Shown here: in pieces, positions 1-64,000 of the stretch | Position numbering within the stretch: the first letter of the stretch is position 1 | Layout of the letters: each line of letters starts with the position of its first letter | NCBI GenBank assembly: GCA_043809585.1 | Contig: JBDROZ010000069.1 | Location: 1-64,000, forward strand | Source of the DNA: Candidatus Eiseniibacteriota bacterium | GTDB taxonomy: Bacteria > Orphanbacterota > Orphanbacteria > Orphanbacterales > Orphanbacteraceae | Reading direction: 5' to 3' | DNA: 64,000 bases | The notes under the pieces: generated by a model | The model's database searches: none | What the model saw: only the letters and a program-made list of their open reading frames with translations | Told to the model about the DNA's origin: nothing | Translations under genes and position numbers: made by a program

Positions 1-140
1 CGCCTGACGAGAAGCCGACTTGGACGAGCCGCCACCGGAGGCGTAGTCATGCACTACGTCGAGGAGGCGGCGACGGAAAGGAGGCTTCGCAGGCGGCGAT
101 CCGAGATCGCAGTAGGAGATTTGTGCATAATCCAGGCTAG
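1..140. repeat. MITE/REP-like palindromic repeat, truncated by the window edge
   Basis: 78-140 is the reverse complement of 53470-53532 (60/63 identical). Internal hairpin core GCGTAG-tcatgca-CTACGT at 41-59. Ends in CTAG, overlapping the TAG stop of the M48 gene. Confidence 0.75.
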
Positions 141-1075
141 GCACTCTCCAAGGCTTTCGAGAACCGCTCTCGCCGGGAAGGGGGCTCCGGAGGAGGAGGA
201 GGGCCGGCCTCGCTCCCCTCCAGGTCCCGGATTCGGTCGGCCGGGTCGGGATGGGTCTTGGCGAAATCCAACCCGCCCGGCTTCAGGCGCTTCTTCATTT
301 CTCCGAGCATGGCCCCCAGCGCCCGCGGATCGTAACCGACCCGCCCCAGCACGGCGACGGCGGATCCGTCCGCCTGCTTTTCCAGGCTCCGGGAATAGCC
401 GCTGTTCATCAGCGTGGAGGTGATGTCCGTGATGCTCCCCTCGAACTCCTCGGTGAGCTTCGCCAGTTGTTCTCCCCCCAGGTTCGAAGCCCCCTCGACG
501 GCGAGGATCGTGAGGGCCGATGTCATCCGGCTCTTCTTGATGGCCCGGAGCCCGTCCCTGTTCGCGACGTGCCCGATCTCGTGGGCGAGAACGGCGGCCA
601 GTTCGTCCTCGCTCCGGCAGCACCGGATCATCCCGCGGGAGATCATGATGAAGCCGCCGGGCGCCGCGAAGGCGTTGATCTCTTCCGTATCGAGAATCAG
701 GAAGTGATAACCCCCGTAGGTGTCCGGACGATCCGAGGCCCGGGCGATGGTCTGCCCGAGGAGGTTGACGTACGCGTTCGCGGCCTGGTCGTCGTAGGGG
801 CGGTAGGTGCTGAGGACCGTCGCCGCGACGGAGCGTCCGATGTAATACTCCTGTTCCGGCGTGATGTCCTGATAGGTCTTTTCCACCGCTTCCGCGCTCC
901 GATTGATCGATCCGGCCTGCTTCTCGTCGATATAGCCTTTCTCTTGGGCGATGGACGTGCCGACCTTGGCCACCGTCGAACATGCCGGGCCGATGGCGGC
1001 GACGACAGAAAGAGTGATCGACAAGAGGACCGGAATCCGGGCGAGGGATCGCGAGGGGCGTTTTCGGTTCTTCAT
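137..1075 (-). CDS. M48 family metalloprotease, probable lipoprotein
   Basis: INAFAAPGG, ELAAVLAHEIGH (HExxH), YSRSLEKQAD and THP motifs; lipobox-like IGPAC. Confidence 0.9.
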   Translation of the reverse strand: MKNRKRPSRSLARIPVLLSITLSVVAAIGPACSTVAKVGTSIAQEKGYIDEKQAGSINRSAEAVEKTYQDITPEQEYYIGRSVAATVLSTYRPYDDQAANAYVNLLGQTIARASDRPDTYGGYHFLILDTEEINAFAAPGGFIMISRGMIRCCRSEDELAAVLAHEIGHVANRDGLRAIKKSRMTSALTILAVEGASNLGGEQLAKLTEEFEGSITDITSTLMNSGYSRSLEKQADGSAVAVLGRVGYDPRALGAMLGEMKKRLKPGGLDFAKTHPDPADRIRDLEGSEAGPPPPPEPPSRRERFSKALESA

Positions 1076-1566
1076 CGCGCGCCTCCCCCCGCCGGTTCCA
1101 CTTTTCCCTCGGCGAGGAAAAGGGCCGATTGCTCGGGCGTCACGTTGATCGTCTCCATCCGGTCGACCCAGGTGAAGTCGATGTTCGCGTTCTGGGCCTT
1201 GAACTCCGCTTCCACGTCCGAGTTGAATCCCTTGCCGGCGAGCGCCAGTTCCTCCCCCGAGACGGACTTTTGCGCGTCCCCTTCACCCGCGCTCATCACG
1301 ATGCGCTTCTTCGTCAATGCCGACTGATGGATCCAGCCGGTCCGACCCGCGGCGTCGCGCACCTGAAGCCATGGATCCTGCTTCTGGACGAGGGTGACGC
1401 GATCCCCGTAGCCGAGGGTGGCCGTAACGGCTCCGAGAAAAGACGGAGTCGACCGGAGTTGGCCGCTCTTGACCTGCACGCTCAGCATCTCGCCGCCGGC
1501 CCAAGCGACGGCCAGAGCCAGCGCGATCCCGGCGGGCAGCATGACGCAAATCCGTCTCCAACGCAT
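1072..1566 (-). CDS. Secreted SH3 (SH3b)-domain protein
   Basis: Signal peptide, LRSTPSFLG...GWIH SH3b pattern and ALAGKGF tail. AAGGAAGG RBS before ATG 1566. Overlaps the M48 start by 4 nt. Confidence 0.8.
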   Translation of the reverse strand: MRWRRICVMLPAGIALALAVAWAGGEMLSVQVKSGQLRSTPSFLGAVTATLGYGDRVTLVQKQDPWLQVRDAAGRTGWIHQSALTKKRIVMSAGEGDAQKSVSGEELALAGKGFNSDVEAEFKAQNANIDFTWVDRMETINVTPEQSALFLAEGKVEPAGGGAR

Positions 1567-2035
1567 AATCCTTCCTTTCGATATTCCTCGAGGGCTTTTC
1601 GGGCTTCCCCTGGTTCCGGTCCCCGTTTCGGTCCGAGCTTCCCTCTCATGAAATCCCCGACCCCCGGAACTGTCAAGAGGAGACGGCACCGAGGGAGCGC
1701 GGCCGGCCCCGGCCTCCCGCCGCCGGGGGAGCTCCCCGTCGGATGGTAGGGCGAAAAGTCCGGGATTTCACTCGGGTTGGCGCCCTAACTTGTTCCAATT
1801 GCGATACCTGCAACATCGGCGGAGGCGCCGGGGCGAACCGACGCTCCTGGAGGAACGCCTTGCGCCGCGTGTGCCGAAACGGTACTGTGACTTGACTGCG
1901 GGGCCCGGCCTTATTCCGCCGCCGGGATCTCCGGCGGCTCACGATACCGAGACACCACGAGGCGGTCGACTCCATGACCGCGACTCGGGATCATGAACTC
2001 ATGGTCCCCCATCCGCTCAGGACGGACCATCGGAG

Positions 2036-3292
2036 ATGAAAACGCCAAGCGTCGTCTTCTTTTGCATGCCGGAGCGGGGACACTTCCAGAGGCTCGTCCC
2101 CCTGATTTCTGGCGTGTCCGAGAGAGGCTTCACCGCGTATGTGCTCACCCATCGCAGCTTCGAGAGTCGTACTCGGCGGGCGGGCGGCGTCTTCATGGAC
2201 CTCTTCTCCAAGTATCCCCTGGAGGAGGCGGATTCCGAGTCCATGCCGATCGCCTGCCGCTATGTCAGTTTCGCGGGGCGGTTCCTCGAGGACGTCCGGA
2301 AGGACGTCATGGAACTCCGCCCTTCTCTGATCATCTACGACACCTTCGCGGTGGTCGGGCCCGTCATCGGCGATCTTCTCGGCATCCCCCATGTCAACGT
2401 TTGTGCGGGTCACAATCTCAATCCTGCCCGTTTCTTGACGCTCCTGAGCCGAGACCCCCGGGTGAAGATCTCCCCGGCCTGCCGGTCGGCCGTCGATCGT
2501 CTTCGGGAGCGGCACGGAGTGCACGACGCGTCGCCGTTTTCATACGTCTCCATGCTGAGTCCGTTCCTGAATCTCTATTGCGAGCCCCCCGCGTTTCTCG
2601 GCGACGCCGATCGGCGGACGTTCGAGCCGGTCGCGTTCTTCGGATCCCTTGAGGGGGACGAACCGGAAACACCGCGATCCGCCGGGGCCGGTTCCTGCTT
2701 CGGCGGGGCCGACGAGGATCAGACCAAGGTGTACGCGTCATTCGGGACGGTCGTTTGGAGATACTACGAGAGAGAGGCCCTCCGGGCGTTGAAGGCCCTT
2801 TCCGATAGTTTCGCGGGAATGACGAAGGCGAGCGTCGTGATCGGTTTGGGGGGATACGACCTGGACCGGGAACTCGTCGCGGCCCTCGCGAAGCCGAACG
2901 TGCGGGTCGAAACCTACGTCGATCAATGGAAGATCCTCGCCGAGGCGGACCTGTTCATCACGCATCAGGGGCTGAACTCGACGCATGAGGCGATCTTCCA
3001 CCGGGTCCCCATGATATCCTATCCGTTCTTCTGGGATCAGCCGGCGTTGGCGGAGAAGTGCCGGGAACTCGATTTGGCCGTCCCCCTGACCGGTGCCGTT
3101 CGTGAACCGGTGGAGAGCCGTCACGTGGCCGCGGCCCTCGGGGCGCTGGCGGCGAGGAGAGAATCGCTGAGAGCCGGCCTGACGAGGGCCCGTGAATGGG
3201 AAAAGAGCGTGATCGCGGGCCGCGAAACCATTTTCGATCGGATCGCGTCCATCGCGGACCCCGTCCCGAGAGGCCTCTACCAGCGGAGATAG
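2036..3292 (+). CDS. GT1 (MGT/UGT-like) glycosyltransferase
   Basis: N-terminal GH motif (ERGHFQ), VYASFGT, and FITHQGLNSTHEA...P...DQ UDP-sugar signature. Confidence 0.88.
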   Translation: MKTPSVVFFCMPERGHFQRLVPLISGVSERGFTAYVLTHRSFESRTRRAGGVFMDLFSKYPLEEADSESMPIACRYVSFAGRFLEDVRKDVMELRPSLIIYDTFAVVGPVIGDLLGIPHVNVCAGHNLNPARFLTLLSRDPRVKISPACRSAVDRLRERHGVHDASPFSYVSMLSPFLNLYCEPPAFLGDADRRTFEPVAFFGSLEGDEPETPRSAGAGSCFGGADEDQTKVYASFGTVVWRYYEREALRALKALSDSFAGMTKASVVIGLGGYDLDRELVAALAKPNVRVETYVDQWKILAEADLFITHQGLNSTHEAIFHRVPMISYPFFWDQPALAEKCRELDLAVPLTGAVREPVESRHVAAALGALAARRESLRAGLTRAREWEKSVIAGRETIFDRIASIADPVPRGLYQRR

Positions 3293-3294
3293 GA

Positions 3295-4140
3295 ATGCAC
3301 TCCGAAGAGCCGGAACGGGTCTTTCCCTTTGGCCGGGAATGGCTCCGGCATTTCGCGATGAAAGGGAAGGAAGGCGGCCCCGGCACCCCGCAGGCCGGGA
3401 ACGCGAATGCCGTGAAAGTCCGGCGCGTCCTGCAGGTGACCGCGGACCTCGCGTCGCGACCCATGGGGGATCTCCGGATTCTGGATGCGGGGTGCGGTGA
3501 GGGGGTCTACGCCATCGAGGCGGCCCTGCGCCGGGCCCGGATCGTGGCGATCGACGCACGGACAGAGCGAATGTCTCGGGGCATCGAGTGCGCCGAGAAG
3601 CACGGCCTCACGAATATCGAGTTCCGGATGGAGGATGTCAGGAGTGTAAGCAAGGAGAGCCACCAGGAATTCGATGTAGTCTTCCTTCTCGGGATTCTCT
3701 ACCATCTCGATGTTCCGGACGTGTTCCATGTTCTGGAAAACGTGCATGAGCTGTGTCGCGAGTTCGTGATCATCGATACGTTCATCAGTCCGCTCGGCGA
3801 TGAAGAGGCCGAGTACGGTGGCAGGGTCTACTCGGGTCGGAAGGTCAGGGAGCACGAGGACGGCGATTCCGCCGAAGTGAGGCGCGGCCGCGTGCTCCGG
3901 TCCCTCGACAACACCTTCGCCTTCCGCTTCACTCGGGACTCTCTCGTGCGGGTTCTAAGCGATGTGGGCTTCACATCGGTCTACGAGTGCCTGGCCCCGC
4001 CGGAACCTTTGAAGCCGCCGGATCGGATCACGCTGGTCGCCCACAAGGGCGCGGGCGTGCGGATCTCCACCTATCCGTGGATCAACCCCCTCTCGGAGGA
4101 GCAGATCGAGGATTATCTCCGGGAGACCGGCGGGGAGTAG
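3295..4140 (+). CDS. Class I SAM-dependent methyltransferase
   Basis: ILDAGCGEG motif I and FDVVFLLGILYHL. Start inferred immediately after the GT stop. Confidence 0.85.
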   Translation: MHSEEPERVFPFGREWLRHFAMKGKEGGPGTPQAGNANAVKVRRVLQVTADLASRPMGDLRILDAGCGEGVYAIEAALRRARIVAIDARTERMSRGIECAEKHGLTNIEFRMEDVRSVSKESHQEFDVVFLLGILYHLDVPDVFHVLENVHELCREFVIIDTFISPLGDEEAEYGGRVYSGRKVREHEDGDSAEVRRGRVLRSLDNTFAFRFTRDSLVRVLSDVGFTSVYECLAPPEPLKPPDRITLVAHKGAGVRISTYPWINPLSEEQIEDYLRETGGE

Positions 4141-4303
4141 CGAAGCGGCCGCCGTCCATCACTTGCCTCGTCCTGAGGTCGATGTCAGTGCGGCCGGCCG
4201 AGACGGCGCTCCGACTTCCGGAGGAGCTTCGGTGAATTCGCGCCTTCCGTTCGCGCCCCGCGCGGAGCGCCGACGGCCGGCGGCATGCGGAGGATCGCGT
4301 CAC

Positions 4304-4690
4304 ATGGGATTCGAGGTATTCCCGGGCGTCATCGAGCCGATCGGCATGATCCCGGGCCACACGAAGATCGAAGGGATAGAGAGATATCTCCTCCTGACAA
4401 GATCCTCGATCCCGGGGACCACCTTTCATATCGCGGCGCATGTCGTTTCGGGCCGATATGAGCCCGGGGGTGAGTGGCGTTTCACCGAGCCCCAGGAGCA
4501 CGAGTTCGACGAACTCAATATCCTGCTGCCGGGCGCCGAGGGCCTGCGGTACCGATACGAGATCGACGGAGTGATCCACCGGATCGACGGACCCTGCTCG
4601 GTGTTCATTTCGGCCGGCACAAGGCACCGCATGGAACCGCTCGAGGGGGCCGGCATCTTCCTCTGCATTCAATTGAACTCCGAGGGGTGA
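4304..4690 (+). CDS. Cupin-domain protein
   Basis: QEHEFDELN and VFISAGTRH cupin-like motifs; GGAGG RBS. Confidence 0.65.
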   Translation: MGFEVFPGVIEPIGMIPGHTKIEGIERYLLLTRSSIPGTTFHIAAHVVSGRYEPGGEWRFTEPQEHEFDELNILLPGAEGLRYRYEIDGVIHRIDGPCSVFISAGTRHRMEPLEGAGIFLCIQLNSEG

Positions 4691-4734
4691 GTCCCGGACG
4701 GGGGAGACGAAGTGACGGGCCGCGCCCTGTCGCA

Positions 4735-4798
4735 GATGGCGTGCGATCATGCGAGCATCAGCGTTTTGAGCCGAGATTTTATGAAAGATCAAGGTTAA
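4735..4798. repeat. Right half of a MITE-like element
   Basis: Resembles ~58825-58888 (TTGAGCCGAGATTYTATGAAAGATCRAGG). Terminal TTAA contains the stop codon of the convergent ligase gene. Confidence 0.7.
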
Positions 4799-6363
4799 TC
4801 CGGCGCGCGGGGATCTCGCGAGTGGGCGGACGACCCTGCGATCAGGTGCAGGATCTTCCCCGAGGCCGCGGGGCGGGGTGCTTCCCGCTCCACGCTGAGA
4901 TAGCCGGCCTTCCTCCACTGGCGGGCCATGTCCCTCCCGGTCCCCGATCCGGCTCCGATCGCGTCCAGGAAGGCATCGGCCACCGCGGTCGCGTCGACGG
5001 GCCCGATCGACGGGTGGACCAGGAGACGGAGACGTGGTTGGCCATCGTCCGTCTCCTCCTCGACGAGCTGGTAGTCCGTCGGTCCCCCGCCGAAGCGGCG
5101 CGGTAAGGTCTCCTCCAAGATGCGAATGACATCCGTGTCCTCGAACGTCACGCCGCCGGCGGTCAGCTTTTCGTAGCTCCGGATCGTGTGGAGGTGCGTG
5201 GACCAGCCGAGGATCTCCAGCGGACAACCGCACCGGCGCTCGGTAATCGTGGCGCGGTCGCCCATGGAGACGTTGAGAAACACGAAGGGGGCCGTCGATC
5301 GAAGGGAGGAGACGAGCAGCGCGCCGCCCGGAAAGGGGGGGGCGTCGGCTTGGATCACGGCGTTCAGGTCGCCGAACAAATGGATCTCGTCGGGCGCCTC
5401 GGGCGACAGACAACCGTAACCGACGGATCCTCCGGAGTCCGCGCTCCCGTAATCGGGTACGGCGTCGCCGTGGATTCGGCGGACGGCGGCGAGGCGGGCC
5501 TCCGTAACGGGTTCGCCGGTGATCGTGAAGCGGGCGCCCGCGAGGTTCGCTCCGGTCCCCTCCGCCGCCCGACAGAGTCGAACGACCGAACTCGGGGATC
5601 CCCATAGATGGGGGACCTCGCCCTCCCTGAGCGTCTCTTCCATCCAGCGAACGATCCGGATCGGGGCGTCGACGGGCGCGTGTTCCGGAGCCGGCAGGGA
5701 AACGCCGGCGAGCCGGCTCGTCCAGGTGACGAGGCGGGCGCACCACAGAAACGGGGAGCCCGGTCCGAGTGTTTTCGGATCAATCTGCAGAAACCACCGC
5801 GCCACGGGCGTTCCGCTTCCGGAGTACCAGAGAAGAGGCGCGACGCCCCGCGTGCTCCACACGGCGTTCCGCCAGCGCGCTCCGCCTCGGGCGTCGAGGG
5901 CGAGGCACATATTCACGGCGCGGTCCCGGACCGAAGCCAGGTCCAACTGAATACGGGTCGGTGCCCCGCGGCTCCCGCTCGTCGTGGCCCAAAGGTGTGG
6001 AGTCGAGAGAGGGTTTCGGAGTCGTGCGGGATCGGCGACGATCACGGTGCCGCCCCGGACGACCGGCCGGCGACCCTTGAACTCGTCCACCGTCAGGTAC
6101 ACACCCTCCCGGAAGAGCCCGCGGAGCGCGCCTTCCACGCCCTCGCACCGGACGAGGCGCTCCAGGTCGCCGTACTCGCACCGGGCGAGCTCGAGAAGCG
6201 AACGGTACGGGCTCGCGCGGTTCTCGTAGATGGCACGCCGCGCCAGATCGAGAAAGTCGGCTTCCCTGCGCTCGAGTCGGTGACGCAGGATCGTGCGGGC
6301 CTCGGGAAGGGTGAGAGGATCGCGAAGAAAGGCGGGGAGTCGGAGGAGCAACCGGAGTGTCAT
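4795..6363 (-). CDS. Phenylacetate-CoA ligase (PaaK)-like adenylate-forming protein
   Basis: TTSGSRG P-loop, TGEP, DYGSAD, MGD...CGC and SGKI motifs. Confidence 0.75.
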   Translation of the reverse strand: MTLRLLLRLPAFLRDPLTLPEARTILRHRLERREADFLDLARRAIYENRASPYRSLLELARCEYGDLERLVRCEGVEGALRGLFREGVYLTVDEFKGRRPVVRGGTVIVADPARLRNPLSTPHLWATTSGSRGAPTRIQLDLASVRDRAVNMCLALDARGGARWRNAVWSTRGVAPLLWYSGSGTPVARWFLQIDPKTLGPGSPFLWCARLVTWTSRLAGVSLPAPEHAPVDAPIRIVRWMEETLREGEVPHLWGSPSSVVRLCRAAEGTGANLAGARFTITGEPVTEARLAAVRRIHGDAVPDYGSADSGGSVGYGCLSPEAPDEIHLFGDLNAVIQADAPPFPGGALLVSSLRSTAPFVFLNVSMGDRATITERRCGCPLEILGWSTHLHTIRSYEKLTAGGVTFEDTDVIRILEETLPRRFGGGPTDYQLVEEETDDGQPRLRLLVHPSIGPVDATAVADAFLDAIGAGSGTGRDMARQWRKAGYLSVEREAPRPAASGKILHLIAGSSAHSRDPRAPD

Positions 6364-6722
6364 CTGAAGATCGCCGAGAATCGGCGGCGGAAACGTTCCT
6401 TGCAACGGATCAACCCTCGGGTCGATGTGCCATCGGGGGGGGCGTCCACTCGAGAGGGGCCGCTCCGCCTCCAGGATAGCCCATCGTTCACGAAAACGCG
6501 CGTGATTCCCGAACCCCCCGAGAGGAGGATGCGGCGGCGGCGGCGTCTCGATGGTGTGATATCATGATGGCGGCGTCGAATCACGACCGAATCGAGGGGA
6601 ACCGGCGGGCGGAAACGGGTTTCCGGGCGGATTCCGTCCGGATGACGGAAATGAGGGGGTGCGGGGTGCCTCCGGCCGGGGACTTTTCGCAATGACAGGG
6701 CCATGGAGTCCCGGATTCACCG

Positions 6723-8591
6723 ATGGACGACACCTCCCATCGTTCCTTCTGGGGGGCCGCCGCCATGGCGGTCCTCGCGCTTCTCGTCTTCTGCTCGGCC
6801 TTCTTCCGAATCAACGCGCCCGACTTCTGGTGGCATCTGGCGAACGGCCGGTACATGCTGGAGCATCACACCCTCCACTTCAGCGATCCCTTCTCGTACA
6901 CGACGGACGGAGCGAGCTACCCTCCCACGCAATGGGCCTTCGAGATCACGGCATTGCTCCTTTACAGGTTCTTCGGCCCCGCGGGCCCGATCGTAACCAA
7001 GGCGCTTCTGCTCACCGGCCTCTTCGTGGGACTGGGCCGCCTCCTCCGGCGGGAGGGATCGAGTCTCGCCGTCACGCTCCTTCTCCTTCTCGTGGGACTC
7101 CACCTGGCCCGGTTCCGCTTTATCCTCCGGCCGGACCTCGTCACCTACGCGGGCCTCGGGGCGATCGTCTACTTTCTGCGGGAACTCCGGGACGGAAACG
7201 CCCGCAGGCTCCGCCTGATGCCGCTCCTGTTCCTGTTCTGGATCCAGTTCCACTCCGGGGCCATCTTCGGCCTTCTGGTTCTCGGGGCGACATGGCTCGG
7301 AGAGGTCCTCGCGGCTCGGTTTCTTCCGGGCTCGGCCGCCCTGGACGGGCGGCAGAGGAAGGCCCTGCTCCGGTGGACGCTGCTTTCGTTCGCGGCCACG
7401 CTGTTCAATCCGAATCACGTGAAGTACATCCCCTTCGCCCTCGGGCATATGGCGGATTACGAAAAGCTCTCGATCGCGGAGCTCCGTCCGCTCGAATGGG
7501 CGAAAGACAGGCACCGCCTCGTCTACATGGTGTTCGCCTGTGCGGCTCTCCTGCGGGTGTGGAGACGGAATCCGTCGGCCCTCCTGGTCCTCCTTCCGCT
7601 CGCCTACGCCGCCTTCCGCACGGTGAGGCTCTTCCCCGTATTCCTGATTCTATCGATCCCGATCGTCGCCGAGGCCGTGGGGTCGTTTCGGATCGAGAGC
7701 CGCCTCCGGGGGGCGCGGGCCGTTCTCGGGATCGCCGCCGCCGCGTTCGCCCTCTGGACCGCCTTCGCTCTCCGTCCCGGGCGATCGAACGACTACTACT
7801 CTTTCGGCGTCGGCATCAACGGCCAGATGGCGCCGGTCGCCGCGGCGGACGCGCTCGAGCGCATCGATCCGGGCGGCCATCTCTTCAATTCGAACATGTA
7901 CGGCGGCTATCTGATCTGGCGGTTCGGGGGAGAGAGAAAGGTCTTCACCGACGGAAGAAGCCAGATCCACGAGAAGACCCTGGAGTTCATCAGGACCCAC
8001 TCCTGGCCGGAGATCATCGAAAGGTACGGCATCGGTCACTGCCTCATCGACTACTACTGGTACCGGCCGAAACTGCCGTCGGGGAAGGAGATGGTCCTCG
8101 TCTGGTGGGACGACCTCTCGATCCTGCTCGTTTCCCGGGGGGAGGCGGAGCGGAGGGGGCTTCCCTTCTACTCGCAAATGTACCCCGTGGTTTCTCCGGA
8201 CGCCATCCGGCGGACCGTCGATCCCGGGACCGCCGAGAGGGAGCTGCGCCGGGCGGTGGACGAAGCGCTCCATGCGGTTCTCCCCCGGCTCGTTCTTTCG
8301 ATCGTGCTTGGATGGAAGGGCGATTGGGAAGGGGCCGAGCGATTGCTGAGTGAAGCGGTCTCCGTCGAGCCTTGGAGGGAGGAGCTGCGGGTCAATCACG
8401 GCGTCATCCTCGCGAAGCTCGGTAGAAACGAGGAAGCGATCCGCGAGCTCAAGAAGGGACTCCGGTCCGAGAAGAAGAACGCGGAAGCGTGGACCGTGCT
8501 CGGAAAGCTCCTCCTGGAAAAGGGGGACGCAAGAGGAGCCGGGCGGGCTCTCTCCCGAGCGGCCGAGCTTTCACCGGAGAGAAGCGACTGA
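6723..8591 (+). CDS. Polytopic membrane protein (GT-C-like) with C-terminal TPRs
   Basis: DFWWHLANGR motif after TM1, many TM helices, GGYLIW...FTDGR, TPR-like tail. Confidence 0.7.
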   Translation: MDDTSHRSFWGAAAMAVLALLVFCSAFFRINAPDFWWHLANGRYMLEHHTLHFSDPFSYTTDGASYPPTQWAFEITALLLYRFFGPAGPIVTKALLLTGLFVGLGRLLRREGSSLAVTLLLLLVGLHLARFRFILRPDLVTYAGLGAIVYFLRELRDGNARRLRLMPLLFLFWIQFHSGAIFGLLVLGATWLGEVLAARFLPGSAALDGRQRKALLRWTLLSFAATLFNPNHVKYIPFALGHMADYEKLSIAELRPLEWAKDRHRLVYMVFACAALLRVWRRNPSALLVLLPLAYAAFRTVRLFPVFLILSIPIVAEAVGSFRIESRLRGARAVLGIAAAAFALWTAFALRPGRSNDYYSFGVGINGQMAPVAAADALERIDPGGHLFNSNMYGGYLIWRFGGERKVFTDGRSQIHEKTLEFIRTHSWPEIIERYGIGHCLIDYYWYRPKLPSGKEMVLVWWDDLSILLVSRGEAERRGLPFYSQMYPVVSPDAIRRTVDPGTAERELRRAVDEALHAVLPRLVLSIVLGWKGDWEGAERLLSEAVSVEPWREELRVNHGVILAKLGRNEEAIRELKKGLRSEKKNAEAWTVLGKLLLEKGDARGAGRALSRAAELSPERSD

Positions 8592-8704
8592 TCGCCCCCG
8601 CCGGACGTCCCTGTCGATGGCCCCGGCGGAAGTCCTTGCGTGGTCACGGAAATGGCGAAGCGGTGGGGCGCGTCGGACGGGCTGTCGGTGCCGGCAAAAC
8701 GGAG

Positions 8705-8739
8705 AAGTGCCCGGGCGCCATGGGCACCCGGGCACTTTT
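8705..8739. terminator. Probable bidirectional intrinsic terminator
   Basis: AAGTGCCCGGG...CCCGGGCACTTTT between convergent genes. Confidence 0.7.
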
Positions 8740-8775
8740 ACGATTATCGATCAAGCCTTCCGGCGAGTCGATTCT

Positions 8776-9051
8776 CTACCAGCGCTTGCGACCGCCGCCG
8801 CCGCCGCCGCCTTCCTCGCGCTTCTTGGCTTCGCTGACCGTCAGGTTCCGTCCACCCATCTCGACGCCGTTGAGGGCGCTCATCGCGGCCTCGGCGCCGC
8901 TGCTCATCTCCACGAAGCCGAACCCTCGGGGCCGACCGGTGTCACGGTCGGTGATCAGGTTGACCGAATCGACGCTGCCGTGCTGCTCGAACATGGCGCG
9001 CAATTCGGCTTCCGTGGCGCTGAAAGGGAGGTTTCCGACATACATCTTCAT
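8776..9051 (-). CDS. RRM RNA-binding protein with Gly-rich tail (copy 1)
   Basis: RNP2 MYVGNL, RNP1 RGFGFVEM, poly-Gly C-terminus. Confidence 0.95.
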   Translation of the reverse strand: MKMYVGNLPFSATEAELRAMFEQHGSVDSVNLITDRDTGRPRGFGFVEMSSGAEAAMSALNGVEMGGRNLTVSEAKKREEGGGGGGGRKRW

Positions 9052-9293
9052 TTCCGACTCCAATTCCATTCCGCCCCAAGATCTACAGGCTGAGCCGAGC
9101 CGGCGCCATGCCGTCGGCCCTCGGTCCGGACCGGGACTTCCGCTCTCTGCGCGATAAACCGGTTTCGGACATAGCTTCGAATCATCACTCCGGCACCATG
9201 GTTCGAATCAACGGGGGCGTAAGCGGCGAGTCGATTCGGCAGGAGGTATCCATCGCTATGCCCTAATTATCGTCAAAATCCTTCTCCAGTCAA
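9052..9293 (-). promoter_or_regulatory. Conserved RRM 5' leader plus sigma70-like promoter (copy 1)
   Basis: TTGACT (9293-9288)-N16-GATAAT. The 22-nt box at 9224-9245 is identical to 56059-56080. Confidence 0.7.
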
Positions 9294-9726
9294 GCGGAAA
9301 GACCTGATGGGGGCCACCGCCCTACCCGTGAGTCCTGTTCGGCGGGGGTTGCCGTTGCCGGCAAATCTCGACGGCTTCGAGTTCTCTCGAGTCGCGGGAG
9401 GCCGGTGCGGGGCGCCCCGATAGCAGAAGACCAGGGATCGCCCCCTCTCCCCCGGCGGGAGGAAGATCCGCCAACTACCGATTAACTTGTTTGTTTTCAA
9501 GTCGTTGCTGTCTGCAACCCGGCACTCGCCGTTCGTGTCCGCGACCCGCCCGGAGCGGGCAGGGAGGCAAGAATCATGATCCAGGGACCCAAGGCCGGTC
9601 TCCCAGACTCTCTTGGAGAAGGGGGGCGCCTGCCGCCTCGGGAGCGGGGAGCCGGGCCGAATCGACGGCCCGGGATCCTCTCCGGAGACGACCATCGAGT
9701 CTACTGCGGCAGGTGGCGTCCCATTG

Positions 9727-9775
9727 CGCGGGCGTCAGCGATTTGCACCCGGATTTCTTGCCGGATTAAGGTTAA
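9727..9775. repeat. Short MITE-like repeat end
   Basis: CGCGGGCGTCAGCGAT.TGCACC.GGATT...CGGATTAAGG also occurs at ~15536-15580. Terminal TTAA holds the stop of gene 9772-9978. Confidence 0.65.
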
Positions 9776-9978
9776 CTCCGGAAGGGATTCCACTCATCAT
9801 CCGCCGATACGGCGGCGTGATAGCCGGGACAGGTCTCGAATCCCCCGTCGGTCAGGCATCGATCGTAGAGTTCGAAGGCGTTCAGCGGGCGAACGCCGTG
9901 CCGGCCGGGCGGGTCGCAAAGATAGATTTCGACGTCGCTTCCGCCCGTGCTCATCGATCGAACGTAGGGACATGCCAT
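9772..9978 (-). CDS. Small 4-Cys protein (paralog A)
   Basis: MAC-x17-C-x19-CLT-x6-CP; GGAGG RBS; same Cys pattern as its neighbour. Confidence 0.6.
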   Translation of the reverse strand: MACPYVRSMSTGGSDVEIYLCDPPGRHGVRPLNAFELYDRCLTDGGFETCPGYHAAVSADDEWNPFRS

Positions 9979-10059
9979 GGGAACCTCCCCAAGTCGTCGG
10001 TCCGGATTCACGTCCATCTCGCGGGGCGAATGCGCGTTCCCGTAAGGGGCGGGACGAGC

Positions 10060-10284
10060 TCAGACGAACGGCGGAATCCAATACCCCGTCCAGCGCATAC
10101 TTTCCGCGTCCGATCTCAGGCGCCGGGGACAGCCTGGATTTCCCTCCGTAGTGAGGCACCACTCGCGCAAATCCGCGAGGGGAGGCTCGTAGGCCCCGCC
10201 CCCCCCCTTCCCCTCCTCGTAACAGACGTAGAATCCCTCGGGGCGCTCTGACGTGACCTCGAATCGAATGTTGGCGCAGGCCAT
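10060..10284 (-). CDS. Small 4-Cys protein (paralog B)
   Basis: MAC-x17-C-x21-CLT-x6-CP; GAGGAGG RBS. Confidence 0.6.
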   Translation of the reverse strand: MACANIRFEVTSERPEGFYVCYEEGKGGGGAYEPPLADLREWCLTTEGNPGCPRRLRSDAESMRWTGYWIPPFV

Positions 10285-10424
10285 CGGGAGCCTCCTCGGA
10301 CAGGAGATGAAGAACCATCCTCCATCAATGTAGCCCGTGCGGAGAGGATTGGAAAGGGACAGGGGGGCGGAGATCGTTTAACCACAGGCAACCGTCATGA
10401 GGGGGAAACCCGACCGGACAACGC

Positions 10425-10605
10425 GGCATCACCGTGTTCAACCCGGTCGTCAAGTCCGGCGTCAAGCCGACCGACCGGGTCGGCGTGACCGGCATCGGCG
10501 GACTCGGGCACTTCGCGCTGCAGTTCCTCTCCGAGTGGGGCTGCGAGGTGACCGCCTTCACATCGACCGGCGCCAAGGCGGAGGAGGCCCTGCGCATGGG
10601 GCGCC
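10425..10605 (+). pseudogene. Internal fragment of a Zn-dependent (Ahr/CAD-like) alcohol dehydrogenase
   Basis: GITVFNP...[16 protein letters not shown]...WGCEVTAFT Rossmann segment, with no N- or C-terminal domain. Confidence 0.75.
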
Positions 10606-10635
10606 CTTCGTCGTTTCCGTGTCGTGGTTCCGCCC

Positions 10636-11679
10636 TCAGCGGATCAGCGTGATCTTCCGGCTGATCGCCTCGGCGCCCTTCTCGAGGCGCGTGAAGTAGA
10701 CGCCCGACGGGACTTCGGCGCCCGAGCGATCCCGTCCGTCCCACGTCACGGAGTGTTCCCCCGCGGGCATTCGCCCACGGGCGAGGGTCGCGATCAGCCG
10801 GCCCGAGACGCCGTGAACGGACAGGGAAACGTCGCCCGGTTCCGGAAGAACGTAGCGGATCGTCGTCGACGGGTTGAACGGGTTGGGCGCGTTCGGACCG
10901 AGAACGAGACGGAGCGGGACCGCCCCTTCGTCGACACTCACGTCGTTCGCCCTGAGCGGCGCGCTCCACCCCTGGCGAATCCTCTTGTTGCTCGTCTGCT
11001 GCACGAAAACGTGGTTCACCAGCCCGTCGGGATCGACGGCCGAATCGGGAATGGCGTAGGACCAGTCGAAGTGGAGGGAATCGCCAAGGCGGAGATACAT
11101 CTCGTCGGTGGTGATCACGAAGTCCCGCATCGGGTAGTGGAACGTGCCTTCCCGAACCTCGACGACCGATTCGGTCGCCACGAGATAAATCTGCTGGCCG
11201 CCGGACATCGTCTCTTCCACGATCACGTCGAAGCTCACGAAGACCGAATCGTCGGTCCTGTACTGGTCCGCCTCGATCCGGAGCGGGCTCGGGACGGCGA
11301 GAAGACTGTCGACGGTGCTCCGGAAGTACTCGTAGAACGCGTCCTCGTCGGGAAAGTCGTACAGGTCCTTCAGATTCCTGCCGTCGAAACGGAGGGTGGG
11401 AACGTAGTTCACGCCGTAGAAGTTGCGGCGGTTCATGGCGTCCACCGGATTCCACAGGAACATGGGATCCAAGGGACTCGGCCAGTAGACGTGGATGCGG
11501 ATCGGAGCAACCTGCCCCGCGTACGACTCAAAGATCGCATTCATGCTGTCTTTGATCGCATTGCAGCCCGCTCAGTCGACGTTGGTGAAGTCCTCGACCG
11601 TCACCATCCGCTGCACCGCGAGCACAGGAGCCCCGACCGACAACAATGTGGCAAGCGCCAACACCATTCGAAGCGCCAA
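10636..11679 (-). CDS. Secreted Omp28/thioredoxin-like protein with FlgD-type C-terminal domain; probable selenoprotein (in-frame TGA 11574-11572)
   Basis: AAGGAGG RBS, TTG start, signal peptide, then [13 protein letters not shown] in frame with the 302-aa ORF ([19 protein letters not shown] tail). Confidence 0.85.
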
Positions 11680-11864
11680 TGGACCGCCTCCTTGTCGAAG
11701 GACGACAATCGGACTCGAGGGGGGGAAGCTTCTTCAGTATACCACGAGGAGGCCGATTTCGGGGGAAATCGGCCCCCTGGGGCGATCCGCGCCCGCATCT
11801 CCCGTGAAATAAAGGGTTGCCGCGGCGCGCCGGGGCTTCCGGCGGAATACCCCGCGGCCTCAAG

Positions 11865-14390
11865 TCAGTAGTACAGCTCGATCAGGAAGGGGAACTCCCG
11901 ATCCTCGGGGTTGGCCAGGCACGCTTCGCGGAGCGCCTCGAGGCCGCGCGGGTGGTCGCCGGCGAGCCGGTGACGGAGGCTCTCCGTCAGCAGCCGGTTC
12001 CCGCGAACGAACCTCGCCATCCTCTCCGGGTCGCCGATATCCCGGAAGACCCGGTCCACATCGCCGCGGTTCTCCATGAGGAACGACAAGTTCCGGCCGA
12101 TGTTCTCCTCGTTCAGGCAGGCCGCGTCGAAGAACTCGGTGTAGGAGCGGTCGTCCGAATTGATGCCGCTCCCGGTTCCGAGCTCTCGGATCGTCTCGCC
12201 GTCGAGCATGAGGGTCGCCGCCAGGTGGTAGGGGTCGGCGTAGAAGTGCGGGTCAGGGCCGACGGCGGAGACGTTCGCGGACCACTCGTCAAAGGGGATC
12301 GAAACCGGCCCCCGGGACCCGAGAAGCACCGCGTGGTAGTGGCCGAGCCAGACCGCGCAGTTCGGGAATTCGGACCGGAAGGTGGCGATGAGGCCGAGAA
12401 AGTCCTCGGTGCGCAGTTTGTGGAGCGGGAGATACTGGGAGACCATCCCCCCGGGGTTCAGCCGTGCCTTGCATAGGGCGAAGTACTCTTTCGTGTAGAG
12501 ATTCCCCGAGCCGAGGATCGGGTGGGTCGGATCGCACGAGATCAGGTCGTAGGTCTTCTCCGTCCGCCTGAGATAGTGCCTGCCGTCGCCCGGGATCAGC
12601 GCCAGCCTCGGGTCGTCCTCGACGCCCCGGTTCAGGTCCCGGTAGTGGAAGGCCGCGTCGAGGAGGCCGGGAACGAGCTCGACGCACTCGATCGACTCCA
12701 CCTCCGGATGGGAGGCGATGGCGGATGTCGTCACGCCGATGCCGAACCCGATGACGAGCGCGTCCCGGCACTCGAGGCCGAGAAAGAAGGGAAGGTGCCC
12801 CACCATCTTCACCACCTTGACGGCGTCGTAGCTCGAGCCGATCACGGCGCTGTTGTTGACGTAGGTCTGTTTCGTCCCCCCCCGTCCCCGCTCACGCCCG
12901 ACCGAGAGCGTCCCCTCCACCGACTCCCGGTAGAAGAGGACCTCATACCCGAAACGGCTGAACGAGGGGGGAAGAATCCTTACGGGCGGCAGGAAGAGAA
13001 TGAGAGCCACGAGGAGGGTGGCGACGCCGTAGCCCGCGGCCCGGAGTACCGGCGAGCGCCGGGAGTTCCCCAGGCGGAGGATGAAAACCGCGGCGACCGT
13101 CAAGAGCAGGAGAACCGCGAGCACCGATCGGGCGGCGCCGAGCAGGGGCAACAAGACGAAAGCCGCGAGGACCGGGCCGATCACCGCTCCGATCGTGTTG
13201 ACCGTGAGGACCCGCCCGACGTCTTCGCCGATGCGCCGTCGATCTTCGCTCGCCATGCGACAGGCGAGGGGGAAGGCGTAGCCGGAAAAGAGAGCGGGCG
13301 GGAAGACGACGATCAGGGAGACTACCAGGGGAAGCAGGAAGGTCCGGACCATGGGGTCGGAGAGGGGGGCCTGGAAGGGGAAGAGGATGAGCCGGGGGAG
13401 GTCGACAAGAAGGAGAAGGCCGGCCGCCGTGGATGCCCCGAGAAGAACGAGAACACGGAGCATCGACGCCGGATGGTCTTCGATCGCGGGGCCCCGGCAC
13501 CGGAAGAAGGCGCTCCCCGTGAAGAGCCCGAGGACCACGAGGGAGGAGACGAGGGCGAAGGTGTAGCTCGTGTTTGTCAGGTAGACGCGAAACACCCGCA
13601 TCCAGAGCACCTGCAGGGCGAGGAGGGCGAGGCCGCAGGCGAAGGTTCCGGTGAACGCAATGGACCGCGAGACGGAACCGCCCGGCTCTCGAATTCCCGG
13701 GGCCCGGCCGGCCTCGGTCTTCTCCACGGGCGGCGCGCTCCGGGCGCTCTCCGGAACCGCCCGCCCCGGCCTGGTCGCCAGCAAGAGCCCGAGGGCGAGG
13801 TCGACGGCCACGGCGAGGGCCATGGTGTTCCGGAGGCCGAGGGTTCCGAGCAGGAGAAAGCCCGCCGCGAGACCCCCCGCGGCGCTCCCGAGGGTCTCGA
13901 GCGCGTAAAGCCGGCCGAGCCCGGCGGGGATCGAACCGCCGCCACCGATCGAGATGGCGCTGGCCACCGGGAACATTCCGCCCATGAAGAGGGCGGGGAG
14001 AAAGAGAAGGGCCGCGGCGAGTAGGAAGACGATCGCCTCGATCGCCGGCGGCGGCAGGCCGGGCGCGAGCGCGCCGTAGAGGACGGGGAGGACGCCGGTG
14101 ACGAGAATCGAGGCGAGGGCGCCGAGAAAGCCGGTACCCGCGAGGAGAAGCGCGAGAAGCCGGGCCGGCCGGGCCGTCCGGTGGACCGCACGCCCCCACA
14201 ACCAGGCCCCTCCCCCGAACCCGGCCATGAAGGAGGCGAGAACGATCGTGGACGCCGTGACGGTCGATCCGAGAACGAGGGAGAGAAGGCGGTTCCAACC
14301 GACCTCGTAGAGGAGAAACGAAAACCCGGCGAGAAAGACGACGAGATTGATCGTCACGGGCCGCCCGTGGTTGTCCCCTGCCTTGCTCAT
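11865..14390 (-). CDS. Membrane-fused spermidine-synthase-like protein
   Basis: Two multi-TM repeats (LLYEVGWNR, LYALETLGS) plus ALVIGFGIG, VELVP, GDGRHYL and YDLISCD. Confidence 0.85.
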   Translation of the reverse strand: MSKAGDNHGRPVTINLVVFLAGFSFLLYEVGWNRLLSLVLGSTVTASTIVLASFMAGFGGGAWLWGRAVHRTARPARLLALLLAGTGFLGALASILVTGVLPVLYGALAPGLPPPAIEAIVFLLAAALLFLPALFMGGMFPVASAISIGGGGSIPAGLGRLYALETLGSAAGGLAAGFLLLGTLGLRNTMALAVAVDLALGLLLATRPGRAVPESARSAPPVEKTEAGRAPGIREPGGSVSRSIAFTGTFACGLALLALQVLWMRVFRVYLTNTSYTFALVSSLVVLGLFTGSAFFRCRGPAIEDHPASMLRVLVLLGASTAAGLLLLVDLPRLILFPFQAPLSDPMVRTFLLPLVVSLIVVFPPALFSGYAFPLACRMASEDRRRIGEDVGRVLTVNTIGAVIGPVLAAFVLLPLLGAARSVLAVLLLLTVAAVFILRLGNSRRSPVLRAAGYGVATLLVALILFLPPVRILPPSFSRFGYEVLFYRESVEGTLSVGRERGRGGTKQTYVNNSAVIGSSYDAVKVVKMVGHLPFFLGLECRDALVIGFGIGVTTSAIASHPEVESIECVELVPGLLDAAFHYRDLNRGVEDDPRLALIPGDGRHYLRRTEKTYDLISCDPTHPILGSGNLYTKEYFALCKARLNPGGMVSQYLPLHKLRTEDFLGLIATFRSEFPNCAVWLGHYHAVLLGSRGPVSIPFDEWSANVSAVGPDPHFYADPYHLAATLMLDGETIRELGTGSGINSDDRSYTEFFDAACLNEENIGRNLSFLMENRGDVDRVFRDIGDPERMARFVRGNRLLTESLRHRLAGDHPRGLEALREACLANPEDREFPFLIELYY

Positions 14391-14604
14391 CCTGAAGCTC
14401 CGCTGTTGAATCGGATCCGATCCTCAGGGTATCAGGAAAGAAGGCAAAAGCGAAACGGGGACCGGCGAGCGGCCGGCCTTAACCTCGATCTTTCATAAAA
14501 TCGAGGCAACGGACTTGGCCTCTCATATGGGATCTTCCCGGTGGTTATCCAAACAAACGACTTTGTCAAAGTCCATATAACACCCTATCTTGGTTTTGTG
14601 TTGT

Positions 14605-14636
14605 AGTGAGTGGGGTTTTGAAGAACCCCACTCACT
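14605..14636. terminator. Hairpin downstream of the cargo genes
   Basis: AGTGAGTGGGGTT-ttgaag-AACCCCACTCACT. Confidence 0.6.
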
Positions 14637-14653
14637 TTCCACAGCTATATGTA

Positions 14654-14875
14654 CTACGTATGCGCCGGATCGTCATCAAGGACGGGTTGTGGAACAAGAG
14701 GTTGAATGATCGTCCCCCATGCACCTTCCCACCAGTCCACGGCGTCACAACACGCGGGACACCAGTCGCAGAAGGCATCCACCACGTCCCACGGATCATT
14801 GTCTTCGTCGGCCGTCGCTGATTCCACGAAGAGAAGTAACGACCCCAGAAGTACCATCAGAAGGACCAATTTCAT
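14654..14875 (-). CDS. Small secreted acidic Trp/Cys-rich peptide
   Basis: MKLVLL signal peptide, CDWCPACC cluster; start overlaps the upstream ORF stop. Confidence 0.5.
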   Translation of the reverse strand: MKLVLLMVLLGSLLLFVESATADEDNDPWDVVDAFCDWCPACCDAVDWWEGAWGTIIQPLVPQPVLDDDPAHT

Positions 14876-15477
14876 AGCCCTACCCCCCCCTCTACGACGA
14901 GCCGAAATGGCTCGCCTCTATTCGACCATGGAATACCGTTTTGTGACAAAATCGGGACCTGTGCGAACAGATGAATTTGCCACGAGGGACCCTTCCCCTG
15001 GCCGAAGTATGCTCCCCGAAGGGCTTGAACCGGGTCGGTTCCCGGAATCCATTCCGTGACCGCGGTTCGAAGCATCCTTACTTTATTTCCCAGCGGGATC
15101 ACTTGCGGAGTCAGCCATCCTTTCTCATCCGCGTCATAGAGAACGGTAAACAAAGAATCGACTTTCCACTTTTCGCCCTGCCACTCGACATACCACTCAC
15201 CTGCAGGTATCTCAATGACATCACCTTCGACGGCGAATCGTAAAACCACGTGGTCGTTTACCAGTGGGTACATAACATGAGCGGCAAGTACGTAACTGAA
15301 CCTCATTAGTTGGTTCCCGTGATTTCTGTCGGGACCAAAACGCTTGCATCGTTCTTCGATGTACGACTCGTCGAACATGCCGAAGCAGGCCCATTTTCCT
15401 TCGAGATTCGTTTCTACCGTCACTGTTTGCGCCGCTACTTCACCCGCAAAAAGAAATACCAGAAGAACAAGCTTCAC
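14872..15477 (-). CDS. Secreted hypothetical protein
   Basis: AAGGAG RBS, GTG start, MKLVLL...VAA signal peptide. Confidence 0.6.
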   Translation of the reverse strand: MKLVLLVFLFAGEVAAQTVTVETNLEGKWACFGMFDESYIEERCKRFGPDRNHGNQLMRFSYVLAAHVMYPLVNDHVVLRFAVEGDVIEIPAGEWYVEWQGEKWKVDSLFTVLYDADEKGWLTPQVIPLGNKVRMLRTAVTEWIPGTDPVQALRGAYFGQGKGPSWQIHLFAQVPILSQNGIPWSNRGEPFRLVVEGGVGL

Positions 15478-15515
15478 CTTGTCTCCTTTTTACCTATGAC
15501 CATGAAAGATCAAGG

Positions 15516-15590
15516 TTAATCCGGCAAAAAAATCGCGCGGGCGTCAGCGATGTGCACCGGGATTCCCTGTCGGATTAAGGCTGAGGCTAG
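15516..15590. repeat. Short MITE-like repeat abutting the cassette
   Basis: TTAATCCGGC...GTCGGATTAA ends; shares its body with 9727-9775; followed by AGGCTAG. Confidence 0.6.
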
Positions 15591-15765
15591 AACCGGTTTC
15601 ACAACCTCCATTCTACTGCGATCGGCTGCAAGGCCCGGCGGCTGCGTACTCGGGTAAAAACGTCCTCAATGGCCTTCTTAGGCCACTTCCGGGCGTTTTC
15701 CCCCTTGATCCTTGCCGCCGGACCTTTCGCGCGATCTCGCGACGAAGGAGGTTGTGAAACCGATT

Positions 15766-16296
15766 CTAGCCACCCACCTCCCTCTTCAGGATCTGTTTCA
15801 TTATGGCGTTGTAGATCACGCACGGATCGACCGGCTTGGTAAGATAGTCGTCCATGCCGGCCGCCAGGCACCGTTCCTTTCCCTCCTTCTCGGGCACATT
15901 CGTGAGGCCGATAATCGGCACCCGGGGGTTGAGCACCCGGGAGTCCGGGTTCCGGATCGCCCGCGTCGCACCGGGCCCGTCGAGGCGTGGCATCTCCAGG
16001 TCCATGATGACGACTTCATATGGCTGGTATTGCAGGACGAGAAGGGCCTCGGCCCCGTTCATTACGCCCCGCGTCACGCAGCCGTGGGATTCGAGGACGT
16101 GACTGGTCATGCATCGGCTCAGACGGTTGTCGTCGACGACCAGGATCCGGACGCCCTTCAACGAGGATCGTCGCCGGGCACCGTTCGCCGCCTCGAACTG
16201 GCGGTTCGAACCGTCGACCATGTCCGGGCGGTCCTCCGGCGAAGATGGTCCGTTCTCCGCTCCGACAGGCTTCCCGCATTCCTCTTCAGTGTCCAT
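15766..16296 (-). CDS. Stand-alone response-regulator receiver (hybrid-kinase-type REC)
   Basis: ILVVDDN, VVIMDLEMPRLDG, IIGLT, AAGMDDYLTKP. Confidence 0.9.
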   Translation of the reverse strand: MDTEEECGKPVGAENGPSSPEDRPDMVDGSNRQFEAANGARRRSSLKGVRILVVDDNRLSRCMTSHVLESHGCVTRGVMNGAEALLVLQYQPYEVVIMDLEMPRLDGPGATRAIRNPDSRVLNPRVPIIGLTNVPEKEGKERCLAAGMDDYLTKPVDPCVIYNAIMKQILKREVGG

Positions 16297-16942
16297 TTGA
16301 ATCCTCTCGCTCGTTGATCATCGACCGCAGAGTGATGTCTCTTACGGCCCCGAGGCCACGGCCGGCCGCCGACGTTTCGGGAGTGCCGACGATCCGCCAG
16401 GGAGGCCCGGCCGGGAAACACGGATCGGACGGGCCGTGGTTTCCCGTTCGGGCAAGGTGTATTTCCAGGGTCGAGAGTCGAAGATACAGGGGGGTAGAAA
16501 AGGTGCCGGCCCGGGCCAGTCTCGAAAGATCCTCCGAAGTCGAGCTGATCACGCGTCGAATGGCCGGGCGTCCCCCGAACTCTTGATCGGGCTGCTTCTC
16601 GACGAGGTCGAGAAGAAACAGCTGGGCCCACCTCTCGAGGAGATGAACGTGGCTCAGAAAGAGGACGGCCGGCTTGTCCCGGAGAACGGTCCGGAGGGCA
16701 CCCGGGCTCATCCGGTTCAGACGCTGGCCATCGAGGATCATACGGTCTTCCTTCGGATAGGCGTTCTGGAAGAACCGGACTCCCGCCAACACGTTCCCGG
16801 TCAGCAAGACGTTCGCCCGGCAGCGGAGAGCGCGGGACAGTTCCATCATGACCTCCCCCGAGCGCCCTACCTGGTGCGCGGGCATGGGGGTGCGACCGGC
16901 CGGGACTCCGCCGTCCGCGACGATGTAGTCCATTCGATTCAC
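16286..16942 (-). CDS. Degenerate sigma54-activator-like AAA domain protein
   Basis: NVLLTG, LFLSHVHLL...Q..LL, and RVISSTSEDL...GTF...LYLRLS resemble the bEBP core. Walker A Lys, Walker B DE, GAFTGA and HTH are absent. Confidence 0.65.
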   Translation of the reverse strand: MNRMDYIVADGGVPAGRTPMPAHQVGRSGEVMMELSRALRCRANVLLTGNVLAGVRFFQNAYPKEDRMILDGQRLNRMSPGALRTVLRDKPAVLFLSHVHLLERWAQLFLLDLVEKQPDQEFGGRPAIRRVISSTSEDLSRLARAGTFSTPLYLRLSTLEIHLARTGNHGPSDPCFPAGPPWRIVGTPETSAAGRGLGAVRDITLRSMINEREDSNGH

Positions 16943-17028
16943 GTCGGTTTCTTCCTCCCTTCGTGGTTCTCCCGTTCCGGGGCGTAAAAAGGCCAGGACC
17001 GGGACCGCGCCCGCTCCGTGGCCGTACT

Positions 17029-17253
17029 CTATGGATGAGGTTGGGTCGGGTCGTCAGGCTCCGGCCACGGCGGGGGGGACGAAGATAAGTCCCCGGTTTC
17101 CGCGTGGGCGATGGCCACACCCAAGAAACCCGTCGCCCTGCCGTCGGGAGCGAAGACCGATTCCTGGAGGGGAAGAGTCAGAAGCCAGAGGACCACGACG
17201 GTGACGAAGAAGAGGGGAGAGACTCGCCGCACGATCTGCCGGTTTCGTTCCAT
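17029..17253 (-). CDS. Small exported/membrane peptide with Pro/Asp-rich tail
   Basis: AGGAGG RBS, basic N-terminus, hydrophobic helix, AIAHA, then ETGDLSSSPPPWPEPDDPTQPHP. Confidence 0.65.
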   Translation of the reverse strand: MERNRQIVRRVSPLFFVTVVVLWLLTLPLQESVFAPDGRATGFLGVAIAHAETGDLSSSPPPWPEPDDPTQPHP

Positions 17254-17302
17254 AGAATGCCTCCTAATCCGCCGACAAGATCTTGCCGGCTCTTACAGGG
17301 AG

Positions 17303-17318
17303 AGCAAGAACCGTGCGA
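17303..17318 (-). promoter_or_regulatory. Sigma54 (-24/-12)-like promoter
   Basis: TCGCACG-gttc-TTGCT versus consensus TGGCACG-N4-TTGCW; one mismatch, at a conserved G. Confidence 0.5.
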
Positions 17319-17407
17319 ATCTTCACCGAGGTCGAACAGCACAACCCACTATCGGACAACAAGATGTGCCGACATTCGATCCGCGAAAGCGGGGAGTTCT
17401 TCTATGG

Positions 17408-17487
17408 TCGTACGATCGTACGAATTCAAGGGGTTTCCATGCCTTCCGGGGTGACACGTTGTCAACCACTCGTACGATCGTACGAGT
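17408..17487. promoter_or_regulatory. Tandem palindromes, candidate bEBP upstream activating sequences
   Basis: TCGTACGATCGTACGA at 17408-17423 and 17470-17485 (the second extends to a 20-bp perfect palindrome, 17468-17487); 62-bp spacing. Confidence 0.65.
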
Positions 17488-20400
17488 TCATCGGGGGAGG
17501 CAATGGGGGGCGGAATCGATCGAGCCGGTACTTCTTGATCTTCTTCCGCACCGTGCTTTCGTGAATGCCCAGGTGCCGGGCCGCCTTCACATTGTTCCAG
17601 CCCATCCGCGTGAGCGTCTCCCGAAGGATCTGGCTTTCTACTGCGTAGATGTCGCGGAGAAGATCCCGATCTTCCGTTTCGGGGGGCCCTTCGGGGACGC
17701 CGCTTCCGGGGAAGGCGCCCCGCACCTCTTCGGGGAGATGGGCGGGCTCGATGCTGCCCCCCTCGCAGAAGACGACGGCCCGTTCGATCACGTGGTCCAA
17801 TTCCCGGACGTTTCCGGGCCATGAGTACGAGAGGAGCAGGGCCTCAGCGGCGCCCGATATCGTCCGAATCGCCTTGCGATTCCGCCTACGGTGCGCCTCG
17901 AGAAAGCGGCCGGCCAGTTTCGGGATGTCTTCCCGGCGGTTCCGGAGAGGCGGGATCTCGACGGCGACCCCGTTGAGTCGGTAGTAAAGATCGTTCCGGA
18001 ACAATCCCTCCGCGACGAGGGCGGCCAAATCCCGATTCGTCGCGGCGATCAATCGGACATTCGCCCGGAGGGTCTCCGTCCCGCCGAGCCTTTCGAACTC
18101 GCCCTCCTGCAAGACCCGGAGCAGTTTCCCCTGGGCCGGGAGGGGCATGTCGCCGATCTCGTCAAGGAGTAGGGTGCCCCGGTGGGCCCGCTCGAAAATC
18201 CCGGCCTTGCGCTCCCCGGCGTCGGTGAAGGCCCCCTTCTCGTGCCCGAAGAGCTCGTCCTCCACGAGCGTCGGAGCGAGGGCGGAGCAGTTCAATCGAA
18301 GGAACGGTTCGGCTCCGCGTGGACCCTCCCGGTGGAGAAAGCCGGCTCCCATCCCTTTCCCCACTCCCGTCTCACCGAGGAGCAGCACGGCGATGTCGCT
18401 CTTGGCCACGACGCGGAGTTTTCGAAGGACCATTCTCATCGCGTTGCTTTCCGCGACGATTTCCTGCACTTCGTCCCGTCTCCCCACTTCTTCCAGCAGG
18501 AGGGTGTTCTCCCGCTCGTATCGATCGAGAAGGCGCGCGTTCTCGATGGCGATTCCCGCCAGATCGGTCAGCCCTCTCAGGAAGGAGAGGTCGTTCGCGG
18601 AGAAAATGTTCGCCGACCGGCTGCTGTCCAGATAGAGAAGGCCGAGCGGCATCCCCTTCGACCGGATGGTGCTGCAGATGGCGGAGAGGATATTGTAGGT
18701 GGCGACACTCTCGGCCCCCCGGAATCGGGGATCGGCGAGGACGTTGCCGGCCACCAGCGGCTCTTCGCTCCGCTCCGCCTCCTGGAACAGGGTCCGGCTG
18801 AAGCGGGTCACGTCCTGGAGATCCTCCCCCTCGAGAGATCGCGCCGCCCGAGGGACCAGTTCGCCGTCCGGCCCCCGCAGGAGAATGAGGCCCCGGTCCG
18901 CCCGAAGGTGGTCGATCGCCTGATCGAGGGTGTGATCGAGGATGGCCCGGGTGTCCCGCAGGGAGTTGATCACCTCCGCGATGCGGCAGATCGCGCGGAA
19001 GCCCTCGCCGATCTCCCCCTCTCTTCCCGTGAGGAGATCTTTCGCCTCGGCCAGTGCCGGCGGCGGCGTGACCACCCGCACGAGGTCGTAGAGGGATGAG
19101 GCCTCCTCGACGTATCCTCGGGCGCGCCTCTGCCGGCCCTGCCTCGCCGAGACCGCGCCGAGACAGGTCAGGGCTTCGGCCAGATCGAGGCGTGCGCCGA
19201 GGTCCCGGGCGGTCCGCGCCGCATCCCGGAAGAGGGGGGTGGCCGACGACGGGTTTCCCCGGCCCTCTTCGTACCGGCCCCGGAGGAGCGCCGCCCGGCA
19301 GGAGATCCATGGGGACTCGCCGCGCCGCACCGTCGCCCCGAGCCGTTCGAGGTAGGGCCGGGGCGTCCCGCCGTCCGGCCGGTCGAGGGCGACCCGGGCG
19401 AGGAGGATCAGGGTCTCGGCAACCATCATGCGCTCTCCCCGCTCTTCGAAGTGAGTGAGCACCTCTTTCAGTTTATCCTCGGCCTCGTCGAACTTCCGGC
19501 GGAGGTGATCGAGGCGGGCCCGGGATCGTAGAAGCTGGGCCTGGTATCTTCCGCCGTAGCGCTCGCCGAGAACGGATTCGGCTTCTTCCAGAAGCGATTC
19601 CGCCTCCTCCGGCTCCTCCCGGGCGACGTGGGTGAGCGCGAGGAGATGAAGGGCGTCGAAGAGGCCGAACGGATTCCGGCCCATCCGGGCGAGGCCGAGT
19701 CCGCGGGTCAGCATGTCGAGGGAGAGATCGAGCCTCCCTCGTTCCCGCGCCATCTGGCCGAGGGAGAGAAGGGCCCGGACCTGTCCGCCCTCGTCGCCGA
19801 AATCCTCCTGGAACTCGAGGGCCTGTTCGAGGACCCGCGAGGCCTCCTCCGACTTACCCGATCGAAAGAGCACCCGGCCGAGATCCTCGAGGACCCGGGC
19901 CTCCTCGAGCCGGTTTCCGCTTTCCCGGACACGGGTCAGCGCCGTTTCGAGGAGTTTTCGAGCTTCCTCGAGCTTCCCGGTCCAGAGACGGACGAGGGCG
20001 AGGTTCGAAAGCGCCCCGACCGCTTCGGAGGGAGCCGTACGCTCGAGGGAACGGATCGAGCGTTCGAAGAGCTTGCCCGCTTCTCGCCAGTCGCTCTCGT
20101 AGAAGGCGACCGCCCCGAGCCGGTTGAGCAGGTAGCCGCGCAATGCCGATCCCCGGCTCTTACCGATCAGCGACAGGCCGCGGCTGAGATGGTCCCTCGC
20201 CGCTTGCGGCTTCCCCGCGGAGACGGCGAACCATCCGAGATCGTAGTGAATCGTCGCCTCCTCGCTCCGCGGCATTCGCGCGCCCGACAACAGGAGATCC
20301 CCGAGGGTCCGCTCCGCCCGTTCGTGTTCCCCTTGATAGAAACGGATCCACGCCTCGAGACGGCGGGCCTGGCGGACCGGGGGTCCCCCTTCCCGCTCGT

Positions 20401-22675
20401 CCCGGAAGAGGCGAAGAAGAAGGCGGATCGCCGCGAGGGCGGCCGCCGGGTCCCCCTCCCGGTAGCGAAGGCGGGCGAGTTCGGAGAGAATCCGGGCCCG
20501 TTCGGCCCGGGGGGCGCCGGCGCCGAGGCGGAGCGATTTCCGGTAGAGATCCGCCGATTCCCGAACCAGGGCCATCCGCTCCAAAAAAGAAGCCGCCTTC
20601 ACGAGGGCCTTCCGTGCCGCGCCCGGGCATCCCGCCCTCTCCCAATGGTGGGCCGCCGTGACGAATGGCGCCCCCTCTCCCTCTTTCGCCTCCCGGACAG
20701 TGAGTCTCGCCGCCATGCGATGGATCTTCTTCCGCCGGCTTTCGGGAATCATGCCGGCCAGGGAGGTCCGGGCCTCGTCGGAAACCGGACCGTACGCCTC
20801 GCCGTCGCCGCTCCCCTCCAGACGGACGAGCTTCATGTCGAGAAGGGGGGCGATCACCTCCCGGAAATCCTCTGCGGGGAGGGAGAGAAGGCGGCGCAGA
20901 AAGCGGGCCTCCCGCGGCACGGGAGAGAGGCCGATCGCCCCGCCGAGGTCCCTCGTCCCGGGCTCGAGCCCGAGCATGCGGGGGTCCCTCCTCGGCCGGT
21001 CCCCGGCACGCTCCTTCGGGGAGAAGCCCTCGGCGAGACGAAATGTGCCGTACCTCTTTCGAACGTGACCGCGGCGCACCCATTCCTCGACCAGCGATCG
21101 GAGGAGTCCGGGATTGCCGCCCGACCGCTCGGCGACGACCCGGGCGAGCTCGGGGGATTTCTTGCCGGGGCCGAGAAATCCCCGGAGCCACTCCTCGATC
21201 TCCTCTCCCGTGAGAGGGGGAAGGTACTCGACGCGCGCCCTTCCTTCCGCCTCGAGCCGTTTCCAGAGCGAGCCCCGCCGTCCGAGTTCGGCCTCTTTCA
21301 GGGCGAAGACGAACCGCGATCGGAGCGGGGAGCGCCGGGTGAGTAGGAAGACGAAGTAGCGGAGGGAAGCCTCGTCGAGACGGTCCGCGTCGTCGATGAT
21401 GACGACAGGGTCGCCGTGGGACCGCGGGCGGATCAGTTCGATCCGGTCATTCCATCGATCCCGGAGGCGACCGAAGATCGCCGAGTCCCCCGATCCGTCT
21501 CGTTCGCGCAGAAGATCGTGGGGAATCTCATGCCCCGGCCCTTTCCCGAAGGAGATCGGGAAGCCGCGCTCCCCTGCCGCCTCGAAAAGCCGGCGGGCCC
21601 CGTCGTAGGGGGGAGACGGGCCCGTCGCCGGCCCTTCGATCGCGAGGACGGCGCGCCCCTCGAGCCGGAGATCGCCGGCCATCCGCCGGAGAAAGCGCGT
21701 GCGGCCCGAACCGGAAGAGCCGGCGACAAGCAGGCAGGACGGATTCTCCGGATCGAGCCAGCGGCGAACCCGGTCCTCGATCTCCCTCCGGCCGACGTAA
21801 GGGGGGACCGACGGGACGACGACGGGAGCCGGCCGCCTTCTCTTGCCCTCGAGAATCTCCATGAACCGGGCCGCCGAGCGGGGCCGGTCGTTCGGGTCTT
21901 TTTCCAGCAATCGCTCGATCGCTTCCCGAAACGCGGGGGGATGGGCGCTCCGGGCGGGGAACCGTTCCCGGGCAGGAGTCAGGAGGTGATGCCGGGCGAG
22001 CTCGAGGGGGTCCCCCGTGAAGAGCGGCTTTCCGGTCAGCACTTCGAAGAGCAGGACACCCAGGGAATAGAGGTCGGACCGGTTGTCGACCTCCTCGCCT
22101 CGGATCGCTTCCGGGGCGAGATAGGCGGGGGTGCCGATGATCGTCCCGAGAGTCCCCTCGCGCCGGAATATCGCCGGCGCGAGGTCCGTCAACTGAAGCT
22201 CCCGGATGGCCCGGGGGGACGCACGAAAGAGGAGATTGCCCGGCTTGAGGTCCCCGTGGACGTGTCCGCGCTCGTGCAGGAAGGCGAGCGGTTCCGCGAC
22301 GCGCCCGGAGAACTCCGGAAAATGGCGCGCCACCTGCTTCTGCACCCACTCGCGGGGGTCCGTCTGATCCACGTAGGGGGAAACGGCGTAGTACGTCTCG
22401 TTGCCCAGTCTCCCACAATCGAGAATCGGGCTCAATCCCGGGTGGGAGAGTTCCCGCCGAATCCGCACGTCTTCGAGGAAGAGGTTCCGGAAGCGTTCCG
22501 TGGCGCCGGGGCCGACCGTCTTGACCACGCACCGCGAGTCGTCCGCTTCGCGCCTGGCGAGCACGACCTGACCGTGATCGCTCGACTTGAGCGTGCGCTC
22601 CGCCCGGAAACCGGCCGGCAGATCGGTATGCTTGAATTCGAGTCTGGCCATGATTCGCGGATCCCTGTCGGTCAT
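17462..22675 (-). CDS. Ser/Thr kinase - STAND-type NTPase - TPR - GAF - sigma54 activator - Fis HTH fusion
   Basis: HGDLKPGN, GTPAYLAPE and DLYSLG (kinase); GSSGSGRT and IIDDAD (NTPase); TPR array; GAF (GLLYLDS); GETGVGKG, GAFTDA, LLDEIG and WPGNVREL; AARHLGI HTH. Confidence 0.92.
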   Translation of the reverse strand: MTDRDPRIMARLEFKHTDLPAGFRAERTLKSSDHGQVVLARREADDSRCVVKTVGPGATERFRNLFLEDVRIRRELSHPGLSPILDCGRLGNETYYAVSPYVDQTDPREWVQKQVARHFPEFSGRVAEPLAFLHERGHVHGDLKPGNLLFRASPRAIRELQLTDLAPAIFRREGTLGTIIGTPAYLAPEAIRGEEVDNRSDLYSLGVLLFEVLTGKPLFTGDPLELARHHLLTPARERFPARSAHPPAFREAIERLLEKDPNDRPRSAARFMEILEGKRRRPAPVVVPSVPPYVGRREIEDRVRRWLDPENPSCLLVAGSSGSGRTRFLRRMAGDLRLEGRAVLAIEGPATGPSPPYDGARRLFEAAGERGFPISFGKGPGHEIPHDLLRERDGSGDSAIFGRLRDRWNDRIELIRPRSHGDPVVIIDDADRLDEASLRYFVFLLTRRSPLRSRFVFALKEAELGRRGSLWKRLEAEGRARVEYLPPLTGEEIEEWLRGFLGPGKKSPELARVVAERSGGNPGLLRSLVEEWVRRGHVRKRYGTFRLAEGFSPKERAGDRPRRDPRMLGLEPGTRDLGGAIGLSPVPREARFLRRLLSLPAEDFREVIAPLLDMKLVRLEGSGDGEAYGPVSDEARTSLAGMIPESRRKKIHRMAARLTVREAKEGEGAPFVTAAHHWERAGCPGAARKALVKAASFLERMALVRESADLYRKSLRLGAGAPRAERARILSELARLRYREGDPAAALAAIRLLLRLFRDEREGGPPVRQARRLEAWIRFYQGEHERAERTLGDLLLSGARMPRSEEATIHYDLGWFAVSAGKPQAARDHLSRGLSLIGKSRGSALRGYLLNRLGAVAFYESDWREAGKLFERSIRSLERTAPSEAVGALSNLALVRLWTGKLEEARKLLETALTRVRESGNRLEEARVLEDLGRVLFRSGKSEEASRVLEQALEFQEDFGDEGGQVRALLSLGQMARERGRLDLSLDMLTRGLGLARMGRNPFGLFDALHLLALTHVAREEPEEAESLLEEAESVLGERYGGRYQAQLLRSRARLDHLRRKFDEAEDKLKEVLTHFEERGERMMVAETLILLARVALDRPDGGTPRPYLERLGATVRRGESPWISCRAALLRGRYEEGRGNPSSATPLFRDAARTARDLGARLDLAEALTCLGAVSARQGRQRRARGYVEEASSLYDLVRVVTPPPALAEAKDLLTGREGEIGEGFRAICRIAEVINSLRDTRAILDHTLDQAIDHLRADRGLILLRGPDGELVPRAARSLEGEDLQDVTRFSRTLFQEAERSEEPLVAGNVLADPRFRGAESVATYNILSAICSTIRSKGMPLGLLYLDSSRSANIFSANDLSFLRGLTDLAGIAIENARLLDRYERENTLLLEEVGRRDEVQEIVAESNAMRMVLRKLRVVAKSDIAVLLLGETGVGKGMGAGFLHREGPRGAEPFLRLNCSALAPTLVEDELFGHEKGAFTDAGERKAGIFERAHRGTLLLDEIGDMPLPAQGKLLRVLQEGEFERLGGTETLRANVRLIAATNRDLAALVAEGLFRNDLYYRLNGVAVEIPPLRNRREDIPKLAGRFLEAHRRRNRKAIRTISGAAEALLLSYSWPGNVRELDHVIERAVVFCEGGSIEPAHLPEEVRGAFPGSGVPEGPPETEDRDLLRDIYAVESQILRETLTRMGWNNVKAARHLGIHESTVRKKIKKYRLDRFRPPLPPPMNSYDRTSG

Positions 22676-23192
22676 CGCTATCCCGGGGCGGCCGGGGCGA
22701 TCACCACCCTACTCTAATTGTAGCACTCTTCCCGGTCCCCTTCCCGTCCGGACCCTCCGGGAGGGCCGGATGCAACTCTTTGATCGTCGATGGTTTAGGT
22801 CGCCCGCGATCTTCTGTCGACCAAGCCCCCGGGTGGGGCGCTACCCCCGGGGGGGCGTCGCCGGAGGGAGGAGAGGGCGGAGCCTACCCCCCGACGGGAC
22901 GATGGAAATCAGAGCCCCTCTCCCCTATAATGATAGCATTCTTGGGTGTGCAAATTCTGACCATATTCGTATAGACCGACCAAACCCCGGCCGAGATAGC
23001 CCGAGGACCGCGAGGTCCGACGGCGAACCGTAAGGCCCAAGGCGGCGCGCACCGTCCACGCCTGGAGTTGATCGCACGTCTCGTTTCGCGATCGTCGTGA
23101 TCCCGGAAGGAGGCTCGGTGGAGGAATGCCCCGTGTCCGGCGAGGGCCCGCGGCGTTTCCTCTCGCGACGTCTATCCAGAAAGGACCGCCTC

Positions 23193-26100
23193 ATGAAGCC
23201 CCATCCCCTGTTCCCGGCAGCACTCCTCTTCGCCGCTCTGCTCCTCGCCACCTCCGGCTTCGCCGTGACCCACACGTACACGGACGGCTGGGCCGACGCC
23301 GGTCTCCATGTCACGGGACAAGGCGTCGCCGGCGTGGATCTCACCTTCTCTCTCACCGTCTGGGACCAGGGGGAGATGGAACTCGAGGGGCGGTCGATGC
23401 AGACCGTGGGGGTTCCCGGCCTGCCGCTGCCGGGGGAGGCGGGCGCACCGAACCTACCGGGGATGAGCCGGTTCATCGCCGTTCCGAATGGGGCGGAGGT
23501 CTACGTCCGCATCGTCGACTCGAGGACCGAGACCTATGCGGACGTCGAGATCGCCCCGGCACCCCGCATCCCCCGGGAGACGGAGGACGGGCCGCTGGAG
23601 TATCCGAGAAACCAGTCGATCTACGATTCGGACGAGTTCTATCCCGGCGCTCCGGTCACCCTCTCCGCCCCCCGGTTCGTGCGCGGCGTGGAATCGCGGA
23701 TGCTCGGGATCGCCCCCTTCCAGTACAACCCGGTCACCCGGGAACTGGTCGTCTACCGGGACCTTCGGGTGGAGGTGACCTTCGAGGGGGGTACGGGCGT
23801 TTTCGCTGAAGAGCGGCTCCGGAACCGCTGGTGGGAACCGATTCTCGCCGATCTCTTCGCCAACTACGAGTCGATCGGCAAGGCACCGCCGGCCCCCCGA
23901 TCCGACTCGCGCACCGACGACTTCGAGTACGTCATCATCTGCCCGGACGATCCGGCCTTCGTCGCCTGGGCGGACAGCCTGAAGCGGTGGAGGACCGAGC
24001 AGGGCATCCGGACCGGCGTGGTGACCACCGCGGACATCGGCGGCAACACGATCCCCGCGATCGAGAGCTACCTGAACAACGCCTACATGACCTGGTCCAT
24101 CCCCCCGTCCGCGGCGCTCCTCCTCGGCGACTACGGAACGACCGGCGCCCGGATCACCTCGCCGATCTGGAGCAGCTACTGCCTGTCGGACAACATCTTC
24201 GCGGACGTCGACGGCGATGATCTACCGGACATCGTCCTCGCCCGGATCACCGCCCAGAACGAGGCGGACCTCGCCAACATGATCGGGAAGATGCTGGGCT
24301 ACGAGCGGCAGCCGCCGACGGCCGCCGATTTCTACTCCAGCCCGATCATGGCGGGGGGATGGCAAACCGAGCGCTGGTTCATCCTCTGCGAGGAAGTGCT
24401 GTACGGGTACTTCGCGAACGTCCTCGGCAAGAACCCCGTGAGGGAGTACGCGATCTACTCGGGGACGCCGGGGTCGGTCTGGTCGACCGCGACCAACACC
24501 GCCACGGTGGTCAACTACTTCGGCCCGAACGGCCTCGGGTACATCCCCCAGACGCCGGCGCACCTGACCGACTGGGGGGGCAACGCCACCCGGATCAACA
24601 GCGACATCAACCGCGGGTCCTTCATGCTCCAGCATCGCGACCACGGGGCGAACGACGGCTGGGGCGAGCCGTACTACGTGACCGGCCACCTCTCCGCCCT
24701 GTCGAACGACGAGCTGACCTTCGTGTTCTCCGTCAACTGCCTGACCGGCCAGTTCAACCTGACCGGAAACTCCTTCGCCGAGGCGTTCCATCACCACGCC
24801 CGGGGAGCGCTCGGGATCATCGCCGCCACGGAAGTCTCCTACTCCTTCGTGAACGACGCGTACGTCTGGGGGATGTACGACTACATGTGGCCCGACTTCG
24901 ATCCGGGCTACGGCATCCCCGGTCCGGCCCAGGTCCTGCCCGCCTTCGCCAACGCGTCGGGCAAGTACTACCTCGAGGCGTCCTCCTGGCCGTACAACAC
25001 TACCGAGAAGACGGTGACCTACCACCTCTTCCATCATCACGGCGACGCTTTCATGACGGTCTACTCGGAGGTTCCGGAGAACTTGACCGTCTCCCACGAC
25101 GGGGCCCTTCTCTCGGGGATGGACTACTTCACCGTCACCGCCGACGGGGGCTCGTGGATCGGCCTCTCCGCGGGGGGCGAGTTCCTCGGCGCCGCTTCGG
25201 GAACGGGATCGCCGGTGAACATCACGATCCCGCCGCTGGTTTCGGGAGAGGAGCTTCTCGTGACGGTCACGAAGCAGGACCACTACCGCTACGAGCACGC
25301 CGTGACCGTCGTCCCGCCGGACGGCCCCTTCCTGATCTACGAAGGCCACTCGATCGCCGACGGGGGGGGCGACAACGACGGCGCGGCGGACGAGGGGGAG
25401 ACGATCGATCTCGAAGTGACCCTCGAGAACGTCGGAACCGAGACGGCGATCGGGGTCATCGGGGTCCTTTCGACCGCCGATCCCCACGTCACCATAATCG
25501 AGGACAATGAGAGCTTCGACGACATCCCCGCCGGCGGATTCGGCACGACCCTCTCCCCCTTCGTCGTCGAGATCCACGGCGACGCCCCGGACGGGCACTC
25601 CGCCGAGTTCCTGCTCTCCATCGCCATCGGCGATTCGGTGCGGGAGGCCTCATTCTCCGTTCCGATCGATGCGCCGCTCTTCACGGTCGCGGGGCTCCTG
25701 ATCGACGACATCTTCGGCGGCGACGGGAACGGCAACGTGAACGCCGGAGAGACGGTCAACTTCGAGGTGGTGCTCGCGAATGAAGGACACTCGGACGCGG
25801 AAATCACGAGCGCCGTCCTCACGAGCACCGAAGGGGACGTGACGATCCTGGGAGGCGACGGCGAGTGCGGGGCCCTGCCGGTCTCCGGGACCGGGTGGAT
25901 GGGGACTTTCTCCGCTTCCGTGGCCGTCGGCTGCCCCGAGCCGGCCAATCTCGCCTTCCATCTCGAGGTCACCGCCGAGAACGGATTCGTCTCCTCCCTC
26001 GATTTCGACATGCCCGTGGGGGGCTGGTTCGACGACATGGAGGAATACAGGGCGTGGAGCGTGGGCGCGCCGGACGACGACGCGTCGAGCGGGATCTGGG

Positions 26101-26888
26101 CAAGGCTCGACCCGATCGGCACGCTGCAGGACGGCCATCCCATCCAGCCGGAAGACGACCACACGCCGGGCGCCGGGACTCATTGCTACGTGACGGGGAA
26201 CGGCACCATCGGCGGGACCGCCGGCGAGAACGACGTGGACGGCGGCAAGACCACCCTCTTCACGCCCGTCTTCGATCTGTCCGACGCGGTGGGCGCCACC
26301 ATCGGCTACTGGCGGTGGTACTCCAACTCGTGGGGGAACGATCCGGACAACGACTGGTGGGACGTCGACGCGACCGCCGACGGCATGAGCTGGGAGAGCC
26401 TCGAGCACACCTCCCAGACGATCGCCGCGTGGACCGAACAGACATTCGATCTGGCGGCATACGTCCCCCTGACCGATCAGGTGCAAATCCGCTTCGTCGC
26501 CTCCGACGAAGGGAGCGGTTCCCTGGTCGAAGCGGGGGTGGACGACTTCATCCTCGCGGCGGTCCGTGTCGTCTACACGGACGTGGAGGGGGCGGAATCG
26601 GGGCCGCCGGCGAAGCTCGCCCTCGGCATGAACACGCCGAACCCGTTCAATCCGACCACGACGATCCACTTCGACCTCCCGAAGCCGGCCGTGGTGGAGC
26701 TCTCGATCTACGACATCACCGGCCGCCGCGTGGCCACGCTGGTCAGCGGGAAGCTGGAGGCGGGCCGCCACGAGGCGGTCTGGACGGGACGGGGCGTGGA
26801 CGGACAGGCGGCGGGGAGCGGCCTCTACTTCAGCCGCCTCAAGGCGGACGGCGAGACGAAGACCCGGAAGATGCTGCTCTTGAAATAA
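23193..26888 (+). CDS. Gingipain-like C25 cysteine peptidase with propeptide, Ig-like repeats and FlgD-type C-terminal domain
   Basis: GAPNLP propeptide, PFQYNP, LLLGD, HRDHG and SVNCLTG (His/Cys dyad), PNPFNP tail; signal peptide. Confidence 0.88.
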   Translation: MKPHPLFPAALLFAALLLATSGFAVTHTYTDGWADAGLHVTGQGVAGVDLTFSLTVWDQGEMELEGRSMQTVGVPGLPLPGEAGAPNLPGMSRFIAVPNGAEVYVRIVDSRTETYADVEIAPAPRIPRETEDGPLEYPRNQSIYDSDEFYPGAPVTLSAPRFVRGVESRMLGIAPFQYNPVTRELVVYRDLRVEVTFEGGTGVFAEERLRNRWWEPILADLFANYESIGKAPPAPRSDSRTDDFEYVIICPDDPAFVAWADSLKRWRTEQGIRTGVVTTADIGGNTIPAIESYLNNAYMTWSIPPSAALLLGDYGTTGARITSPIWSSYCLSDNIFADVDGDDLPDIVLARITAQNEADLANMIGKMLGYERQPPTAADFYSSPIMAGGWQTERWFILCEEVLYGYFANVLGKNPVREYAIYSGTPGSVWSTATNTATVVNYFGPNGLGYIPQTPAHLTDWGGNATRINSDINRGSFMLQHRDHGANDGWGEPYYVTGHLSALSNDELTFVFSVNCLTGQFNLTGNSFAEAFHHHARGALGIIAATEVSYSFVNDAYVWGMYDYMWPDFDPGYGIPGPAQVLPAFANASGKYYLEASSWPYNTTEKTVTYHLFHHHGDAFMTVYSEVPENLTVSHDGALLSGMDYFTVTADGGSWIGLSAGGEFLGAASGTGSPVNITIPPLVSGEELLVTVTKQDHYRYEHAVTVVPPDGPFLIYEGHSIADGGGDNDGAADEGETIDLEVTLENVGTETAIGVIGVLSTADPHVTIIEDNESFDDIPAGGFGTTLSPFVVEIHGDAPDGHSAEFLLSIAIGDSVREASFSVPIDAPLFTVAGLLIDDIFGGDGNGNVNAGETVNFEVVLANEGHSDAEITSAVLTSTEGDVTILGGDGECGALPVSGTGWMGTFSASVAVGCPEPANLAFHLEVTAENGFVSSLDFDMPVGGWFDDMEEYRAWSVGAPDDDASSGIWARLDPIGTLQDGHPIQPEDDHTPGAGTHCYVTGNGTIGGTAGENDVDGGKTTLFTPVFDLSDAVGATIGYWRWYSNSWGNDPDNDWWDVDATADGMSWESLEHTSQTIAAWTEQTFDLAAYVPLTDQVQIRFVASDEGSGSLVEAGVDDFILAAVRVVYTDVEGAESGPPAKLALGMNTPNPFNPTTTIHFDLPKPAVVELSIYDITGRRVATLVSGKLEAGRHEAVWTGRGVDGQAAGSGLYFSRLKADGETKTRKMLLLK

Positions 26889-26930
26889 GGGCATATGTCC
26901 TCCCACTTGGCTTGCCGGGGGACGGTCACC

Positions 26931-27111
26931 ATCCACGGAGGATAGAACTTTGGAATGAGCGGGGGACACATTCCGTCCGAGCCTCCGGCTCGGAAGACGT
27001 AGGACTCGCCTCAACGGTATGTGTCCAACGAACGGTATTCCCGAACCCGGCCGACGAGCACCTACATTCCAGGGTGCAGAGGAGGAATCCACGGAAGATA
27101 GAACTTTGGAA
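26931..27111 (+). repeat. 25-bp direct repeat pair
   Basis: ATCCACGGARGATAGAACTTTGGAA at 26931-26955 and 27087-27111. Confidence 0.75.
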
Positions 27112-27131
27112 GGTGTCCGAAGCGGAAATCC

Positions 27132-27165
27132 AAAAAGAGGGGCCGTGCTCGCGCACGACCCCCTC
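27132..27165 (-). terminator. Intrinsic terminator of RRM copy 2
   Basis: GAGGGG...CCCCTC hairpin followed by a T-tract on the minus strand. Confidence 0.65.
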
Positions 27166-27181
27166 GTGATGACTTCGTGGA

Positions 27182-27466
27182 CTACCAGCGGTCGCGCCGG
27201 CCGCCCCCACCGCCGCCCCGGCTGTCGTTCCGGGCCCGCGCCTCGCTGACGTTCAGAGCCCGCCCGCCCATATCCGTGCCGTTCAAGGCCTGGATCGCCG
27301 CGTTCGCCTCGGCGTCGTCCATCTGGACGAAACCGAAACCGCGGGGACGGCCCGTGTCGCGGTCCATGATCACGTTGACCTCGTGAACCGTGCCGTGCTG
27401 GGAGAAAAGCTCGCGGAGCTCTTCCTCGGTGGCGCTGAAGGGAAGGTTACCGACATACAGTTTCAT
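27182..27466 (-). CDS. RRM RNA-binding protein (copy 2)
   Basis: [14 protein letters not shown], Gly-rich tail. Confidence 0.95.
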
Positions 27467-27717
27467 AGCCGTCAATACTCCGTTTCGCCCTGAACAGTAG
27501 ACCTACCGGGCGATCTCTCGTCGCGGACCATCCGCGCCTGGAGAACTCGCCGGAACAATCGATCCGCTTCCGGACCTGCCGGTCCTTCGGCGAATCGGGG
27601 AACCCTTTTCCATGACCGATTGTCGATTCAGCGGGGGCGACGTCTGCGAGTCGAGTCGGTATGAGGAACCCAAAAGATTTTCCTTACTAAGGATCGCCGA
27701 TTTCAGGAAAAAGTCAA
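27467..27717 (-). promoter_or_regulatory. Conserved RRM 5' leader plus promoter (copy 2)
   Basis: 27609-27631 is 21/23 identical to 56024-56046; 27477-27490 is identical to 55895-55908; TTGACT at 27717-27712. Confidence 0.7.
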
Positions 27718-27985
27718 TCCTAAAATGCCCGGCCCCGGGGGGTTGGGAGCGTCGGGTCGAGGGAAGTCCCGAGCCTCCGGGGGGCTTCCGGGGGAGGGCG
27801 TCCCTTGCTCCCCCCGAGGGGCAGCAATCTCTCTTTCCCCCTGGACCATCACAAGAGACTGTGATAAAATCAGATACGTCTATGGAGGGATGGGCGGTCG
27901 GGAGGAGGGGATCCACATGTCGGGTAACATCCTCGTGGACTGGGTCGGTTCCTCCCCGGACCTTCCCGGATAGGGAGTGAGGAGC

Positions 27986-29671
27986 ATGATGGCGTACCCG
28001 CCACGAATCGCCGCGCTTTTGTTCTCCGGAATCATGGCCTGGACCGCCGCCGCCGCCGAACCGGCGCTCGAGTGGCAGAGCCTCTACGACGGGGGGGGCC
28101 TGGTGCTCGACATGGGGGTCGCGGCCGTCACCGACCCCGCCGGCAACCTCGTGATCGCCGGGGAGAGCGTCGACGCCCTGGGAGGCGTGGACATGATCAT
28201 CCACAAGCTCGACCGGTCCACGGGGGACACGCTCTGGACCCGGAGGGTCCCCTCCCTGGACGGCAACGACATGGCCGTGGGCGGCATGGTGTGGGATCAC
28301 GCCGGCCATCTCCTGATCGGAGGGACCCGTCTCGGATGCTTCGGGTGAGGCCAGGGCGATGACGTCGTCGTCTTCGAGTTGGACGGCGCGACCGGGGAGT
28401 TTCTCTGGTACAAGGCCTACGGAAGCCAAGAAGGACTGGACGAGTCGGTCTACGATATCGCCGTCGACGGGGCGGGCAATGCCTTCGTCACCGGCCGTCA
28501 GATGAACGGCGACGGGGGCGACGACATCATGACCATGAAGCTCCGCGCCTCGGACGGGGAGATCCTCTGGAGGGTGCACGAAGGGGGCGCGGCGATGCTC
28601 GCCGACCGGGGGTGGGCGATCGCGGTGGGCCCCGACGGCCATCCGGTGGTGACCGGCGTCCTCACGACCGCGGCCGACCCGGCCCTCTACTGCACCGTGA
28701 AGTACGACAGCGACGACGGCTCGGAGATCTGGAAAAAGACCTTCCCCGGCGCCGTCAACTACGTCGAGACCGAGGCCGGCTGGCTCGCGGTGTTGGGCGA
28801 CGGCGACATCGTCATGGCGAACCGGACCTGGACGACCCTGACCTCCTACGATGTGGTGCTCCACCGCTACGACGGGACGACGGGGGACACGGCCTGGACG
28901 ACCACGTACAACTCGGGGGGTACCGCCGGCGACGACCCGCGCTTCATGACCCGGGACGGAGCGGGCGACATCCTCGTGGCCGGTATCCGCTCCGGTAACT
29001 ACATGGTCGCCAAGTTCGACGCCTCGGACGGCGGGCTCCTCTGGGACGCCTCCTACGACGGACCCTCCGGCGGATACGACCGGGCCGCCTACGTGATGGA
29101 AGGTTCCGGGGGCGAGATTCTGGCCACCGGGTTCAGCACCGGCGAGGGAACGAGCTGGGACGTCACGACCGTCGGTTTCGATCCGGCGGATGGCGCGGAG
29201 CTCTGGGCCGTGCATTTCGATCCGGGCGAAGGGCGGGGGGACGAGGGGAAGTGCCTGGCCATCAGCGATCTGGGCGACGTCTACGTCGTGGGCTACGGCG
29301 ACTTCGAGGCCACGGGGAGCGACATGCTCGCCCTCCGTTACAGCCTTCCCCAATCGACGGGCGTCGGAAGCGGGCCGTACGCCGGGGCCCCCGGTCCCGG
29401 GTTCAGGGTCGGCGCGAGCCCCAACCCGTTCGTGAACCGCCTCGCCCTCTCGATCGACATGGAACGGCCCGGTCCGGCCCGGGTCGCGGTCTACGACCTC
29501 CGGGGGCGGCGGACGGCCCTCATCCATGACGGCGACCTCTCTTCCGGGCGCCACGATTTCGACTGGGACGGCCGGGACGAGGGGGGCCGGCGGCTCGCGG
29601 CGGGCGTCTACTTCGTTCGTTTCGAGGGCGCCGGGGCCGAAGGCGCGCGCAAGGTGATTCTCAGCCGGTAA
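27986..29671 (+). CDS. Secreted beta-propeller (PQQ/SBBP-like repeats) with FlgD-type C-terminal domain; probable selenoprotein (in-frame TGA 28346-28348)
   Basis: The 123-aa and 430-aa ORFs share one frame: ...GGTRLGCFG*GQGDDVVVFELDGATG..., continuing the repeat register. Signal peptide; SPNPF tail. Confidence 0.8.
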
Positions 29672-29691
29672 AGGCACGAGCAGCCGACAAT

Positions 29692-29735
29692 AGCGAAAAC
29701 GGGACCGGCATCGATCGCCGATCCCGTTTCTCTTT
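29692..29735 (+). terminator. Intrinsic terminator
   Basis: AAACGGGACCGGC...GCCGATCCCGTTT hairpin. Confidence 0.65.
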
Positions 29736-29857
29736 GCTCCCCCTCGACGACCGCCCGAGGCGATGTTACGTTGAAGATGTCCGGCGCAGCCGGCCGATAA
29801 ACGTGGCCCCGGATTCGGGAACAAGCCCCTGGAACTCGGCCGACTCGGCGGGAGGTC

Positions 29858-30409
29858 ATGGAGATGAGAAGACTGATATCGGTCCTTCTGCTGCTCTTCG
29901 TGAACGTGCTCGCCGGGCAGGCGGAGGAATGGTATTTCGAGATGGACCTGGACGGGACGCCGGGAAACGGTCCCGACACGATCGAAGCGAGCACGGGGGA
30001 CTACATTGTCGGAAGGGTATGGATACACGGGCCGTGTCCGATCTTGGCCGTCGGGGCCGGGTTCTGCTCGCCCGGCGATGTGCTCCTGTATCAGGTCGGC
30101 ATGGAGGAGTATCTGGTGCCGGAATCGTGGACCACAGAGGAGATCGTGATCTCGGGAGATTGCGTCACGGCTCAGGCGACCGACTTCACCTGGGGAAGCC
30201 CCCTCACCCTTCCGGCGCCCCTCGTAGACCTGGTCTGGCGCGTGGCGGCAGATGAAGCTATCGGTGACCTGGTATGCGACAATGGGGCATTCCTTTCGAT
30301 CTGTATGGAAACCCCTCTTTTCGACCACTGTGACGGAGCCGCGGTCCGGGTAGGCGGCACGGCCACGGAAGAGACCGGCTGGGGGGCGATCAAGACACTC
30401 TTTCGATAG
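29858..30409 (+). CDS. Secreted Cys-containing protein with WGAIKTLFR tail (paralog 1)
   Basis: Signal peptide; shares FEMDLDGTPGNGPDT and YQVGMEEYL with the next gene. Confidence 0.8.
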   Translation: MEMRRLISVLLLLFVNVLAGQAEEWYFEMDLDGTPGNGPDTIEASTGDYIVGRVWIHGPCPILAVGAGFCSPGDVLLYQVGMEEYLVPESWTTEEIVISGDCVTAQATDFTWGSPLTLPAPLVDLVWRVAADEAIGDLVCDNGAFLSICMETPLFDHCDGAAVRVGGTATEETGWGAIKTLFR

Positions 30410-30482
30410 GGGGGCGGCTCGGGACTTTGGGATTCGCAAGGGATGCGAGGCAATCCGCCCGCGGCGGCGGGAGGGTGCGGGG

Positions 30483-31031
30483 ATGAAGAAGCTATTGCCC
30501 GTCCTTCTGGCTCTGTTCGTGAGCGTCGTCGCCGGAAGAGCCCAGTTCGGCTTCGAAATGGATCTCGACGGCACACCCGGGAACGGTCCGGATACGCTCG
30601 ACGCGAATTACGGGGATTTCGTGACGGGTCGCGTTTGGCTGTTCGGGACTTCCCCCCTCTTCAGCGTCGGCACCACATTTTGTACTCCGGGCGGTGCGCT
30701 CGAGTATCAGGTCGGCATGGAGGAGTACCTATTGCCGGAATCGTGGACCACGGCAGAAGCCGACACATTCGGCGGCTGCGTCTTGACCCAGGCGACCGAT
30801 TTCACCTTCGTGAATCCGATTTCTCTTCCCGCTCCGTTTGTCGACCTCGTTTGGCGTGTCGCGATCGATGAAGGCATCGGAGACATTGAATGCGACTTGG
30901 TCCACTCGGGATACATCTCGATCAATTGGATGGACGGCATATTCGATTTCTGTCACAGCGCCGCGGTCCGGATAGGCGGCACGGGCACGGAACGGACCGG
31001 CTGGGGGGCGATCAAGACCCTCTTTCGATAA
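30483..31031 (+). CDS. Secreted Cys-containing protein with WGAIKTLFR tail (paralog 2)
   Basis: Tandem duplicate of 29858-30409. Confidence 0.8.
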   Translation: MKKLLPVLLALFVSVVAGRAQFGFEMDLDGTPGNGPDTLDANYGDFVTGRVWLFGTSPLFSVGTTFCTPGGALEYQVGMEEYLLPESWTTAEADTFGGCVLTQATDFTFVNPISLPAPFVDLVWRVAIDEGIGDIECDLVHSGYISINWMDGIFDFCHSAAVRIGGTGTERTGWGAIKTLFR

Positions 31032-31043
31032 CCGGCCGGAATC

Positions 31044-31092
31044 AGCGAAAACGAAAACGGGACCGGCTTCGACGGCCGGTCCCGTATCTTTT
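31044..31092. terminator. Bidirectional intrinsic terminator
   Basis: AAAACGGGACCGGC...GCCGGTCCCGTATCTTTTT; near copy of 29692-29735. Confidence 0.75.
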
Positions 31093-31114
31093 TACCTTCG
31101 ATTTGCCGTCCCGA

Positions 31115-32746
31115 CTACGCCTCGTCCAGGAACGGGTAGCGGTAGTTCGTGGGCGGCGAGAATGTCTCCTTGATGGTCCGCGGACTGGTCCAGCGGATCA
31201 TGTTGAGCATGCTCCCCGCCTTGTCGTTCGTCCCGCTCGCCCGGCTCCCGCCGAAGGGCTGCTGGTTGACGACGGCGCCGGTCGGCTTGTCGTTGATGTA
31301 GAAGTTGCCCGCCGCGCTCCGGAGCGCCCGGGTCATCTCGACGATCGCCTTCCTATCCTGGGCGAAGATCGCGCCGGTGAGGGCGTAGGGGGATCCCTCG
31401 TCGCACAGTCGGAGCGCCCGGTCCAGGCTCCGGTCGTTGTAGACGTACACGCTGAGGACCGGGCCGAAGATCTCCTCCCGCATGGTGCGGACGTCGGGCC
31501 GCCGCGCCTGGATCACGGTCGGCTCGATGAAGTAGCCGGTCCGGGCGTCCGTGCCCCCGCCGAAGAGGACCGACGCGTCGCCGCTCCGCTTCGCGTAGGT
31601 GATGTACCCCTTGATGCTGTCGAAGGCGGCCCGGTCGATCACGGCGTTCATGAAGTGCGAGAAGTCCGCCGGGTCCCCCAGGGTGATCGTCCCCAGCTCC
31701 TCGAGGAGCATCTTCTTGAAGCGGGGCCAGAGGCTCTTCGGGATGAACGCCCGGGAGGCGGCGGAGCACTTCTGCCCCTGGTATTCGAAGGCGCCCCGGA
31801 TCGCGGCGGTCACGAGGGCCGGCAGATCCGCCGACGGGTGGGCGAAGATGAAGTCCTTCCCCCCCGTCTCGCCGACGATCCTCGGATAGCATTGATAGCT
31901 CCGGATGTTCCGGCCCACGGTCTCCCACATGCTCTGGAAGACGGCCGTGCTCCCCGTGAAGTGGATGCCGGCGAGGTCCGGGCTCGCGAGCACCGGATCG
32001 CCGACCTGGCCCCCCGGCCCCGGGACCATGTTGATGACCCCCGCCGGGAGGCCCGCCCTCTTCAAGATCTGCATGATGAAATGGGCCGAGTAGACGGCGC
32101 TCGACGCCGGCTTCCAGACCACCGTGTTCCCCATCATGGCCGGCGCCGTCGGCAGGTTCCCGGCGATGGACGTGAAGTTGAACGGCGTCACGGCGAAGAC
32201 GAAGCCGTCGAGGGGCCGGGCCTCGCTCATGTTCCACATGCCCGGTCCCGACACCGGCTGGGCCTCGAGGATCTGCTTCATGAAGTACGCGTTCAGCCGG
32301 AAGAAGTCGATCAGCTCGCACGCCGCGTCGATCTCCGCCTGGAACGCGCTCTTGCTCTGGCCCGCCATCGTCGCGGCGTTCAGGGTCTGCCTGGATTCGC
32401 CCGCGAGGAGGTCCGCCGCCTTCAGAAAGATCGCGGCCCGCGCCTCCCAGGGCATGCGGGACCATTCGTCCTTCGCCTTGGCGGCGGCCCCGATCGCCAG
32501 CGCCACTTCTTCCTTCCCCGCCTTGTGGTAGACGCCGAGCACGTGGCGGTGGTCGTGGGGCATGACGCATTCGGCGAGCCGCCCGGTCCGCACCGACCGC
32601 CCCCCGATGACGCAGGGGATGTCGATCTTCTTCGACGAGAGCCGGGAGAGCTCCCTCTTCAGTTCGTCCCGCTCCTTCGACCCGGGCGCGTAGGAGAGAA
32701 CGGGCTCGTTCTTCGGCAACTCGATCTTCGGGATTCCTTGGATCAT
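31115..32746 (-). CDS. pruA: L-glutamate gamma-semialdehyde (P5C) dehydrogenase
   Basis: NEPVLSYAPGS, PFNFTSI, ETGGKDF, FEYQGQKCSA, EEIFGP, QQPFGGSRASGTNDKAG. Confidence 0.95.
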   Translation of the reverse strand: MIQGIPKIELPKNEPVLSYAPGSKERDELKRELSRLSSKKIDIPCVIGGRSVRTGRLAECVMPHDHRHVLGVYHKAGKEEVALAIGAAAKAKDEWSRMPWEARAAIFLKAADLLAGESRQTLNAATMAGQSKSAFQAEIDAACELIDFFRLNAYFMKQILEAQPVSGPGMWNMSEARPLDGFVFAVTPFNFTSIAGNLPTAPAMMGNTVVWKPASSAVYSAHFIMQILKRAGLPAGVINMVPGPGGQVGDPVLASPDLAGIHFTGSTAVFQSMWETVGRNIRSYQCYPRIVGETGGKDFIFAHPSADLPALVTAAIRGAFEYQGQKCSAASRAFIPKSLWPRFKKMLLEELGTITLGDPADFSHFMNAVIDRAAFDSIKGYITYAKRSGDASVLFGGGTDARTGYFIEPTVIQARRPDVRTMREEIFGPVLSVYVYNDRSLDRALRLCDEGSPYALTGAIFAQDRKAIVEMTRALRSAAGNFYINDKPTGAVVNQQPFGGSRASGTNDKAGSMLNMIRWTSPRTIKETFSPPTNYRYPFLDEA

Positions 32747-32854
32747 GGAAGGCCTCCGGTGGAGAGAATCATCTCCCGCCGCCCTCCGGGAAGCGGCGCA
32801 AAAGGGTATCTATCTCGTTAAGAAAGTGGAGCTTAGCAGATGACGGACGAGGGG

Positions 32855-33844
32855 TCAACCGCGGACGGGAGGGAGCACGCCCGCCCCATCCTCCGACGGC
32901 TCCGTCGGTTGCGGGACCCCGTTCTTCCGCGGATGCCCGAAGCGATCCCGGAAAGCGCCGGCGACACCGATCAGAACGAGCGCAGTCCCGGCGATCGTCC
33001 AGGGGGTGATCGACTCGCGGAGGACGATCCACCCGAGGAAGACGGCGATGACGGGGTTCACGTAGGCGTAGGTCATGGTGATGCTGATCGGGAGGAGGCG
33101 GAGCGCCGAGACGAAAGACGTGAAGGCGAGGATCGACCCGGCCAGGACCAAGTATGCCCACGCCCCCCACGCCGCGGCGGTCGGCAAGGGCACCGGCTCC
33201 CGGGTCAGCATCATGCAGATCCCGAGCCCGAGGGCGCCGAAGAGCTGATGGTAGCCGGAGAGGACGGCCGGCGGGAGGTCGAGGGGGCGCCGGCGGAGCA
33301 CGATCGATCCGGCGCCCCACGTGATCGGCGCGAGGAGGAGGGCGGCCACGCCGAGGTGGTCGGCCCGGGACCCGGCTTGGATCACGGGCCAGGTCAGGAG
33401 GCCGAGGCCGGTGAAGCCGACGACCAGGGAGCCCGCGAGGAGCGCCGAGGGGGGGCGGCGGTCGAGGGCGGCCTCCATCAGGGTGACCCAGATCGGCATG
33501 GATCCGACGATGAGGGCGGCGTAGCCCGAGTCGGCCCGCTGCTCCGCCCAGACCACCATGCCGTTCCCGCCGACCCAGAGGAGCACGCCCGTGACGGCGA
33601 GGAGGGCGAGCTCCCCGGGTTTGAGCCTAATCGAGGAACCCCGGAGCGCCGCCCAGCCGAGGAGAACGCACCCCGCCACGGCGACCCGCATCGCCGCCAT
33701 CGTGAAGGGGGGAAACCCGGAGCCCTCGCGAACGGCGATCCGGATGGCGAGGTAGGTGCTCCCCCAGACGACGTAGACCACCATCAGGTGGATCAATCCG
33801 GCGAGAGGCGGGCCGCCTTCGGGGGCTCTCCTCGCAAGTTTCAT
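32855..33844 (-). CDS. EamA/DMT family transporter
   Basis: VYVVWGSTYLAI, YAYVNPVIAVFLG; about 10 TM helices. Confidence 0.92.
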   Translation of the reverse strand: MKLARRAPEGGPPLAGLIHLMVVYVVWGSTYLAIRIAVREGSGFPPFTMAAMRVAVAGCVLLGWAALRGSSIRLKPGELALLAVTGVLLWVGGNGMVVWAEQRADSGYAALIVGSMPIWVTLMEAALDRRPPSALLAGSLVVGFTGLGLLTWPVIQAGSRADHLGVAALLLAPITWGAGSIVLRRRPLDLPPAVLSGYHQLFGALGLGICMMLTREPVPLPTAAAWGAWAYLVLAGSILAFTSFVSALRLLPISITMTYAYVNPVIAVFLGWIVLRESITPWTIAGTALVLIGVAGAFRDRFGHPRKNGVPQPTEPSEDGAGVLPPVRG

Positions 33845-34005
33845 GGTCCGGTTTCCTCCGATGCCCTCCATCCGTTCGTTTCTCGTGCCGCTATGATCTC
33901 ACAATCCGCCGTTCGGGAGTGGCGGGAAAGGGACCCGTTTTCTATTACAATGTAGGTACGAGCGCCGTTCTTCCCCGGCCCGACCCTGTTCTCCCGGAGG
34001 TATCC

Positions 34006-34932
34006 ATGTCGACTACTCCCGCCCCGTTCATTGTCGCCGCGGCCCAGCATTCCCCGGTCTTCATGAACCGGGAGGAGTCGGTCGCGAAAGCGTGCGGCAT
34101 CATCGACGAAGCCGCGAAGGCCGGCGCGAAGCCGGTCGTCTTCCCGGAGGCGTTCATTCCGGCCTATCCTGACTGGGTGTGGGTGCTTCGGAGCAGCGAC
34201 TCGATGGCGCTGAACGGACTCTACCGGGAGCTTTTGGAGAACGCCGTCACCATCCCTGACGAGTCCACCGACCGGCTCCGGGAAGCGGCGAGGTCGGCAG
34301 GCATTCATGTCGCCATCGGCGTGAACGAGCGGAACGGAGAGGGTTCCGGTGCGAGCCTGCTGAACACCCTTCTCTACATTTCCAACCGGGGAGAGATCCT
34401 GGGCGCCCACCGGAAACTGATGCCGACGGGTGGGGAGAGGACCGTGTGGGGCCAAGGGGACGGGAGTTCGCTCCTCTCCTTCGAGACCACCGTCGGCAAA
34501 CTGGGCGGCCTCCTCTGCTGGGAGAACTACATGCCTCTCGCCCGTCAGGCGATCTATCAGATGGGCGTTCAGATCCACGTGGCGCCCACGTGGGACTCGG
34601 GCGAGCCGTGGCTCCTCGCCATGCGTCACATCGCTCGGGAGGGGGGGATGTACGTGGTGAACTGCTGCCAGGCGATCCGCATCGACGAGATCCCTGACCG
34701 GTACGAGTTCAAGGCGAACTACCCCGAAGGCCGGGAGTGGGTCAATCCGGGGAACAGCTGCATCGTCGATCCGACGGGAAAGGTGATCGCCGGTCCCGCG
34801 AAGGGGACACAGGAGATCCTCTACGCCGAGGTCGATCTCGGCCTGATTCCCGCGGCGAAGCGGATGTTCGACGCCGCCGGCCACTACGCCCGCCCCGACG
34901 TCTTCCGGTTTCACGTGAACCGGCGGGGGTAG
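34006..34932 (+). CDS. Nitrilase (carbon-nitrogen hydrolase)
   Basis: FPEAF, HRKLMPT and CWEN (Glu-Lys-Cys triad), GHYARPD. Confidence 0.92.
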   Translation: MSTTPAPFIVAAAQHSPVFMNREESVAKACGIIDEAAKAGAKPVVFPEAFIPAYPDWVWVLRSSDSMALNGLYRELLENAVTIPDESTDRLREAARSAGIHVAIGVNERNGEGSGASLLNTLLYISNRGEILGAHRKLMPTGGERTVWGQGDGSSLLSFETTVGKLGGLLCWENYMPLARQAIYQMGVQIHVAPTWDSGEPWLLAMRHIAREGGMYVVNCCQAIRIDEIPDRYEFKANYPEGREWVNPGNSCIVDPTGKVIAGPAKGTQEILYAEVDLGLIPAAKRMFDAAGHYARPDVFRFHVNRRG

Positions 34933-35010
34933 GAGATCCGGCCTGTCACACCTCCCGCGGAGCCTCGTACTCTGTCTTGTGGGGGCTGCCCCGGGCGTCA
35001 CCGGAGTTGA

Positions 35011-35631
35011 TCGGAAGCGTCCGATGACATATCATGTGTCTGGATCTTCGATGCCTCCGATCGGATCGCCGGAACGGGCGATTCCGCGGCCCTTCCCCGC
35101 CCCACGAACGAGATCCACGTCCCGGCCGTCCGAAACGTCTACCGAACTAAACTGACGCCCGAGGGGGACGAGATCCTCTATACCGTCACGAAGACGTCGG
35201 GATCGGCGAACGCCGGCCACGGAATCGCCGTCGGCGGCGAAGGGGACGTGTACTTCACCGGCGCGGAAAACGTACCGGCCGAGTTCTGCGTATCCAGGAT
35301 CTCGGAGGGGAGCACGGTCGCCACCTCCGTCGAGACCGGGCCGGCCGTCGTCACGAGGACGCACCTCTTCGAGCCGCGACCGAACCCCTTCAACCCGACT
35401 ACGTCGATCCGCTTCGCCATTCCCGAGGCGTCCCGGGTCCGTCTCGCCGTGTACGATGCGGCGGGGCGCCTCGTGTCGATCCTCGCCGACGGTTCCTTCC
35501 CCGTGGGCGAGTTCGAGCGTATTGGGGATGGTCGGGATCAGGCGGGGCGGGCGGCGCCGTCGGGGGTCTACTTCGCCCGTCTCCAAGCGGATCGGCGGGC
35601 GGACACGAAGAAGCTGGTCCTGGTTCGATGA
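35011..35631 (+). pseudogene. 5'-truncated remnant of an SBBP-repeat/FlgD C-terminal-domain protein
   Basis: The frame is open from 35011 (…GHGIAVGGEGDVYFTG…PNPFNP…KKLVLVR) but has no credible start or signal peptide. Confidence 0.6.
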
Positions 35632-36297
35632 GATCGTCTCCCTGTGAGTGGGTATGTCGGATGTTCAGGGCGAGGCCCCGGTGTGCCTACCAAAGAACTC
35701 GTCCGCGTCGGACTCGAAGAGGTTACGAAAGGCCGAGATCCAGGTCGGATTCAAGCCTGCTTGATCAGATTAGCGATCTCCGGCCAATGTCCAGACGGTG
35801 ACGGAGGAGATTCTGCGGCGAAAGATCTGCTTTCCATCAATAGGGGGGCATGTGGGAACCCCGTATTCTGTACCGTTTCTGCCTTGCTGCCGAACGAGTG
35901 GCGCACCTGAATTATTCGGAAACGCATGCCGATTTCGGACCCATCTGGCGTGGTAGCTCTAAGCCCCAGAATGGGTTGCCCGTTCTGTGCCCAGGGACAA
36001 GCCGCCAATCAGCCCAATATCCGGTCCTGACTTACGTTATCTCGAAAGCTGGTCACCTCCCGATCGCTCTGTCGCTGAAACAGGGGTATGCCGCGTAATT
36101 CTCACGTAACAACCTGGCTCTATACTCACGTGCAGAAGCTGGTGATTGACGCACAGCTTGGCCCGCGCCACACCCGATTAAGGGAGTAAGGTGGAAATCG
36201 CCATACGGCATTTCCAAAATCGCGAGTCCGCAATCGCCTGCCGGCCGATGTCACGTTCATACGAACGCCTTCGGCGCGGTAGGAGAGGAGGTATTCC

Positions 36298-37200
36298 ATG
36301 AGAAGGCTGGTCGCACTTCTGGTTTTTCTGTCGGTCCTATCCATCACCTCGGCGTCGGCCCAGTTGCTCTTTTCCGACGATTTCGAAGCCGGTGCGCGTC
36401 CGGAATGGGGCAATGAGTATGGAGCATGGATCGCCAGCAACGGCGTCTACTCCGCATCATTGCCCAATAACGACCCTCCCACCTATTCGAGCGTGACCAG
36501 CTTGCCCGATCTGACCGATTTTGTCGTCGAGATCGATATCCTCGATACTCGAGACGGCGGCGTCTTTCTGCGAAGTCGGCGTTGCGCCAACGAGCAGATC
36601 GAAGGCGTGCTCTTTCTCGTGGGCGGGTTCGGCGGGTCTTACCACGGTTGCTACTGGCACATCTGGACCTGCACCGGAAGCGGCCCACCTCTCCAAACGG
36701 TGGAGGTTCCTGGGTTGCAGGGCAATGATATCCACATTCGGCTTGTCGTCACCGGAGATACGTACACCGCGTACCTCAACGACGATCCGACCCCGGTCAA
36801 CAGCCTCGTTACCGACGCATACTCCTCCGGGAAGGTAGCGCTCTACGAGTTCGTTGATCAGTCCTTTGACAACGTGACCATCACCGGGGTGGCAACCGGT
36901 GTTCACGAAGGCACGGTTCCGCCGCGTGCCCGACAGTGCTCGCTCTATCCCAATCCGTTCAATCCCAGTGCTTCCGTGTGGTTGGATCTTCCGAGGGCCG
37001 AGTTCATCAGAGTCGAGGTCTTTAACACAATCGGCAGGCTCGTCGCCACTCTTCACGAGGGCGTGACGGGCCCGGGTCGAGTGGAGATTCCCTGGGATGG
37101 GCGCAGCGACATAGGTACTCGCGCTTCCAGCGGGATCTACTACTTTCGCGCTTCCGGAACAACGGACCAGACAGTAGTGAAGGGAGTTCTGTCGAGATAA
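36298..37200 (+). CDS. Secreted DUF1080/ConA-like beta-sandwich protein with FlgD-type C-terminal domain
   Basis: Signal peptide, FSDDFE, DGGVFLR, SGKVAL...FDNV, YPNPFNP; lower GC than the flanks. Confidence 0.75.
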   Translation: MRRLVALLVFLSVLSITSASAQLLFSDDFEAGARPEWGNEYGAWIASNGVYSASLPNNDPPTYSSVTSLPDLTDFVVEIDILDTRDGGVFLRSRRCANEQIEGVLFLVGGFGGSYHGCYWHIWTCTGSGPPLQTVEVPGLQGNDIHIRLVVTGDTYTAYLNDDPTPVNSLVTDAYSSGKVALYEFVDQSFDNVTITGVATGVHEGTVPPRARQCSLYPNPFNPSASVWLDLPRAEFIRVEVFNTIGRLVATLHEGVTGPGRVEIPWDGRSDIGTRASSGIYYFRASGTTDQTVVKGVLSR

Positions 37201-37354
37201 CGGGGGCGATTCCTGCTCGAAGCGCTTCGGGGCTCCAACAAAACCGGGCCGATTCTTGTCCCTGCAACAACTCGTCCGCTTCTCTCCTCGCCCACACGCC
37301 GAGAAGACGGGCAGAGCAGGGTGGTTCTGCCCGGCAGCGCCCCGCTGCGCTGAA

Positions 37355-37390
37355 GGGAGAGAGAGCTCCGGTTCCATGGCTCTCTCTCCC
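37355..37390. terminator. Hairpin between convergent genes
   Basis: GGGAGAGAGAGC-N12-GCTCTCTCTCCC. Confidence 0.6.
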
Positions 37391-37417
37391 CGAAGCGTAT
37401 CGGCCGGCACCTTCTCC

Positions 37418-38926
37418 CTACTCCAGCGTCATCGGGTCCCGGAGCGGAAGGATCGTGACCTCCCCGAAATCGGAGAAGCGCTCTTCGTGTTCGTCCGATC
37501 CCGCTTCGACCGCGTCCGGGTCTCCGACGACCAGGAAGACGAGCCGGTCGGGATGGAGGTGCTCCCGGGCGGCGGCCTGCACGTCCTCGGGGGTCACGGC
37601 CTTCATGTGGTCCGTGTACTCCGCCCAGTAACCGTCGGGCCGGTCCGTGTAGTCGTCGGACGCGAAGGTGTTGACGATCGCCCGCCGGCTGCTGAAGGGG
37701 TTGACCACGTCGCTGATGAAGCCCGCCTTCGCGTTTTCCACCGCCTCGGGATCGCACTTCTCGTCGATCATGCGGCGGATCTCCTCGAGGATGATCGCCG
37801 TGCCGAACGCCGCCGTGGCGTGCTTGGTCTGGAACCACGCCCGGAACGTGCCCGGATACTCCACCGGGCGGTCGAACCAGCTCCCCGCGTTGTAGGCCAG
37901 GCCCTCGTCGGAGCGGACCCGCCGCACGATGCGGGAGGTGAACCCGCCGCCGCCGAGGATCTCGTTCATCACCATGAGGGCGTACTGGTCGGGAATGTCC
38001 CGCTTCACGCCGAGATGGCCGACCCGGATCCGGGACTGATTGACGTCCTCCTTGGCGATCATGTAGACGCCGGGCTTCGGGGGGGGGATGTCGTCCGGGA
38101 CCGCCGGCAGGGTCAGCGCCCGGTCCGGCCAACCCTCGAGCATGGCGTCGAGCTTGGCGAGAATTCCGGCCGTTTCGAAATCCCCCGAGACGGCGACGAC
38201 GAAGTTCTTCGGGAAGAAGTGATTCCGGTGATAGGCGACGAGATCCTCCCGGGTGATCGACTTCACCGAGGCGGCGGTCCGGCGATACGGGACCGTGCAC
38301 GGGTGGTCGCCGTAGATCAGGAACTGCCATTCCCGGCTCTCGATGGAGGACGTCGAGCTGTTCCGCTGCTCCAGGTCGGAGAGCACGTCGGTCCGGTAAC
38401 GCTCGATCAGGGCCGGATCGAAGGCGGGCCTCCGGAGAACCTTGGCGAAAAGGTCGAGGCCCTCGTCGATGTCCTTGGAGAGGCAGAAGAGGTCCGCCCT
38501 TCCCCGGTCGTTTCCGATGGAGACCGAAATCTCCGCGGCGAGAAGGGCGATCCGCTCGTCGAACTCCCGGGCCGTCATCCCCTCGACGCCGCCGTTCCGC
38601 ATCAGGTGGGCGGTCATGTCGCCGAGGCCCGCCTTCTCGACAGGCTCGTACATTTCTCCCGTCCGGACGAGCACCGTCAGATCGAACGTCGGCACCTCGT
38701 GGTTTTCCGCGACGTAGACCGTGGCGCCGCACCGCAGGGTTCGGCGGAATTCCGCGGGGGCGGGCGGCCGGTAGTCGAGCTCCTCGAACTTCAGCTTGTC
38801 CGGGTGGTCGACGATCTTCCCCGAAATGGCCGGGGAGGGCCGGAAAAGCACGGCCGTTGCGATCAGGAGGCAGAGAAGGGTCGCCGCGCGGGGACTCACC
38901 GGAATGGATAGTCGGCTCATCGTCAT
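37418..38926 (-). CDS. M16 peptidase, non-catalytic subunit
   Basis: M16 fold motifs (ILGGGGFTSR, VRSDEGLAY); no HxxEH. Confidence 0.88.
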   Translation of the reverse strand: MTMSRLSIPVSPRAATLLCLLIATAVLFRPSPAISGKIVDHPDKLKFEELDYRPPAPAEFRRTLRCGATVYVAENHEVPTFDLTVLVRTGEMYEPVEKAGLGDMTAHLMRNGGVEGMTAREFDERIALLAAEISVSIGNDRGRADLFCLSKDIDEGLDLFAKVLRRPAFDPALIERYRTDVLSDLEQRNSSTSSIESREWQFLIYGDHPCTVPYRRTAASVKSITREDLVAYHRNHFFPKNFVVAVSGDFETAGILAKLDAMLEGWPDRALTLPAVPDDIPPPKPGVYMIAKEDVNQSRIRVGHLGVKRDIPDQYALMVMNEILGGGGFTSRIVRRVRSDEGLAYNAGSWFDRPVEYPGTFRAWFQTKHATAAFGTAIILEEIRRMIDEKCDPEAVENAKAGFISDVVNPFSSRRAIVNTFASDDYTDRPDGYWAEYTDHMKAVTPEDVQAAAREHLHPDRLVFLVVGDPDAVEAGSDEHEERFSDFGEVTILPLRDPMTLE

Positions 38927-38946
38927 ATCTCCTCCCGTCCTCCGCC

Positions 38947-40731
38947 CTACTCGGCGGCGGCGGCTTTCAGCTCCTTCAACCGGGCGTTCGCGATCTCGAG
39001 CAGTTTCCCTATGCTCTCTTTCTCGGCCGGGTCTTCGATGGAGTCCATCCGCATAGAGAACATGCCGATCATCTGCCCCAGCTGGGCCGCGTCCGTCATG
39101 GAGCGGATCATCCCGGCGGTCTTTGCGAACTCCGGGTCCCCCTCTTCCGCGGAGCCGTCGCCGGTCTCCTTCGGGTCGATGAGGAGAACGTTGCGCTGCT
39201 CCCGGGAAAAGTACGTGTTGGCCACGCGAAGGATGTCGCGGGCCGTCACCAGGTCGCACATGTCCGGGTTCCGGTTCGCCTCCGTCCAGTCGCCGAGAGC
39301 CGCGTTCTGCCCGAGGTAGAAGAGGATGCCGATGCCGGACATGGTGTCCATGAACCGGATCTTGTCGACCCGGAGCTGGTTCTTCACCTTCCGGAGCTCC
39401 CCGTCCGACACGGGATTCCTTTTCAGATCTTCGAGGACCTCGTCGATGGCCGCTTCCAACCGTTCGGCCCGGACGCCTGACGTCCCGGTCGCGTAGAGCC
39501 GGAAGGCGCCGGCGTACTTGCGGGAGTCCTGTTCGGCGCCGACTTCGAGACCCTCACCGCCGAACATGCCCCGACGGGAGGCCGATCCCTTCGCGATCCC
39601 CTTCTCCTCGACGAGGTTCGCGTAGAGCCGGCCGGTCTTGCCGCTCAGGATCTTCGCCAGAACTTCGAGGGCGTAGCCGTCCGGATGCTTCCACGGCGCC
39701 GTGTGGTACCAGATTTGCGTTTCCGGGCTGGTCTCGGCGGTGGCGACCATCCGCTTCTCCGCGTACTGCCTCTCCTCGAGGGTGACCACATCGGGCGGCT
39801 CGACCGTTCCCCGGGGGATGCGCTCGAAGTAGTCGCGGATCATCCCGATCGTCCGGTCGGTGTCGATGTCGCCGACGAGGATCATGGTCAGGTTGTTGGG
39901 GGCGTAGTAGGTGTCGAAGTAGCGCTCGGCCTGCTCCCGGGTGATGTTCTCGAGATCCGAGGGCCAGCCGATCACGTCCCAGTGATAGGAGGAGGACTTC
40001 CAGAACATGGCGGCGAAGTCCTCCTCGATCAGGCCCGTCGGCGTCGATTCCACGCCGAGCCGCCGCTCCTCGCGCACCACGTCCCGCTCCGAATAGAACT
40101 CCCGGAAGACGGGCTTCATGAAGCGGTCCGACTCGAGCCACATCCAGAGTTCGAGCTTGTTCCGAGGGACCCTCACGAAGTAACCGGTCATGTCCTCCGA
40201 TGTGAAGGCGTTCAGGAAGAACCCGCCGTTCTTGGAGTAGATCTCGTTCAGGTGGTTGTTGATCAGCAGTTCCCTCTGTTCGAGAATCTTCTCGTCGAAC
40301 GCCGCGCTCAGCTCCCGGTACCGGTCCGACTTCGCCTCGGGCTCCGACAGGCTCGAGATCCTCCCCCGCCGGTAGTCCTCCCGCATGGCCCGTTCCTCGA
40401 TCCGGAGCAGTTCCCGGATCGAATCGAGGCGGGCGATGATCTCCCGGTCCCGCACGATGTCCTTCGTGCCGATCGTCTCGGTCCCCTTGAACATCATGTG
40501 CTCGAAGAGATGGGAAATGCCGGTGATGCCGGTCGTCTCGTTGGCCGATCCGACCCGGGCGAAGATCGCCGCCATGACGGTCGGGGCCTCGTGGCGCTCG
40601 ACCAGGAGGACCTGCATGCCGTTGTCGAGACGGTACTCCCGGGCGTCGATGCTCTGCCCGTGGGCCGTCGAAACGACGCCACCGATCGCCGCCGCGCAGA
40701 AGAAAGCCGCCCGAACCGTTCGTCCGCTCAT
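38947..40731 (-). CDS. M16 peptidase, catalytic subunit
   Basis: GISHLFEHMMFKGT (HxxEH), NAFTS, ERDVVREERR. Confidence 0.92.
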   Translation of the reverse strand: MSGRTVRAAFFCAAAIGGVVSTAHGQSIDAREYRLDNGMQVLLVERHEAPTVMAAIFARVGSANETTGITGISHLFEHMMFKGTETIGTKDIVRDREIIARLDSIRELLRIEERAMREDYRRGRISSLSEPEAKSDRYRELSAAFDEKILEQRELLINNHLNEIYSKNGGFFLNAFTSEDMTGYFVRVPRNKLELWMWLESDRFMKPVFREFYSERDVVREERRLGVESTPTGLIEEDFAAMFWKSSSYHWDVIGWPSDLENITREQAERYFDTYYAPNNLTMILVGDIDTDRTIGMIRDYFERIPRGTVEPPDVVTLEERQYAEKRMVATAETSPETQIWYHTAPWKHPDGYALEVLAKILSGKTGRLYANLVEEKGIAKGSASRRGMFGGEGLEVGAEQDSRKYAGAFRLYATGTSGVRAERLEAAIDEVLEDLKRNPVSDGELRKVKNQLRVDKIRFMDTMSGIGILFYLGQNAALGDWTEANRNPDMCDLVTARDILRVANTYFSREQRNVLLIDPKETGDGSAEEGDPEFAKTAGMIRSMTDAAQLGQMIGMFSMRMDSIEDPAEKESIGKLLEIANARLKELKAAAAE

Positions 40732-41019
40732 CCGTCTCTCCTCCCCCCCCGGGCCCGGCGGAGCCGTGGAACCCGGGATATCGCGCTTGGTTGGCCGGGG
40801 AGCCCTCCCAGCGGGCGGAATCGCAGGGCCGGGAGGACCCGCGGGCGCCATGGTCGCGCCCGGAAACAGATTACCAGACCCGCCCTCGTCGAAACAGGGG
40901 GAGGAGACCCCCACCGCGGCGACGCCGGCGATCCGCCGGGCGCGGGGAGGCGATCGGTGGTACACTGAAATCGAGAATCGAGACATCACTCCCCGATCTT
41001 CGGAAAGGAAGGGGGCGCC

Positions 41020-41898
41020 GTGATTCGACCGCAAATCCGGTCCGCGCTATGGATCGGCTGTCTGTTCGTCCTGCTCGTCGCGTGCGGCGACAACGGGGGG
41101 ACCCGGACGCCCTTCGTGGACGATGGGGACGACGGCGGCACGACGGGAAACACCGCACCTGTCGACACGTCCGGAGGGGGCGGAAACGGCGGCGACCCCG
41201 GTGTCGCCGAACAGAGCTGCGAGAAGAACGCGACCATTCGAACGGGAGAGTACGGGCTGCTCAACAACAAGCACGGCGAGCACCGCCTCGTCGAGGGGGA
41301 TGTTTACGAGCAGTGCATCCGCAGGGAAGCGGGGGGCTTTCCCGTCTCGTGGCGCTGGAAGCTCGACACCGATGAGCCCTACGTGAAGGGGTTTCCCCAG
41401 ATCTACTACGGCCGGCATCTCTGGACCGAGGCGACCGCCGCCGATCTCTTCCCCGCGCGAATCGACCGCATCGACTCCCTCGTGGTCCGGCACGACGTGC
41501 TCCTGAAAGTGGAGGGGACCTTCAATCTCGCCTTCGATCTCTGGGTCACGGCGGACGACACCCCGGCCCCGGAGGAACGGACTCACGAGATCATGATCTG
41601 GCTCGACGGGAACATACCGGTCGACGGGGACCGGATCGAGGAGGTCGTGATCGGCGGGGATCCATACGACTTCTACCGGTGGGAGCACCGGTCGGGCCAC
41701 ATGTTCCTGATGTTCGTCGCCCGGGATCCCCGCCCCTCGGGAACCACCGACCTCGGCGGATTCCTCCGGTACCTGCGAGGAAACGGCGACCTGTCGGCGG
41801 ACGGCTACCTCGCCGTCATCGAGCTCGGCACGGAGATGTGGGACGGGAACGGTTCGATCACGGTGAACGACTTCGAAGTGTCGATGACGACCGGGTAG
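41020..41898 (+). CDS. GH12-like glycoside hydrolase lipoprotein
   Basis: LLVAC lipobox, NLAFDLW, HEIMIWL, IELGTE. Confidence 0.8.
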   Translation: MIRPQIRSALWIGCLFVLLVACGDNGGTRTPFVDDGDDGGTTGNTAPVDTSGGGGNGGDPGVAEQSCEKNATIRTGEYGLLNNKHGEHRLVEGDVYEQCIRREAGGFPVSWRWKLDTDEPYVKGFPQIYYGRHLWTEATAADLFPARIDRIDSLVVRHDVLLKVEGTFNLAFDLWVTADDTPAPEERTHEIMIWLDGNIPVDGDRIEEVVIGGDPYDFYRWEHRSGHMFLMFVARDPRPSGTTDLGGFLRYLRGNGDLSADGYLAVIELGTEMWDGNGSITVNDFEVSMTTG

Positions 41899-41908
41899 GA
41901 GCGGGGCC

Positions 41909-42910
41909 TCAGCACTCGGCCCTCAGGGGGCGGACCATGAGCCGGCGGATCGCCTCCGCAGGCCGGATCCCCTCGAAGAGCACTTGGTTCACCGCTTCGG
42001 TGATCGGCATCTCGACGCCCGTCCGGGCGGCGAGGGCGACCACGCTCGCCGTGGTGGCGGCCCCCTCGACGACGGAGTGGGTCGAGCCGAGCGCCTCCTT
42101 CACCGTCATCCCCCTGCCGATCGCCTCTCCAAAAGAGCGGTTCCGCCCCACCGGAGAGGTGCAGGTCGTCACCAGGTCACCGACGCCGGCCAGGCCCGCG
42201 AAGGTGGAGGCGAGCCCTCCGAGCGCCTCGCCCAGCCGGGTGATCTCCGCGAGCCCCCGGGAGAGAAGGGCGGCCTTCGCGTTGCACCCCGAACCCATGC
42301 CGTCCAGGATGCCCGCCGCGATGGCGATGACGTTCTTCGTCGCCCCGGCCACCTCGACGCCGGTCAGGTCGGGATTGGTGTACACCCGGAAGTAGGGCGT
42401 GGTGATGAGGGCCTGGACTCGCTCCGCGAGCGCCGGATCCTCCGACGCCACGGCGACGGTCGCGGGGAGCCGCCGGGCGATCTCGGGCGCGATCGACGGC
42501 CCGGAGAGGACCGCCAGAAACCGGCCGGGACACCCGAGCACCTCCGCCAGGATCTGGGTCGGCCGAAGCAGCGTCCCGTTTTCGATCCCCTTCGCGACGG
42601 AGAAGACCGGAAGGCCGGCGTGGTAGCGACCGGCGAGCCGGCCCCAGACGGAACGAATGAACTGGGTGGGCACGGCCGAGAGGGCGATGTCCGCCCCTTC
42701 GAGGGCTTCGTCCTCGTCGGCGGTGACTTCGACATTGTCCGGAAGAGGGAATCCGGGAAGGAAACGCACATTCTCCCGGGCGGCCGCCATCGCCGCCGCC
42801 TGCTCCGGGAAGGCGGACCAGATCCGCACGTCGTGGCCGTTCTCGGCGAGGAGAAGGGCGCAGACCGTGCCCATCGCCCCGTCGCCGACGACAGAGATCC
42901 TCTCTTTCAT
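41909..42910 (-). CDS. gpsA: NAD(P)H-dependent glycerol-3-phosphate dehydrogenase
   Basis: GDGAMGT, KGIE, LSGPS, KNVIAIAAG, GDLVTTC, RNR. Confidence 0.95.
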   Translation of the reverse strand: MKERISVVGDGAMGTVCALLLAENGHDVRIWSAFPEQAAAMAAARENVRFLPGFPLPDNVEVTADEDEALEGADIALSAVPTQFIRSVWGRLAGRYHAGLPVFSVAKGIENGTLLRPTQILAEVLGCPGRFLAVLSGPSIAPEIARRLPATVAVASEDPALAERVQALITTPYFRVYTNPDLTGVEVAGATKNVIAIAAGILDGMGSGCNAKAALLSRGLAEITRLGEALGGLASTFAGLAGVGDLVTTCTSPVGRNRSFGEAIGRGMTVKEALGSTHSVVEGAATTASVVALAARTGVEMPITEAVNQVLFEGIRPAEAIRRLMVRPLRAEC

Positions 42911-42976
42911 GGAGACGAGCCTACACCAGGATTCGGCCCCGGGCCAAACCGTTTCGCGGCCGACGTTGCCGCGGCG

Positions 42977-44053
42977 CTACCGGAAGATGCCCTTCACCCG
43001 CCCCCAAGTGGCGCTCTCCGCGGCGGTTCCGCCGCAGTACCCCTCGATGGAGAGGGTGTAGCGGTTCATGAAGTCGCACTCGACCCCCTCGAAGACCGAT
43101 GGTCCGACCCAGATCCAGTAGATTCCCGGGGCGAAGGTCCGGGTGAAGCAGATTTCATTGCACGGGTAAGCGTAGTCGTAATCGAGAATCAGGTCGTCAT
43201 CCTCGCACGGGTCGGGGCCCGGCGTCGGATTGCCGTCGAGGAGGAAGACGAGAAGGGGGAACTCGGCGATCGCACAGATGGTCAGGGTCTTCGTCTCGGC
43301 GATGGTGATTTCGTACCAGTCCGTGTCCCGCCAGGAGCCGTTGTCCTGCCAGGTGCCGGAAGCGCCGCAATAAACGACCGGGTCGGCGTCGCACTCGATC
43401 ATCTGATAGACGGTGGGGTTCGAGCCGCAACCTCCGTTGAAATCGTCCACGTAACCCGGCCCGCACCCCGTTTCTCCTTCGGGGATGGCCCCCTCGGGGC
43501 ATTCGATCCAGCACCCGTCCTGGTAGATGTCGAGAACGTAACTGCCGCACTCGCCGCCGTAGCCGTCGACGACGATGTAGTAGTTGTGGCCGCCGTAGAA
43601 GGGGACCGCTCCGAGGGAGGAGAGGTACGGGTAGGGGTAGTTCGGTCCGGAGCAGGCGTCGTCGTTGCAGACGTAGGGAAACCCGGGCGTGCATTCGTCC
43701 TGATAGATGTAGAGCTTGGTGTCGTAGTAGGAATCGCAGAGGTCGACATAGAGATACTCGTCGATCTGGGGCGTGAAGACGTAGACCACATCGGGCGAGA
43801 AGCTCGGCCCCCAGGGGCAGGTTTCTTCATAGTCGTTCACGTAGCCGCAGGTCGTTCCCGCGTCGGTGAAGGGGACCCCCGGAATGATCGTCGCGTGTTC
43901 GATGTCGTCTCCCCCCTGCCGGAGGGTGATCGGTTCGGAGCCGGGCGCCGTCTCCTTCACGCCGTCCCACCTCGGGTCGGTCGTGAAGCGGTTGTCGGCG
44001 CTCGCGAAGGGGACGAGGAGGATCAGGGCGGCGATGGCGAGAAGGGTCTTCAT
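42977..44053 (-). CDS. Secreted Cys/Asp/Tyr-rich repeat protein with TWGRVKGIFR tail
   Basis: Signal peptide, PPC-like segments (DVVYVF, DTKLYIY, CNDDAC, YYIVVDGY), terminal WG motif. Confidence 0.8.
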   Translation of the reverse strand: MKTLLAIAALILLVPFASADNRFTTDPRWDGVKETAPGSEPITLRQGGDDIEHATIIPGVPFTDAGTTCGYVNDYEETCPWGPSFSPDVVYVFTPQIDEYLYVDLCDSYYDTKLYIYQDECTPGFPYVCNDDACSGPNYPYPYLSSLGAVPFYGGHNYYIVVDGYGGECGSYVLDIYQDGCWIECPEGAIPEGETGCGPGYVDDFNGGCGSNPTVYQMIECDADPVVYCGASGTWQDNGSWRDTDWYEITIAETKTLTICAIAEFPLLVFLLDGNPTPGPDPCEDDDLILDYDYAYPCNEICFTRTFAPGIYWIWVGPSVFEGVECDFMNRYTLSIEGYCGGTAAESATWGRVKGIFR

Positions 44054-44199
44054 GGCGGAATCTCCTTGCGGGAGACGGAGCGGCCTGGCACCCCTCCGGA
44101 GAGTGATCGGCGACCGGGAATGTTTCAGGAATCACTTACCAGTTTATCACGATTCGCCGGTTCGGGCGAGCCGGTCCGGCCGGGAGAAATGGAAACCCT

Positions 44200-44281
44200 G
44201 GCCTTGATCTTTCATATCATCTCGGCGGAGAACGCTACCGCTCACGCGTTTTCACTCGCGATTTCTTGCCGGATCAAGGCC
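44200..44281. repeat. Hybrid MITE-like element
   Basis: GGCCTTGATC...GATCAAGGCC terminal repeats. Left end resembles 58694; right end resembles 9752-9771. Confidence 0.65.
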
Positions 44282-44399
44282 GGCCTGGCCTAACATGAAC
44301 TGTCCGTGGTTCTTTCGGGCGGTCCCGTCGACGGGCGGCTCCGTCCGGCTCCGCGGCGTCTCCTTATCGGTCCGGCGGAGGTAACGGGAGGCTCGAGGC

Positions 44400-45740
44400 A
44401 TGACGAGTTCGAAGGGCGGAGCGAATTCCCTCGATCGCCGGCTCCGGTCCGCGGGGGACCGGCGCTCGGCCGTCGACCGTCTGGCCGGTCGGGTTCCCCT
44501 TCCCGGTCCCCTGCGTCCGGGCCTGCTCTCCGTTCCCCGGGTCCTCGAGAGGGCGGGGGTGATCGGTTACGATCTGTGGGAGTCGATCAGGACCGGGCGG
44601 CCCGTGCCCTGGTTCGGCGAACCCCGGCGGGCGATTCAGGACGCCGAAGGGCCGGTCCCCCAGCACCCCCGCTACCTGACCTATTGGGACGACCCCGAGA
44701 ATCGGACCGTGATGGGCGTGCATCTCGGTCTCGACATCGTCCACCGGGACGGCCAGTTCCACATTCTCGAAGTGAACATGGACGCCGCCCTCCGGCCCCC
44801 GCGCCGGGCTCTTTACGAAGAACCGGTGGATCCTCTCTTCCGCGCGATCGCGGGGGCCGCCCGGCAGGGAGGATTCGGGAAAGTCGTTCTCCACCGGTAT
44901 GCCTGGCCCGCGCCCTGGCGGGCGGAGATCGCGCGGGCGGGGGAGGAGGCCGGGATCGAAGCATTGGCCGCCTCTTTTCCGTCGGCCTACCACAAGCCGC
45001 CCCATCCGCTCGGAGGGCTCCCGTCGCCGCCGCCCCGGGAGACGATGTTCGTCTTCTTCTCGTCGAGGAACACGCCGGTCGACTACTACGTGCACGACAA
45101 AGAGTGCACGGAGCGGTGGCTCGCTCGGGGTCTCGCGGGCAGGCGGAAGGGGGACCCGCCGCTTCACGGCGTGCCGAGTTTTGCCGCGCCCGATTTCCCT
45201 CTCCCCGACAACGGTCCCCGTTGGCCCAATCTGGTCGTCAAACTCGCCGACTATGACGGCGGAAAGTACGTCCGTCTCGCCCGCGTCCGGGACGAAGAGG
45301 AAGCGCGCCGCGCTTTCCGGATCGACGCCCCTGGAACGGTCCCGAAGGTCATCGCCCTCTCCCCCCTCCCCCGCCTCGTGAACCGCCTCACCAGCCGGGG
45401 CAAGGTGATCTTCCAGCCCTTCATCCCTTATTCCCTCGACGAACGTGAGCGTCCCGTGACGTACAGGCTCCACATCCTCGTCACCCCCCGGGCGACCGCG
45501 TTTCTCTCGGCCCACACCCTCGTCGGACCGGAGCGGATTCCCGAAGAGCTCCCATTCGGACTCGTCCCGGACCATCGCGTCTACGTGCTCAGCTTCTCCA
45601 AGGGCGCTTCCTACGGCAGGGTGCCCGGCAGGATCGAGGAGGAACTGCGAGCGATCGCCCCCCGGATCGGCGCGGTCGTCCAGAAGGCGCTGGACGCGCG
45701 GTTCGTGACCGGACGGGCGGGCGGAACCCGCGGCGGATGA
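44400..45740 (+). CDS. Probable circularly permuted ATP-grasp protein
   Basis: GLDIV...HILEVN occurs before VVKLADYDGGKYV, IFQPFI and YRLHIL. Confidence 0.55.
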   Translation: MTSSKGGANSLDRRLRSAGDRRSAVDRLAGRVPLPGPLRPGLLSVPRVLERAGVIGYDLWESIRTGRPVPWFGEPRRAIQDAEGPVPQHPRYLTYWDDPENRTVMGVHLGLDIVHRDGQFHILEVNMDAALRPPRRALYEEPVDPLFRAIAGAARQGGFGKVVLHRYAWPAPWRAEIARAGEEAGIEALAASFPSAYHKPPHPLGGLPSPPPRETMFVFFSSRNTPVDYYVHDKECTERWLARGLAGRRKGDPPLHGVPSFAAPDFPLPDNGPRWPNLVVKLADYDGGKYVRLARVRDEEEARRAFRIDAPGTVPKVIALSPLPRLVNRLTSRGKVIFQPFIPYSLDERERPVTYRLHILVTPRATAFLSAHTLVGPERIPEELPFGLVPDHRVYVLSFSKGASYGRVPGRIEEELRAIAPRIGAVVQKALDARFVTGRAGGTRGG

Positions 45741-45843
45741 ACTCCGATCGATCCGCGTCTTCTGATACAATGCCCGGAGACCGTCCGACCCTGATACCGG
45801 ATCGTGGCGAACCTCGTGAAGGGGCGCCGCGGGAGGCCGAGCG

Positions 45844-48810
45844 ATGGCTTTCAGCTTCCGATCGATCCTCTTCCTGATCCCCCTGTATATCGCGTTCTTC
45901 GCATCCGGGGCGAGCAGCCTGATCGCCGAGGTGACGTGGAACCGGATGCTGATCGTCGTGGTGGGCAACTCGATGAGCGCCGCGGCGATGATCATCTCGA
46001 TCTTCATGGGCGGCCTCGGTCTCGGTAGCTACGTCGGGGGAAGGTACTTCGGCAAGCGGAAGCCCACTCTCGTTCCCTATATTCTGCTCGAGCTGACGAT
46101 CGGTGTTTACGTGCTCCTCTCGCCCGTCCTCTTCGACTTCTTCGCGGGCTTCTTCACCTCCCTGGCGGAGAGCGTGGAGAACCGGAGTATTCTCACCTTG
46201 GTCCGCCTGGTGGTGAGCAGCGGCGCCCTTCTCCTGCCGGCATTCCTGATGGGCGTGACCTTCCCGGCCATCATTCACGGGGCCGCCCATCACTCGCCGC
46301 TCCGGCGGACCGGGCGGACCGGCTACCTCTACAGCACGAACACCGTCGGCGCGGCCATCGGCTGCTTCGCCGCCGGATACCACCTGCTCCTCGAGTTCGG
46401 CGTCCAGCTGACGCTCACCGTCGCGTTCGGCCTCTACATGCTGGCGGCCCTCTCCGCGCTCATGGCGAAACTGGCGGGGGGGAGGGGCGCCGCCAAAATC
46501 CCGAAAGAGGCGACGGAAGCCGCGCCATCCGCCCGGGACCCCGGCCTCCGGCGCTTTCTCTACGCGGCGACTTTCGGGATCGGCTTCGTCGCCCTCGCCT
46601 ACGAGGTGCTCCTCACCCGGCTCAGCATCCTCTATCTCGGGAACAGCGTCTCCGTCTTCCCCCTCGTTCTCACCGCGTTCCTCCTCGGGACGGGAATCAG
46701 CGCGGTCCTCGGGACCGGTCTCTACGGCGCGCTCCGGCGGCGGCGGAAGGGAGGGAACCGGCTGTTCGGGATCACCGCCCTCCTGGCCGGCGTCTTCGTC
46801 CTCGTCATTCCCTACATCCTGCTCACGGACCGGATCGTGAGCAGCGGAGAGTACGCCCGGTTCGGCGACGCGGCCCCCCGGAACCCCTTTCCCATACTCG
46901 GCGTGATCATTCTGCCCACGATCCTGATCGGCGGCCTCCTCCCCCTCGCGATCCGCATGCTCCGGCCGGAAGGGCGGGGGGAGGCGACCCGGGAGGCGGC
47001 GACGCTTTACACGCTGAACACGGCGGGGGGCCTGATCGGAGCGGGAATCGCGAACCACTATCTCGTTCCGGCGATCGGGATCCAGGGGGCTCTCCTCTCC
47101 CTCACGGCGGTGTGCGCGGCGGTCGGCCTATATCAGCTCGTCGGGGCTGGGCGCGGCCTTCCCCGCCTCGCGGCCGCCGGCGCCATGATCGTCATCCTCG
47201 TCGCCCTCCTCGCCGCTGTGCTCCCGGACATGATGCATCTCTACGCCGGCAAGATCGCGAAGGGGACCCGGGCGGAGGCGGTGGAGGTGCTGCTCGTCAG
47301 GGAGGGCCGGGCCGCGACGGTCACGGTGCTCGACCAGAAGGACCCGAGGAAGGGGTCCTACAGGGACATGTACCTGAATGGTGTCGAGGAGGCGTCCACC
47401 CGCTACTGGCACGCCCAGCTCTTCAAGCTCCTCGGGATCTTCCCCGTGCTCGTCCACGAATCGGAGGGGCCCAAGGATGTCATGGTGATCGCCTTCGGCG
47501 CCGGGATCACGGCGGGCTCCGTCCTCGCGTCCGACGAGGTGGGCTCCCTGGACGTGGTCGACCTCAACCCGGACATCGAGGGGATCAACGACCTCTTCAC
47601 GGAGGTGAACGGCGACGTCTACCACGAGCCCCGGTTCCACTTTCACAACGACGACGGGCGCAACTACCTCGTCACGACCCACAGGCGATACGACCTGATC
47701 ATCGGCGACTCGACCCACCCCCGCGCGTACGACAGCTGGATCCTCTACACCCGGGAGTTCTACGAGTCGGCGAAGAAGCGGTTGAAGCCGGGGGGCGTCT
47801 TCGCCCAGTGGGTGCCGGTTCTCGGCTCCATGCAGGGGGAACTGATGCGGATCCACCTGAACACGTTCCGCACCGTCTTCCCACATACGACGGTCTGGTA
47901 CATCTACGGGTCGGACCAGGCCTTCCTGATGGCGACGCCCGAACCTCTCGCCATCGACGCGAATCGGCTCGAGGCGAAGCTCCGCCGCCTGCCCGGATGG
48001 TTCCGGGCGGAGGAGTACCAGATCGACACGGTCGCCCGGATCGGCGGGTTCTTCTGGATGGACGAGGCGGCCATGGAGCGGATGATCGGCCTGGAGACGA
48101 GGATCAACACCGACGGTGTTCACTACTTCGACAAACAGTCGGCGATCTGGCCGGCGCCCCCCCACCTCAGGCTTCCGAGTTTTCAGACGAGCGTCCTCCC
48201 CTACCTCTCTCCTATGAACGGGGAGCTCCGGGAGGCGGTCCGGGCCGAACAGGCGGTGGCCCTCTCCCTCGCCCGGTACGGCTTCTTCAATCAGAAGGCC
48301 GATCTCTACCGGGCGTACTGCGCCATGCCGGAGAACGGAAACGCCCGGTACTTCATGGGCCTGGACCAGGCGGGGGCGCCCCCCGATCCGGATGTCTTCT
48401 GCCGGGACGAGGAGGTGCGCCGCTACCGGGCGATCCTCGCCGACTACCCCGACGACGTGATGACCCTGAACGCCCTGGCCGACCGGCTCGCGGAGGCGGG
48501 GAAGCTGGAGGAAGCCCTGGCCCTCGCGCGAAGGGCGATCGACAGGGAACCCCGGAACGGGATGTTCCTCGACACCTACGGCTGGATCCTCCACTACCAG
48601 GGGAAGGAGGGGGAGGCTTTGGAGGCCCTTAACCGCTCACTCGCGGCCCTCCCCGATCATCCGATCGTGCTTTACCACCTCGCGGCCGTTCACGAATCGA
48701 TGGGGGACGGGCCCCGCGCGAAGGGGTACGCGGAGAGGGCGCTCCGGGGGGGCGGGGATTTTCCGTACGCCGCCGAAGCGCGGGAGTTGCTCCGCCGCCT
48801 CGGGGGCTGA
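45844..48810 (+). CDS. Membrane-fused spermidine-synthase-like protein with C-terminal TPRs
   Basis: ASGASSLIAEVTWNR, LYSTNTVGA, FGAGIT, DDGRNYL, YDLIIGD; LDTYGW TPR. Confidence 0.85.
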   Translation: MAFSFRSILFLIPLYIAFFASGASSLIAEVTWNRMLIVVVGNSMSAAAMIISIFMGGLGLGSYVGGRYFGKRKPTLVPYILLELTIGVYVLLSPVLFDFFAGFFTSLAESVENRSILTLVRLVVSSGALLLPAFLMGVTFPAIIHGAAHHSPLRRTGRTGYLYSTNTVGAAIGCFAAGYHLLLEFGVQLTLTVAFGLYMLAALSALMAKLAGGRGAAKIPKEATEAAPSARDPGLRRFLYAATFGIGFVALAYEVLLTRLSILYLGNSVSVFPLVLTAFLLGTGISAVLGTGLYGALRRRRKGGNRLFGITALLAGVFVLVIPYILLTDRIVSSGEYARFGDAAPRNPFPILGVIILPTILIGGLLPLAIRMLRPEGRGEATREAATLYTLNTAGGLIGAGIANHYLVPAIGIQGALLSLTAVCAAVGLYQLVGAGRGLPRLAAAGAMIVILVALLAAVLPDMMHLYAGKIAKGTRAEAVEVLLVREGRAATVTVLDQKDPRKGSYRDMYLNGVEEASTRYWHAQLFKLLGIFPVLVHESEGPKDVMVIAFGAGITAGSVLASDEVGSLDVVDLNPDIEGINDLFTEVNGDVYHEPRFHFHNDDGRNYLVTTHRRYDLIIGDSTHPRAYDSWILYTREFYESAKKRLKPGGVFAQWVPVLGSMQGELMRIHLNTFRTVFPHTTVWYIYGSDQAFLMATPEPLAIDANRLEAKLRRLPGWFRAEEYQIDTVARIGGFFWMDEAAMERMIGLETRINTDGVHYFDKQSAIWPAPPHLRLPSFQTSVLPYLSPMNGELREAVRAEQAVALSLARYGFFNQKADLYRAYCAMPENGNARYFMGLDQAGAPPDPDVFCRDEEVRRYRAILADYPDDVMTLNALADRLAEAGKLEEALALARRAIDREPRNGMFLDTYGWILHYQGKEGEALEALNRSLAALPDHPIVLYHLAAVHESMGDGPRAKGYAERALRGGGDFPYAAEARELLRRLGG

Positions 48811-48898
48811 GCCGGGCGGGCGACGGGAGCGGCGCCGGAACTCTCCCTGTGATACAATTCCCCGCGGATGCCCGGAGGGCGAAACCCGCGAGCGAACC

Positions 48899-49801
48899 AT
48901 GGAAGAAAAACGTCCGAACGATCTGAACGAGACCATCCAGTTCAAGGCGAACCGGGGGGGCGGTGAGCCCCCTCCGCGCCAGGCGTACCTGACCGTCATT
49001 CACGGCGGGGGCGCCACCCTCGGCCGGAGCGTGGCGGTCGAGGATGCGATCACCGCGGGGCGGGACGATTCGTGCGATCTTGTTCTACTCGATCCGGGCG
49101 TCTCCCGGAGGCACCTCCGGGTGCGCCGGGGTGACGAGGGCGTCTATTTTCTCGAGGACCTGAACTCCACGAACGGCACCGCCCTCGGCTCGCGGCCGGT
49201 GGAGGGGGCGGTCCCCCTCCGGGAGGGGGACAAGATCTTCGCCGGCGACACGGTCCTCCGGTTCTCCATCGCCGACGAGATGGACGTCGGTTTCCAGCGC
49301 GAGATCGCCCGGATGCTCGCCACCGACCCGCTCACCGGCCTCGAATCGAAGACCTCCTTCGACGACCATCTCCAGGCGGCCCTGTTCGACGCCCGCCGGT
49401 CGGGGGCGGGCCTCGCCCTTCTCATGATGGACATGGACGGAATCAAGGGAATCAACGACACCCACGGCCATCTCTTCGGCGCCCACTGCATCCGCACGGC
49501 CGGCCGGATCATCGGCGAGGTGATCGGTCGGCAGGGCCACGCCTGCCGGTTCGGCGGAGACGAGTTCACCGCCTACCTGCCGGGCCGGGACCGGCTCTTC
49601 GGCCTCGGGCTGGCCGAGCGGATCCGGGCCGCCGTCGACGGGGCGGGCATGGAGAAGGACGGTATCCCCCTGCACCCGACGATCTCCATCGGCGTCGCGG
49701 CCCATCCCGGGGACGGGCTGCACGTCGACGACCTCGTCCACGCCGCCGACCTCGCCCTTTACCGGGCGAAGGCCCGGGGGAAGAACTGCGTCTCCAAGTG
49801 A
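48899..49801 (+). CDS. FHA-GGDEF diguanylate cyclase
   Basis: FHA (GR, VSRRH, STNGT); DPLTGL, INDTHGH, RFGGDEF. Confidence 0.92.
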   Translation: MEEKRPNDLNETIQFKANRGGGEPPPRQAYLTVIHGGGATLGRSVAVEDAITAGRDDSCDLVLLDPGVSRRHLRVRRGDEGVYFLEDLNSTNGTALGSRPVEGAVPLREGDKIFAGDTVLRFSIADEMDVGFQREIARMLATDPLTGLESKTSFDDHLQAALFDARRSGAGLALLMMDMDGIKGINDTHGHLFGAHCIRTAGRIIGEVIGRQGHACRFGGDEFTAYLPGRDRLFGLGLAERIRAAVDGAGMEKDGIPLHPTISIGVAAHPGDGLHVDDLVHAADLALYRAKARGKNCVSK

Positions 49802-49908
49802 GACATCGGCGCGCCTTCGTTTCCGCCCTCTCCGTGTTATAATGAAGACGTAATCACTCTCCGGCGTTACAGTTCCCGATGCCGCCCACCCTTGTCGAGG
49901 GGGTCCTC

Positions 49909-51477
49909 ATGAACCGTTCGCTCCTGATGCTCGCCGCCATTACGATCATCTTCTCCGGCCCGGCGTTCCCATTCGCGAGTGAAAGCCCCGTGGAAGTCTC
50001 GTCGGACGGCCACGAGACGGTGATCCTCGTCCCGTCCGAAACGGATGGGAGTGTGATCGCCTCACGCTCCTCCGTCCCCTACGGCGCCGCTCCGGACTGG
50101 CAGAACAACCTCCGCCGCCAAGTGGGGGGGCTCCAGGTGGCGGACATGAACGGCGACGGGCGGATGGACGTCGTCGCCGGCTGCTACATCTCGAGCAGTT
50201 ACCCGCCCTACGATCATTGGGAAAACCTGATCTACTTCAACACGGGGACCGAACTCGAAACGGACCCGAGCTGGGTCTCGGCCGACGAGGTCTCCACGGG
50301 CGATGTTCAGGTGGCGGACATCGACAATGACTCGTTCCCGGACATCTTCGCCGCCAACGGCGGATCCTCTATGTCTCCCTCCGTCATCTACTGGGGAAGC
50401 GCGGCCGGGCCTTCCCCGTCGCCCGGCTGGATCAGCGCGGAACCGGCGCTCGCGTGGAACAACTACGCCCTCCCCTTCGACATCGATCACGACGGCGATG
50501 TGGACATGATCACCGCGAACCAGGGCAACTCGCCTACCGACGCCTTCCGTCCGATGTACATCTTCTTCAACGACGCCGGCGCCTTGGCGAACGTGCCGGG
50601 TTGGGCTTCGGCGGAATGGTCGATCCAGAACTTCCTCGCCATGGCGGACTACGACGGGGACGGATGGGAGGACCTGGCCGTCTCCAAGTGGTCCAACTGG
50701 GAGAGCGCCGTCTACCGGAACGACGACGGGCAGATCTTGACCGCGCCGATCTGGACCACCGGCGACACCGATTCGGACAAGGGGGTTGCGTGGGCGGACG
50801 TCGACGGCAACGGCTATCCCGACCTCGCCCTCGGCCACGACCCGACGGAGATCTGGTCGAACGATGCCGGAGCCCTCTCCCTGGGGTGGACGTCGGGCGC
50901 GACCTATTTCGGCCACAGCGACATCCGGTTCTGCGATGTCGACCGGGACGGGGACGAGGACCTCGCGGAGATCCACTTCTCCGACGGCAAGGTGCACATC
51001 TACATGAACGACGGCGGCCTGCTCGAATCGGCTCCCTCCTGGACCTACGACTCGCCGACGGTGGGCACAGCGATCGCCTTCGGCGACATTAACGGCGACG
51101 ATTGGCCCGACCTCGTGGTGGGGAACTCGGGGGAGCCGTGCGTGAAGGTGTTCTACGCCGATCCCGCCACGACGGTGGACGGCGCCTCTCCGGCGCCGGC
51201 CCTCTCCGCCCTCGCCCCGGCCGCTCCGAATCCGTTCAACCCGTCGACGACGCTCCGCGTCCGTCTGGACGAAGCCGGCCCCGCGCGACTTTCCATTCTC
51301 GACGGTCGGGGGCGCGCCGTGAGGACTCTGGTCGACCGGCCGATGGATGCGGGAGAGCACCGGGTGATCTGGGACGGGAAGGACGACGGCGGGCGCCCGG
51401 CGGCTTCGGGGGTCTACTTCGCCCGCCTCGTGTCGCCCGCCGCCATGGACACGGAGAAGCTGGTCCTTGTCCGGTGA
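49909..51477 (+). CDS. Secreted FG-GAP/VCBS repeat protein with FlgD-type C-terminal domain
   Basis: Repeated DxxxDGxxD motifs, signal peptide, PNPFNP. Confidence 0.88.
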   Translation: MNRSLLMLAAITIIFSGPAFPFASESPVEVSSDGHETVILVPSETDGSVIASRSSVPYGAAPDWQNNLRRQVGGLQVADMNGDGRMDVVAGCYISSSYPPYDHWENLIYFNTGTELETDPSWVSADEVSTGDVQVADIDNDSFPDIFAANGGSSMSPSVIYWGSAAGPSPSPGWISAEPALAWNNYALPFDIDHDGDVDMITANQGNSPTDAFRPMYIFFNDAGALANVPGWASAEWSIQNFLAMADYDGDGWEDLAVSKWSNWESAVYRNDDGQILTAPIWTTGDTDSDKGVAWADVDGNGYPDLALGHDPTEIWSNDAGALSLGWTSGATYFGHSDIRFCDVDRDGDEDLAEIHFSDGKVHIYMNDGGLLESAPSWTYDSPTVGTAIAFGDINGDDWPDLVVGNSGEPCVKVFYADPATTVDGASPAPALSALAPAAPNPFNPSTTLRVRLDEAGPARLSILDGRGRAVRTLVDRPMDAGEHRVIWDGKDDGGRPAASGVYFARLVSPAAMDTEKLVLVR

Positions 51478-51579
51478 CATAGAACGACGTTGTCGAGTGC
51501 GGCCATCCTCCGGGAGGGGGGTGGCCGTTTTCTTCGGAAGGGGGCGCGGGTCTTGTTCGCGTCCGGGGTCGGGGGTCGA

Positions 51580-51825
51580 TCAGTCGAGCCCGAAGATGAG
51601 ATCGAGGATTCTCATCCCCTTCCCCTCGTCCTGGAACGCCCGGGGATCGTAGATCTCGGTGAATCCGCAGTGCCGGCAGGAGACGGCGAGAAACTCGTTG
51701 TGCTGCCAGTCGATGAACCGGGTGATTCCCGCACCGGTCGCCGCGAACCGGCGCGCCTCACCCGACGTGTTCTTGCACTTCGAGCATTTGAAGCGGCGCT
51801 CGAATTGGATATCCAGATCCTTCAT
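51580..51825 (-). CDS. Small zinc-ribbon protein (DUF2082-like)
   Basis: FKCSKC...VSCRHCGFTEIY...ILDLIFG. Confidence 0.8.
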   Translation of the reverse strand: MKDLDIQFERRFKCSKCKNTSGEARRFAATGAGITRFIDWQHNEFLAVSCRHCGFTEIYDPRAFQDEGKGMRILDLIFGLD

Positions 51826-51927
51826 GGCCCCTCCCCTCGCGGCCCGGGTTCGCCTCTCCGGCCGCCTCTTACCCGTGCCTACCCGAGCCCCGGTCCGTCT
51901 ATTCGATTCCCGGTTTCTTCCCCCCGG

Positions 51928-52119
51928 TCAGCAGACCCGGCCGTCTTCGTCGATGTCGATTCCGTGGATCTCTTCGAGCTTCTTGACGAGGGCCCGGATC
52001 GTCTCCTCCGTGCGGTTTACCCGGTTCTCGAGATGAAGAACCCGTTCTTCCATCGATCCGGAGACGCGATGCTGTTTGTACATCAGTCCGGTCTGCACGA
52101 TCTCCCAAAGAACGCCCAT
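51928..52119 (-). CDS. Small coiled-coil hypothetical protein
   Basis: GAGGAG RBS; LWEIVQ...MEERVLHLENRV...DIDEDGRV. Confidence 0.65.
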   Translation of the reverse strand: MGVLWEIVQTGLMYKQHRVSGSMEERVLHLENRVNRTEETIRALVKKLEEIHGIDIDEDGRVC

Positions 52120-52175
52120 GACACTCCTCGATTCCGCCCCGCCCCGCCGGGTGGGGCTCCTGGGTTCACCGCCTG

Positions 52176-52688
52176 TCAGTCCCGATCCCCTCCGAACGGT
52201 TCCGGGTCCCATCGGACCTCCACGTTCCACCGGGAATCCTCCGACCCGATCGTACCGCCGAAAAGGGCGCCCATCGCTGCGGCGGCCCCCGCCCACTGCC
52301 ATGGGACCCGGCCGCTGTCGAAGGCGCCCAACTCCCGGGCGAGAAGCCCCGCGAAGAGCCCCGCCCGCATGCCGGCGCCCGCCCCCTTCAGGGCGCAGTC
52401 GAAGCGGGACAACTCGATCGTCCGAGGCCGGAAGATCGATTCCACCGGAAGAGTGCGGACATGAGACAGGGAGAGCCGCCCCCCCGGCGCGGAACGAGGG
52501 GAAGGGGGCGAAGAGAGCCCGAGGGGAACCCCCGGCTTCCATCGGAGCGGTTCGGCGCCGAGCATGAAATCGGTCGGGCGGAGCCTCGGACCGGGCGCGG
52601 GAGTATTCGCCGACGATCCGACGGCGCCGGCGATCGCGGCCGCCGCGGCGAGAACGAGGATCACCGGAACGAGGGCCGGACGCAACAT
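52176..52688 (-). CDS. Exported hypothetical protein with glycine-zipper-like segment
   Basis: Signal peptide, GAGAGMRAGLFAG, GGAGA RBS. Confidence 0.5.
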   Translation of the reverse strand: MLRPALVPVILVLAAAAAIAGAVGSSANTPAPGPRLRPTDFMLGAEPLRWKPGVPLGLSSPPSPRSAPGGRLSLSHVRTLPVESIFRPRTIELSRFDCALKGAGAGMRAGLFAGLLARELGAFDSGRVPWQWAGAAAAMGALFGGTIGSEDSRWNVEVRWDPEPFGGDRD

Positions 52689-52870
52689 GACGGTCTCTCC
52701 CAGGGGCGGGAATCGCGGCGCCTCTCCATTGTATGAGGTTCATCCCCGGTTCGCAAGGGATGCCGTCCGGTCGCCCACGGAAGAGGAGACGATTCTCACG
52801 AGCGCCCGGTTTCTGGTATGTTCCGTCGGACGAAGATCCGCCCATGGTGCCGGCGTGGAGGAGAGGAACG

Positions 52871-53473
52871 ATGGGAAGGGTAATGCAGGCGAGCTTCCTC
52901 GGGCCCTTGATGGCGGGCGCCGGGGAGGGGGGAGGGCTCTATCCGACCCGCGCCCTCGTCCGGAACCGGTCTTGCCCGCGCATTCTCGATCAGGTGCGCC
53001 GGGTGCGTTACTTCTTCCCCGAGCTCCGGGGCACGGCCATCCGGGTCGGTTTCACCCGCGCCGCCCAGGGGTACGCTTCCCTCGAGGACGATACGATCTG
53101 GATGAACCCGTACCGGCTGACCCACCTGACCATCGCCCACGAGTTGGTTCATCTGGTGCAGAACCGGGGGCTCGTTCCGGGGGGGGAGAAGACCGCCGAC
53201 CTTCACGCCCTCGCCCGGCACATCACGCTGGTCGACGACCTGCCTGGCTATCTCCGGGTGCCCCCAGAACTCCGCCGGCGCTGGAACCCGGCCCGCCTCT
53301 CCTTCGGCAGGCTTCTTCACCATACGGCCGCGCGGGCCATTGCCGATTCGGACGGCAAACCCCGTCGGGCGATTCATCTCTTCGAGAAGGAAATCGACGT
53401 TCGCTGGGAGGAGTCGCGGGACGCCCTCGCGGGAAAGACGAAGCGGGCCGCCCCCCTCGCGCTCTTCGGCTAG
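52871..53473 (+). CDS. Hypothetical zincin-like protein (start uncertain)
   Basis: TIAHELVHL (HExxH) followed by EKTAD. Confidence 0.6.
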   Translation: MGRVMQASFLGPLMAGAGEGGGLYPTRALVRNRSCPRILDQVRRVRYFFPELRGTAIRVGFTRAAQGYASLEDDTIWMNPYRLTHLTIAHELVHLVQNRGLVPGGEKTADLHALARHITLVDDLPGYLRVPPELRRRWNPARLSFGRLLHHTAARAIADSDGKPRRAIHLFEKEIDVRWEESRDALAGKTKRAAPLALFG

Positions 53474-53537
53474 CCTGAATCATGCACGAATCTCCTACTG
53501 CGATCTCGGATCGCCGCCTGCGAAGCCTCCTTCGTCA
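53470..53537. repeat. MITE-like repeat, partial copy of 1-140
   Basis: 60/63 identity to the reverse complement of 78-140; begins at CTAG containing the upstream gene's TAG stop. Confidence 0.75.
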
Positions 53538-53609
53538 AAAAGTGGTATCCGGCCGCGATTTCCATTACACCGAAATCAAGGATGCCGTTTTGTGGAGCCA
53601 GGGTGAACT

Positions 53610-55427
53610 TCAGGCCGGATCGGAGAGCTTTCTCTGCTTGTCCGCCCGCTTCCGGGCGTTCTCTTCGAGTACGGACTTCCGGATCCGGATGTGGCGGGGC
53701 GTGATCTCGGCGTACTCATCCTGGTTCAGATGCTCGAGGGTTTCCTCGAGGCTCATCTTCACCGCCGGGGCAATCCGCATTTTCCGGTCCGAGCCGGCGG
53801 CGCGGAGGTTCGTCAGCTGCTTCGACTTCTGGCCGTTGACGACCATGTCCCCCTCCTTGTTCGACTCGCCGATCACCTGTCCCGCGTAGAGCTCGTCTCC
53901 GGGTTCGACGAAGAAACGGCCCCGGTCTTGGAGGGCGTCGAGGGCGAAGGCGACGGTCGGGCCTTCCGCCATGCTGATGATTCTCCCCGTCTGCCGCTGG
54001 GGCAGGCTCCCCTTGAAGTACTCGTACTGATGGAAGCGGTGGTGCATGACGATCTCGCCCCCCGTGGCGCGGAGCATCTTGCTCCGGAACCCGATGAGGC
54101 CCCGGCTCGGGATGTGGAACTCGAGCCGGCTCTGGGATTCGCCGTGCTCCATCTTGATCAGTTCCCCTTTGCGCATTGCCGCGTATTCGATCACGGTTCC
54201 CGCGTGCTCCCGGGGGATGTCGACGGTGAGCACCTCCACGGGCTCCGCTTTCTTGCCCCCGATTTCCCGGAAGATGACCCGTGGCTGGCCGACCATGAAT
54301 TCGTAGCCTTCCCGCCGCATGTTCTCCATGAGGATCGAGAGGTGGAGGATGCCCCGGCCGCTCACCTTGAAAGTGTCGCCCGTCGCCGTATCCTCGACCT
54401 GGAGCGCCACGTCCCGCTCCGCCTCGCGGATGAGGCGTTCCCGGATCTGGCGGCTCGTGACGAGTTTGCCGTCCTGTCCGAAGAAGGGGCCGTCGTTGAT
54501 CATGAAGTACATGCTGAGGGTCGGCTCGTCGACGGCGATGAGCGGCAGCGGCTCCGGGTGTTCCGGGTCGGCGAGGGTGTCGCCGATGTCGACGTTCTCC
54601 ATGCCCACCACGGCGCCGATGTCGCCGCACTCCACCGCGAGCACCTCCCGGCGCCCGAGATTGTCGAAAACGAAGAGCTGGCGCACCACGGCGCTCTCCC
54701 GGGTGCCGTCCCGCTTGAGAACGGCCACCGTGTCCTTGGCGCGGATGCGGCCCCGGACCACCCGCCCGATGCCGATCCTCCCCACGTAGTCGCTGTGGTC
54801 CATCGCCGCCACGAGCATCTGGAGAGGCCCTTCCTTCACGACCGGCGCCGGCACGTGCTGGACGATCAGGTCGAGCAGGGGGAAGAGGTTCTTCCGCTCG
54901 TCCTCGAGCTCGCCCACGGCCCAGCCCTCCCGCCCGGCGGCGTAGACGCCCCGGAAGTCGAGCTGCTCGTCCGTGGCGTTCAACTCCAGGAAGAGGTTGA
55001 AGATCTCGTCGAGCACTTCGTGAGGCCGGGCGTTCGGGCGGTCCACCTTGTTGATGACCACCACCGGCTTCAGCTCGAGCCGCAACGCCTTTTGCAGCAC
55101 GAACCGGGTCTGGGGCATGGGGCCCTCGAAAGCGTCGACCAGGAGGAGCACGCCGTCCGCCATCTTGAGCACCCGCTCCACCTCGCCGCCGAAGTCGGCA
55201 TGGCCCGGCGTGTCGATCAGGTTGATCCGGACCCCATGATAGGTGATGGCGAAGTTCTTCGCGGTGATCGTGATGCCCCGCTCCCGCTCCAGATCGCCGG
55301 AATCGAGGAACCGCTCCCGCACCTCCTGCCCCTGGCGGAAGACGTGGCACTGGCGGAGGATCTGGTCGACCAAGGTGGTCTTCCCGTGATCCACGTGGGC
55401 GATGATGGCGACGTTTCGGATCTGCAT
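53610..55427 (-). CDS. typA: Translational GTPase TypA/BipA
   Basis: [55 protein letters not shown]. Confidence 0.97.
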
Positions 55428-55553
55428 GGGCCTCACCCTCGCAGCAGGCCCTTCGGGCCGCGGAGGAGCGGAGTATAACAGCGCTCCCGGGAGGCCGTCC
55501 CCCGGAATCATCAGGACAAGGAACCGAAAAGAGGCGCGCCGGAGCGCGCACGG

Positions 55554-55580
55554 AAAAAGGGGGCGCCAAGGCGCCCCCCT
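55554..55580 (-). terminator. Intrinsic terminator of RRM copy 3
   Basis: GGGGGCGCC-tt-GGCGCCCCC followed by TTTTT on the minus strand. Confidence 0.75.
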
Positions 55581-55600
55581 CGTTCACGATGAGATTCGGG

Positions 55601-55882
55601 CTACCAGCGTTCGCGCCGGCCGCCGCCGTCGCCGCCGCCTTCGCGCTTCGGCTGGGCCTCGCTCACCTTCAGGTTCCGGCCGCCCAGGGCCACGCCGTCT
55701 ACGGCGCTGATGGCCTTGGCGCCATCGTTGTTGTCCATCTGAACGAAACCGAACCCGCGGGACTGGCCCGTGTACCGGTCGGTAATCACGTTGACTTCCT
55801 GAACGGCCCCGTGCTGGGAGAACAGGTTGCGCAGTTCGTCTTCGGTCGTGTTGAAGGACAGGTTGCCGACATACAGCTTCAT
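55601..55882 (-). CDS. RRM RNA-binding protein (copy 3)
   Basis: [14 protein letters not shown], Gly-rich tail. Confidence 0.95.
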   Translation of the reverse strand: MKLYVGNLSFNTTEDELRNLFSQHGAVQEVNVITDRYTGQSRGFGFVQMDNNDGAKAISAVDGVALGGRNLKVSEAQPKREGGGDGGGRRERW

Positions 55883-56132
55883 AACGTTCGTCTCACTCCG
55901 TTTCGCCCCTCGAGTCATTCGGCAGGGATCCGCGGCGGTGCGGTCTATCCGCGCCGTCCGAACCCCGGCATACCAGTACGAATCCAGGTCCCTCGGGACC
56001 TCGTGCATACTCTGGTGTCAGGCTCCATGACCGACGGTCGATTCAGGCGGGGCGAAATCGGCGAGTCGATTCGGCAGGAGATACCCAAAGATGTGCACAA
56101 GCAATATATCGGCATCCGCCTGAAAAAGTCAA
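55883..56132 (-). promoter_or_regulatory. Conserved RRM 5' leader plus promoter (copy 3)
   Basis: TTGACT (56132-56127)-N18-TATATT; boxes shared with copies 1 and 2; 56049-56057 is complementary to 55901-55909. Confidence 0.72.
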
Positions 56133-56348
56133 GAGCCGTTTGAAAATCAGTTTTTTGGTCCCTTTCGGGAAAGGTGGAGAAAGACCGCCCCATCCGGGGG
56201 CGCCGGGGTCTCCGGGGGCCTTCGGGGCCATCCGGAGGCCTTCGGACCGGGAGGCCGGCCGGCGCACCGGGGGGGGGGGACGGACCCTAAAATGATGTAC
56301 AATGGTCCGGTCCACCGTCTCGAAAGCCATACTATAAGGAAGGAAGAC

Positions 56349-58436
56349 ATGACCCGTCATTGCCCCCTCTTCGTCTTCGCCGCCCTCGCCGCGGCGGCCG
56401 TTGCCGTTTCGGCGCCGGCCCCGTTCGCGGGGGCGCCCGAAAGGACCCACGACCTCGTTCCGGAGGACTACTTCACCCAGGGTTTCATTTACGACTGCGC
56501 GATCTCACCGGATGGGAAGCACGTGGCCCTCACCGACCTCCGCTGGGATCTCGACGCGGACACCAGGCACACCGATGTTTGGATCGCGAACGTGAAGACG
56601 AAGGAGATTCGGCGCGTCACCTTCCACCCCGGCGGCGACGACGGCCCGGTGTGGAGCCCCGACGGCCGGTGGGTCTACTTCACGAGCGCCCGAGGCGAGG
56701 ATGACGATCCACCTCCGGAGAACGGGAAGACCCAGGTCTGGAAGGCATCGGTCGACGGCGGCGTGCCGGTGCCGGTCACCCGCTTCAAGGAGGGCGTGGA
56801 GGATTTCGCCCTGTCATCGGACGGGAAGATCCTCTACTACGTGAAGTCGAGCGAGAGGGTGGAGGACCCCTGGAAGGATCTCAAGGAGGAGTACGACGAC
56901 CTCGACTACGGAAAGGGGGTCATGAACTACAGCGAGATCTGGGCCCTCGACCTGACGACGTGGCGGACGGAGAAGCTCGTCGCCGAGAGCCGGGTCATCC
57001 AGGAGTTCGCCGTCTCCCGCGACGGGGGGCGGATCGCCATGATCACGACGCCGACGGAGGAGCTGATTACGAACGAGGGACTCTCGACGGTCGACGTCTG
57101 GGACCGGGAGGCGGGAAAAACGACCACCGTCCCCGACCGGCTCTGGCGGGACGAGGCCCCTTCTCCCTACGGATGGCTCGAGGGCCTCGCCTGGTCGGCG
57201 GACGCCTCGAAGCTCGCCTTCCGAATCGACTTCGACGGCTACCCGGCGGAGATGTTCGTCGTTCACTTCCGGGAGGGGGAGGAGCCGGCGCCCCGCAAGC
57301 TCCGGCGACCCGGCGAGTTCTCCCTCGGCGGGGAGCCGGACATCCGGTGGATCGGAGAGTCCGACGACCTCTGCTTCATCTCCGAGGAGAGGGCCCGGGC
57401 GCGGGTGGCGGTGATCCGGAATATCAGCCGGGGGTCGCAGGGAAAGTACGAGATCCTGACGCCGGGCGACTGGGTGGCCAAGACCTTCGACCTGACGCCG
57501 GACGGGGGGGTCCTCGCGGCGGCCCTCGGCGACGTGACGGAGCCGAACGACGTGTTCGTCACCTCCACGAAAGGGAAGCCGAAGCTCGAGCGGATCACCC
57601 GCATCAATCCTCAGATCGCCTCGTGGCGGATCCCGAAGATCGAAGTCGTGAAATGGGCCGGCGCGAACGGAGATACGGTGGAGGGGATCCTGGAACTCCC
57701 GTTCGGCTACGAGCCCGGCACGGCGCTCCCCCTGCACGTCGCCCTTCACGGGGGTCCGACGGCGGCGGACCTGCTCTACCTCGAGTTCTGGATCTACGGC
57801 CGCGGCCTCTGGCCCTCCCTCGGGTGGGCGGTCTTCTCCCCGAATTACCGGGGCTCCACCGGATTCGGGGACCGGTTCCTGACCGAGCTCATCGGCGCCG
57901 AGTGCCGCATCGAGGTGGAGGACGTGCTGAAGGGCGTCGACATGCTCGTCGAGAAGGGCATCGCCGATCCGGAGCGGATGGCAGTCTCGGGGTGGAGCAA
58001 CGGTGGGCTCGTGACGAACTGCATCATCACCCAGACGGACCGGTTCAAGGCGGCGTCGACCGGCGCGGGGGTTCTCGACATGGCCCTCCAGTGGGGAATC
58101 GAGGACACGCCGGGGCACGTGATCAATTTCATGGAGGGGTTGCCGTGGGAGAAGGCCGAGGACTACATCGAGGCCTCCCCCCTCTGGTCTCTCGACAAAG
58201 TCAAGACACCGACCCTCATCCACGTGGGGGGGAATGACCCCCGGGTTCCCCCGGCCCACTCGAAGGCGCTCTTCCGGGCCCTCGACTTCTACCTTGGCGT
58301 CCCCTCCGAACTCGTCATCTACCCCGGCCAGGGGCACGGTCTGAGCAAGTACACCCACCGCCTCGCGAAGATGAAGTGGGACATCGCCTGGTTCGACCAT
58401 TACGTGCTCGGCAAGCCGATGGAGGGGCCGGAGTAG
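56349..58436 (+). CDS. S9 family (prolyl oligopeptidase/acylaminoacyl) peptidase
   Basis: WD40/TolB-like propeller, HGGP, PNYRGSTGFG, GWSNGG, DPRVP, GHG. Confidence 0.93.
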   Translation: MTRHCPLFVFAALAAAAVAVSAPAPFAGAPERTHDLVPEDYFTQGFIYDCAISPDGKHVALTDLRWDLDADTRHTDVWIANVKTKEIRRVTFHPGGDDGPVWSPDGRWVYFTSARGEDDDPPPENGKTQVWKASVDGGVPVPVTRFKEGVEDFALSSDGKILYYVKSSERVEDPWKDLKEEYDDLDYGKGVMNYSEIWALDLTTWRTEKLVAESRVIQEFAVSRDGGRIAMITTPTEELITNEGLSTVDVWDREAGKTTTVPDRLWRDEAPSPYGWLEGLAWSADASKLAFRIDFDGYPAEMFVVHFREGEEPAPRKLRRPGEFSLGGEPDIRWIGESDDLCFISEERARARVAVIRNISRGSQGKYEILTPGDWVAKTFDLTPDGGVLAAALGDVTEPNDVFVTSTKGKPKLERITRINPQIASWRIPKIEVVKWAGANGDTVEGILELPFGYEPGTALPLHVALHGGPTAADLLYLEFWIYGRGLWPSLGWAVFSPNYRGSTGFGDRFLTELIGAECRIEVEDVLKGVDMLVEKGIADPERMAVSGWSNGGLVTNCIITQTDRFKAASTGAGVLDMALQWGIEDTPGHVINFMEGLPWEKAEDYIEASPLWSLDKVKTPTLIHVGGNDPRVPPAHSKALFRALDFYLGVPSELVIYPGQGHGLSKYTHRLAKMKWDIAWFDHYVLGKPMEGPE

Positions 58437-58489
58437 GGCGGGAGCCGGGATCGACCTGGAAGCCCATCCGATCGAAGAGCCGATCCCGA

Positions 58490-58535
58490 GCTGTTCGTTC
58501 TTGGGTGGCAGGTTCAAGCCCCGCCCGGGGAGCCA
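58490..58535 (+). pseudogene. Degenerate 3' half of a tRNA (Asn-like), possible att scar
   Basis: GCTGTT...GGTGGCAGGTTCAAGCCCCGCCCGGGGAGCCA has a T-loop, acceptor strand and CCA. No matching 5' half or D arm. Confidence 0.55.
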
Positions 58536-58659
58536 GCTCAACCTATCCCCACACAACAACTTATAGAGATATAGATTCGCAGGGGCCAGCCTGCCGGCAG
58601 GCGGCTTGGGGCCTGTCGTGGCTTCGCGTGGTCCATCGGTGCGCCGATTTCACACGCCC

Positions 58660-58689
58660 TTGACAATACCTAGCGCTACTATGTATAAT
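58660..58689 (+). promoter_or_regulatory. Consensus sigma70 promoter with overlapping operator-like inverted repeat
   Basis: TTGACA-N18-TATAAT; ATACcTAG-N5-CTAtGTAT at 58666-58686. Confidence 0.8.
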
Positions 58690-58693
58690 GCTC

Positions 58694-58888
58694 TTAGCCT
58701 TGGTCTTTCATGAAATCTCGAGATCCAACGCGTGAGAGTGCGTCAGCCGGGGCCGCACGGAGCCCGAACCATGGGGAGCGTATTTCACGATACGTGAGCC
58801 ATGGTGAGGGCGAGTACGGTTCCCGATGGCGTGCCGGCACGCGAGCGATCGCGGCTTGAGCCGAGATTCTATGAAAGATCGAGGCTAG
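58694..58888. mobile_element. Complete MITE-like element (~195 bp)
   Basis: Terminal inverted repeats TAGCCTTGGTCTTTCATGAAATCTCG and CGAGATTCTATGAAAGATCGAGGCTA; central GCGTAT-ttcacg-ATACGT hairpin; TA at both ends. Confidence 0.75.
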
Positions 58889-58906
58889 GTAAGGGGGCGC
58901 GTCGCC

Positions 58907-59260
58907 ATGGAAATCGGCAAAGACCTCGTCGCCGCCTCGGCGACACCGCTCGTGCTGGCCATCCTCAGCGAGGGAGAGAGCTACGGCTACGCCATCCTCA
59001 AGCGGGTCGACGAGCTCTCCGGTGGTGAGTTGCGGTGGACGGACGGCATGCTCTACCCCCTGCTTCATCGCCTCGAGCGCAAGGGTTACGTCAAGGCGGT
59101 CTGGGGCCGATCGGAGACGGGCAGGCGGCGCAAATACTATCGCCTGACCGGCGCGGGCATTGAACAGCTCGCCACTCAACGCCGTCAGTGGCAGGTGGTC
59201 GATTCGGCGCTGCGGGACATCCGGTTCACCGCTGCCGGCACGGCTCTGCAGCCGGGCTAG
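58907..59260 (+). CDS. PadR family transcriptional regulator
   Basis: ESYGYAI, GMLYPLLHRLE, RRRKYYRLT. Confidence 0.93.
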   Translation: MEIGKDLVAASATPLVLAILSEGESYGYAILKRVDELSGGELRWTDGMLYPLLHRLERKGYVKAVWGRSETGRRRKYYRLTGAGIEQLATQRRQWQVVDSALRDIRFTAAGTALQPG

Positions 59261-59272
59261 CGGTCCTCGAGC

Positions 59273-60652
59273 ATGGAGACACGCAAGGTGGAGAACAACG
59301 GGTCGCTGGAAGAGCGCATCGGGGAATGGCGGAACTACATCCGCAGGCGTCAGGCAGTGCATGCCGTCGATGTCGATGAACTCGAGGACCACCTCCGGAG
59401 CCAGGTCGAGGCCCTGAGCGAAGCGGGTCTGGACGACGACGAAGCATTCCTCGTCGCCGTCAAGCGTCTGGGAGACCTGGATTCGCTGTCGCGGGAGTTC
59501 GCCCGCGAGTACTCCGAGCGCCTATGGAAGCAGCTCGTGGTCTCGCCGGGCGCCGCCGCATCGTCGGCAGCATCCCGGGGAGCCGCGGTGGCCGTTGCAT
59601 GGGCCATCGCTGCGAGCATTGCGCTCAAGCTTCCCGAGCTCTTCGGCCTGCGAATGGGAGGATCGGACGCGGCCACCTCGTTCTACATGCGGAATCTCGG
59701 CCTTTTCGTCCTGCCCTTCCTCGCGGGATACTTCGCCCAGAAACGGGGTCTTTGTCGATCCGGATGGCTCTGGTTGACCGCGCCATTCATTGTGGCAGGC
59801 TTGGCCATGAACGTGATGCCCTTCCAGGCGGGCGGCCACACCGAGATTCTGGCCGCCCTGCACCTTCCCATCGCCTTGTGGCTGACCGTCGGTTTCGCCT
59901 ATGCGAACGGGAAGTGGCGCAGCCACGAACAGCGCATGAATTACGTGCGCTTCTCCGGCGAGTGGTTCATCTACTACATCCTGATCGCCCTTGGCGGCGG
60001 CGTCTTGATGGGCTTCGCTCTCTTCCTCTTCCAGGCCATCGGACTGGACCCCGAGACATCGGTCGTAGAGTGGGTTCTTCCCTGCGGGGCCGCGGGGGCG
60101 GTCCTCGTCGGCGCATGGCTCGTGGAGTCAAAGCAAAGCGTCATCGAGAACATGGCGCCCGTGCTCACCCTCCTGTTCACGCCGCTGTTCGCCATTCTGC
60201 TACTTTTCTTCGTTGCCGCCATGGTCTGGACGGGCAACGCCATTGACGTCGAGCGCGAGGTGCTCATCGGCTTCGACTTGCTTCTGGTGCTCGTGCTGGG
60301 TTTGCTGCTCTACTCCATCTCGGCGCGTGATCCGCAGGCCCCCCCCGGCCTTTTCGATCGGCTCCGACTCGTCTTGGTGCTGTGCGCCCTCGTGGTCGAT
60401 GCGCTGGCCCTCTGGGCCATCGCGGCACGCATTGTGGAGTTCGGTTTCAGCCCCAACAAGGTGGCTGCGCTGGGCGAGAACCTGATCCTTCTCGTCAACC
60501 TCGGCTGGTCGGCCGTGCTCTATACGCGGTTTCTATCGAAGCGCGGTTCGTTTGCTCCCCTCGAGCGCTGGCAGACGGGCTACCTCCCGGTCTACGCAAT
60601 CTGGGCTTGGGTCGTGGTCACGTTCTTCCCGATCGTCTTCAGATTCCAGTAA
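59273..60652 (+). CDS. Membrane protein with N-terminal permease-prefix domain
   Basis: ELEDHL...EAFLVAVKRLG prefix followed by many TM helices; typical PadR partner. Confidence 0.85.
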   Translation: METRKVENNGSLEERIGEWRNYIRRRQAVHAVDVDELEDHLRSQVEALSEAGLDDDEAFLVAVKRLGDLDSLSREFAREYSERLWKQLVVSPGAAASSAASRGAAVAVAWAIAASIALKLPELFGLRMGGSDAATSFYMRNLGLFVLPFLAGYFAQKRGLCRSGWLWLTAPFIVAGLAMNVMPFQAGGHTEILAALHLPIALWLTVGFAYANGKWRSHEQRMNYVRFSGEWFIYYILIALGGGVLMGFALFLFQAIGLDPETSVVEWVLPCGAAGAVLVGAWLVESKQSVIENMAPVLTLLFTPLFAILLLFFVAAMVWTGNAIDVEREVLIGFDLLLVLVLGLLLYSISARDPQAPPGLFDRLRLVLVLCALVVDALALWAIAARIVEFGFSPNKVAALGENLILLVNLGWSAVLYTRFLSKRGSFAPLERWQTGYLPVYAIWAWVVVTFFPIVFRFQ

Positions 60653-60748
60653 CGCCCGCGCGTGCCCACCGCTGCGAGCTCAGGCGAGGTCACTCAGCTC
60701 GTGGGTTTTCGGCGGGTTCCGCCAGTTCTGCTGTCGGAGCCAGTAGCC

Positions 60749-63673
60749 CTATTCATTTTGAAGTAGCTTTTCTCGCCATTCGTCCGCCTTGGCCGGCTTC
60801 TCCCATGCTTCGTAAAGGGCGATCACGCTTTCGAATGCTTCCCGCTTCTTGTCCACCGACGTCGCAGTATTGGATGCGAGGGTGGAGCAGCTCGGCACGA
60901 GGTGCGTTTCCGCCTCCTCGAATCGTCCTTGTCGGACCAGGATACCGCCGAGCAGGTTGCTCGCTCCCGCGGTCAGCACGTGGCCTTCAGGAAGGGCCTC
61001 TTTCCGGATCTCCAAGCAGCGGCGCAATAGCGATTCCGCCTCCTTGGTCTCCCCTCGGCGAATCAATACCGCAGCCAGGCCGTGCAGAGAGCGGGCGACG
61101 TCGGGGTGGTCGCCGCCGAGAATCTTCTCCTGCATGGCCAAGCCCTCCCGGTACCGGGACTCGGCCTCCTCGAGTCTCCCCTGGGCCATCAGAAAAGCCG
61201 CGAGGTCACTCTGGTTCAGGGCGATAGCCGAATGTTCCTCGCCGAGGGCTTTCTTTCGCATGGCCAGGGCGGCCAGGTAGAGGGACTCCGCCTCTGCGTC
61301 TTTGTCTCGGAATGCCAGCAAGCCGGCGAGCGTAGCGAGACACGTAGCGGTGTGCGGATGCTCCTCGCCGTAGCTCTTCTTGACCATAGCCACCGCTTCT
61401 CGGGAGAGAGGCTCGGCCTCGGCGTACCGCCCCTGGATCTTCAGCAGAGTGGCGAGGTTGTGGAGGTTTGCCGCCATGTTCGGGTGTTCTTCGCCGTGGA
61501 GCTTCCTCTGCATGGCGAGGGCCTCCCGGTAGAACGGCTCGGCTTCGGCGTACTTTCCCCGGAGGCGCAGAACAAGCGCGAGATTGCTGAGGCTTACGGA
61601 GATCTCCGGGTGTTCCTCTCCGAAAAGTTCCTTTCGAATGGACAGGGCTTCACGAAAGAGGGTTTCGGCCTCGGCGTATTTGCCCTCTTCTTGGAGGAGG
61701 GTGGCCAGGTCGTTGAGTGTCCCGGCGACCTGCGGGTGTTTCTCCCCGAGGAGCTTCGTCCGCATGGCGAGGGCTTGCTGGAACAAGGGCTCGGCCTCGG
61801 CATATTTTCCCTGAAGCTGGAGGAGGGTAGCCAGGTCATTCAGACCCTCGGCCACAGACGAGTGCTCCTCGCCGAAGAGCCGCCTTTGCATGGCAAGGGT
61901 TTCCCGGAGAAGCGGTTCGGCCTCGGAGTATCTTCCCTCGGACGAGTAGACGGAGCCGAGCCCAAGAAGGCCCGCCGCGATGTCGCCATGTTCCCCTTTG
62001 TGGAGCTTCTTCCGCATGGCAATGGCGTCCTGAAAGAGCCGCTCGGCCTCAGCGTATTCCCCCTGCATCTGGCGAAGAGAAGCAAGGTTATAGAGTCCCG
62101 TAGCCACATCCAGATGTTCATCTCCCAAGACGCTTCGCCGGGTGGCCAGGGCCGCCACCAGGTGGGAATCCGCGGAGTCATACAATCCCAGAGCCGCATA
62201 GGTGATGCCGATCGTACTGCGCACCGCCGCCTGGATCTCCGGTTGATCGGCCAGCTCCATCTCGACATGCCGGGCGGCCTCGTCCAGGGTCTCTCGGACC
62301 GTTACATCCTGCCCCTTTTCCGCAGGATTCACCGAACCCAGCATCTCCTGGAGGAATGTGTTGATCCTCGCGACTTTCAAAGCCTCACTCACCGCCCTCT
62401 CTCTCGCACTTTCCGCCCGGAAGAACATCGTCGTACTGACTCCCAGGCCGATCGCCAACGCCGTGATAATGGCGACGAGAGAACCGACCGCCCGCTTGTG
62501 CCGCCGGATCAACTTCATCAGGCGGTACGTCGTCCTGGGCGGCCCCGCCACTACAGGTTCATCCCGCAGGTAGCGCTCGATATCGAGCGCGAGCTCCGAT
62601 GCCGACTGATACCGTCGGGATCGATCCTTCTCCATCGCCCGCATGATGATCCAGTCCAGCTCACCGCGGACCCGCCTGGCAAGCGCTGAAACACTGGTCT
62701 TCCGCCCGTTGGCGACATCGACCGCCCGATCGCCAAGCGCGCTTAACCGAGAGCTCGGCTTCGGCGGCTCGTCTTCACGAATGATTCTTCGTATCTCGTC
62801 GTACCCTGCCGCCCGAAGCGCGCCTGATTCGAAAGGGAGCGCGCCGATGAGAAGTTCGTAGAGCAGCACTCCGAGAGAGTAAACGTCGCTCGTCGTGTCC
62901 ACATGAAGTTCGGTCAAATCCGCCTGCTCCGGACTCATGTACTCGGGGGTTCCGACGAGCTGTCCTTGCGCCGTGAATACGGTACACCCGGTGCGGATCG
63001 GGCTCGTGGCCTTCGCCACCCCGAAATCGATAACCTTCGGGATCGGGTTTCCGTTCTGGAGTGAAACGAGAATATTCGAGGGCTTGATGTCCCTGTGTAT
63101 GATCCCCTTCTGGTGCGCATGGTGGATCGCCTGGCAGACCTCGCCGAAAAGTTCGAGGCGCTCCCGGGTCGATAGACGGTTCGTATCGCAGAATTGGGTT
63201 ATGGGAACGCCTTTGACATGCTCCATCACGAAGTACGGACGGCCCTGTTCGGTGGCACCCGCGTCATGGATCTTCGCGATGTTCAAATGGTCCATCATCG
63301 CCAGAGCCTGGCGCTCCGACTCGAACCGGGCGATCACCTCCTTCGTGTCCATTCCCAGCTTGATAATTTTGAGGGCGACCTTACGACGAATCGGCGCCGT
63401 CTGCTCGGCCAGATAGACTTCGCCCATCCCGCCGGCCCCGAGAACCTCGAGGAGGCGGTACTTGTCGATCATGCTGCCGACCAGGCCGGGTGTGGCGCCC
63501 AAAGGCAAAGGGCTGGCTGAGCCTGGATCATGCGCGATGAGGCGGAGCACTTCGCTGACCAGACTCTCGTCGCCTCCGCACTCCTTTCTCAGAAACGCCT
63601 CACGTTCTGTTTCCGGTAGACCGGCGGCCCTGTGAAAGAGATCGGTGATTCTCTGGTGGCGCTCCGTGTCCAC
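60749..63673 (-). CDS. Ser/Thr protein kinase with TM segment and TPR array
   Basis: GAGGMGEV, VALK, HRDIKPSN, DFG, GTPEYMSPE; kinesin-light-chain-like TPRs (GEEHP). Confidence 0.95.
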   Translation of the reverse strand: MDTERHQRITDLFHRAAGLPETEREAFLRKECGGDESLVSEVLRLIAHDPGSASPLPLGATPGLVGSMIDKYRLLEVLGAGGMGEVYLAEQTAPIRRKVALKIIKLGMDTKEVIARFESERQALAMMDHLNIAKIHDAGATEQGRPYFVMEHVKGVPITQFCDTNRLSTRERLELFGEVCQAIHHAHQKGIIHRDIKPSNILVSLQNGNPIPKVIDFGVAKATSPIRTGCTVFTAQGQLVGTPEYMSPEQADLTELHVDTTSDVYSLGVLLYELLIGALPFESGALRAAGYDEIRRIIREDEPPKPSSRLSALGDRAVDVANGRKTSVSALARRVRGELDWIIMRAMEKDRSRRYQSASELALDIERYLRDEPVVAGPPRTTYRLMKLIRRHKRAVGSLVAIITALAIGLGVSTTMFFRAESARERAVSEALKVARINTFLQEMLGSVNPAEKGQDVTVRETLDEAARHVEMELADQPEIQAAVRSTIGITYAALGLYDSADSHLVAALATRRSVLGDEHLDVATGLYNLASLRQMQGEYAEAERLFQDAIAMRKKLHKGEHGDIAAGLLGLGSVYSSEGRYSEAEPLLRETLAMQRRLFGEEHSSVAEGLNDLATLLQLQGKYAEAEPLFQQALAMRTKLLGEKHPQVAGTLNDLATLLQEEGKYAEAETLFREALSIRKELFGEEHPEISVSLSNLALVLRLRGKYAEAEPFYREALAMQRKLHGEEHPNMAANLHNLATLLKIQGRYAEAEPLSREAVAMVKKSYGEEHPHTATCLATLAGLLAFRDKDAEAESLYLAALAMRKKALGEEHSAIALNQSDLAAFLMAQGRLEEAESRYREGLAMQEKILGGDHPDVARSLHGLAAVLIRRGETKEAESLLRRCLEIRKEALPEGHVLTAGASNLLGGILVRQGRFEEAETHLVPSCSTLASNTATSVDKKREAFESVIALYEAWEKPAKADEWREKLLQNE

Positions 63674-63683
63674 TCAAGCTCTC

Positions 63684-64000
63684 CTACGGCTCCAGTTGGC
63701 TCCGAAGCCAGGCGATGGAGAAACGAATCTCGTTCTTCACGGTCTTCTCGGATACATCGATCGTCTTCGCGATTTCCCGAATGCTGAGCCCTCCGAAAAA
63801 GCGAAGGTCGATGATCCGGGCTTGTCTCTCGCTCGTCCTTTCGAGCCGCCCGAGGGCTTCGTCGAGGTCGATGAGATCGAAGTCCAGGCTCTCACCGATT
63901 CTGCCGTCGATATCCTGAAGACTGAGTACGGTGACCCCTGACCCGCGCTTCTGCGCCTTTTTCCGGCGCGCATGATCCACGAGAATCCGGCGCATGGTTC
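63684..64000 (-). CDS. ECF sigma factor (TIGR02999-type), 3' part; starts beyond the window
   Basis: MRRILVDHARRKKAQKRG, LDEAL, LRFFGGLS; adjacent to the kinase. Confidence 0.9.
   Translation of the reverse strand, partial: TMRRILVDHARRKKAQKRGSGVTVLSLQDIDGRIGESLDFDLIDLDEALGRLERTSERQARIIDLRFFGGLSIREIAKTIDVSEKTVKNEIRFSIAWLRSQLEP

Follow-up and report, generated by a model that had tools for sequence, protein, structure and literature searches.

One reading frame with a single internal TGA

The gene examined here occupies positions 10636-11679 on the minus strand of the window, by which we mean the whole stretch of 64,000 nucleotides that was analyzed; all features described below are on this strand. 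A single frame holds, in order, a ribosome-binding site, a TTG start codon, a signal-peptide-like beginning, an in-frame TGA, and an open reading frame (ORF) of 302 amino acids. The ribosome-binding site is a Shine-Dalgarno-like AAGGAGG (11687..11693), read from the sequence, and a 7 nt spacer separates it from the TTG that starts the full-length gene (11677..11679). With this codon as the start, the N-terminus lines up with the N-termini of 19 homologues, which in the family alignment begin M-[RK]-x-R and continue into a hydrophobic stretch. The ATG four codons 3′ of the TTG (11667-11665) may be an alternative start.

A 24-residue stretch at the N-terminus is hydrophobic, and residues 1-21 (11617..11679) resemble a signal peptide, with a likely signal peptidase I site between VLA and VQR. 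Homologues in the family alignment almost always share A19 and R24, and the AlphaFold2 model places a helix at residues 2-15 of this signal-peptide-like region at low confidence. We also considered a lipoprotein and rejected it, since residues 1-35 contain no Cys and the protein thus has no lipobox.

Downstream of the signal-peptide-like region, the frame runs through 13 residues directly into the TGA (11574-11572), continues with A-G-C, and enters the 302-residue ORF (10636..11544). Read through, it yields a product of 347 amino acids with one internal TGA, at residue 36 (U36), in the motif U36-x-x-C39, which reads U-A-G-C; the predicted active-site peptide spanning U36 comprises 19 residues. 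The TGC codon of C39 (11563..11565), the predicted resolving Cys, belongs to a column that is invariant in the family alignment. The gene ends with a TGA stop codon (10636..10638), where the homologues carry TAA, TAG, or TGA immediately after ...L[IV]R. Because family genes end at this one position with any of the three codons, TGA must also function as a stop in these genomes. An earlier note on this DNA had described the ribosome-binding site, the TTG, the signal peptide, the TGA, and the 302-residue ORF, and each of them was recovered at the position it had given, on the minus strand. Very probably, the product of the gene is a secreted, thioredoxin-like redox protein that has an active-site selenocysteine and that gene callers truncated at the UGA.

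The gene's flanks hold a membrane spermidine-synthase-like protein and small ORFs without a family. In 8 of 22 related loci a gene with TPR repeats is conserved on the downstream side, but it is absent from that place at the window gene, and within flanks of about 1.5-3 kb no conserved redox partner was found beside the gene.

Homologues, hairpin, and selenocysteine machinery

Each of the phylum's 10 genomes has homologues, at 30 places in total. Among the 29 loci that bear the motif, TGA fills the column of U36 in 15 and Cys in the other 14. The earlier note had asked which residue the homologues carry at this site, and the answer is Cys or TGA without exception. In the family alignment, neither position 36 (U or C) nor C39 varies. 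Conservation extends to either side of the TGA, and 19 homologues have in common a signal-peptide-like N-terminus ahead of it. Two paralogs in the same genome are 46% and 41% identical to the window protein over the full length, each with one TGA in an FTNxxUxxCNAI motif. An unrooted tree of selenocysteine (Sec) and Cys forms needs 1-2 changes between the two states. A search for related loci with the N-terminal alignment gave two loci from 205 pattern matches, both of which translate to sequences already in the set. Of the 30 places, one (G009:C386) is fragmentary, has its TGA elsewhere in the sequence, and looks broken.

Directly behind the TGA lies a SECIS-like hairpin within the coding sequence (11522..11560), UCAAAGA-CA-GCA[UGAA]UGC-GA-UCUUUGA, whose apical loop UGAA (11543-11540) sits 28 nt 3′ of the UGA; the wider fold extends over 11573-11505. 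With 76 nt folded, the hairpin forms part of the minimum-free-energy structure (−29.8 kcal/mol, z −3.42), which is equalled in stability by 0 of 200 dinucleotide-shuffled sequences. Across 12 Sec forms, pairing is kept in 81% of 168 cells, and 9 of 14 pairs have changed on both sides. In the controls for covariation, 0 of 500 shuffles reach the native values, and slid controls are 28-45% paired. All 15 Sec forms have a hairpin in nt 13-56 after the codon (minimum free energy −10.6 to −24.7 kcal/mol, z −1.4 to −6.2), whereas in the same interval it is weak or absent in all five of the closest, same-clade Cys forms (−4.6 to −8.3 kcal/mol, z −0.05 to +1.1). The arrangement of TGA and hairpin is more than chance, given that it recurs at 14 other loci in 10 genomes. 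The hairpin of the earlier note is thus present as described; it is also conserved and covarying in the Sec forms and missing from the Cys forms.

Details of the structure are less uniform: the apical stem and the loop size differ among the 15 loci, and 3 of the 15 (the WTNDQU / WSNVLU group) have a shorter hairpin, some 12 nt 3′ of the UGA. In the literature on bSECISearch, the spacing is reportedly 16-37 nt, with a G within the first two loop bases. Like classical bacterial SECIS elements (E. coli fdhF type), the element described here is a coding-sequence hairpin just 3′ of the UGA, with its loop 28 nt on and a G in the loop. Unlike them, its stem and loop vary among the 15 loci, and no bacterial SECIS model in Rfam matched it when the surrounding 301 nt were searched with a permissive threshold. 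The only Rfam match, SECIS_4, was at chance level (12.9 bits, E 6.3) and lies upstream of the TGA (11597-11632); it speaks neither for nor against the hairpin.

These data bear directly on how the locus appears in public databases. Besides the window protein's own, we found 10 other public protein clusters, of 301-325 amino acids and 72-82% query coverage each, and 7 of 7 fetched public sequences start at a Met ten residues after the TGA. If the TGA were an ordinary stop, the real gene would be the annotated 302-residue ORF beginning at ATG 11544, the frame upstream would be non-coding, and public annotation would be right, as the lengths of 11 of 11 clusters found and the starts of the seven fetched sequences would have it. 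Such a product, however, would lack both the signal peptide and the UxxC motif and would leave a thioredoxin fold without beta1 and the start of helix 1. The 35 codons upstream of the TGA, signal peptide included, are conserved in 19 homologues, and the Cys forms read straight across the TGA position. The annotated ATG (11544-11542) itself overlaps the apical loop of the covarying hairpin, its U and G being the first two loop bases. We therefore consider an ordinary stop very improbable. It follows, for the seven entries fetched, that public members of this subfamily lack the signal peptide and the active site as they begin after the UGA.

A second alternative is that the TGA marks a pseudogene or an assembly error in which a Cys codon, TGC or TGT, became TGA. 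One base change is enough for this, the read-derived contigs leave 11461-11665 uncovered, TGA included, and the related locus G009:C386 does look broken. Among sequencing runs, one contained a third of the sampled words and another a ninth, and none of the runs is recorded as RNA. Against it, the TGA is shared by 15 loci across 10 genomes, three of the loci being paralogs (41-46% identity) within this one genome, and the frames are otherwise intact. Moreover, the hairpin of the Sec forms is missing from the Cys forms, and a covarying hairpin would not accompany nonsense mutations or errors that arose independently. The chance that this account is correct seems to us minimal, and it is close to refuted.

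The genome, which is 97.5% complete, encodes the machinery for selenocysteine. A tRNA-Sec scored 73 bits against a cut-off of 47 and was called by ARAGORN as tRNA-SeC with anticodon tca. SelA (535.4 bits against 268), SelB (358.8 against 242), and SelD (361.4 against 125) were all found, and SelD itself has one in-frame TGA. The search for selA, selB, selD, and tRNA-Sec that the earlier note had called for thus returned all four above their curated cut-offs. In this genome the predicted selenoproteins include three paralogs of the family and SelD, and the window holds at least one further candidate.

Sequence tools cannot tell which residue is inserted, so a variant code or near-cognate suppression might instead place Trp, Cys, or Gly at the UGA. 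Yet the genome carries the complete Sec pathway, the site aligns only with Cys, and the hairpin is placed and shaped like a bacterial SECIS. A reassignment of the code 4 or code 25 type is rejected, since TGA ends this gene and many relatives where others have TAA or TAG. Insertion of another residue is, in our judgment, highly implausible. Under the preferred reading, SelB with Sec-tRNA(Sec) would decode the UGA at 11574-11572 (11572..11574) as selenocysteine U36, the first residue of the UxxC, and the coding-sequence hairpin, whose stem starts about 14 nt and whose loop lies 28 nt after the UGA, would direct this decoding.

Domain architecture and closest relatives

We modeled the 347-residue protein with AlphaFold2 (mean pLDDT 84.4). 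Residues 22-128 (11296..11616) form a thioredoxin-like domain at pLDDT 88-96, with a beta1 strand, the UxxC motif opening helix 1, and an invariant P94 before beta3. The elements of the model (strand 26-32, helix 37-52, strand 57-63, helix 72-88, strand 95-98, helix 112-127) have the topology of a thioredoxin fold, and the Pfam Thioredoxin_4 match is weak (E 0.0068, 17 bits against a cut-off of 23.2). Invariant E29 and P94 lie near U36-x-x-C39, and they presumably correspond to the buried acid and cis-proline of thioredoxins. Next comes an Omp28-like beta-sandwich middle domain, residues 129-245 (10945..11295), with model strands between 133 and 241 and structural matches to 2r2c and 2axo. A flexible linker (residues 246-256, 10912..10944, pLDDT below 50) leads to a C-terminal Ig-like sorting domain of the FlgD_ig / type IX secretion system (T9SS) type A kind, residues 257-347 (10639..10911). 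This assignment draws on Pfam PF13860 FlgD_ig (E 1.6 × 10−10, 41.3 bits against 27), on TIGR04183, and on superposition with PorU and PorZ.

Searching the PDB by sequence gave no match for the N-terminal domains, and the tail matched only FlgD Ig-like domains. A flagellar FlgD function was considered and rejected, as only the Ig-like tail matches. The thioredoxin- or Omp28-like fold followed by an export tail, as the earlier note had read the protein, is borne out by the predicted structure and the structural matches.

The best match among solved structures is the surface protein HBP35 (hemin-binding protein 35) of Porphyromonas gingivalis (PDB 5y1a; Foldseek E 6.9 × 10−12, TM 0.52/0.57), with 276 of 314 residues aligned to model residues 22-346 at Z 22.6. 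HBP35 is a studied Cys protein with the same domain architecture as the window gene's product, namely a thioredoxin-like domain, an Ig-like domain, and a T9SS C-terminal domain. The large overall rmsd (13.7) indicates that the domains are oriented differently in the two proteins. They also differ in that the window protein has Sec where HBP35 has Cys, sequence identity is 13-14%, and nothing here points to hemin binding, the property of HBP35. In published work, HBP35 showed CxxC-dependent thioredoxin activity in vitro (insulin reduction) and depended on its C-terminal domain to reach the outer membrane (PMC2907840).

Two further structures resemble the model in fold. The DUF1223-type protein AGR_C_4864 (PDB 2axo) shares the thioredoxin-like and beta-sandwich fold (Z 18.8, rmsd 3.1, 199 residues aligned), and Omp28 (PDB 2r2c) aligns over 111 residues of model positions 71-246 (Z 8.7, rmsd 2.4). 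To our knowledge, neither of these is a selenoprotein. With the Omp28 lipoprotein family NF033782 only the fold is common, as the protein scores 21.1 bits against a cut-off of 150.

Relatives that are selenoproteins also exist. NCBIfam NF045500, “Omp28-related selenoprotein,” has its UxxC selenocysteine motif within a thioredoxin-like domain, as the window protein does. It matches residues 23-254 on profile positions 38-280 of 377 (43.6 bits, E 2.5 × 10−11), and the best score in the genome is 49.8 bits, from a paralog, both against a cut-off of 200. As judged from sequence, the relation is one of significant homology that stops short of equivalog membership.

The GOS_C group (Zhang and Gladyshev 2008, PMC2398784) is described as having a thioredoxin-like fold, a UxxC motif, and a SECIS-like hairpin after the UGA, and its ocean survey counted 74 Sec and 312 Cys sequences. 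In supplementary file 2, the GOS_C sequences have hydrophobic N-termini and carry the motif V-E/D-D-F-T-x3-U-x2-C (PMC2398784). The window protein has a corresponding stretch of 12 residues that is like the VEDFT-x3-U-x2-C of this group. It differs in reading NAIKD after the UxxC, whereas the GOS_C examples in that file have Pro within the UxxC and other residues after it. The window protein is a diverged relative of selenoproteins that were predicted as a group in 2008, and it opens no new category.

The earlier note had held that an exported selenoprotein of this kind would be unusual, and this was overstated: exported UxxC thioredoxin-like selenoproteins of the lineage were predicted in 2008 as GOS_C (PMC2398784), and the lineage has a curated model, NF045500. 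No paper in our literature search combined “Omp28” and “selenoprotein,” and the main texts of BSepDB 2026 and deep-Sep 2025 mention neither Omp28 nor GOS_C.

Proposed export route and biological meaning

The genome contains components of a type IX secretion system. SprA was found with a total of 532.7 bits against a cut-off of 200, and two PorU at 551 and 520 bits against 420; a PorV-like gene adjoins one of the PorU genes and scores 107 bits, below its cut-off of 250. The tail of the window protein passed TIGR04183, the T9SS C-terminal domain, by 0.9 bit (23.9 against 23) and fell below the cut-off of Pfam PF18962 Por_Secre_tail (14.6 bits against 27). In the model, it superposes on the C-terminal domain of PorU (6za2, Z 10.9, rmsd 2.4) and on that of PorZ (5m11, Z 9.0), with an rmsd of 2.4-2.7 over the two, and it matches at least 147 places elsewhere in the genome. 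The “FlgD-type export domain” of the earlier note is better called a T9SS C-terminal domain, in view of the TIGR04183 match, the PorU and PorZ superpositions, and the SprA and PorU genes. Its broader proposal, a 347-residue exported selenoenzyme, is supported by the read-through frame, the Sec/Cys pairing, the Sec machinery, and the hairpin; only this label and the claim of unusualness had to be given up.

The protein might instead be a real selenoprotein that stays in the periplasm, its C-terminal Ig-like domain being structural, as in FlgD, with no working T9SS signal. The scores leave some room for this: the Pfam T9SS tail is below its cut-off at 14.6 against 27 where FlgD_ig is above, the TIGR04183 margin is 0.9 bit, and the PorV match is below cut-off. 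A reductant relay, moreover, could reach the protein in the periplasm. Other observations favor secretion. The tail stands at the extreme C-terminus after a flexible linker, it superposes on the PorU and PorZ domains, and its 147 or more matches elsewhere are what is expected of a secretion tag. SprA and both PorU exceed their cut-offs, and the Por system reportedly secretes HBP35, whose layout is the same (PMC3120885). On balance, we regard a periplasmic protein as unlikely.

We think it highly likely that 10636-11679 is one gene encoding the 347-residue precursor of an exported selenoprotein, with the decoding proposed above and the following route and activity. The Sec translocon would carry the precursor to the periplasm, where the signal peptide is presumably cleaved. 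A type IX system of SprA, PorU, and PorV would then take it across the outer membrane, to be anchored at the surface or released. The mature protein would catalyze extracytoplasmic thiol-disulfide (selenylsulfide) exchange, with the selenocysteine as the attacking residue; this putative activity is suggested by analogy with HBP35, whose three domains are arranged alike and whose thioredoxin activity in vitro depends on the CxxC.

These findings point to a role for selenocysteine on the outer membrane or beyond it. Titles and abstracts in the literature searched did not link selenoproteins with type IX secretion, and we know of no thiol reductant on a cell surface. The same window encodes a second T9SS-tailed protein, with a conserved CxxU motif, that is a candidate selenoprotein.

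A broader and more speculative scenario, which we hold to be possible but doubtful, is that Sec is ancestral in this small candidate phylum and that the 2-3 Sec paralogs per genome, as T9SS cargo, constitute a cell-surface selenoenzyme system for thiol-disulfide exchange beyond the outer membrane. Selenium would in that case have been chosen because no reductant relay reaches the compartment. Such a system might fold or maintain a very large set of T9SS surface proteins, and the CxxU protein of the window would belong to the same surface selenoproteome.

For users of public data, the truncated entries mean that exported redox proteins would be missed and that the selenoproteome of the phylum is under-counted. 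The family also provides a natural series of Sec and Cys forms, at 15 and 14 loci, as material for studying SECIS elements within coding sequence. Finally, the protein adds a probable selenium-using relative to the surface thioredoxins of the HBP35 type.

Reading frame, selenocysteine machinery and homologues

On the minus strand at 10636..11679, a Shine-Dalgarno-like AAGGAGG (11693-11687, read from the sequence) lies 7 nt upstream of a TTG start at 11679. From there the frame runs through an in-frame TGA (11574-11572, followed by residues A-G-C) and continues unbroken into the ORF called by standard rules (ATG 11544, stop 10636). Contigs assembled from public sequencing runs do not reach across the TGA. 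The ribosome-binding site, TTG start, TGA and UxxC frame leading into a 302-aa ORF described in the earlier note are all present, and the read-through product has 347 residues with the motif U36-A-G-C39. Very probably, the gene encodes a real exported UxxC selenoprotein that has been mis-annotated, built like HBP35 and ending in a type IX secretion system (T9SS) tail. The 11 public protein clusters found for it, one being the window's own ORF, all comprise only 301-325 residues, and the seven sequences fetched all start at the Met after the UGA. None of the cluster names is informative (two are "hypothetical protein").

The window's genome (123 contigs, 97.5% complete) can make selenoproteins. 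Each of the four components whose search had been proposed was found: tRNA-Sec (73 bits against a cut-off of 47; called tRNA-SeC, anticodon tca, by ARAGORN), SelB (358.8 bits), SelA (535.4 bits) and SelD (361.4 bits). The SelD gene, at G000:C19:30755-31678 (locus L018 of this genome), is probably a selenoprotein gene itself, since it carries a single TGA within its own frame.

We sampled the phylum through 10 species genomes and translated all 30 homologous places, which were spread over all 10. The Cys-or-TGA pattern that the note had asked about was borne out: at the 29 motif-bearing places, the column held TGA in 15 and Cys in 14, with no other residue. Two full-length paralogs in the window's genome (46% and 41% identity) have one TGA each, in FTNTGUGGCNAI and FTNWTUSYCNAI, and a distant Cys paralog there reads FSNTACDPC. 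Of the Cys forms, five (CPSC or CPPC) are closely related and share the architecture; the remaining nine form a longer group with a different N-terminus. The 30th place, G009:C386:3221-3574 (L058), is a family fragment lacking the motif region, with a TGA elsewhere at a non-Cys position, beyond which its frame enters unrelated sequence; either a broken gene copy or a join made during assembly probably accounts for it. In one related genome, two tandem Sec-form paralogs lie about 500 nt apart (G005:C31:106011-107936; L043, L053). A scan of a wider collection for further family loci returned solely sequences already in the set.

The 20-sequence alignment excludes the fragment along with the nine distantly related Cys forms; in it, E29, N33, U/C36, C39, H63, P67, D71, Y88, P94, G100 and R185 are invariant and the signal-peptide-like form of the N-terminus upstream of the TGA is conserved. 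A genetic-code change that reassigned TGA is ruled out: family genes all close with ...L[IV]R at the same place, and the stop after it is TGA, TAA or TAG, so TGA is still a stop codon in these genomes. The maximum-likelihood tree of the 20 proteins requires one or two Sec/Cys changes (one in 28% of bootstrap trees), and its deepest split has Sec forms on both sides. That Sec came first is a reasonable guess, and only a guess because the tree is unrooted.

A SECIS-like hairpin after the UGA

The hairpin whose loop the note had placed 28 nt downstream of the UGA proved to be the core of the minimum structure. The 76-nt fold reaches −29.8 kcal/mol (z −3.42), none of 200 dinucleotide shuffles being as stable; the UGAA loop lies 28 nt after the UGA and opens with the U and G of the annotated ATG. 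When nt 13-56 after the codon were folded, the 15 Sec forms gave −10.6 to −24.7 kcal/mol (z −1.4 to −6.2) against −4.6 to −8.3 kcal/mol (z −0.05 to +1.1) in the five close Cys forms, which fold weakly despite encoding a similar peptide (xIKDxxDxI).

Covariation was assessed in 12 main-clade Sec forms; the three WTNDQU / WSNVLU forms were omitted because their hairpin is shorter and begins some 12 nt past the UGA. In a 14-pair helix, pairing reaches 81% and nine pairs have changed on both sides. No shuffle among 500 matched the observed pairing or covariation, a count that is not a probability because the rows are related; sliding the partner by 1-3 columns, a control that preserves relatedness, lowered pairing to 28-45%. 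No Rfam model matching the hairpin was found.

Fold and known relatives

Pfam searches of the window protein matched FlgD_ig in the tail (E 1.6e-10) and, weakly, Thioredoxin_4. The best NCBIfam match was NF045500, "Omp28-related selenoprotein" (residues 23-254, E 2.5e-11); at 43.6 bits it falls below the cut-off of 200, so we place the protein outside that family, as a divergent relative. The score for TIGR04183, the T9SS type A sorting domain, was 23.9 bits against a cut-off of 23.

With the 20-row alignment as input, AlphaFold2 (mean pLDDT 84.4) predicts a thioredoxin-like domain (beta1 26-32, helix 37-52 starting from the UxxC, beta 57-63, helices 72-88, beta 95-98 following the invariant P94, and helix 112-127). 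A beta-sandwich follows at 133-241, and a disordered linker (246-256) leads to a second beta-sandwich at the C-terminus (272-345). The model's top PDB match was Porphyromonas gingivalis HBP35 (5y1a; Foldseek E 6.9e-12), which aligned at Z 22.6 over 276 residues across model residues 22-346; the DUF1223-type protein 2axo came next (Z 18.8, rmsd 3.1). Taken by itself, the tail matched the C-terminal domain of PorU (6za2) at Z 10.9 and rmsd 2.4 and that of PorZ (5m11) at Z 9.0, and the middle part matched the Omp28 domain 2r2c (Z 8.7).

The protein is a new, divergent member of an already known kind of selenoprotein. In Zhang and Gladyshev (2008; PMC2398784), "hypothetical protein GOS_C" is a UxxC protein with a thioredoxin-like fold, represented by 74 Sec and 312 Cys sequences with SECIS-like hairpins. 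In supplementary file 2 of that paper, GOS_C sequences show a hydrophobic N-terminus and V-E/D-D-F-T-x3-U-x2-C, the same motif as in the window protein, and a table in a 2022 review lists GOS_C as UxxC, TRX_GRX_like. We found no literature linking selenoproteins to type IX secretion or Omp28; recent selenoprotein-database supplements may list such genes.

Predicted type IX export and a proposed surface role

The tail that the note had called a FlgD-type export domain does match FlgD_ig, but is better read as a T9SS signal. It matches at least 147 further places in the genome (at least 150 including three full-length paralogs). The genome also encodes SprA, with a summed score of 532.7 bits, and two PorU sortases at 551 and 520 bits; a PorV-like gene adjoining one PorU scores below its cut-off. 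The predicted cargo set is very large for a 4.2-Mb genome. Matches inside the window include 26577-26885, 29417-29668, 35326-35628, 36895-37155 and 51178-51474.

A likely second selenoprotein of the window lies at 27977-29671 (+). This 564-aa ORF, with its TGA read through, has a signal-peptide-like start, beta-propeller-like repeats and a T9SS-type tail as in the window gene. Its single in-frame TGA (28346-28348) falls in G-C-[FY]-G-U-G-Q-G-D-D, a CxxU motif, at the same position in all four orthologues (65-66% identity, four of the 10 phylum genomes), each with a stable hairpin after it. Another T9SS-type tail (G000:C71:10741-10983) belongs to a 646-aa open frame with one TGA, which may represent either an additional selenoprotein or a damaged gene. 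At 10434-10652 (+), a 72-aa ORF that resembles the beginning of a zinc-type alcohol dehydrogenase NAD-binding domain (ADH_zinc_N, below cut-off at E 5e-4) ends within the 3' end of the opposite-strand selenoprotein gene and looks like a gene remnant. The small 97-aa protein at 8776-9069 (-), with a Gly-rich tail, was judged by eye from its translation to be RNA-binding and RRM-like.

Within flanks of about 1.5-3 kb, no redox partner was found beside the window gene. At eight of 22 related loci (L057:1-1167 (-), L048:2543-3715 (+), L040:2-1126 (-) and five others), the next gene downstream on the same strand is TPR-repeat and lipoprotein-like; it is present at the C106 paralog of the window's genome and several Cys forms, and absent at the window gene.

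In the HBP35 study (PMC2907840), the recombinant protein reduced insulin faster than E. coli thioredoxin, the C48S/C51S mutant lost this activity, the C-terminal domain was required to reach the outer membrane, and a plasmid carrying hbp35 gave complementation of an E. coli dsbA mutant. We propose that SelB and Sec-tRNA recode the UGA at the in-frame hairpin, and that the Sec translocon would export the precursor, with cleavage of its signal peptide. After folding in the periplasm, the protein would, we infer, be carried to the cell surface by the T9SS. There, by analogy with HBP35, it may perform thiol-disulfide exchange through a U36-C39 selenylsulfide; given the dsbA complementation, an oxidase role is also possible.

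Follow-up and report, generated by a model that had tools for sequence, protein, structure and literature searches.

Several described systems resemble parts of the locus studied here. PknK and MalT are STAND regulators whose output is a LuxR-type HTH. In RRNPP systems such as PlcR-PapR, a secreted peptide is encoded next to the regulator, is imported by the oligopeptide permease and is bound in its mature form by the TPR domain. FleT, the AAA+ partner of FleQ, is reportedly devoid of a DNA-binding domain. In Cereibacter (Rhodobacter) sphaeroides, the master bacterial enhancer-binding protein (bEBP) FleQ switches on an operon with a second AAA+ activator, FleT, and the two form a complex, as described in the published study (PMC7277832).

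We analysed a locus of an uncultured Candidatus Eisenbacteria bacterium lying in a 64,000-nucleotide stretch of DNA (GCA_043809585.1 JBDROZ010000069.1:1-64000), hereafter the window. Its minus strand carries, in this order, a gene for a 1737-aa regulator, two 16-bp palindromes, a −24/−12-like site, a gene for a 74-aa peptide, a degenerate bEBP-type AAA+ gene and a receiver gene (Table 1), each of them where the original prediction had placed it. The C-terminal 500 residues of the regulator are organized as in NifA, FhlA, NorR and OrpR (GAF, sigma-54 AAA+, lid and HTH_8). Here, unlike in these proteins, about 1200 further residues (kinase, STAND NTPase and TPR) precede this part, the 3' end of the gene itself carries the putative operators, and the −24 element reads CG. 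Over its N-terminal 1200 residues, the regulator exceeds the cut-offs for Pkinase, AAA_16 and TPR_MalT, in line with PknK and MalT, whereas the output here is a sigma-54 AAA+ motor with a Fis-type HTH, and the STAND Walker A reads GSGRT, with Arg at the usual Lys position. Gene order and the candidate promoter would fit a partner AAA+ gene in an operon under a master bEBP, as in the FleQ and FleT system, and the 218-aa putative partner, like FleT, is without a DNA-binding domain. In contrast to FleT, it has lost the Walker A lysine, the Walker B motif, the GAFTGA loop and, in this family, the lid and is therefore no co-activator in its own right, and its interaction with the regulator is putative. 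Like RRNPP pairs, the locus combines a TPR regulator with palindromic boxes and with a small peptide encoded next door, predicted to be secreted and conserved at its C-terminal end, but it differs in phylum, size, sigma factor and architecture, and has no linked importer. Membership of the RRNPP family was rejected, the protein being a 1737-aa kinase-STAND-bEBP of Candidatus Eisenbacteria and not a compact HTH- or phosphatase-TPR protein of Firmicutes; at most, the regulator works like RRNPP regulators.

Table 1. Features of the locus, with positions in the window.
Feature	Position	Strand	Size, score or location	Basis
Giant regulator gene	17462..22675	(-)	1737 aa	Pfam and alignment
Regulator, Pkinase	21878-22579	(-)	residues 33-266; 99.6 bits	Pfam
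Regulator, STAND AAA_16	21326-21796	(-)	residues 294-450; 38.6 bits (cut-off 32.6)	Pfam
Regulator, TPR_12 / TPR_MalT	~19385-20086	(-)	residues 864-1097; TPR_MalT 55.5 (cut-off 45)	Pfam
Regulator, GAF	18545-18955	(-)	residues 1241-1377	Pfam
Regulator, Sigma54_activat (PF00158)	17960-18460	(-)	residues 1406-1572; 207.3 bits (cut-off 20.2)	Pfam
Regulator, AAA_lid_14	17717-17944	(-)		Pfam
Regulator, HTH_8	17528-17641	(-)	residues 1679-1716; 38.9 bits	Pfam
Distal operator palindrome TCGTAC-GATC-GTACGA (putative)	17470..17485		16 bp	motif search and locus comparison
Proximal operator palindrome (putative)	17408..17423		16 bp	motif search and locus comparison
Sigma-54-type −24/−12 element (candidate)	17304..17318	(-)		consensus match and conservation
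Shine-Dalgarno AGGAGG of the peptide gene	17260..17265	(-)	6 nt before ATG
Peptide gene	17029..17253	(-)	74 aa	ORF and locus comparison
Dead bEBP-type AAA+ gene	16286..16942	(-)	218 aa	Pfam, structure model
Stand-alone receiver gene	15766..16296	(-)	176 aa	Pfam Response_reg
Hairpin repeat abutting the receiver stop codon	15587..15769		183 nt; outside the system

The giant regulator and the conserved unit

An alternative ATG located 8 codons into the regulator gene would give a 1729-aa form, which is the one on record. Residues K52, HGD142, N147 and D164 of the kinase are invariant across the regulator alignment, and the Ser/Thr kinase looks active. In the alignment the sigma-54 AAA+ domain shows Walker A (GETGVGKG) and Walker B (LLLDEIGD) motifs, and its sigma-54 contact loop reads GAFTDA. 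This is the loop of a proven activator, OrpR (DVU2106) of Desulfovibrio vulgaris, and it belongs to the tolerated GAFTGA variants according to the published report (PMC4641369). No membrane segment was found in the regulator. With a TPR arm behind its AAA_16 P-loop NTPase, the regulator looks like a member of the STAND NTPase class (MalT/PknK-like), while the AAA+ motifs, the loop variant, the HTH, the upstream repeats and the rpoN gene of the genome are consistent with a bEBP. This architecture is common, already annotated and not new: about 108 of the 120 relatives listed (counted by eye) have both Pkinase and Sigma54_activat. Source annotations of relatives include 'Nif-specific regulatory protein' and, for several in JGI, 'serine/threonine-protein kinase PknK'. 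The view that the arrangement had not been described thus holds for the target operon, which together with the conserved arrangement appears undescribed in print, but not for the architecture of the regulator.

Of the 10 genomes compared from the phylum, 9 contain both the regulator and the dead AAA+ gene, these nine being kin within one small phylum, and the tenth (G001) contains neither. Homologous neighbourhoods keep the peptide (8/8 assessable loci), the palindromes (7/7) and the promoter at a fixed distance (5/7), as the original prediction would have it. In two families of the phylum, half-sites, spacing and gene set have been conserved between flanks that differ; since the flanking genes are not common to the relatives, the cassette is the conserved unit. 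By this comparison the unit is composed of regulator, peptide and dead AAA+ protein. The receiver, also counted as a member at the outset, is not constant: it is present in four of the nine genomes (two genera), with unrelated genes in its place in the other five.

Putative operators and the candidate sigma-54 promoter

The palindrome TCGTACGATCGTACGA is present in two identical 16-bp copies. The distal copy falls within the final codons of the regulator gene (SYDRT) and, counted from the inferred start site, has its centre at about −185; that of the proximal copy is at about −123. Allowing up to 2 mismatches, the window contains 2 matches compared with 0.03 expected, a number reached in 0/100 shuffles, and TCGTAC-N4-GTACGA has 2 matches in the whole 4.24-Mb assembly, both at the regulator locus. 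CGTAY-N4-RTACG repeats, 2–3 per locus, lie downstream of the regulator in 7/7 loci. Their half-sites are conserved across loci and the 4-nt spacers vary; the flank AATTCGTAC of the proximal palindrome is invariant in 5 genomes.

The −24/−12-like site TCGCACGGTTCTTGC fits the consensus at 14 of 15 positions with exact GG/GC spacing. Position and spacing were thus as predicted, but the −24 GG was not, since its first G is replaced and the element reads CG. To our knowledge, this GG is nearly invariant in sigma-54 promoters. The window contains 4 sites with one mismatch compared with 1.47 expected (4 was reached in 8/100 shuffles), and taken by itself the site does not exceed chance there; its weight comes from conservation across loci and not from its own match score. 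CGCAC-N5-YTGC is present in 5/7 loci (5 genomes, 4 genera), and in these five the centre of the proximal operator is 111.5, 112.5, 112.5, 109.5 and 108.5 bp from the −12 C, a distance held at 108.5–112.5 bp though the spacers have otherwise diverged. Transcription would start near 17292, given the usual 12-nt distance. In genome G009, whose regulator has GAFTGA, a GG-N10-GC site (CGGTCTCGCGATTGCA) is located at 130.5 bp. The regulators of G002 and G006 are without a GAFTGA loop (RARTGGPDG and RARAGGRDG instead), and no CGCAC-N5-YTGC or comparable promoter site was found at their loci. This coinciding loss of loop and promoter concerns one genus and represents one evolutionary event.

The genome contains rpoN (G000:C72, profile match to PF04552, 213 bits), as the prediction supposed. 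GGCAC-N5-TTGC occurs at 26 sites genome-wide compared with 10 for an N4 and 11 for an N6 spacer, meaning that sigma-54 is in use in this genome. CGCAC-N5-TTGC, with 6 sites, is not enriched, and the genome otherwise favours GG. The minus strand of the intergenic region yielded no −35/−10 site of the sigma-70 type, again in agreement with the prediction. Altogether, conservation, rpoN and the joint loss of GAFTGA and promoter support the proposal that the regulator would act at the palindromes and switch on the neighbouring operon by way of a sigma-54 promoter, and we regard this cis-regulatory core of the cassette as likely.

The peptide, the dead AAA+ protein and the receiver

The 74-aa peptide has a basic N-terminus, a hydrophobic 15-mer (mean Kyte-Doolittle 2.52) and an acidic Pro-rich tail ending in DDPTQPHP, and is predicted to leave the cytoplasm. 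The AGGAG of its Shine-Dalgarno sequence is invariant in 5 loci. In the eight assessable loci the small, predicted exported product ends in DPxxPHP (DPxxPxRP in G009), with D68, P69, P72 and P74 invariant and a variable middle. The codons of the C-terminal motif vary synonymously, and the peptide genes of G004 and G007 differ by 9 synonymous and 6 nonsynonymous codons out of 79; comparison of the loci shows a peptide under selection at the amino-acid level. A 320-aa ORF at 16158-17120(-) was rejected as a gene, being an Arg/Pro-rich out-of-frame artefact.

The 218-aa protein (215 aa from an alternative ATG at 16933) matches Sigma54_activ_2 (PF14532, 34.7 bits) and Sigma54_activat (PF00158, 29.2 bits). 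It reads ANVLLTGN where the Walker A GETGxGK is expected, and neither a Walker A lysine, a Walker B DE, a GAFTGA loop (deleted), a lid nor an HTH was found by Pfam and alignment; it is therefore derived from a bEBP but is not one. The core of its structure model (residues 28–163; mean pLDDT of the model only 63.1) gave Foldseek matches to ZraR (1ojl), NtrC1 (1ny6), FleQ (6jdi) and PspF (2bjv) with the maximal probability of 1.00. Its orthologue scores 177–288 bits in 9/10 genomes, compared with at most 63.4 for any other bEBP. The receiver gene has an 11-nt overlap with the AAA+ gene, and in its product (Response_reg, 82.3 bits) the DD pocket, the phospho-acceptor Asp (IMDLEMP), the Thr (GLT) and the Lys (TKP) are retained. 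The hairpin repeat that follows is a possible operon terminator; dispersed hairpin repeats are abundant in this genome.

Proposed mechanism and its alternatives

It is probable, in our opinion, that the locus is a self-contained, dedicated sigma-54 regulatory cassette of Candidatus Eisenbacteria. The cytoplasmic 1737-aa protein would integrate signals through its Ser/Thr kinase, its STAND NTPase switch with TPR arm, its GAF domain and its sigma-54 AAA+ motor, and the Fis-type HTH would bind the TCGTAC-N4-GTACGA repeats at the 3' end of its own gene. Using ATP, the AAA+ ring would then open a sigma-54 promoter whose −24 element may be deliberately weak (CG for GG). This promoter would drive one dedicated operon encoding the acidic Pro-rich peptide, a putative extracytoplasmic output or signal, the dead AAA+ protein and, in two genera, the receiver, which may add a two-component input. 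Without DNA-binding domain, the dead AAA+ protein could join or cap the activator ring as a feedback, in a FleQ/FleT-like manner; we propose this role as ring partner only tentatively.

An autoinduction by the peptide, according to the PlcR-PapR logic and the binding of free C-termini by TPR domains, would add to the sigma-54 cassette and not replace it. The processed peptide would re-enter the cell, the TPR arm would bind the DPxxPHP C-terminus and the STAND switch would be turned on, giving positive feedback. Immediately downstream of the TPR regulator there is, in all eight assessable loci, a small gene whose product has a signal-peptide-like N-terminus and is conserved only at its extreme C-terminus, this gene is the first under the regulator's own putative operator and promoter, and two regulators of the same architecture outside the phylum also precede small Pro-rich peptides predicted to be exported. 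However, a regulator without membrane segment faces a peptide predicted to be outside the cytoplasm, the conserved unit has neither an importer for the peptide nor a processing protease linked to it, and relatives do not share its flanking genes. T9SS-type sorting domains (Pfam) in this candidate phylum imply that the peptide would need to pass two membranes in each direction. We thus find this loop rather unlikely.

The palindromes could also be operators of a sigma-54-independent control, the operon being transcribed by read-through or by another sigma factor and the regulator acting as a repressor or a sigma-70-type activator, for which TyrR and Rhodobacter NtrC are models. The CG at −24, a form not enriched in the genome, points in this direction. 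No terminator-like site was found in the intergenic region between the regulator and peptide genes, so read-through is possible. Moreover, G002 and G006 retain operators, peptide and AAA+ gene without loop or promoter, meaning that a cassette uncoupled from sigma-54 can be maintained. In contrast, the near-consensus site with its exact spacing, kept at a constant distance from the operator in four genera, the complete AAA+ motifs with a tolerated GAFTDA loop and the lack of any −35/−10 match on the intergenic minus strand make this control improbable.

That the small ORF encodes a regulatory nascent chain is very improbable. Like the arrest peptides SecM, MifM and VemP, it has a signal- or TM-like N-terminus, a variable middle and a short conserved C-terminal motif, here ending in P-H-P-stop; the Pro-stop would stall the ribosome and tune downstream translation, and the last codons can form a 13–15-bp stem with the nucleotides immediately past the stop. 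The fold is however ordinary (z = −0.23, equalled or bettered by 77/200 shuffles), the gap before the next gene ranges from an overlap to 87 nt, which leaves no conserved SD-sequestering structure possible, and this gene encodes a dead AAA+ protein and not a Sec or YidC factor; the class of export-monitoring arrest peptides was rejected on these grounds. Finally, the absence of any functional link, with neighbours by descent only and palindromes as selfish or structural DNA in a genome rich in hairpin repeats, is disfavoured and hardly credible, because the palindrome is not dispersed and half-sites, spacing and gene set persist across two families amid differing flanks.

Returning to the sigma-54 cassette, its boldest extension is a peptide autoinduction in a diderm phylum, in which the TPR arm of a STAND/kinase-gated sigma-54 activator would read the DPxxPHP C-terminus and the dead AAA+ subunit would be a built-in negative feedback in the ring. 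We hold this to be unlikely; if true, it would mean that a quorum-sensing-like peptide circuit, run by a sigma-54 activator, exists in diderm candidate phyla.

Layout of the locus and its conservation

The window is contig C69 of an assembly of 4.24 Mb in 123 contigs (97.5% complete), assigned to Candidatus Eisenbacteria from the source names of two orthologues. The original prediction had listed, on the minus strand, a giant regulator gene, two palindromes (probable operators, hereafter operators), a −24/−12-like site, an exported peptide, a degenerate protein of the bacterial enhancer-binding protein (bEBP) type (the dead AAA+ protein) and a receiver; all were located, and the description was accurate.

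Features of the regulator locus and of the adjoining sequence
Feature	Position	Strand	Remarks
Regulator ORF, 1737 aa	17462-22675	-	Pkinase, AAA_16, TPR_12/TPR_MalT, GAF, Sigma54_activat, AAA_lid_14, HTH_8; every one above the Pfam cut-off
Operators, two identical palindromes TCGTACGATCGTACGA	17470-17485 and 17408-17423		17470-17485 copy inside the final codons of the regulator ORF
Promoter-like site TCGCACGGTTCTTGC	17318-17304	-	
Peptide ORF, 74 aa	17029-17253	-	AGGAGG ahead
Dead AAA+ ORF, 218 aa	16286-16942	-	sigma-54 AAA+ Pfam matches weak, above threshold
Receiver ORF, 176 aa	15766-16296	-	11-nt overlap with the dead AAA+ gene
Extended −10-like box TGCTACAAT	22717-22725	-	about 40 nt 5' of the regulator ATG
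Near-perfect hairpin, 183 nt	15587-15769		adjoins the receiver stop codon
Low-GC stretch	14400-15575		0.51-0.55, against about 0.65-0.70 around
ORF, 201 aa	14872-15477	-	starts MKLVLL; overlaps the 73-aa ORF
ORF, 73 aa	14654-14875	-	starts MKLVLL; Cys/Trp-rich; end DDDPAHT
Peptidase_C25 gene, 1263 aa	23097-26888	+	gingipain-like; divergent from the regulator; propeptide, C-terminal FlgD_ig/Por_Secre_tail sorting domain
ORF, 841 aa	11865-14390	-	spermine/spermidine-synthase domain, residues 528-655, 64.1 bits

Orthologues of the regulator, whole or as contig-end fragments, were found in nine of the ten genomes of the phylum in our collection (G000, which holds the window, and G001 to G009), all of them metagenome-assembled and mutually related. 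Near full-length proteins occur in G004, G003, G005, G002, G006 and G009, with identities from 56% down to 31%, and fragments in G007 and G008; G001 gave generic AAA+ matches only. The dead AAA+ profile scored 177-288 bits once per genome in the same nine genomes, no other bEBP exceeding 63.4 bits and the best score in G001 being 53.1 bits. As to the third gene, compared in eight genomes (G003 left out), it encodes the receiver in G000, G004, G007 and G008, a 329-335-aa protein with no Pfam match in G005 and G002 (partial copy in G006) and a 143-aa protein in G009. From these comparisons, the conserved unit is the regulator, the sites, the peptide and the dead AAA+ protein.

The flanking genes were considered as parts of the system and rejected, as the peptidase, the spermidine-synthase-like gene and the two small ORFs are not found at the relatives' loci. 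The two MKLVLL ORFs had no Pfam match and were also absent from the other top matches. The C-terminal domain of the peptidase (about 75 aa) recurs in many other G000 genes, and the hydrophobic N-terminal sequence of the 841-aa ORF suggests a long membrane-spanning region. The hairpin (fold of 15575-15780, MFE −126.7 kcal/mol, z = −11.9) is present in more than 20 copies, 94-99% identical, on other contigs of G000, several at contig ends, and resembles mobile repeats of the MITE or REP kind; the receiver C-terminus is about as long as in its relatives. An Rfam search of 14000-23200 gave no match. The sequencing runs listed as containing part of the window are three DNA runs from a single study, with no RNA run among them.

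The architecture of the regulator is common and not new. At E <= 1e-30 we retrieved 142 proteins, and among the matches listed about 108 of 120 relatives (counted by eye) combine Pkinase with Sigma54_activat. Their sources are Polyangia/Sorangium, Planctomycetota and other groups, and the records carry names such as 'sigma 54-interacting transcriptional regulator', 'Nif-specific regulatory protein' and 'PknK'. Searches of metagenome contigs with the single regulator yielded 110 pattern matches and no relatives, and with the regulator alignment 80 loci, all matching the generic AAA+/HTH part only (residues from about 1185) and all left out of the comparisons. The kinase retains K52, D142 (as HGD), N147 and D164, and the STAND Walker A carries Arg or Lys.

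Operators, promoter-like site and contact loop

The operator pair is clearly above chance, with two matches in the window against 0.03 expected; TCGTAC-N4-GTACGA does not occur elsewhere in G000, where the closest other 16-mer has two mismatches. The original prediction expected the palindromes and the small ORF to recur beside homologues. Inverted repeats of the form CGTAY-N4-RTACG were indeed present, in two or three copies downstream of the regulator gene, at 7/7 loci where the region is available, and the small ORF at all eight assessable loci. Since the half-sites are constant while the 4-nt spacer differs among loci (GATC, GCCC, AAAA, GAAT, GAAC), the repeats point to recognition by a protein rather than to an RNA hairpin. 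When one mismatch was allowed, the operator was discarded as a phylum-wide regulon marker owing to too high a background (G000 gave 16 matches per strand, the control 4). Alignment of the spacer of five loci left AATTCGTAC..GTACG and AGGAG as the only invariant blocks, MAFFT having put the G003 and G005 promoters in the wrong place. At L014 (contig C25 of G004) about 340 extra bases separate the regulator stop from the first palindrome; they are formed by the duplication of an approximately 100-nt segment with many GGTACCTGATACC and GGTATCGGATACC motifs, which is missing from the sister genome G007.

The −24 GG of sigma-54 promoters is as a rule nearly invariant, and it is at the first G of this pair that the promoter-like site, with CG, departs from consensus. 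The latter has been given as TGGCAC-N5-7-TTGCT in an excerpt of PMC12316311. Taken alone, the site is not above chance (four one-mismatch sites in the window against 1.47 expected, a number reached by 8/100 shuffles). The form CGCAC-N5-YTGC was found at five loci of four genera, in G000, G007, G004, G003 and G005, with distances from the centre of the proximal operator to the −12 C of 111.5, 112.5, 112.5, 109.5 and 108.5 bp. G000 does use canonical sigma-54 promoters: we counted 26 copies of GGCAC-N5-TTGC, compared with 10 and 11 at wrong spacings, and numerous GG-type sites are followed by a Shine-Dalgarno sequence and the gene of an exported protein. CGCAC-N5-TTGC occurs six times; a second such site, on contig C115, was rejected, as it adjoins a TATAAT-like box and palindromes are absent.

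We also weighed control of the operon independent of sigma-54. Lack of rpoN or a sigma-70-type start would have refuted the sigma-54 circuit according to the original prediction; rpoN was found in the genome, and the minus strand of the intergenic spacer contains no sigma-70-like site. A terminator-like site between the regulator gene and the spacer was not found either. For the regulator gene itself, the TGCTACAAT box is a possible sigma-70 promoter; it is absent from the output of the consensus promoter scan, which requires a −35.

The sigma-54 contact loop reads GAFTDA in G000, its 77% relative, G004, G007 and G005, and GAFSGA in G003, the site being CGCAC-N5-YTGC in all of these (the 77% relative left out of the site comparison). 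G009 combines a GAFTGA loop with a GG-N10-GC site (CGGTCTCGCGATTGCA) located 130.5 bp away from the operator, and in G002 and G006 the loop is destroyed (RARTGGPDG, RARAGGRDG) and no promoter-like site is found. This joint loss of loop and site, a single event, fits functional coupling of the two. GAFTDA is not peculiar to the regulator, since it is the sequence of 3/19 loops found in G000 and, as stated in part of PMC4641369, of the loop of the activator DVU2106.

The peptide and the dead AAA+ protein

The small ORF lies between the regulator and dead AAA+ genes in G000, G004, G007, G003, G005, G002, G009 and G006, G008 being left out of the count because its contig begins too late. In all eight products a basic N-region goes with a hydrophobic 15-mer (mean Kyte-Doolittle 2.05-2.89), and the tail, acidic and Pro/Gly-rich, ends in DPxxPHP at 7/8 loci (6/7 aligned plus G006) and in DPTGPGRP in G009. 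The codons of the motif show synonymous differences among genomes, and of the 79 codons of the ORF, 9 differ synonymously and 6 nonsynonymously between G004 and G007. Conserved layout, end motif and synonymous variation together indicate that the peptide is a genuine, constrained gene. Two further readings were weighed, namely that the small ORF encodes an arrest peptide and that the genes lack any functional link; folding of the RNA at the peptide stop codon did no better than shuffled sequence. In the ESM Atlas, the feature search gave no usable match for the peptide and the structure search generic single-helix models only. Feedback of the peptide on the regulator, as in the original prediction, is no more than a possibility, suggested by the gene neighbourhood and by analogy with PlcR-PapR.

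We inspected the genes downstream of six regulators of similar size outside the phylum. Behind two of them (G031:C54 and G013:C11) come a small Pro-rich peptide, exported (FADPSDIPPP..., FADDDPPP...), and then a receiver-containing protein; three others precede large exported proteins and one an unrelated gene. The exported peptides at L053 (G013:C11) and L020 (G031:C54), of 47 aa and 66 aa, have FAD(D/P)..PPP(I/V)..PPPP in common, and a canonical TGGCAC-N5-TCGC site lies upstream of the one in G031.

The model of the dead AAA+ protein (mean pLDDT 63.1; core, residues 28-163, mostly >70) corresponds to the alpha/beta subdomain of a bEBP AAA+ module, with MuB, ZraR, NtrC1, FleQ and PspF as top structural matches. 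The protein has ANVLLTGN at the Walker A position and is devoid of the GAFTGA loop, the Walker B DE, the lid and the HTH; the G009 type (about 260 aa) retains GESGVGKE and the lid, loop and Walker B being missing. The family is rare: only eight cluster representatives among 1.84 billion were retrieved at E <= 1e-30, about 12 short proteins scored >105 bits before a drop to the generic bEBP level, and a word-based search gave 11 proteins at E <= 1e-10. Genome contigs searched with the single protein yielded 59 pattern matches and no relatives. The receiver retains every phospho-transfer residue.

Proposed mechanism and significance

The best reading of the locus is a dedicated sigma-54 cassette, for which we infer the start site, operator binding, export and protein interactions. 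The regulator would bind both operators and open the promoter with its weak −24, thereby inducing the peptide and receiver genes as well as that of the dead AAA+ protein; this last product would then enter or cap the regulator ring, because it could do little else than bind other AAA+ modules. The closest precedent for an induced ring partner is FleT, which FleQ induces before acting as a FleQ/FleT complex, as described in an excerpt of PMC7277832. The partner at the present locus is catalytically dead, which suggests damping or re-targeting of the ring over co-activation.

The Sorangium genome paper reportedly noted kinase-EBP fusions. Our literature searches returned no paper on the kinase-STAND-TPR-GAF-sigma-54 architecture and none on sigma-54 in Eisenbacteria; for Sorangium, the portion of PMC8538405 available mentions only expansion of EBPs and kinases. 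The enhancer/sigma-54 design is classical, and the regulator class and its target set both appear undescribed. Such regulators are numerous in databases, usually as orphans with no known operator, promoter or regulon. The present locus offers a probable genome-unique operator, a putative promoter at a fixed distance and what would be a complete single-operon regulon, so that the family can be tested in a heterologous host. The conserved CG in place of the −24 GG is of specialist interest. An induced, catalytically dead bEBP-type AAA+ partner would represent a new way to regulate an activator ring, and the tiny exported peptide with its conserved C-terminus hints at possible peptide signalling in uncultured diderm phyla.

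Follow-up and report, generated by a model that had tools for sequence, protein, structure and literature searches.

Introduction

To our knowledge, RRM proteins are widespread among bacteria, and their RNA targets and own regulation are largely unknown. Cyanobacteria are not known to have CspA, and Ehira, Ohmori and Sato reportedly described in 2005 that the 5' UTR of the cold-induced cyanobacterial RRM gene rbpA1 is involved in low-temperature transcript accumulation. The leader presented here, from an organism that is not a cyanobacterium, can be likened to that of rbpA1 in that a 5' UTR stands on an RRM gene.

In Bacteroides thetaiotaomicron, the RRM-1 paralogues rbpA, rbpB, and rbpC have 5' UTRs of 122-155 nt, support cold adaptation, and are under negative auto- and cross-regulation, for which the 5' UTR is partly responsible; a thermosensor role of these UTRs is left open in that preprint (bioRxiv 2026, PMC13370968). 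Our locus resembles this system in having several paralogous small RRM-1 genes with long 5' UTRs, and it differs in that the Bacteroides work is experimental genetics without a defined RNA motif, whereas here, in another phylum, a covariation-supported motif is known from sequence. The Chlorobi-RRM motif (RF01697) lies upstream of RRM-domain genes, as its published description has it (Weinberg et al., 2010; PMC2864571), and is thus likewise a candidate cis-regulatory RNA upstream of RRM genes in one bacterial lineage; structures aside, the leader studied here is set apart from it by the lack of a covariance-model match and by the taxon. According to the discussion in PMC13370968, the 5' UTR of the E. 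coli cspA mRNA serves as a thermosensor and in CspA autoregulation. The likeness to cspA is that a long leader stands on a gene for a cold-shock-type RNA-binding protein, with regulation (here proposed) after transcription start, but the protein is of the RRM and not the CSD type, the leader has no Rfam match, and no temperature-dependent refolding is predicted for it. Finally, the E. coli ribosomal protein L20 represses its own mRNA (rpmI-rplT) through a pseudoknot and a second stem-loop near the ribosome-binding site, as outlined in PMC1888825. As in the L20, S15, and S4 operators, our leader holds a conserved RNA structure in a gene's own leader, adjoining the ribosome-binding site, and by analogy it would most plausibly work like an L20-type operator, although L20 is a ribosomal protein and a case of rRNA mimicry, and its operator has no sequence or family relation to the RRM leader.

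In this study, we describe a leader carried by three RRM genes in a window of 64,000 nt (G000:C69:1-64000; 66% G+C) and by their relatives in other genomes. Its kind, a leader regulating an RNA-binding-protein gene, is known, but as an RNA family it is new, and it is confined to one small bacterial lineage that is uncultured as far as the present data show.

RRM genes and promoters of the window

The window, drawn from a home genome of 4.24 Mb, holds three monocistronic RRM_1 genes, all on the minus strand: copy 1 at 8776-9051 (91 aa), copy 2 at 27182-27466 (94 aa), and copy 3 at 55601-55882 (93 aa; ATG at 55882-55880). Their products of 91-94 aa match the RRM_1 domain with E values from 6.9e-20 to 4.8e-23, and against protein clusters the copy 3 protein matches generic RRM clusters of several phyla only. 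A terminator-like hairpin lies 3' of the stop codon in each gene. That of copy 3, read from the sequence, comprises a hairpin and T run at 55553-55580 (minus strand), next to a second terminator-like site at 55551-55534 (minus) listed by the site scan; that of copy 1 lies at about 8707-8735 (minus). Among the neighbors is a plus-strand gene (23097-26888) for a 1263-aa protein with a Peptidase_C25 (gingipain family) domain, a propeptide, and a C-terminal FlgD_ig domain, which is convergent with RRM copy 2.

The first-pass annotation had noted a TTGACT -35 hexamer upstream of all three genes, and we find it 242, 251, and 250 nt before the ATG of copies 1, 2, and 3, respectively. The copy 1 promoter (9266-9293, minus) consists of TTGACT at 9293-9288, a 16-nt spacer, and the -10 GATAAT at 9271-9266; copy 2 combines TTGACT at 27712-27717 (minus) with a weak -10, GATCCT (3/6 matches); and copy 3 (56103-56132, minus) has TTGACT at 56132-56127, an 18-nt spacer, and TATATT at 56108-56103. 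The last of these was called by a promoter scan with 10/12 matches (one site vs. 0.1 expected) and sets a predicted transcription start near 56096. Judged by these hexamers, the RRM promoters of the window are sigma-70-like. A plus-strand S9 peptidase gene (56292-58436) is divergent from copy 3, and a run of 11 C (minus strand) at 56269-56279 lies between it and the RRM promoter.

The same arrangement recurs in related leaders. A TTGAY hexamer stands at a fixed distance from the conserved block in 30/30 leaders, accompanied in 26/30 by a -10 with at least 4/6 matches at 16-18 nt spacing. Because promoter position is conserved, the predicted transcription start falls a few bases before the conserved block, and this prediction places it upstream of the shared boxes in all 30 leaders, rather than downstream of them, where it would have spoken against a leader RNA.

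A conserved 5' domain and its distribution

The sequence boxes reported at first pass are as described. Copies 1 and 3 are identical over 22/22 nt (9245-9224 and 56080-56059), copies 2 and 3 match at 21/23 nt (27631-27609 and 56046-56024) and have GGGCGAAACGGAGT in common (14/14 nt), a GAATCGA-like word occurs twice in each leader, and the middle of the leader is unalignable while the boxes stay conserved. When the copy 3 leader was compared by blastn with the whole home genome, the only matches besides itself were the other two copies of the window and one more RRM leader, located on a different contig (E values to the other leaders 1.4e-11, 2.4e-8, and 1.9e-6), and the 13-mer GAATCGACTCGCC has four occurrences in the genome, all at RRM genes; the similarity of the leaders is therefore not due to chance.

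The leader is about 210 nt long and consists of a conserved 5' domain of about 90 nt, a diverging middle, and a conserved G-box before the Shine-Dalgarno (SD) sequence. After the start the order of elements is (U)CCUCCU, box 1, C-box, box 2, UCGGU, and GGAG, followed by GGUUCCCGAG or, in one subgroup of leaders, by GAUUCGAAGCUAU in its place. Over the leaders, the consensus is GCCGAAUCGACUCRCCG for box 1, (UU/UA)CGCCCC for the C-box, and UGAWUCGA for box 2, and the 5' CCUCCU equals the core of the 16S 3' end. Beyond the 5' domain, the leaders are unalignable for about 90-120 nt, apart from GC-rich hairpins, until the last conserved element, GGGGCGRAA(C/U)GGAG, which is followed by the SD and the start codon. 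The 5' domain was captured in a 92-nt covariance model, R1, built from 30 leaders. In copy 3 it spans 56001-56092 on the minus strand (R1 match 84.3 bits, E 5.9e-21) and includes, on the same strand, the CCUCCU-like CUCCU (56080-56076), box 1 GCCGAATCGACTCGCCG (56075-56059), box 2 TGAATCGA (56045-56038), TCGGT (56034-56030), and GGAG (56026-56023); the variable middle, with GC-rich local hairpins that are unalignable between paralogues, follows at 55910-56000 (minus). The corresponding minus-strand domains of copies 2 and 1 lie at 27586-27677 (75 bits) and 9166-9257 (79.3 bits).

The phylum is represented in our collection by 10 genomes, nine of one family (f1, G000-G008) and one of a second family. 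R1 has 27 matches in the f1 genomes, 26 of them upstream of RRM genes; it occurs in 9/9 of these genomes and across six genera. The family has 37 RRM matches in all, with 2-7 RRM genes per genome. The second-family genome has neither an R1 match nor an RRM gene, and R1 found none in the 142 further genomes of the 151 searched. A pattern scan of metagenome contigs returned 14 stretches, 6 of them chance matches and 8 true leaders, of which 7 have an RRM start downstream and 1 is truncated where its contig stops; two have the same sequence as a leader of G004, and five further distinct leaders were gained. A 14-base box 1 pattern matched at least 120 metagenome stretches, with no RRM gene downstream among the matches listed, and looser patterns for further copies of the module in the home genome gave known RRM sites and likely chance matches only. 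The distribution is thus narrow: one family, nine genomes, and a few metagenome contigs.

Within the home genome, the leader stands on five of six RRM genes. The motif-bearing RRM genes form one protein subfamily with the N-terminus MK[LIM]Y[VI]GNL, and those free of the motif belong to other subfamilies, with the N-termini MxK[RT]IYVGNL or MKNIYVGNL.

A long-range helix next to the ribosome-binding site

The complementarity first seen in copy 3, between TTTCGCCCC (56057-56049) and GGGGCGAAA (55909-55901) 145 nt downstream, is present as described. The 5' strand of this helix is the C-box UUUCGCCCC (56049-56057, minus) and its 3' strand the G-box GGGGCGAAA (55901-55909, minus), which lies directly 5' of CGGAG (GGAG at 55899-55896). 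Copy 2 has the C-box UCGCCCC at 27640-27634 and the G-box GGGCGA at 27485-27490, then AACGGAG (GGAG at 27481-27478), and copy 1 has the C-box core CGCCCC at 9219-9214 and the G-box GGGGCG at 9072-9077, with its Shine-Dalgarno GGAG at 9061-9058, all on the minus strand. Across leaders the C-box and G-box are 87-154 nt apart, and the 3' strand of the helix is directly 5' of CGGAG or the SD in 30/30.

Both-sided changes, folding, and the energies of cognate pairs support the CGCCCC/GGGGCG pairing that the first-pass annotation had put forward, and the covariation that it had called for is found in this helix. In a MAFFT alignment of 30 full leaders (A4), 5/8 C-box/G-box pairs change on both sides, against a mean of 1.0 in 500 shuffles, none of which reaches this number; the covariation score is 0.164 vs. 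0.093 in shuffles (0/500), and 84.6% of helix cells are paired vs. 36-61% when the partner is slid. Three rows of A4 are misaligned at one box, which counts against the helix, and an earlier alignment of 25 leaders gave the same picture. The six core positions were also tabulated, by anchor, for 29 distinct box pairs; pairing is kept in 27, 29, 29, 29, 29, and 25 of these, position by position. Swaps from one Watson-Crick pair to another occur at four core positions, with G-U intermediates: C-G to A-U at position 0 (L012, L013), and C-G to U-A at position 2 (L016, L036, with a U-G intermediate in L031), position 3 (L034), and position 5 (L017, L037). These swaps are spread over different genomes and groups of paralogues. 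Because of the relatedness of the leaders, shuffle statistics overstate independence, and the separate compensatory changes at four positions are therefore the firmer argument.

Energies agree with this picture. Within a leader, pairing of the C-box region with the pre-SD region averages -21.7 kcal/mol vs. -19.7 when partners are swapped (0/20,000 permutations); in a comparison with the same region of 1500 other genes, the values are -14.4 vs. -9.9 kcal/mol. When each of the 30 leaders is folded by itself, the partition function yields an average helix P of 0.79 at 37°C; the helix contributes -5.7 kcal/mol to the ensemble energy on average and is favorable in 28/30. We consider both the helix and a cis-regulatory role of the leader very probable.

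Two other accounts of the conserved boxes bear on the same evidence and, like the riboswitch considered below, fit the data poorly. The boxes might be functionless similarity left over from recent gene duplication, and the restriction of the motif to one protein subfamily does mean that the leaders share ancestry; but the middle has diverged beyond alignment while the boxes are conserved, double compensatory changes keep the helix, and the motif persists across the six genera, so that this explanation, in effect already refuted by covariation, is next to impossible. Alternatively, the GAATCGA words could be operator half-sites for a transcription factor in the DNA downstream of the promoter, as two such words stand about 29 bp apart at approximately +25 to +60 in every copy. 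Against this, the C-box shows compensatory changes with a box at a distance of 87-154 nt, and such a constraint acts on the RNA; the exchange of G-U for A-U or G-C at many positions is specific to one strand; and one copy lies in a 3' UTR. We consider a DNA operator very improbable.

With the start predicted upstream of the boxes and covariation in the helix, the comparison with Rfam remained. At gathering score, none of the 4227 families of Rfam 15 scanned, tRNA included, matches anywhere in the 64-kb window. Over 55500-56300 there are eight weak matches at E up to 10, and Chlorobi-RRM (RF01697) is not among them; the cspA-leader model has no match either in the window at gathering score or at the copy 3 locus to E 10. 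In a search of the literature, PMC5737381, PMC8632094, and PMC11109978 included, Chlorobi-RRM was the only published motif found on RRM genes. The initial description as a conserved structured leader and candidate new cis-regulatory RNA therefore stands on all three counts.

Local folding of the leader

A local hairpin, CUCC..CCGA..UCGA..UCR / UGA..UCGA..UCGG..GGAG, is predicted by RNAalifold; its apical loop would contain the C-box, so that a pseudoknot would result together with the long-range helix. The pseudoknot of the L20 operator is also long-range; in the RRM leader the pseudoknot is a prediction only. Cells of the local hairpin are paired at 92.7%, and its stems hardly vary: 1/16 pairs changes on both sides, as in 474/500 shuffles, so that covariation is not above that of the shuffles. 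The data allow a local hairpin around the C-box, and we take it as probable.

Other pairings fared less well. The CGACUC/GAGUCG pairing proposed for copy 1 at first pass is at chance level over the leaders, although the two words are complementary in copy 1. Nested folding pairs box 1 with the region from the SD to the AUG (P 0.48-0.61), but box 1 was rejected as a partner of this region, as over 30 leaders it pairs at -9.9 kcal/mol with its own ribosome-binding region vs. -11.2 kcal/mol with the regions of 1500 control genes. The 5' CCUCCU was likewise rejected as an anti-SD in cis, having no consistent folding partner (0.48 unpaired, 0.12 with the SD region). When the long-range helix was forced or forbidden, the predicted accessibility from SD to AUG stayed the same, at 0.44 vs. 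0.45 (Wilcoxon p 0.74).

Relatives of the 5' domain and the cold-shock context

The 27th R1 match lies in the home genome on contig C78 (27 bits, E 6.4e-4 for the genome) and is a diverged 5' domain in the leader, about 190 nt long (L218:1408-1600, minus), of a fatty-acid desaturase gene (PF00487, E 1.4e-34). The promoter of this leader, TTGACC-16-TATATT, is upstream of the R1 match, and the flanks of the domain are close to those of window copy 2. Where RRM leaders have the C-box loop, this domain forms the closed stem GCCC-ACC-GGGC (P 0.87), and its minimum-free-energy fold includes the outer stems of the hairpin model. The desaturase copy was found in one of three family genomes with this desaturase, namely the home genome; with search filters off, the desaturases of G001 and G005 have no motif upstream. 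In G001 the gene immediately downstream of the desaturase gene, and read in the same direction, is a motif-bearing RRM gene.

A small-molecule riboswitch would also present a conserved 5' domain with long-range or pseudoknot pairing and no Rfam match. However, unlike riboswitches, this motif is associated with paralogues of an RNA-binding protein and one desaturase rather than with genes of one metabolic or transport pathway. Nor did we find a multi-stem junction supported by covariation, and we consider this explanation extremely improbable.

Six RRM genes in four genomes, all of one subgroup, have a miniature of the 5' domain immediately 3' of the stop codon. It has the form AUCGACUCGCC-tetraloop-GGCUUGAUCGAU, folds as a hairpin in minimum-free-energy prediction, and precedes the terminator; in copy 1 it is AAUCGACUCGCC-GGAA-GGCUUGAUCGAU at 8746-8773 (minus), 5' of the terminator hairpin given above. 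Both the desaturase and the 3'-UTR versions keep the module without the C-box, which suggests that the module is recognized as a unit. It could be asked whether the element determines mRNA stability or processing, by protecting the 5' end from nucleases or guiding cleavage, with the 3'-UTR copy acting likewise. The conserved domain does start only a few nucleotides from the predicted 5' end, and the related hairpin sits just before the terminator. Nothing identifies a nuclease site, however, and the G-box adjoins the ribosome-binding site in 30/30 leaders, which points to translation initiation; a stability or processing element is in our opinion decidedly improbable.

The genes and their surroundings have several ties to cold adaptation. 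Desaturase genes are a classic cold-induced gene class, and typA/bipA encodes a cold-related ribosome-assembly GTPase in E. coli. A typA/bipA gene (GTP_EFTU and BipA_C domains; 53610-55427, minus) is found directly downstream of the copy 3 terminator, in the same orientation, and loss of bipA renders E. coli cold-sensitive, as stated in PMC6962249. The cold-shock domain PF00313 was found in one of the nine f1 genomes (G005), whereas the same search was positive in 10/14 control genomes.

Some of these ties also count for a protein-independent RNA thermosensor like that of the cspA mRNA, in which the helix would form in one of two temperature states and alter translation or mRNA stability. A long leader stands on probable cold-shock genes in a family in which no cold-shock-domain gene was found in 8/9 genomes, and a homologous 5' domain lies upstream of a desaturase, that is, a gene of a cold-induced class. 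A 5'-UTR role in cold accumulation is also reported for cyanobacterial rbpA1, and cspA itself provides a precedent (in the account given by PMC13370968). On the other hand, equilibrium folding shows no temperature switch: from 37°C to 15°C the P of the helix goes from 0.79 to 0.71 and the unpaired probability of the SD region from 0.36 to 0.32. The primary-sequence conservation of the 5' domain exceeds what a thermometer needs, and copies of the module are also found in 3' UTRs, in which translational thermosensing would serve no purpose. The leader also differs from the ROSE and fourU thermometers in that no short hairpin pairs directly with the SD; the supported helix ends 5' of it. Taken together, we think a protein-independent thermosensor unlikely. 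A function as thermosensor or autoregulator, as proposed at first pass, is putative.

Proposed mechanism and significance

The reading that we prefer is translational control with a protein as partner. On the sequence evidence, the leader most likely serves to control the translation of cold-shock-type RRM proteins, as a lineage-specific cis-regulatory element of about 210 nt that acts on the small RRM genes after transcription starts, and we put the chance of the explanation as a whole, set out below, somewhat above even. In this proposal, the long-range helix would dock the 5' domain onto the ribosome-binding site. Conservation of this domain goes far beyond the needs of pairing, and the domain recurs without the C-box in 3' UTRs and in the desaturase leader, so that a trans-acting factor probably binds there. 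The RRM proteins themselves are the most probable candidates, which would give negative auto- and cross-regulation among the paralogues. The cold-shock surroundings of the genes and the precedent of the Bacteroides rbp genes speak for this reading. Against it stand the unchanged predicted accessibility from SD to AUG, the covariation of the local hairpin at the level of shuffles, the presence of the desaturase copy in one of three genomes, and the fact that RRM domains usually bind single strands, so that a hairpin module is not the first target to expect. Such RRM feedback is our leading idea for the mechanism, although, drawn as it is from comparative sequence data, we advance it tentatively and at slightly less than even chances. 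Temperature may contribute through the stability of the helix, as an additional or an alternative input.

We assume that the RRM proteins probably stand in for cold-shock chaperones of the CspA type, which are mostly missing in this lineage. A bolder extension is that the hairpin module (…CCGAAUCGACUC…UGAAUCGA…UCGG…) is the natural specific RNA target of these RRM proteins and defines a small cold-shock regulon. We regard this extension as doubtful. If true, there would be a post-transcriptional regulon made up of RRM paralogues and a membrane desaturase, with CspA replaced by RRM proteins in a candidate phylum, and the C-box/G-box helix would dock the protein-bound module, making a long-range pseudoknot operator independent of those of ribosomal proteins.

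The Bacteroides work of 2026 describes 5'-UTR feedback without a named RNA element (PMC13370968), and the present leader supplies a defined motif. It is a concrete candidate for an RRM ligand and operator, with a covariation-supported helix, 3'-UTR copies, and a desaturase copy, and it points to the replacement of CspA by RRM proteins in a barely sampled phylum.

Other RRM loci of the lineage

Some RRM genes of the family are arranged in tandem (G007:C126 and G008:C394; loci L019, L025, and L026). At G007:C126 the second RRM gene, separated from the first by a short spacer, lacks its own 5' domain, and at G008:C394 three RRM genes lie inside 8 kb.

RRM genes with the N-termini MKRIYVGNL or MTKIYVGNL have in common a second, different conserved leader, seen at G000:C28 (L007), G004:C9 (L038), and G008:C207 (L057). 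Its blocks include GGGTGCNCTAC, CAGGTGTCYG, and TCCTCTCG, with ACGYCGACTC directly before the SD, and it may represent a second leader family in the same lineage.
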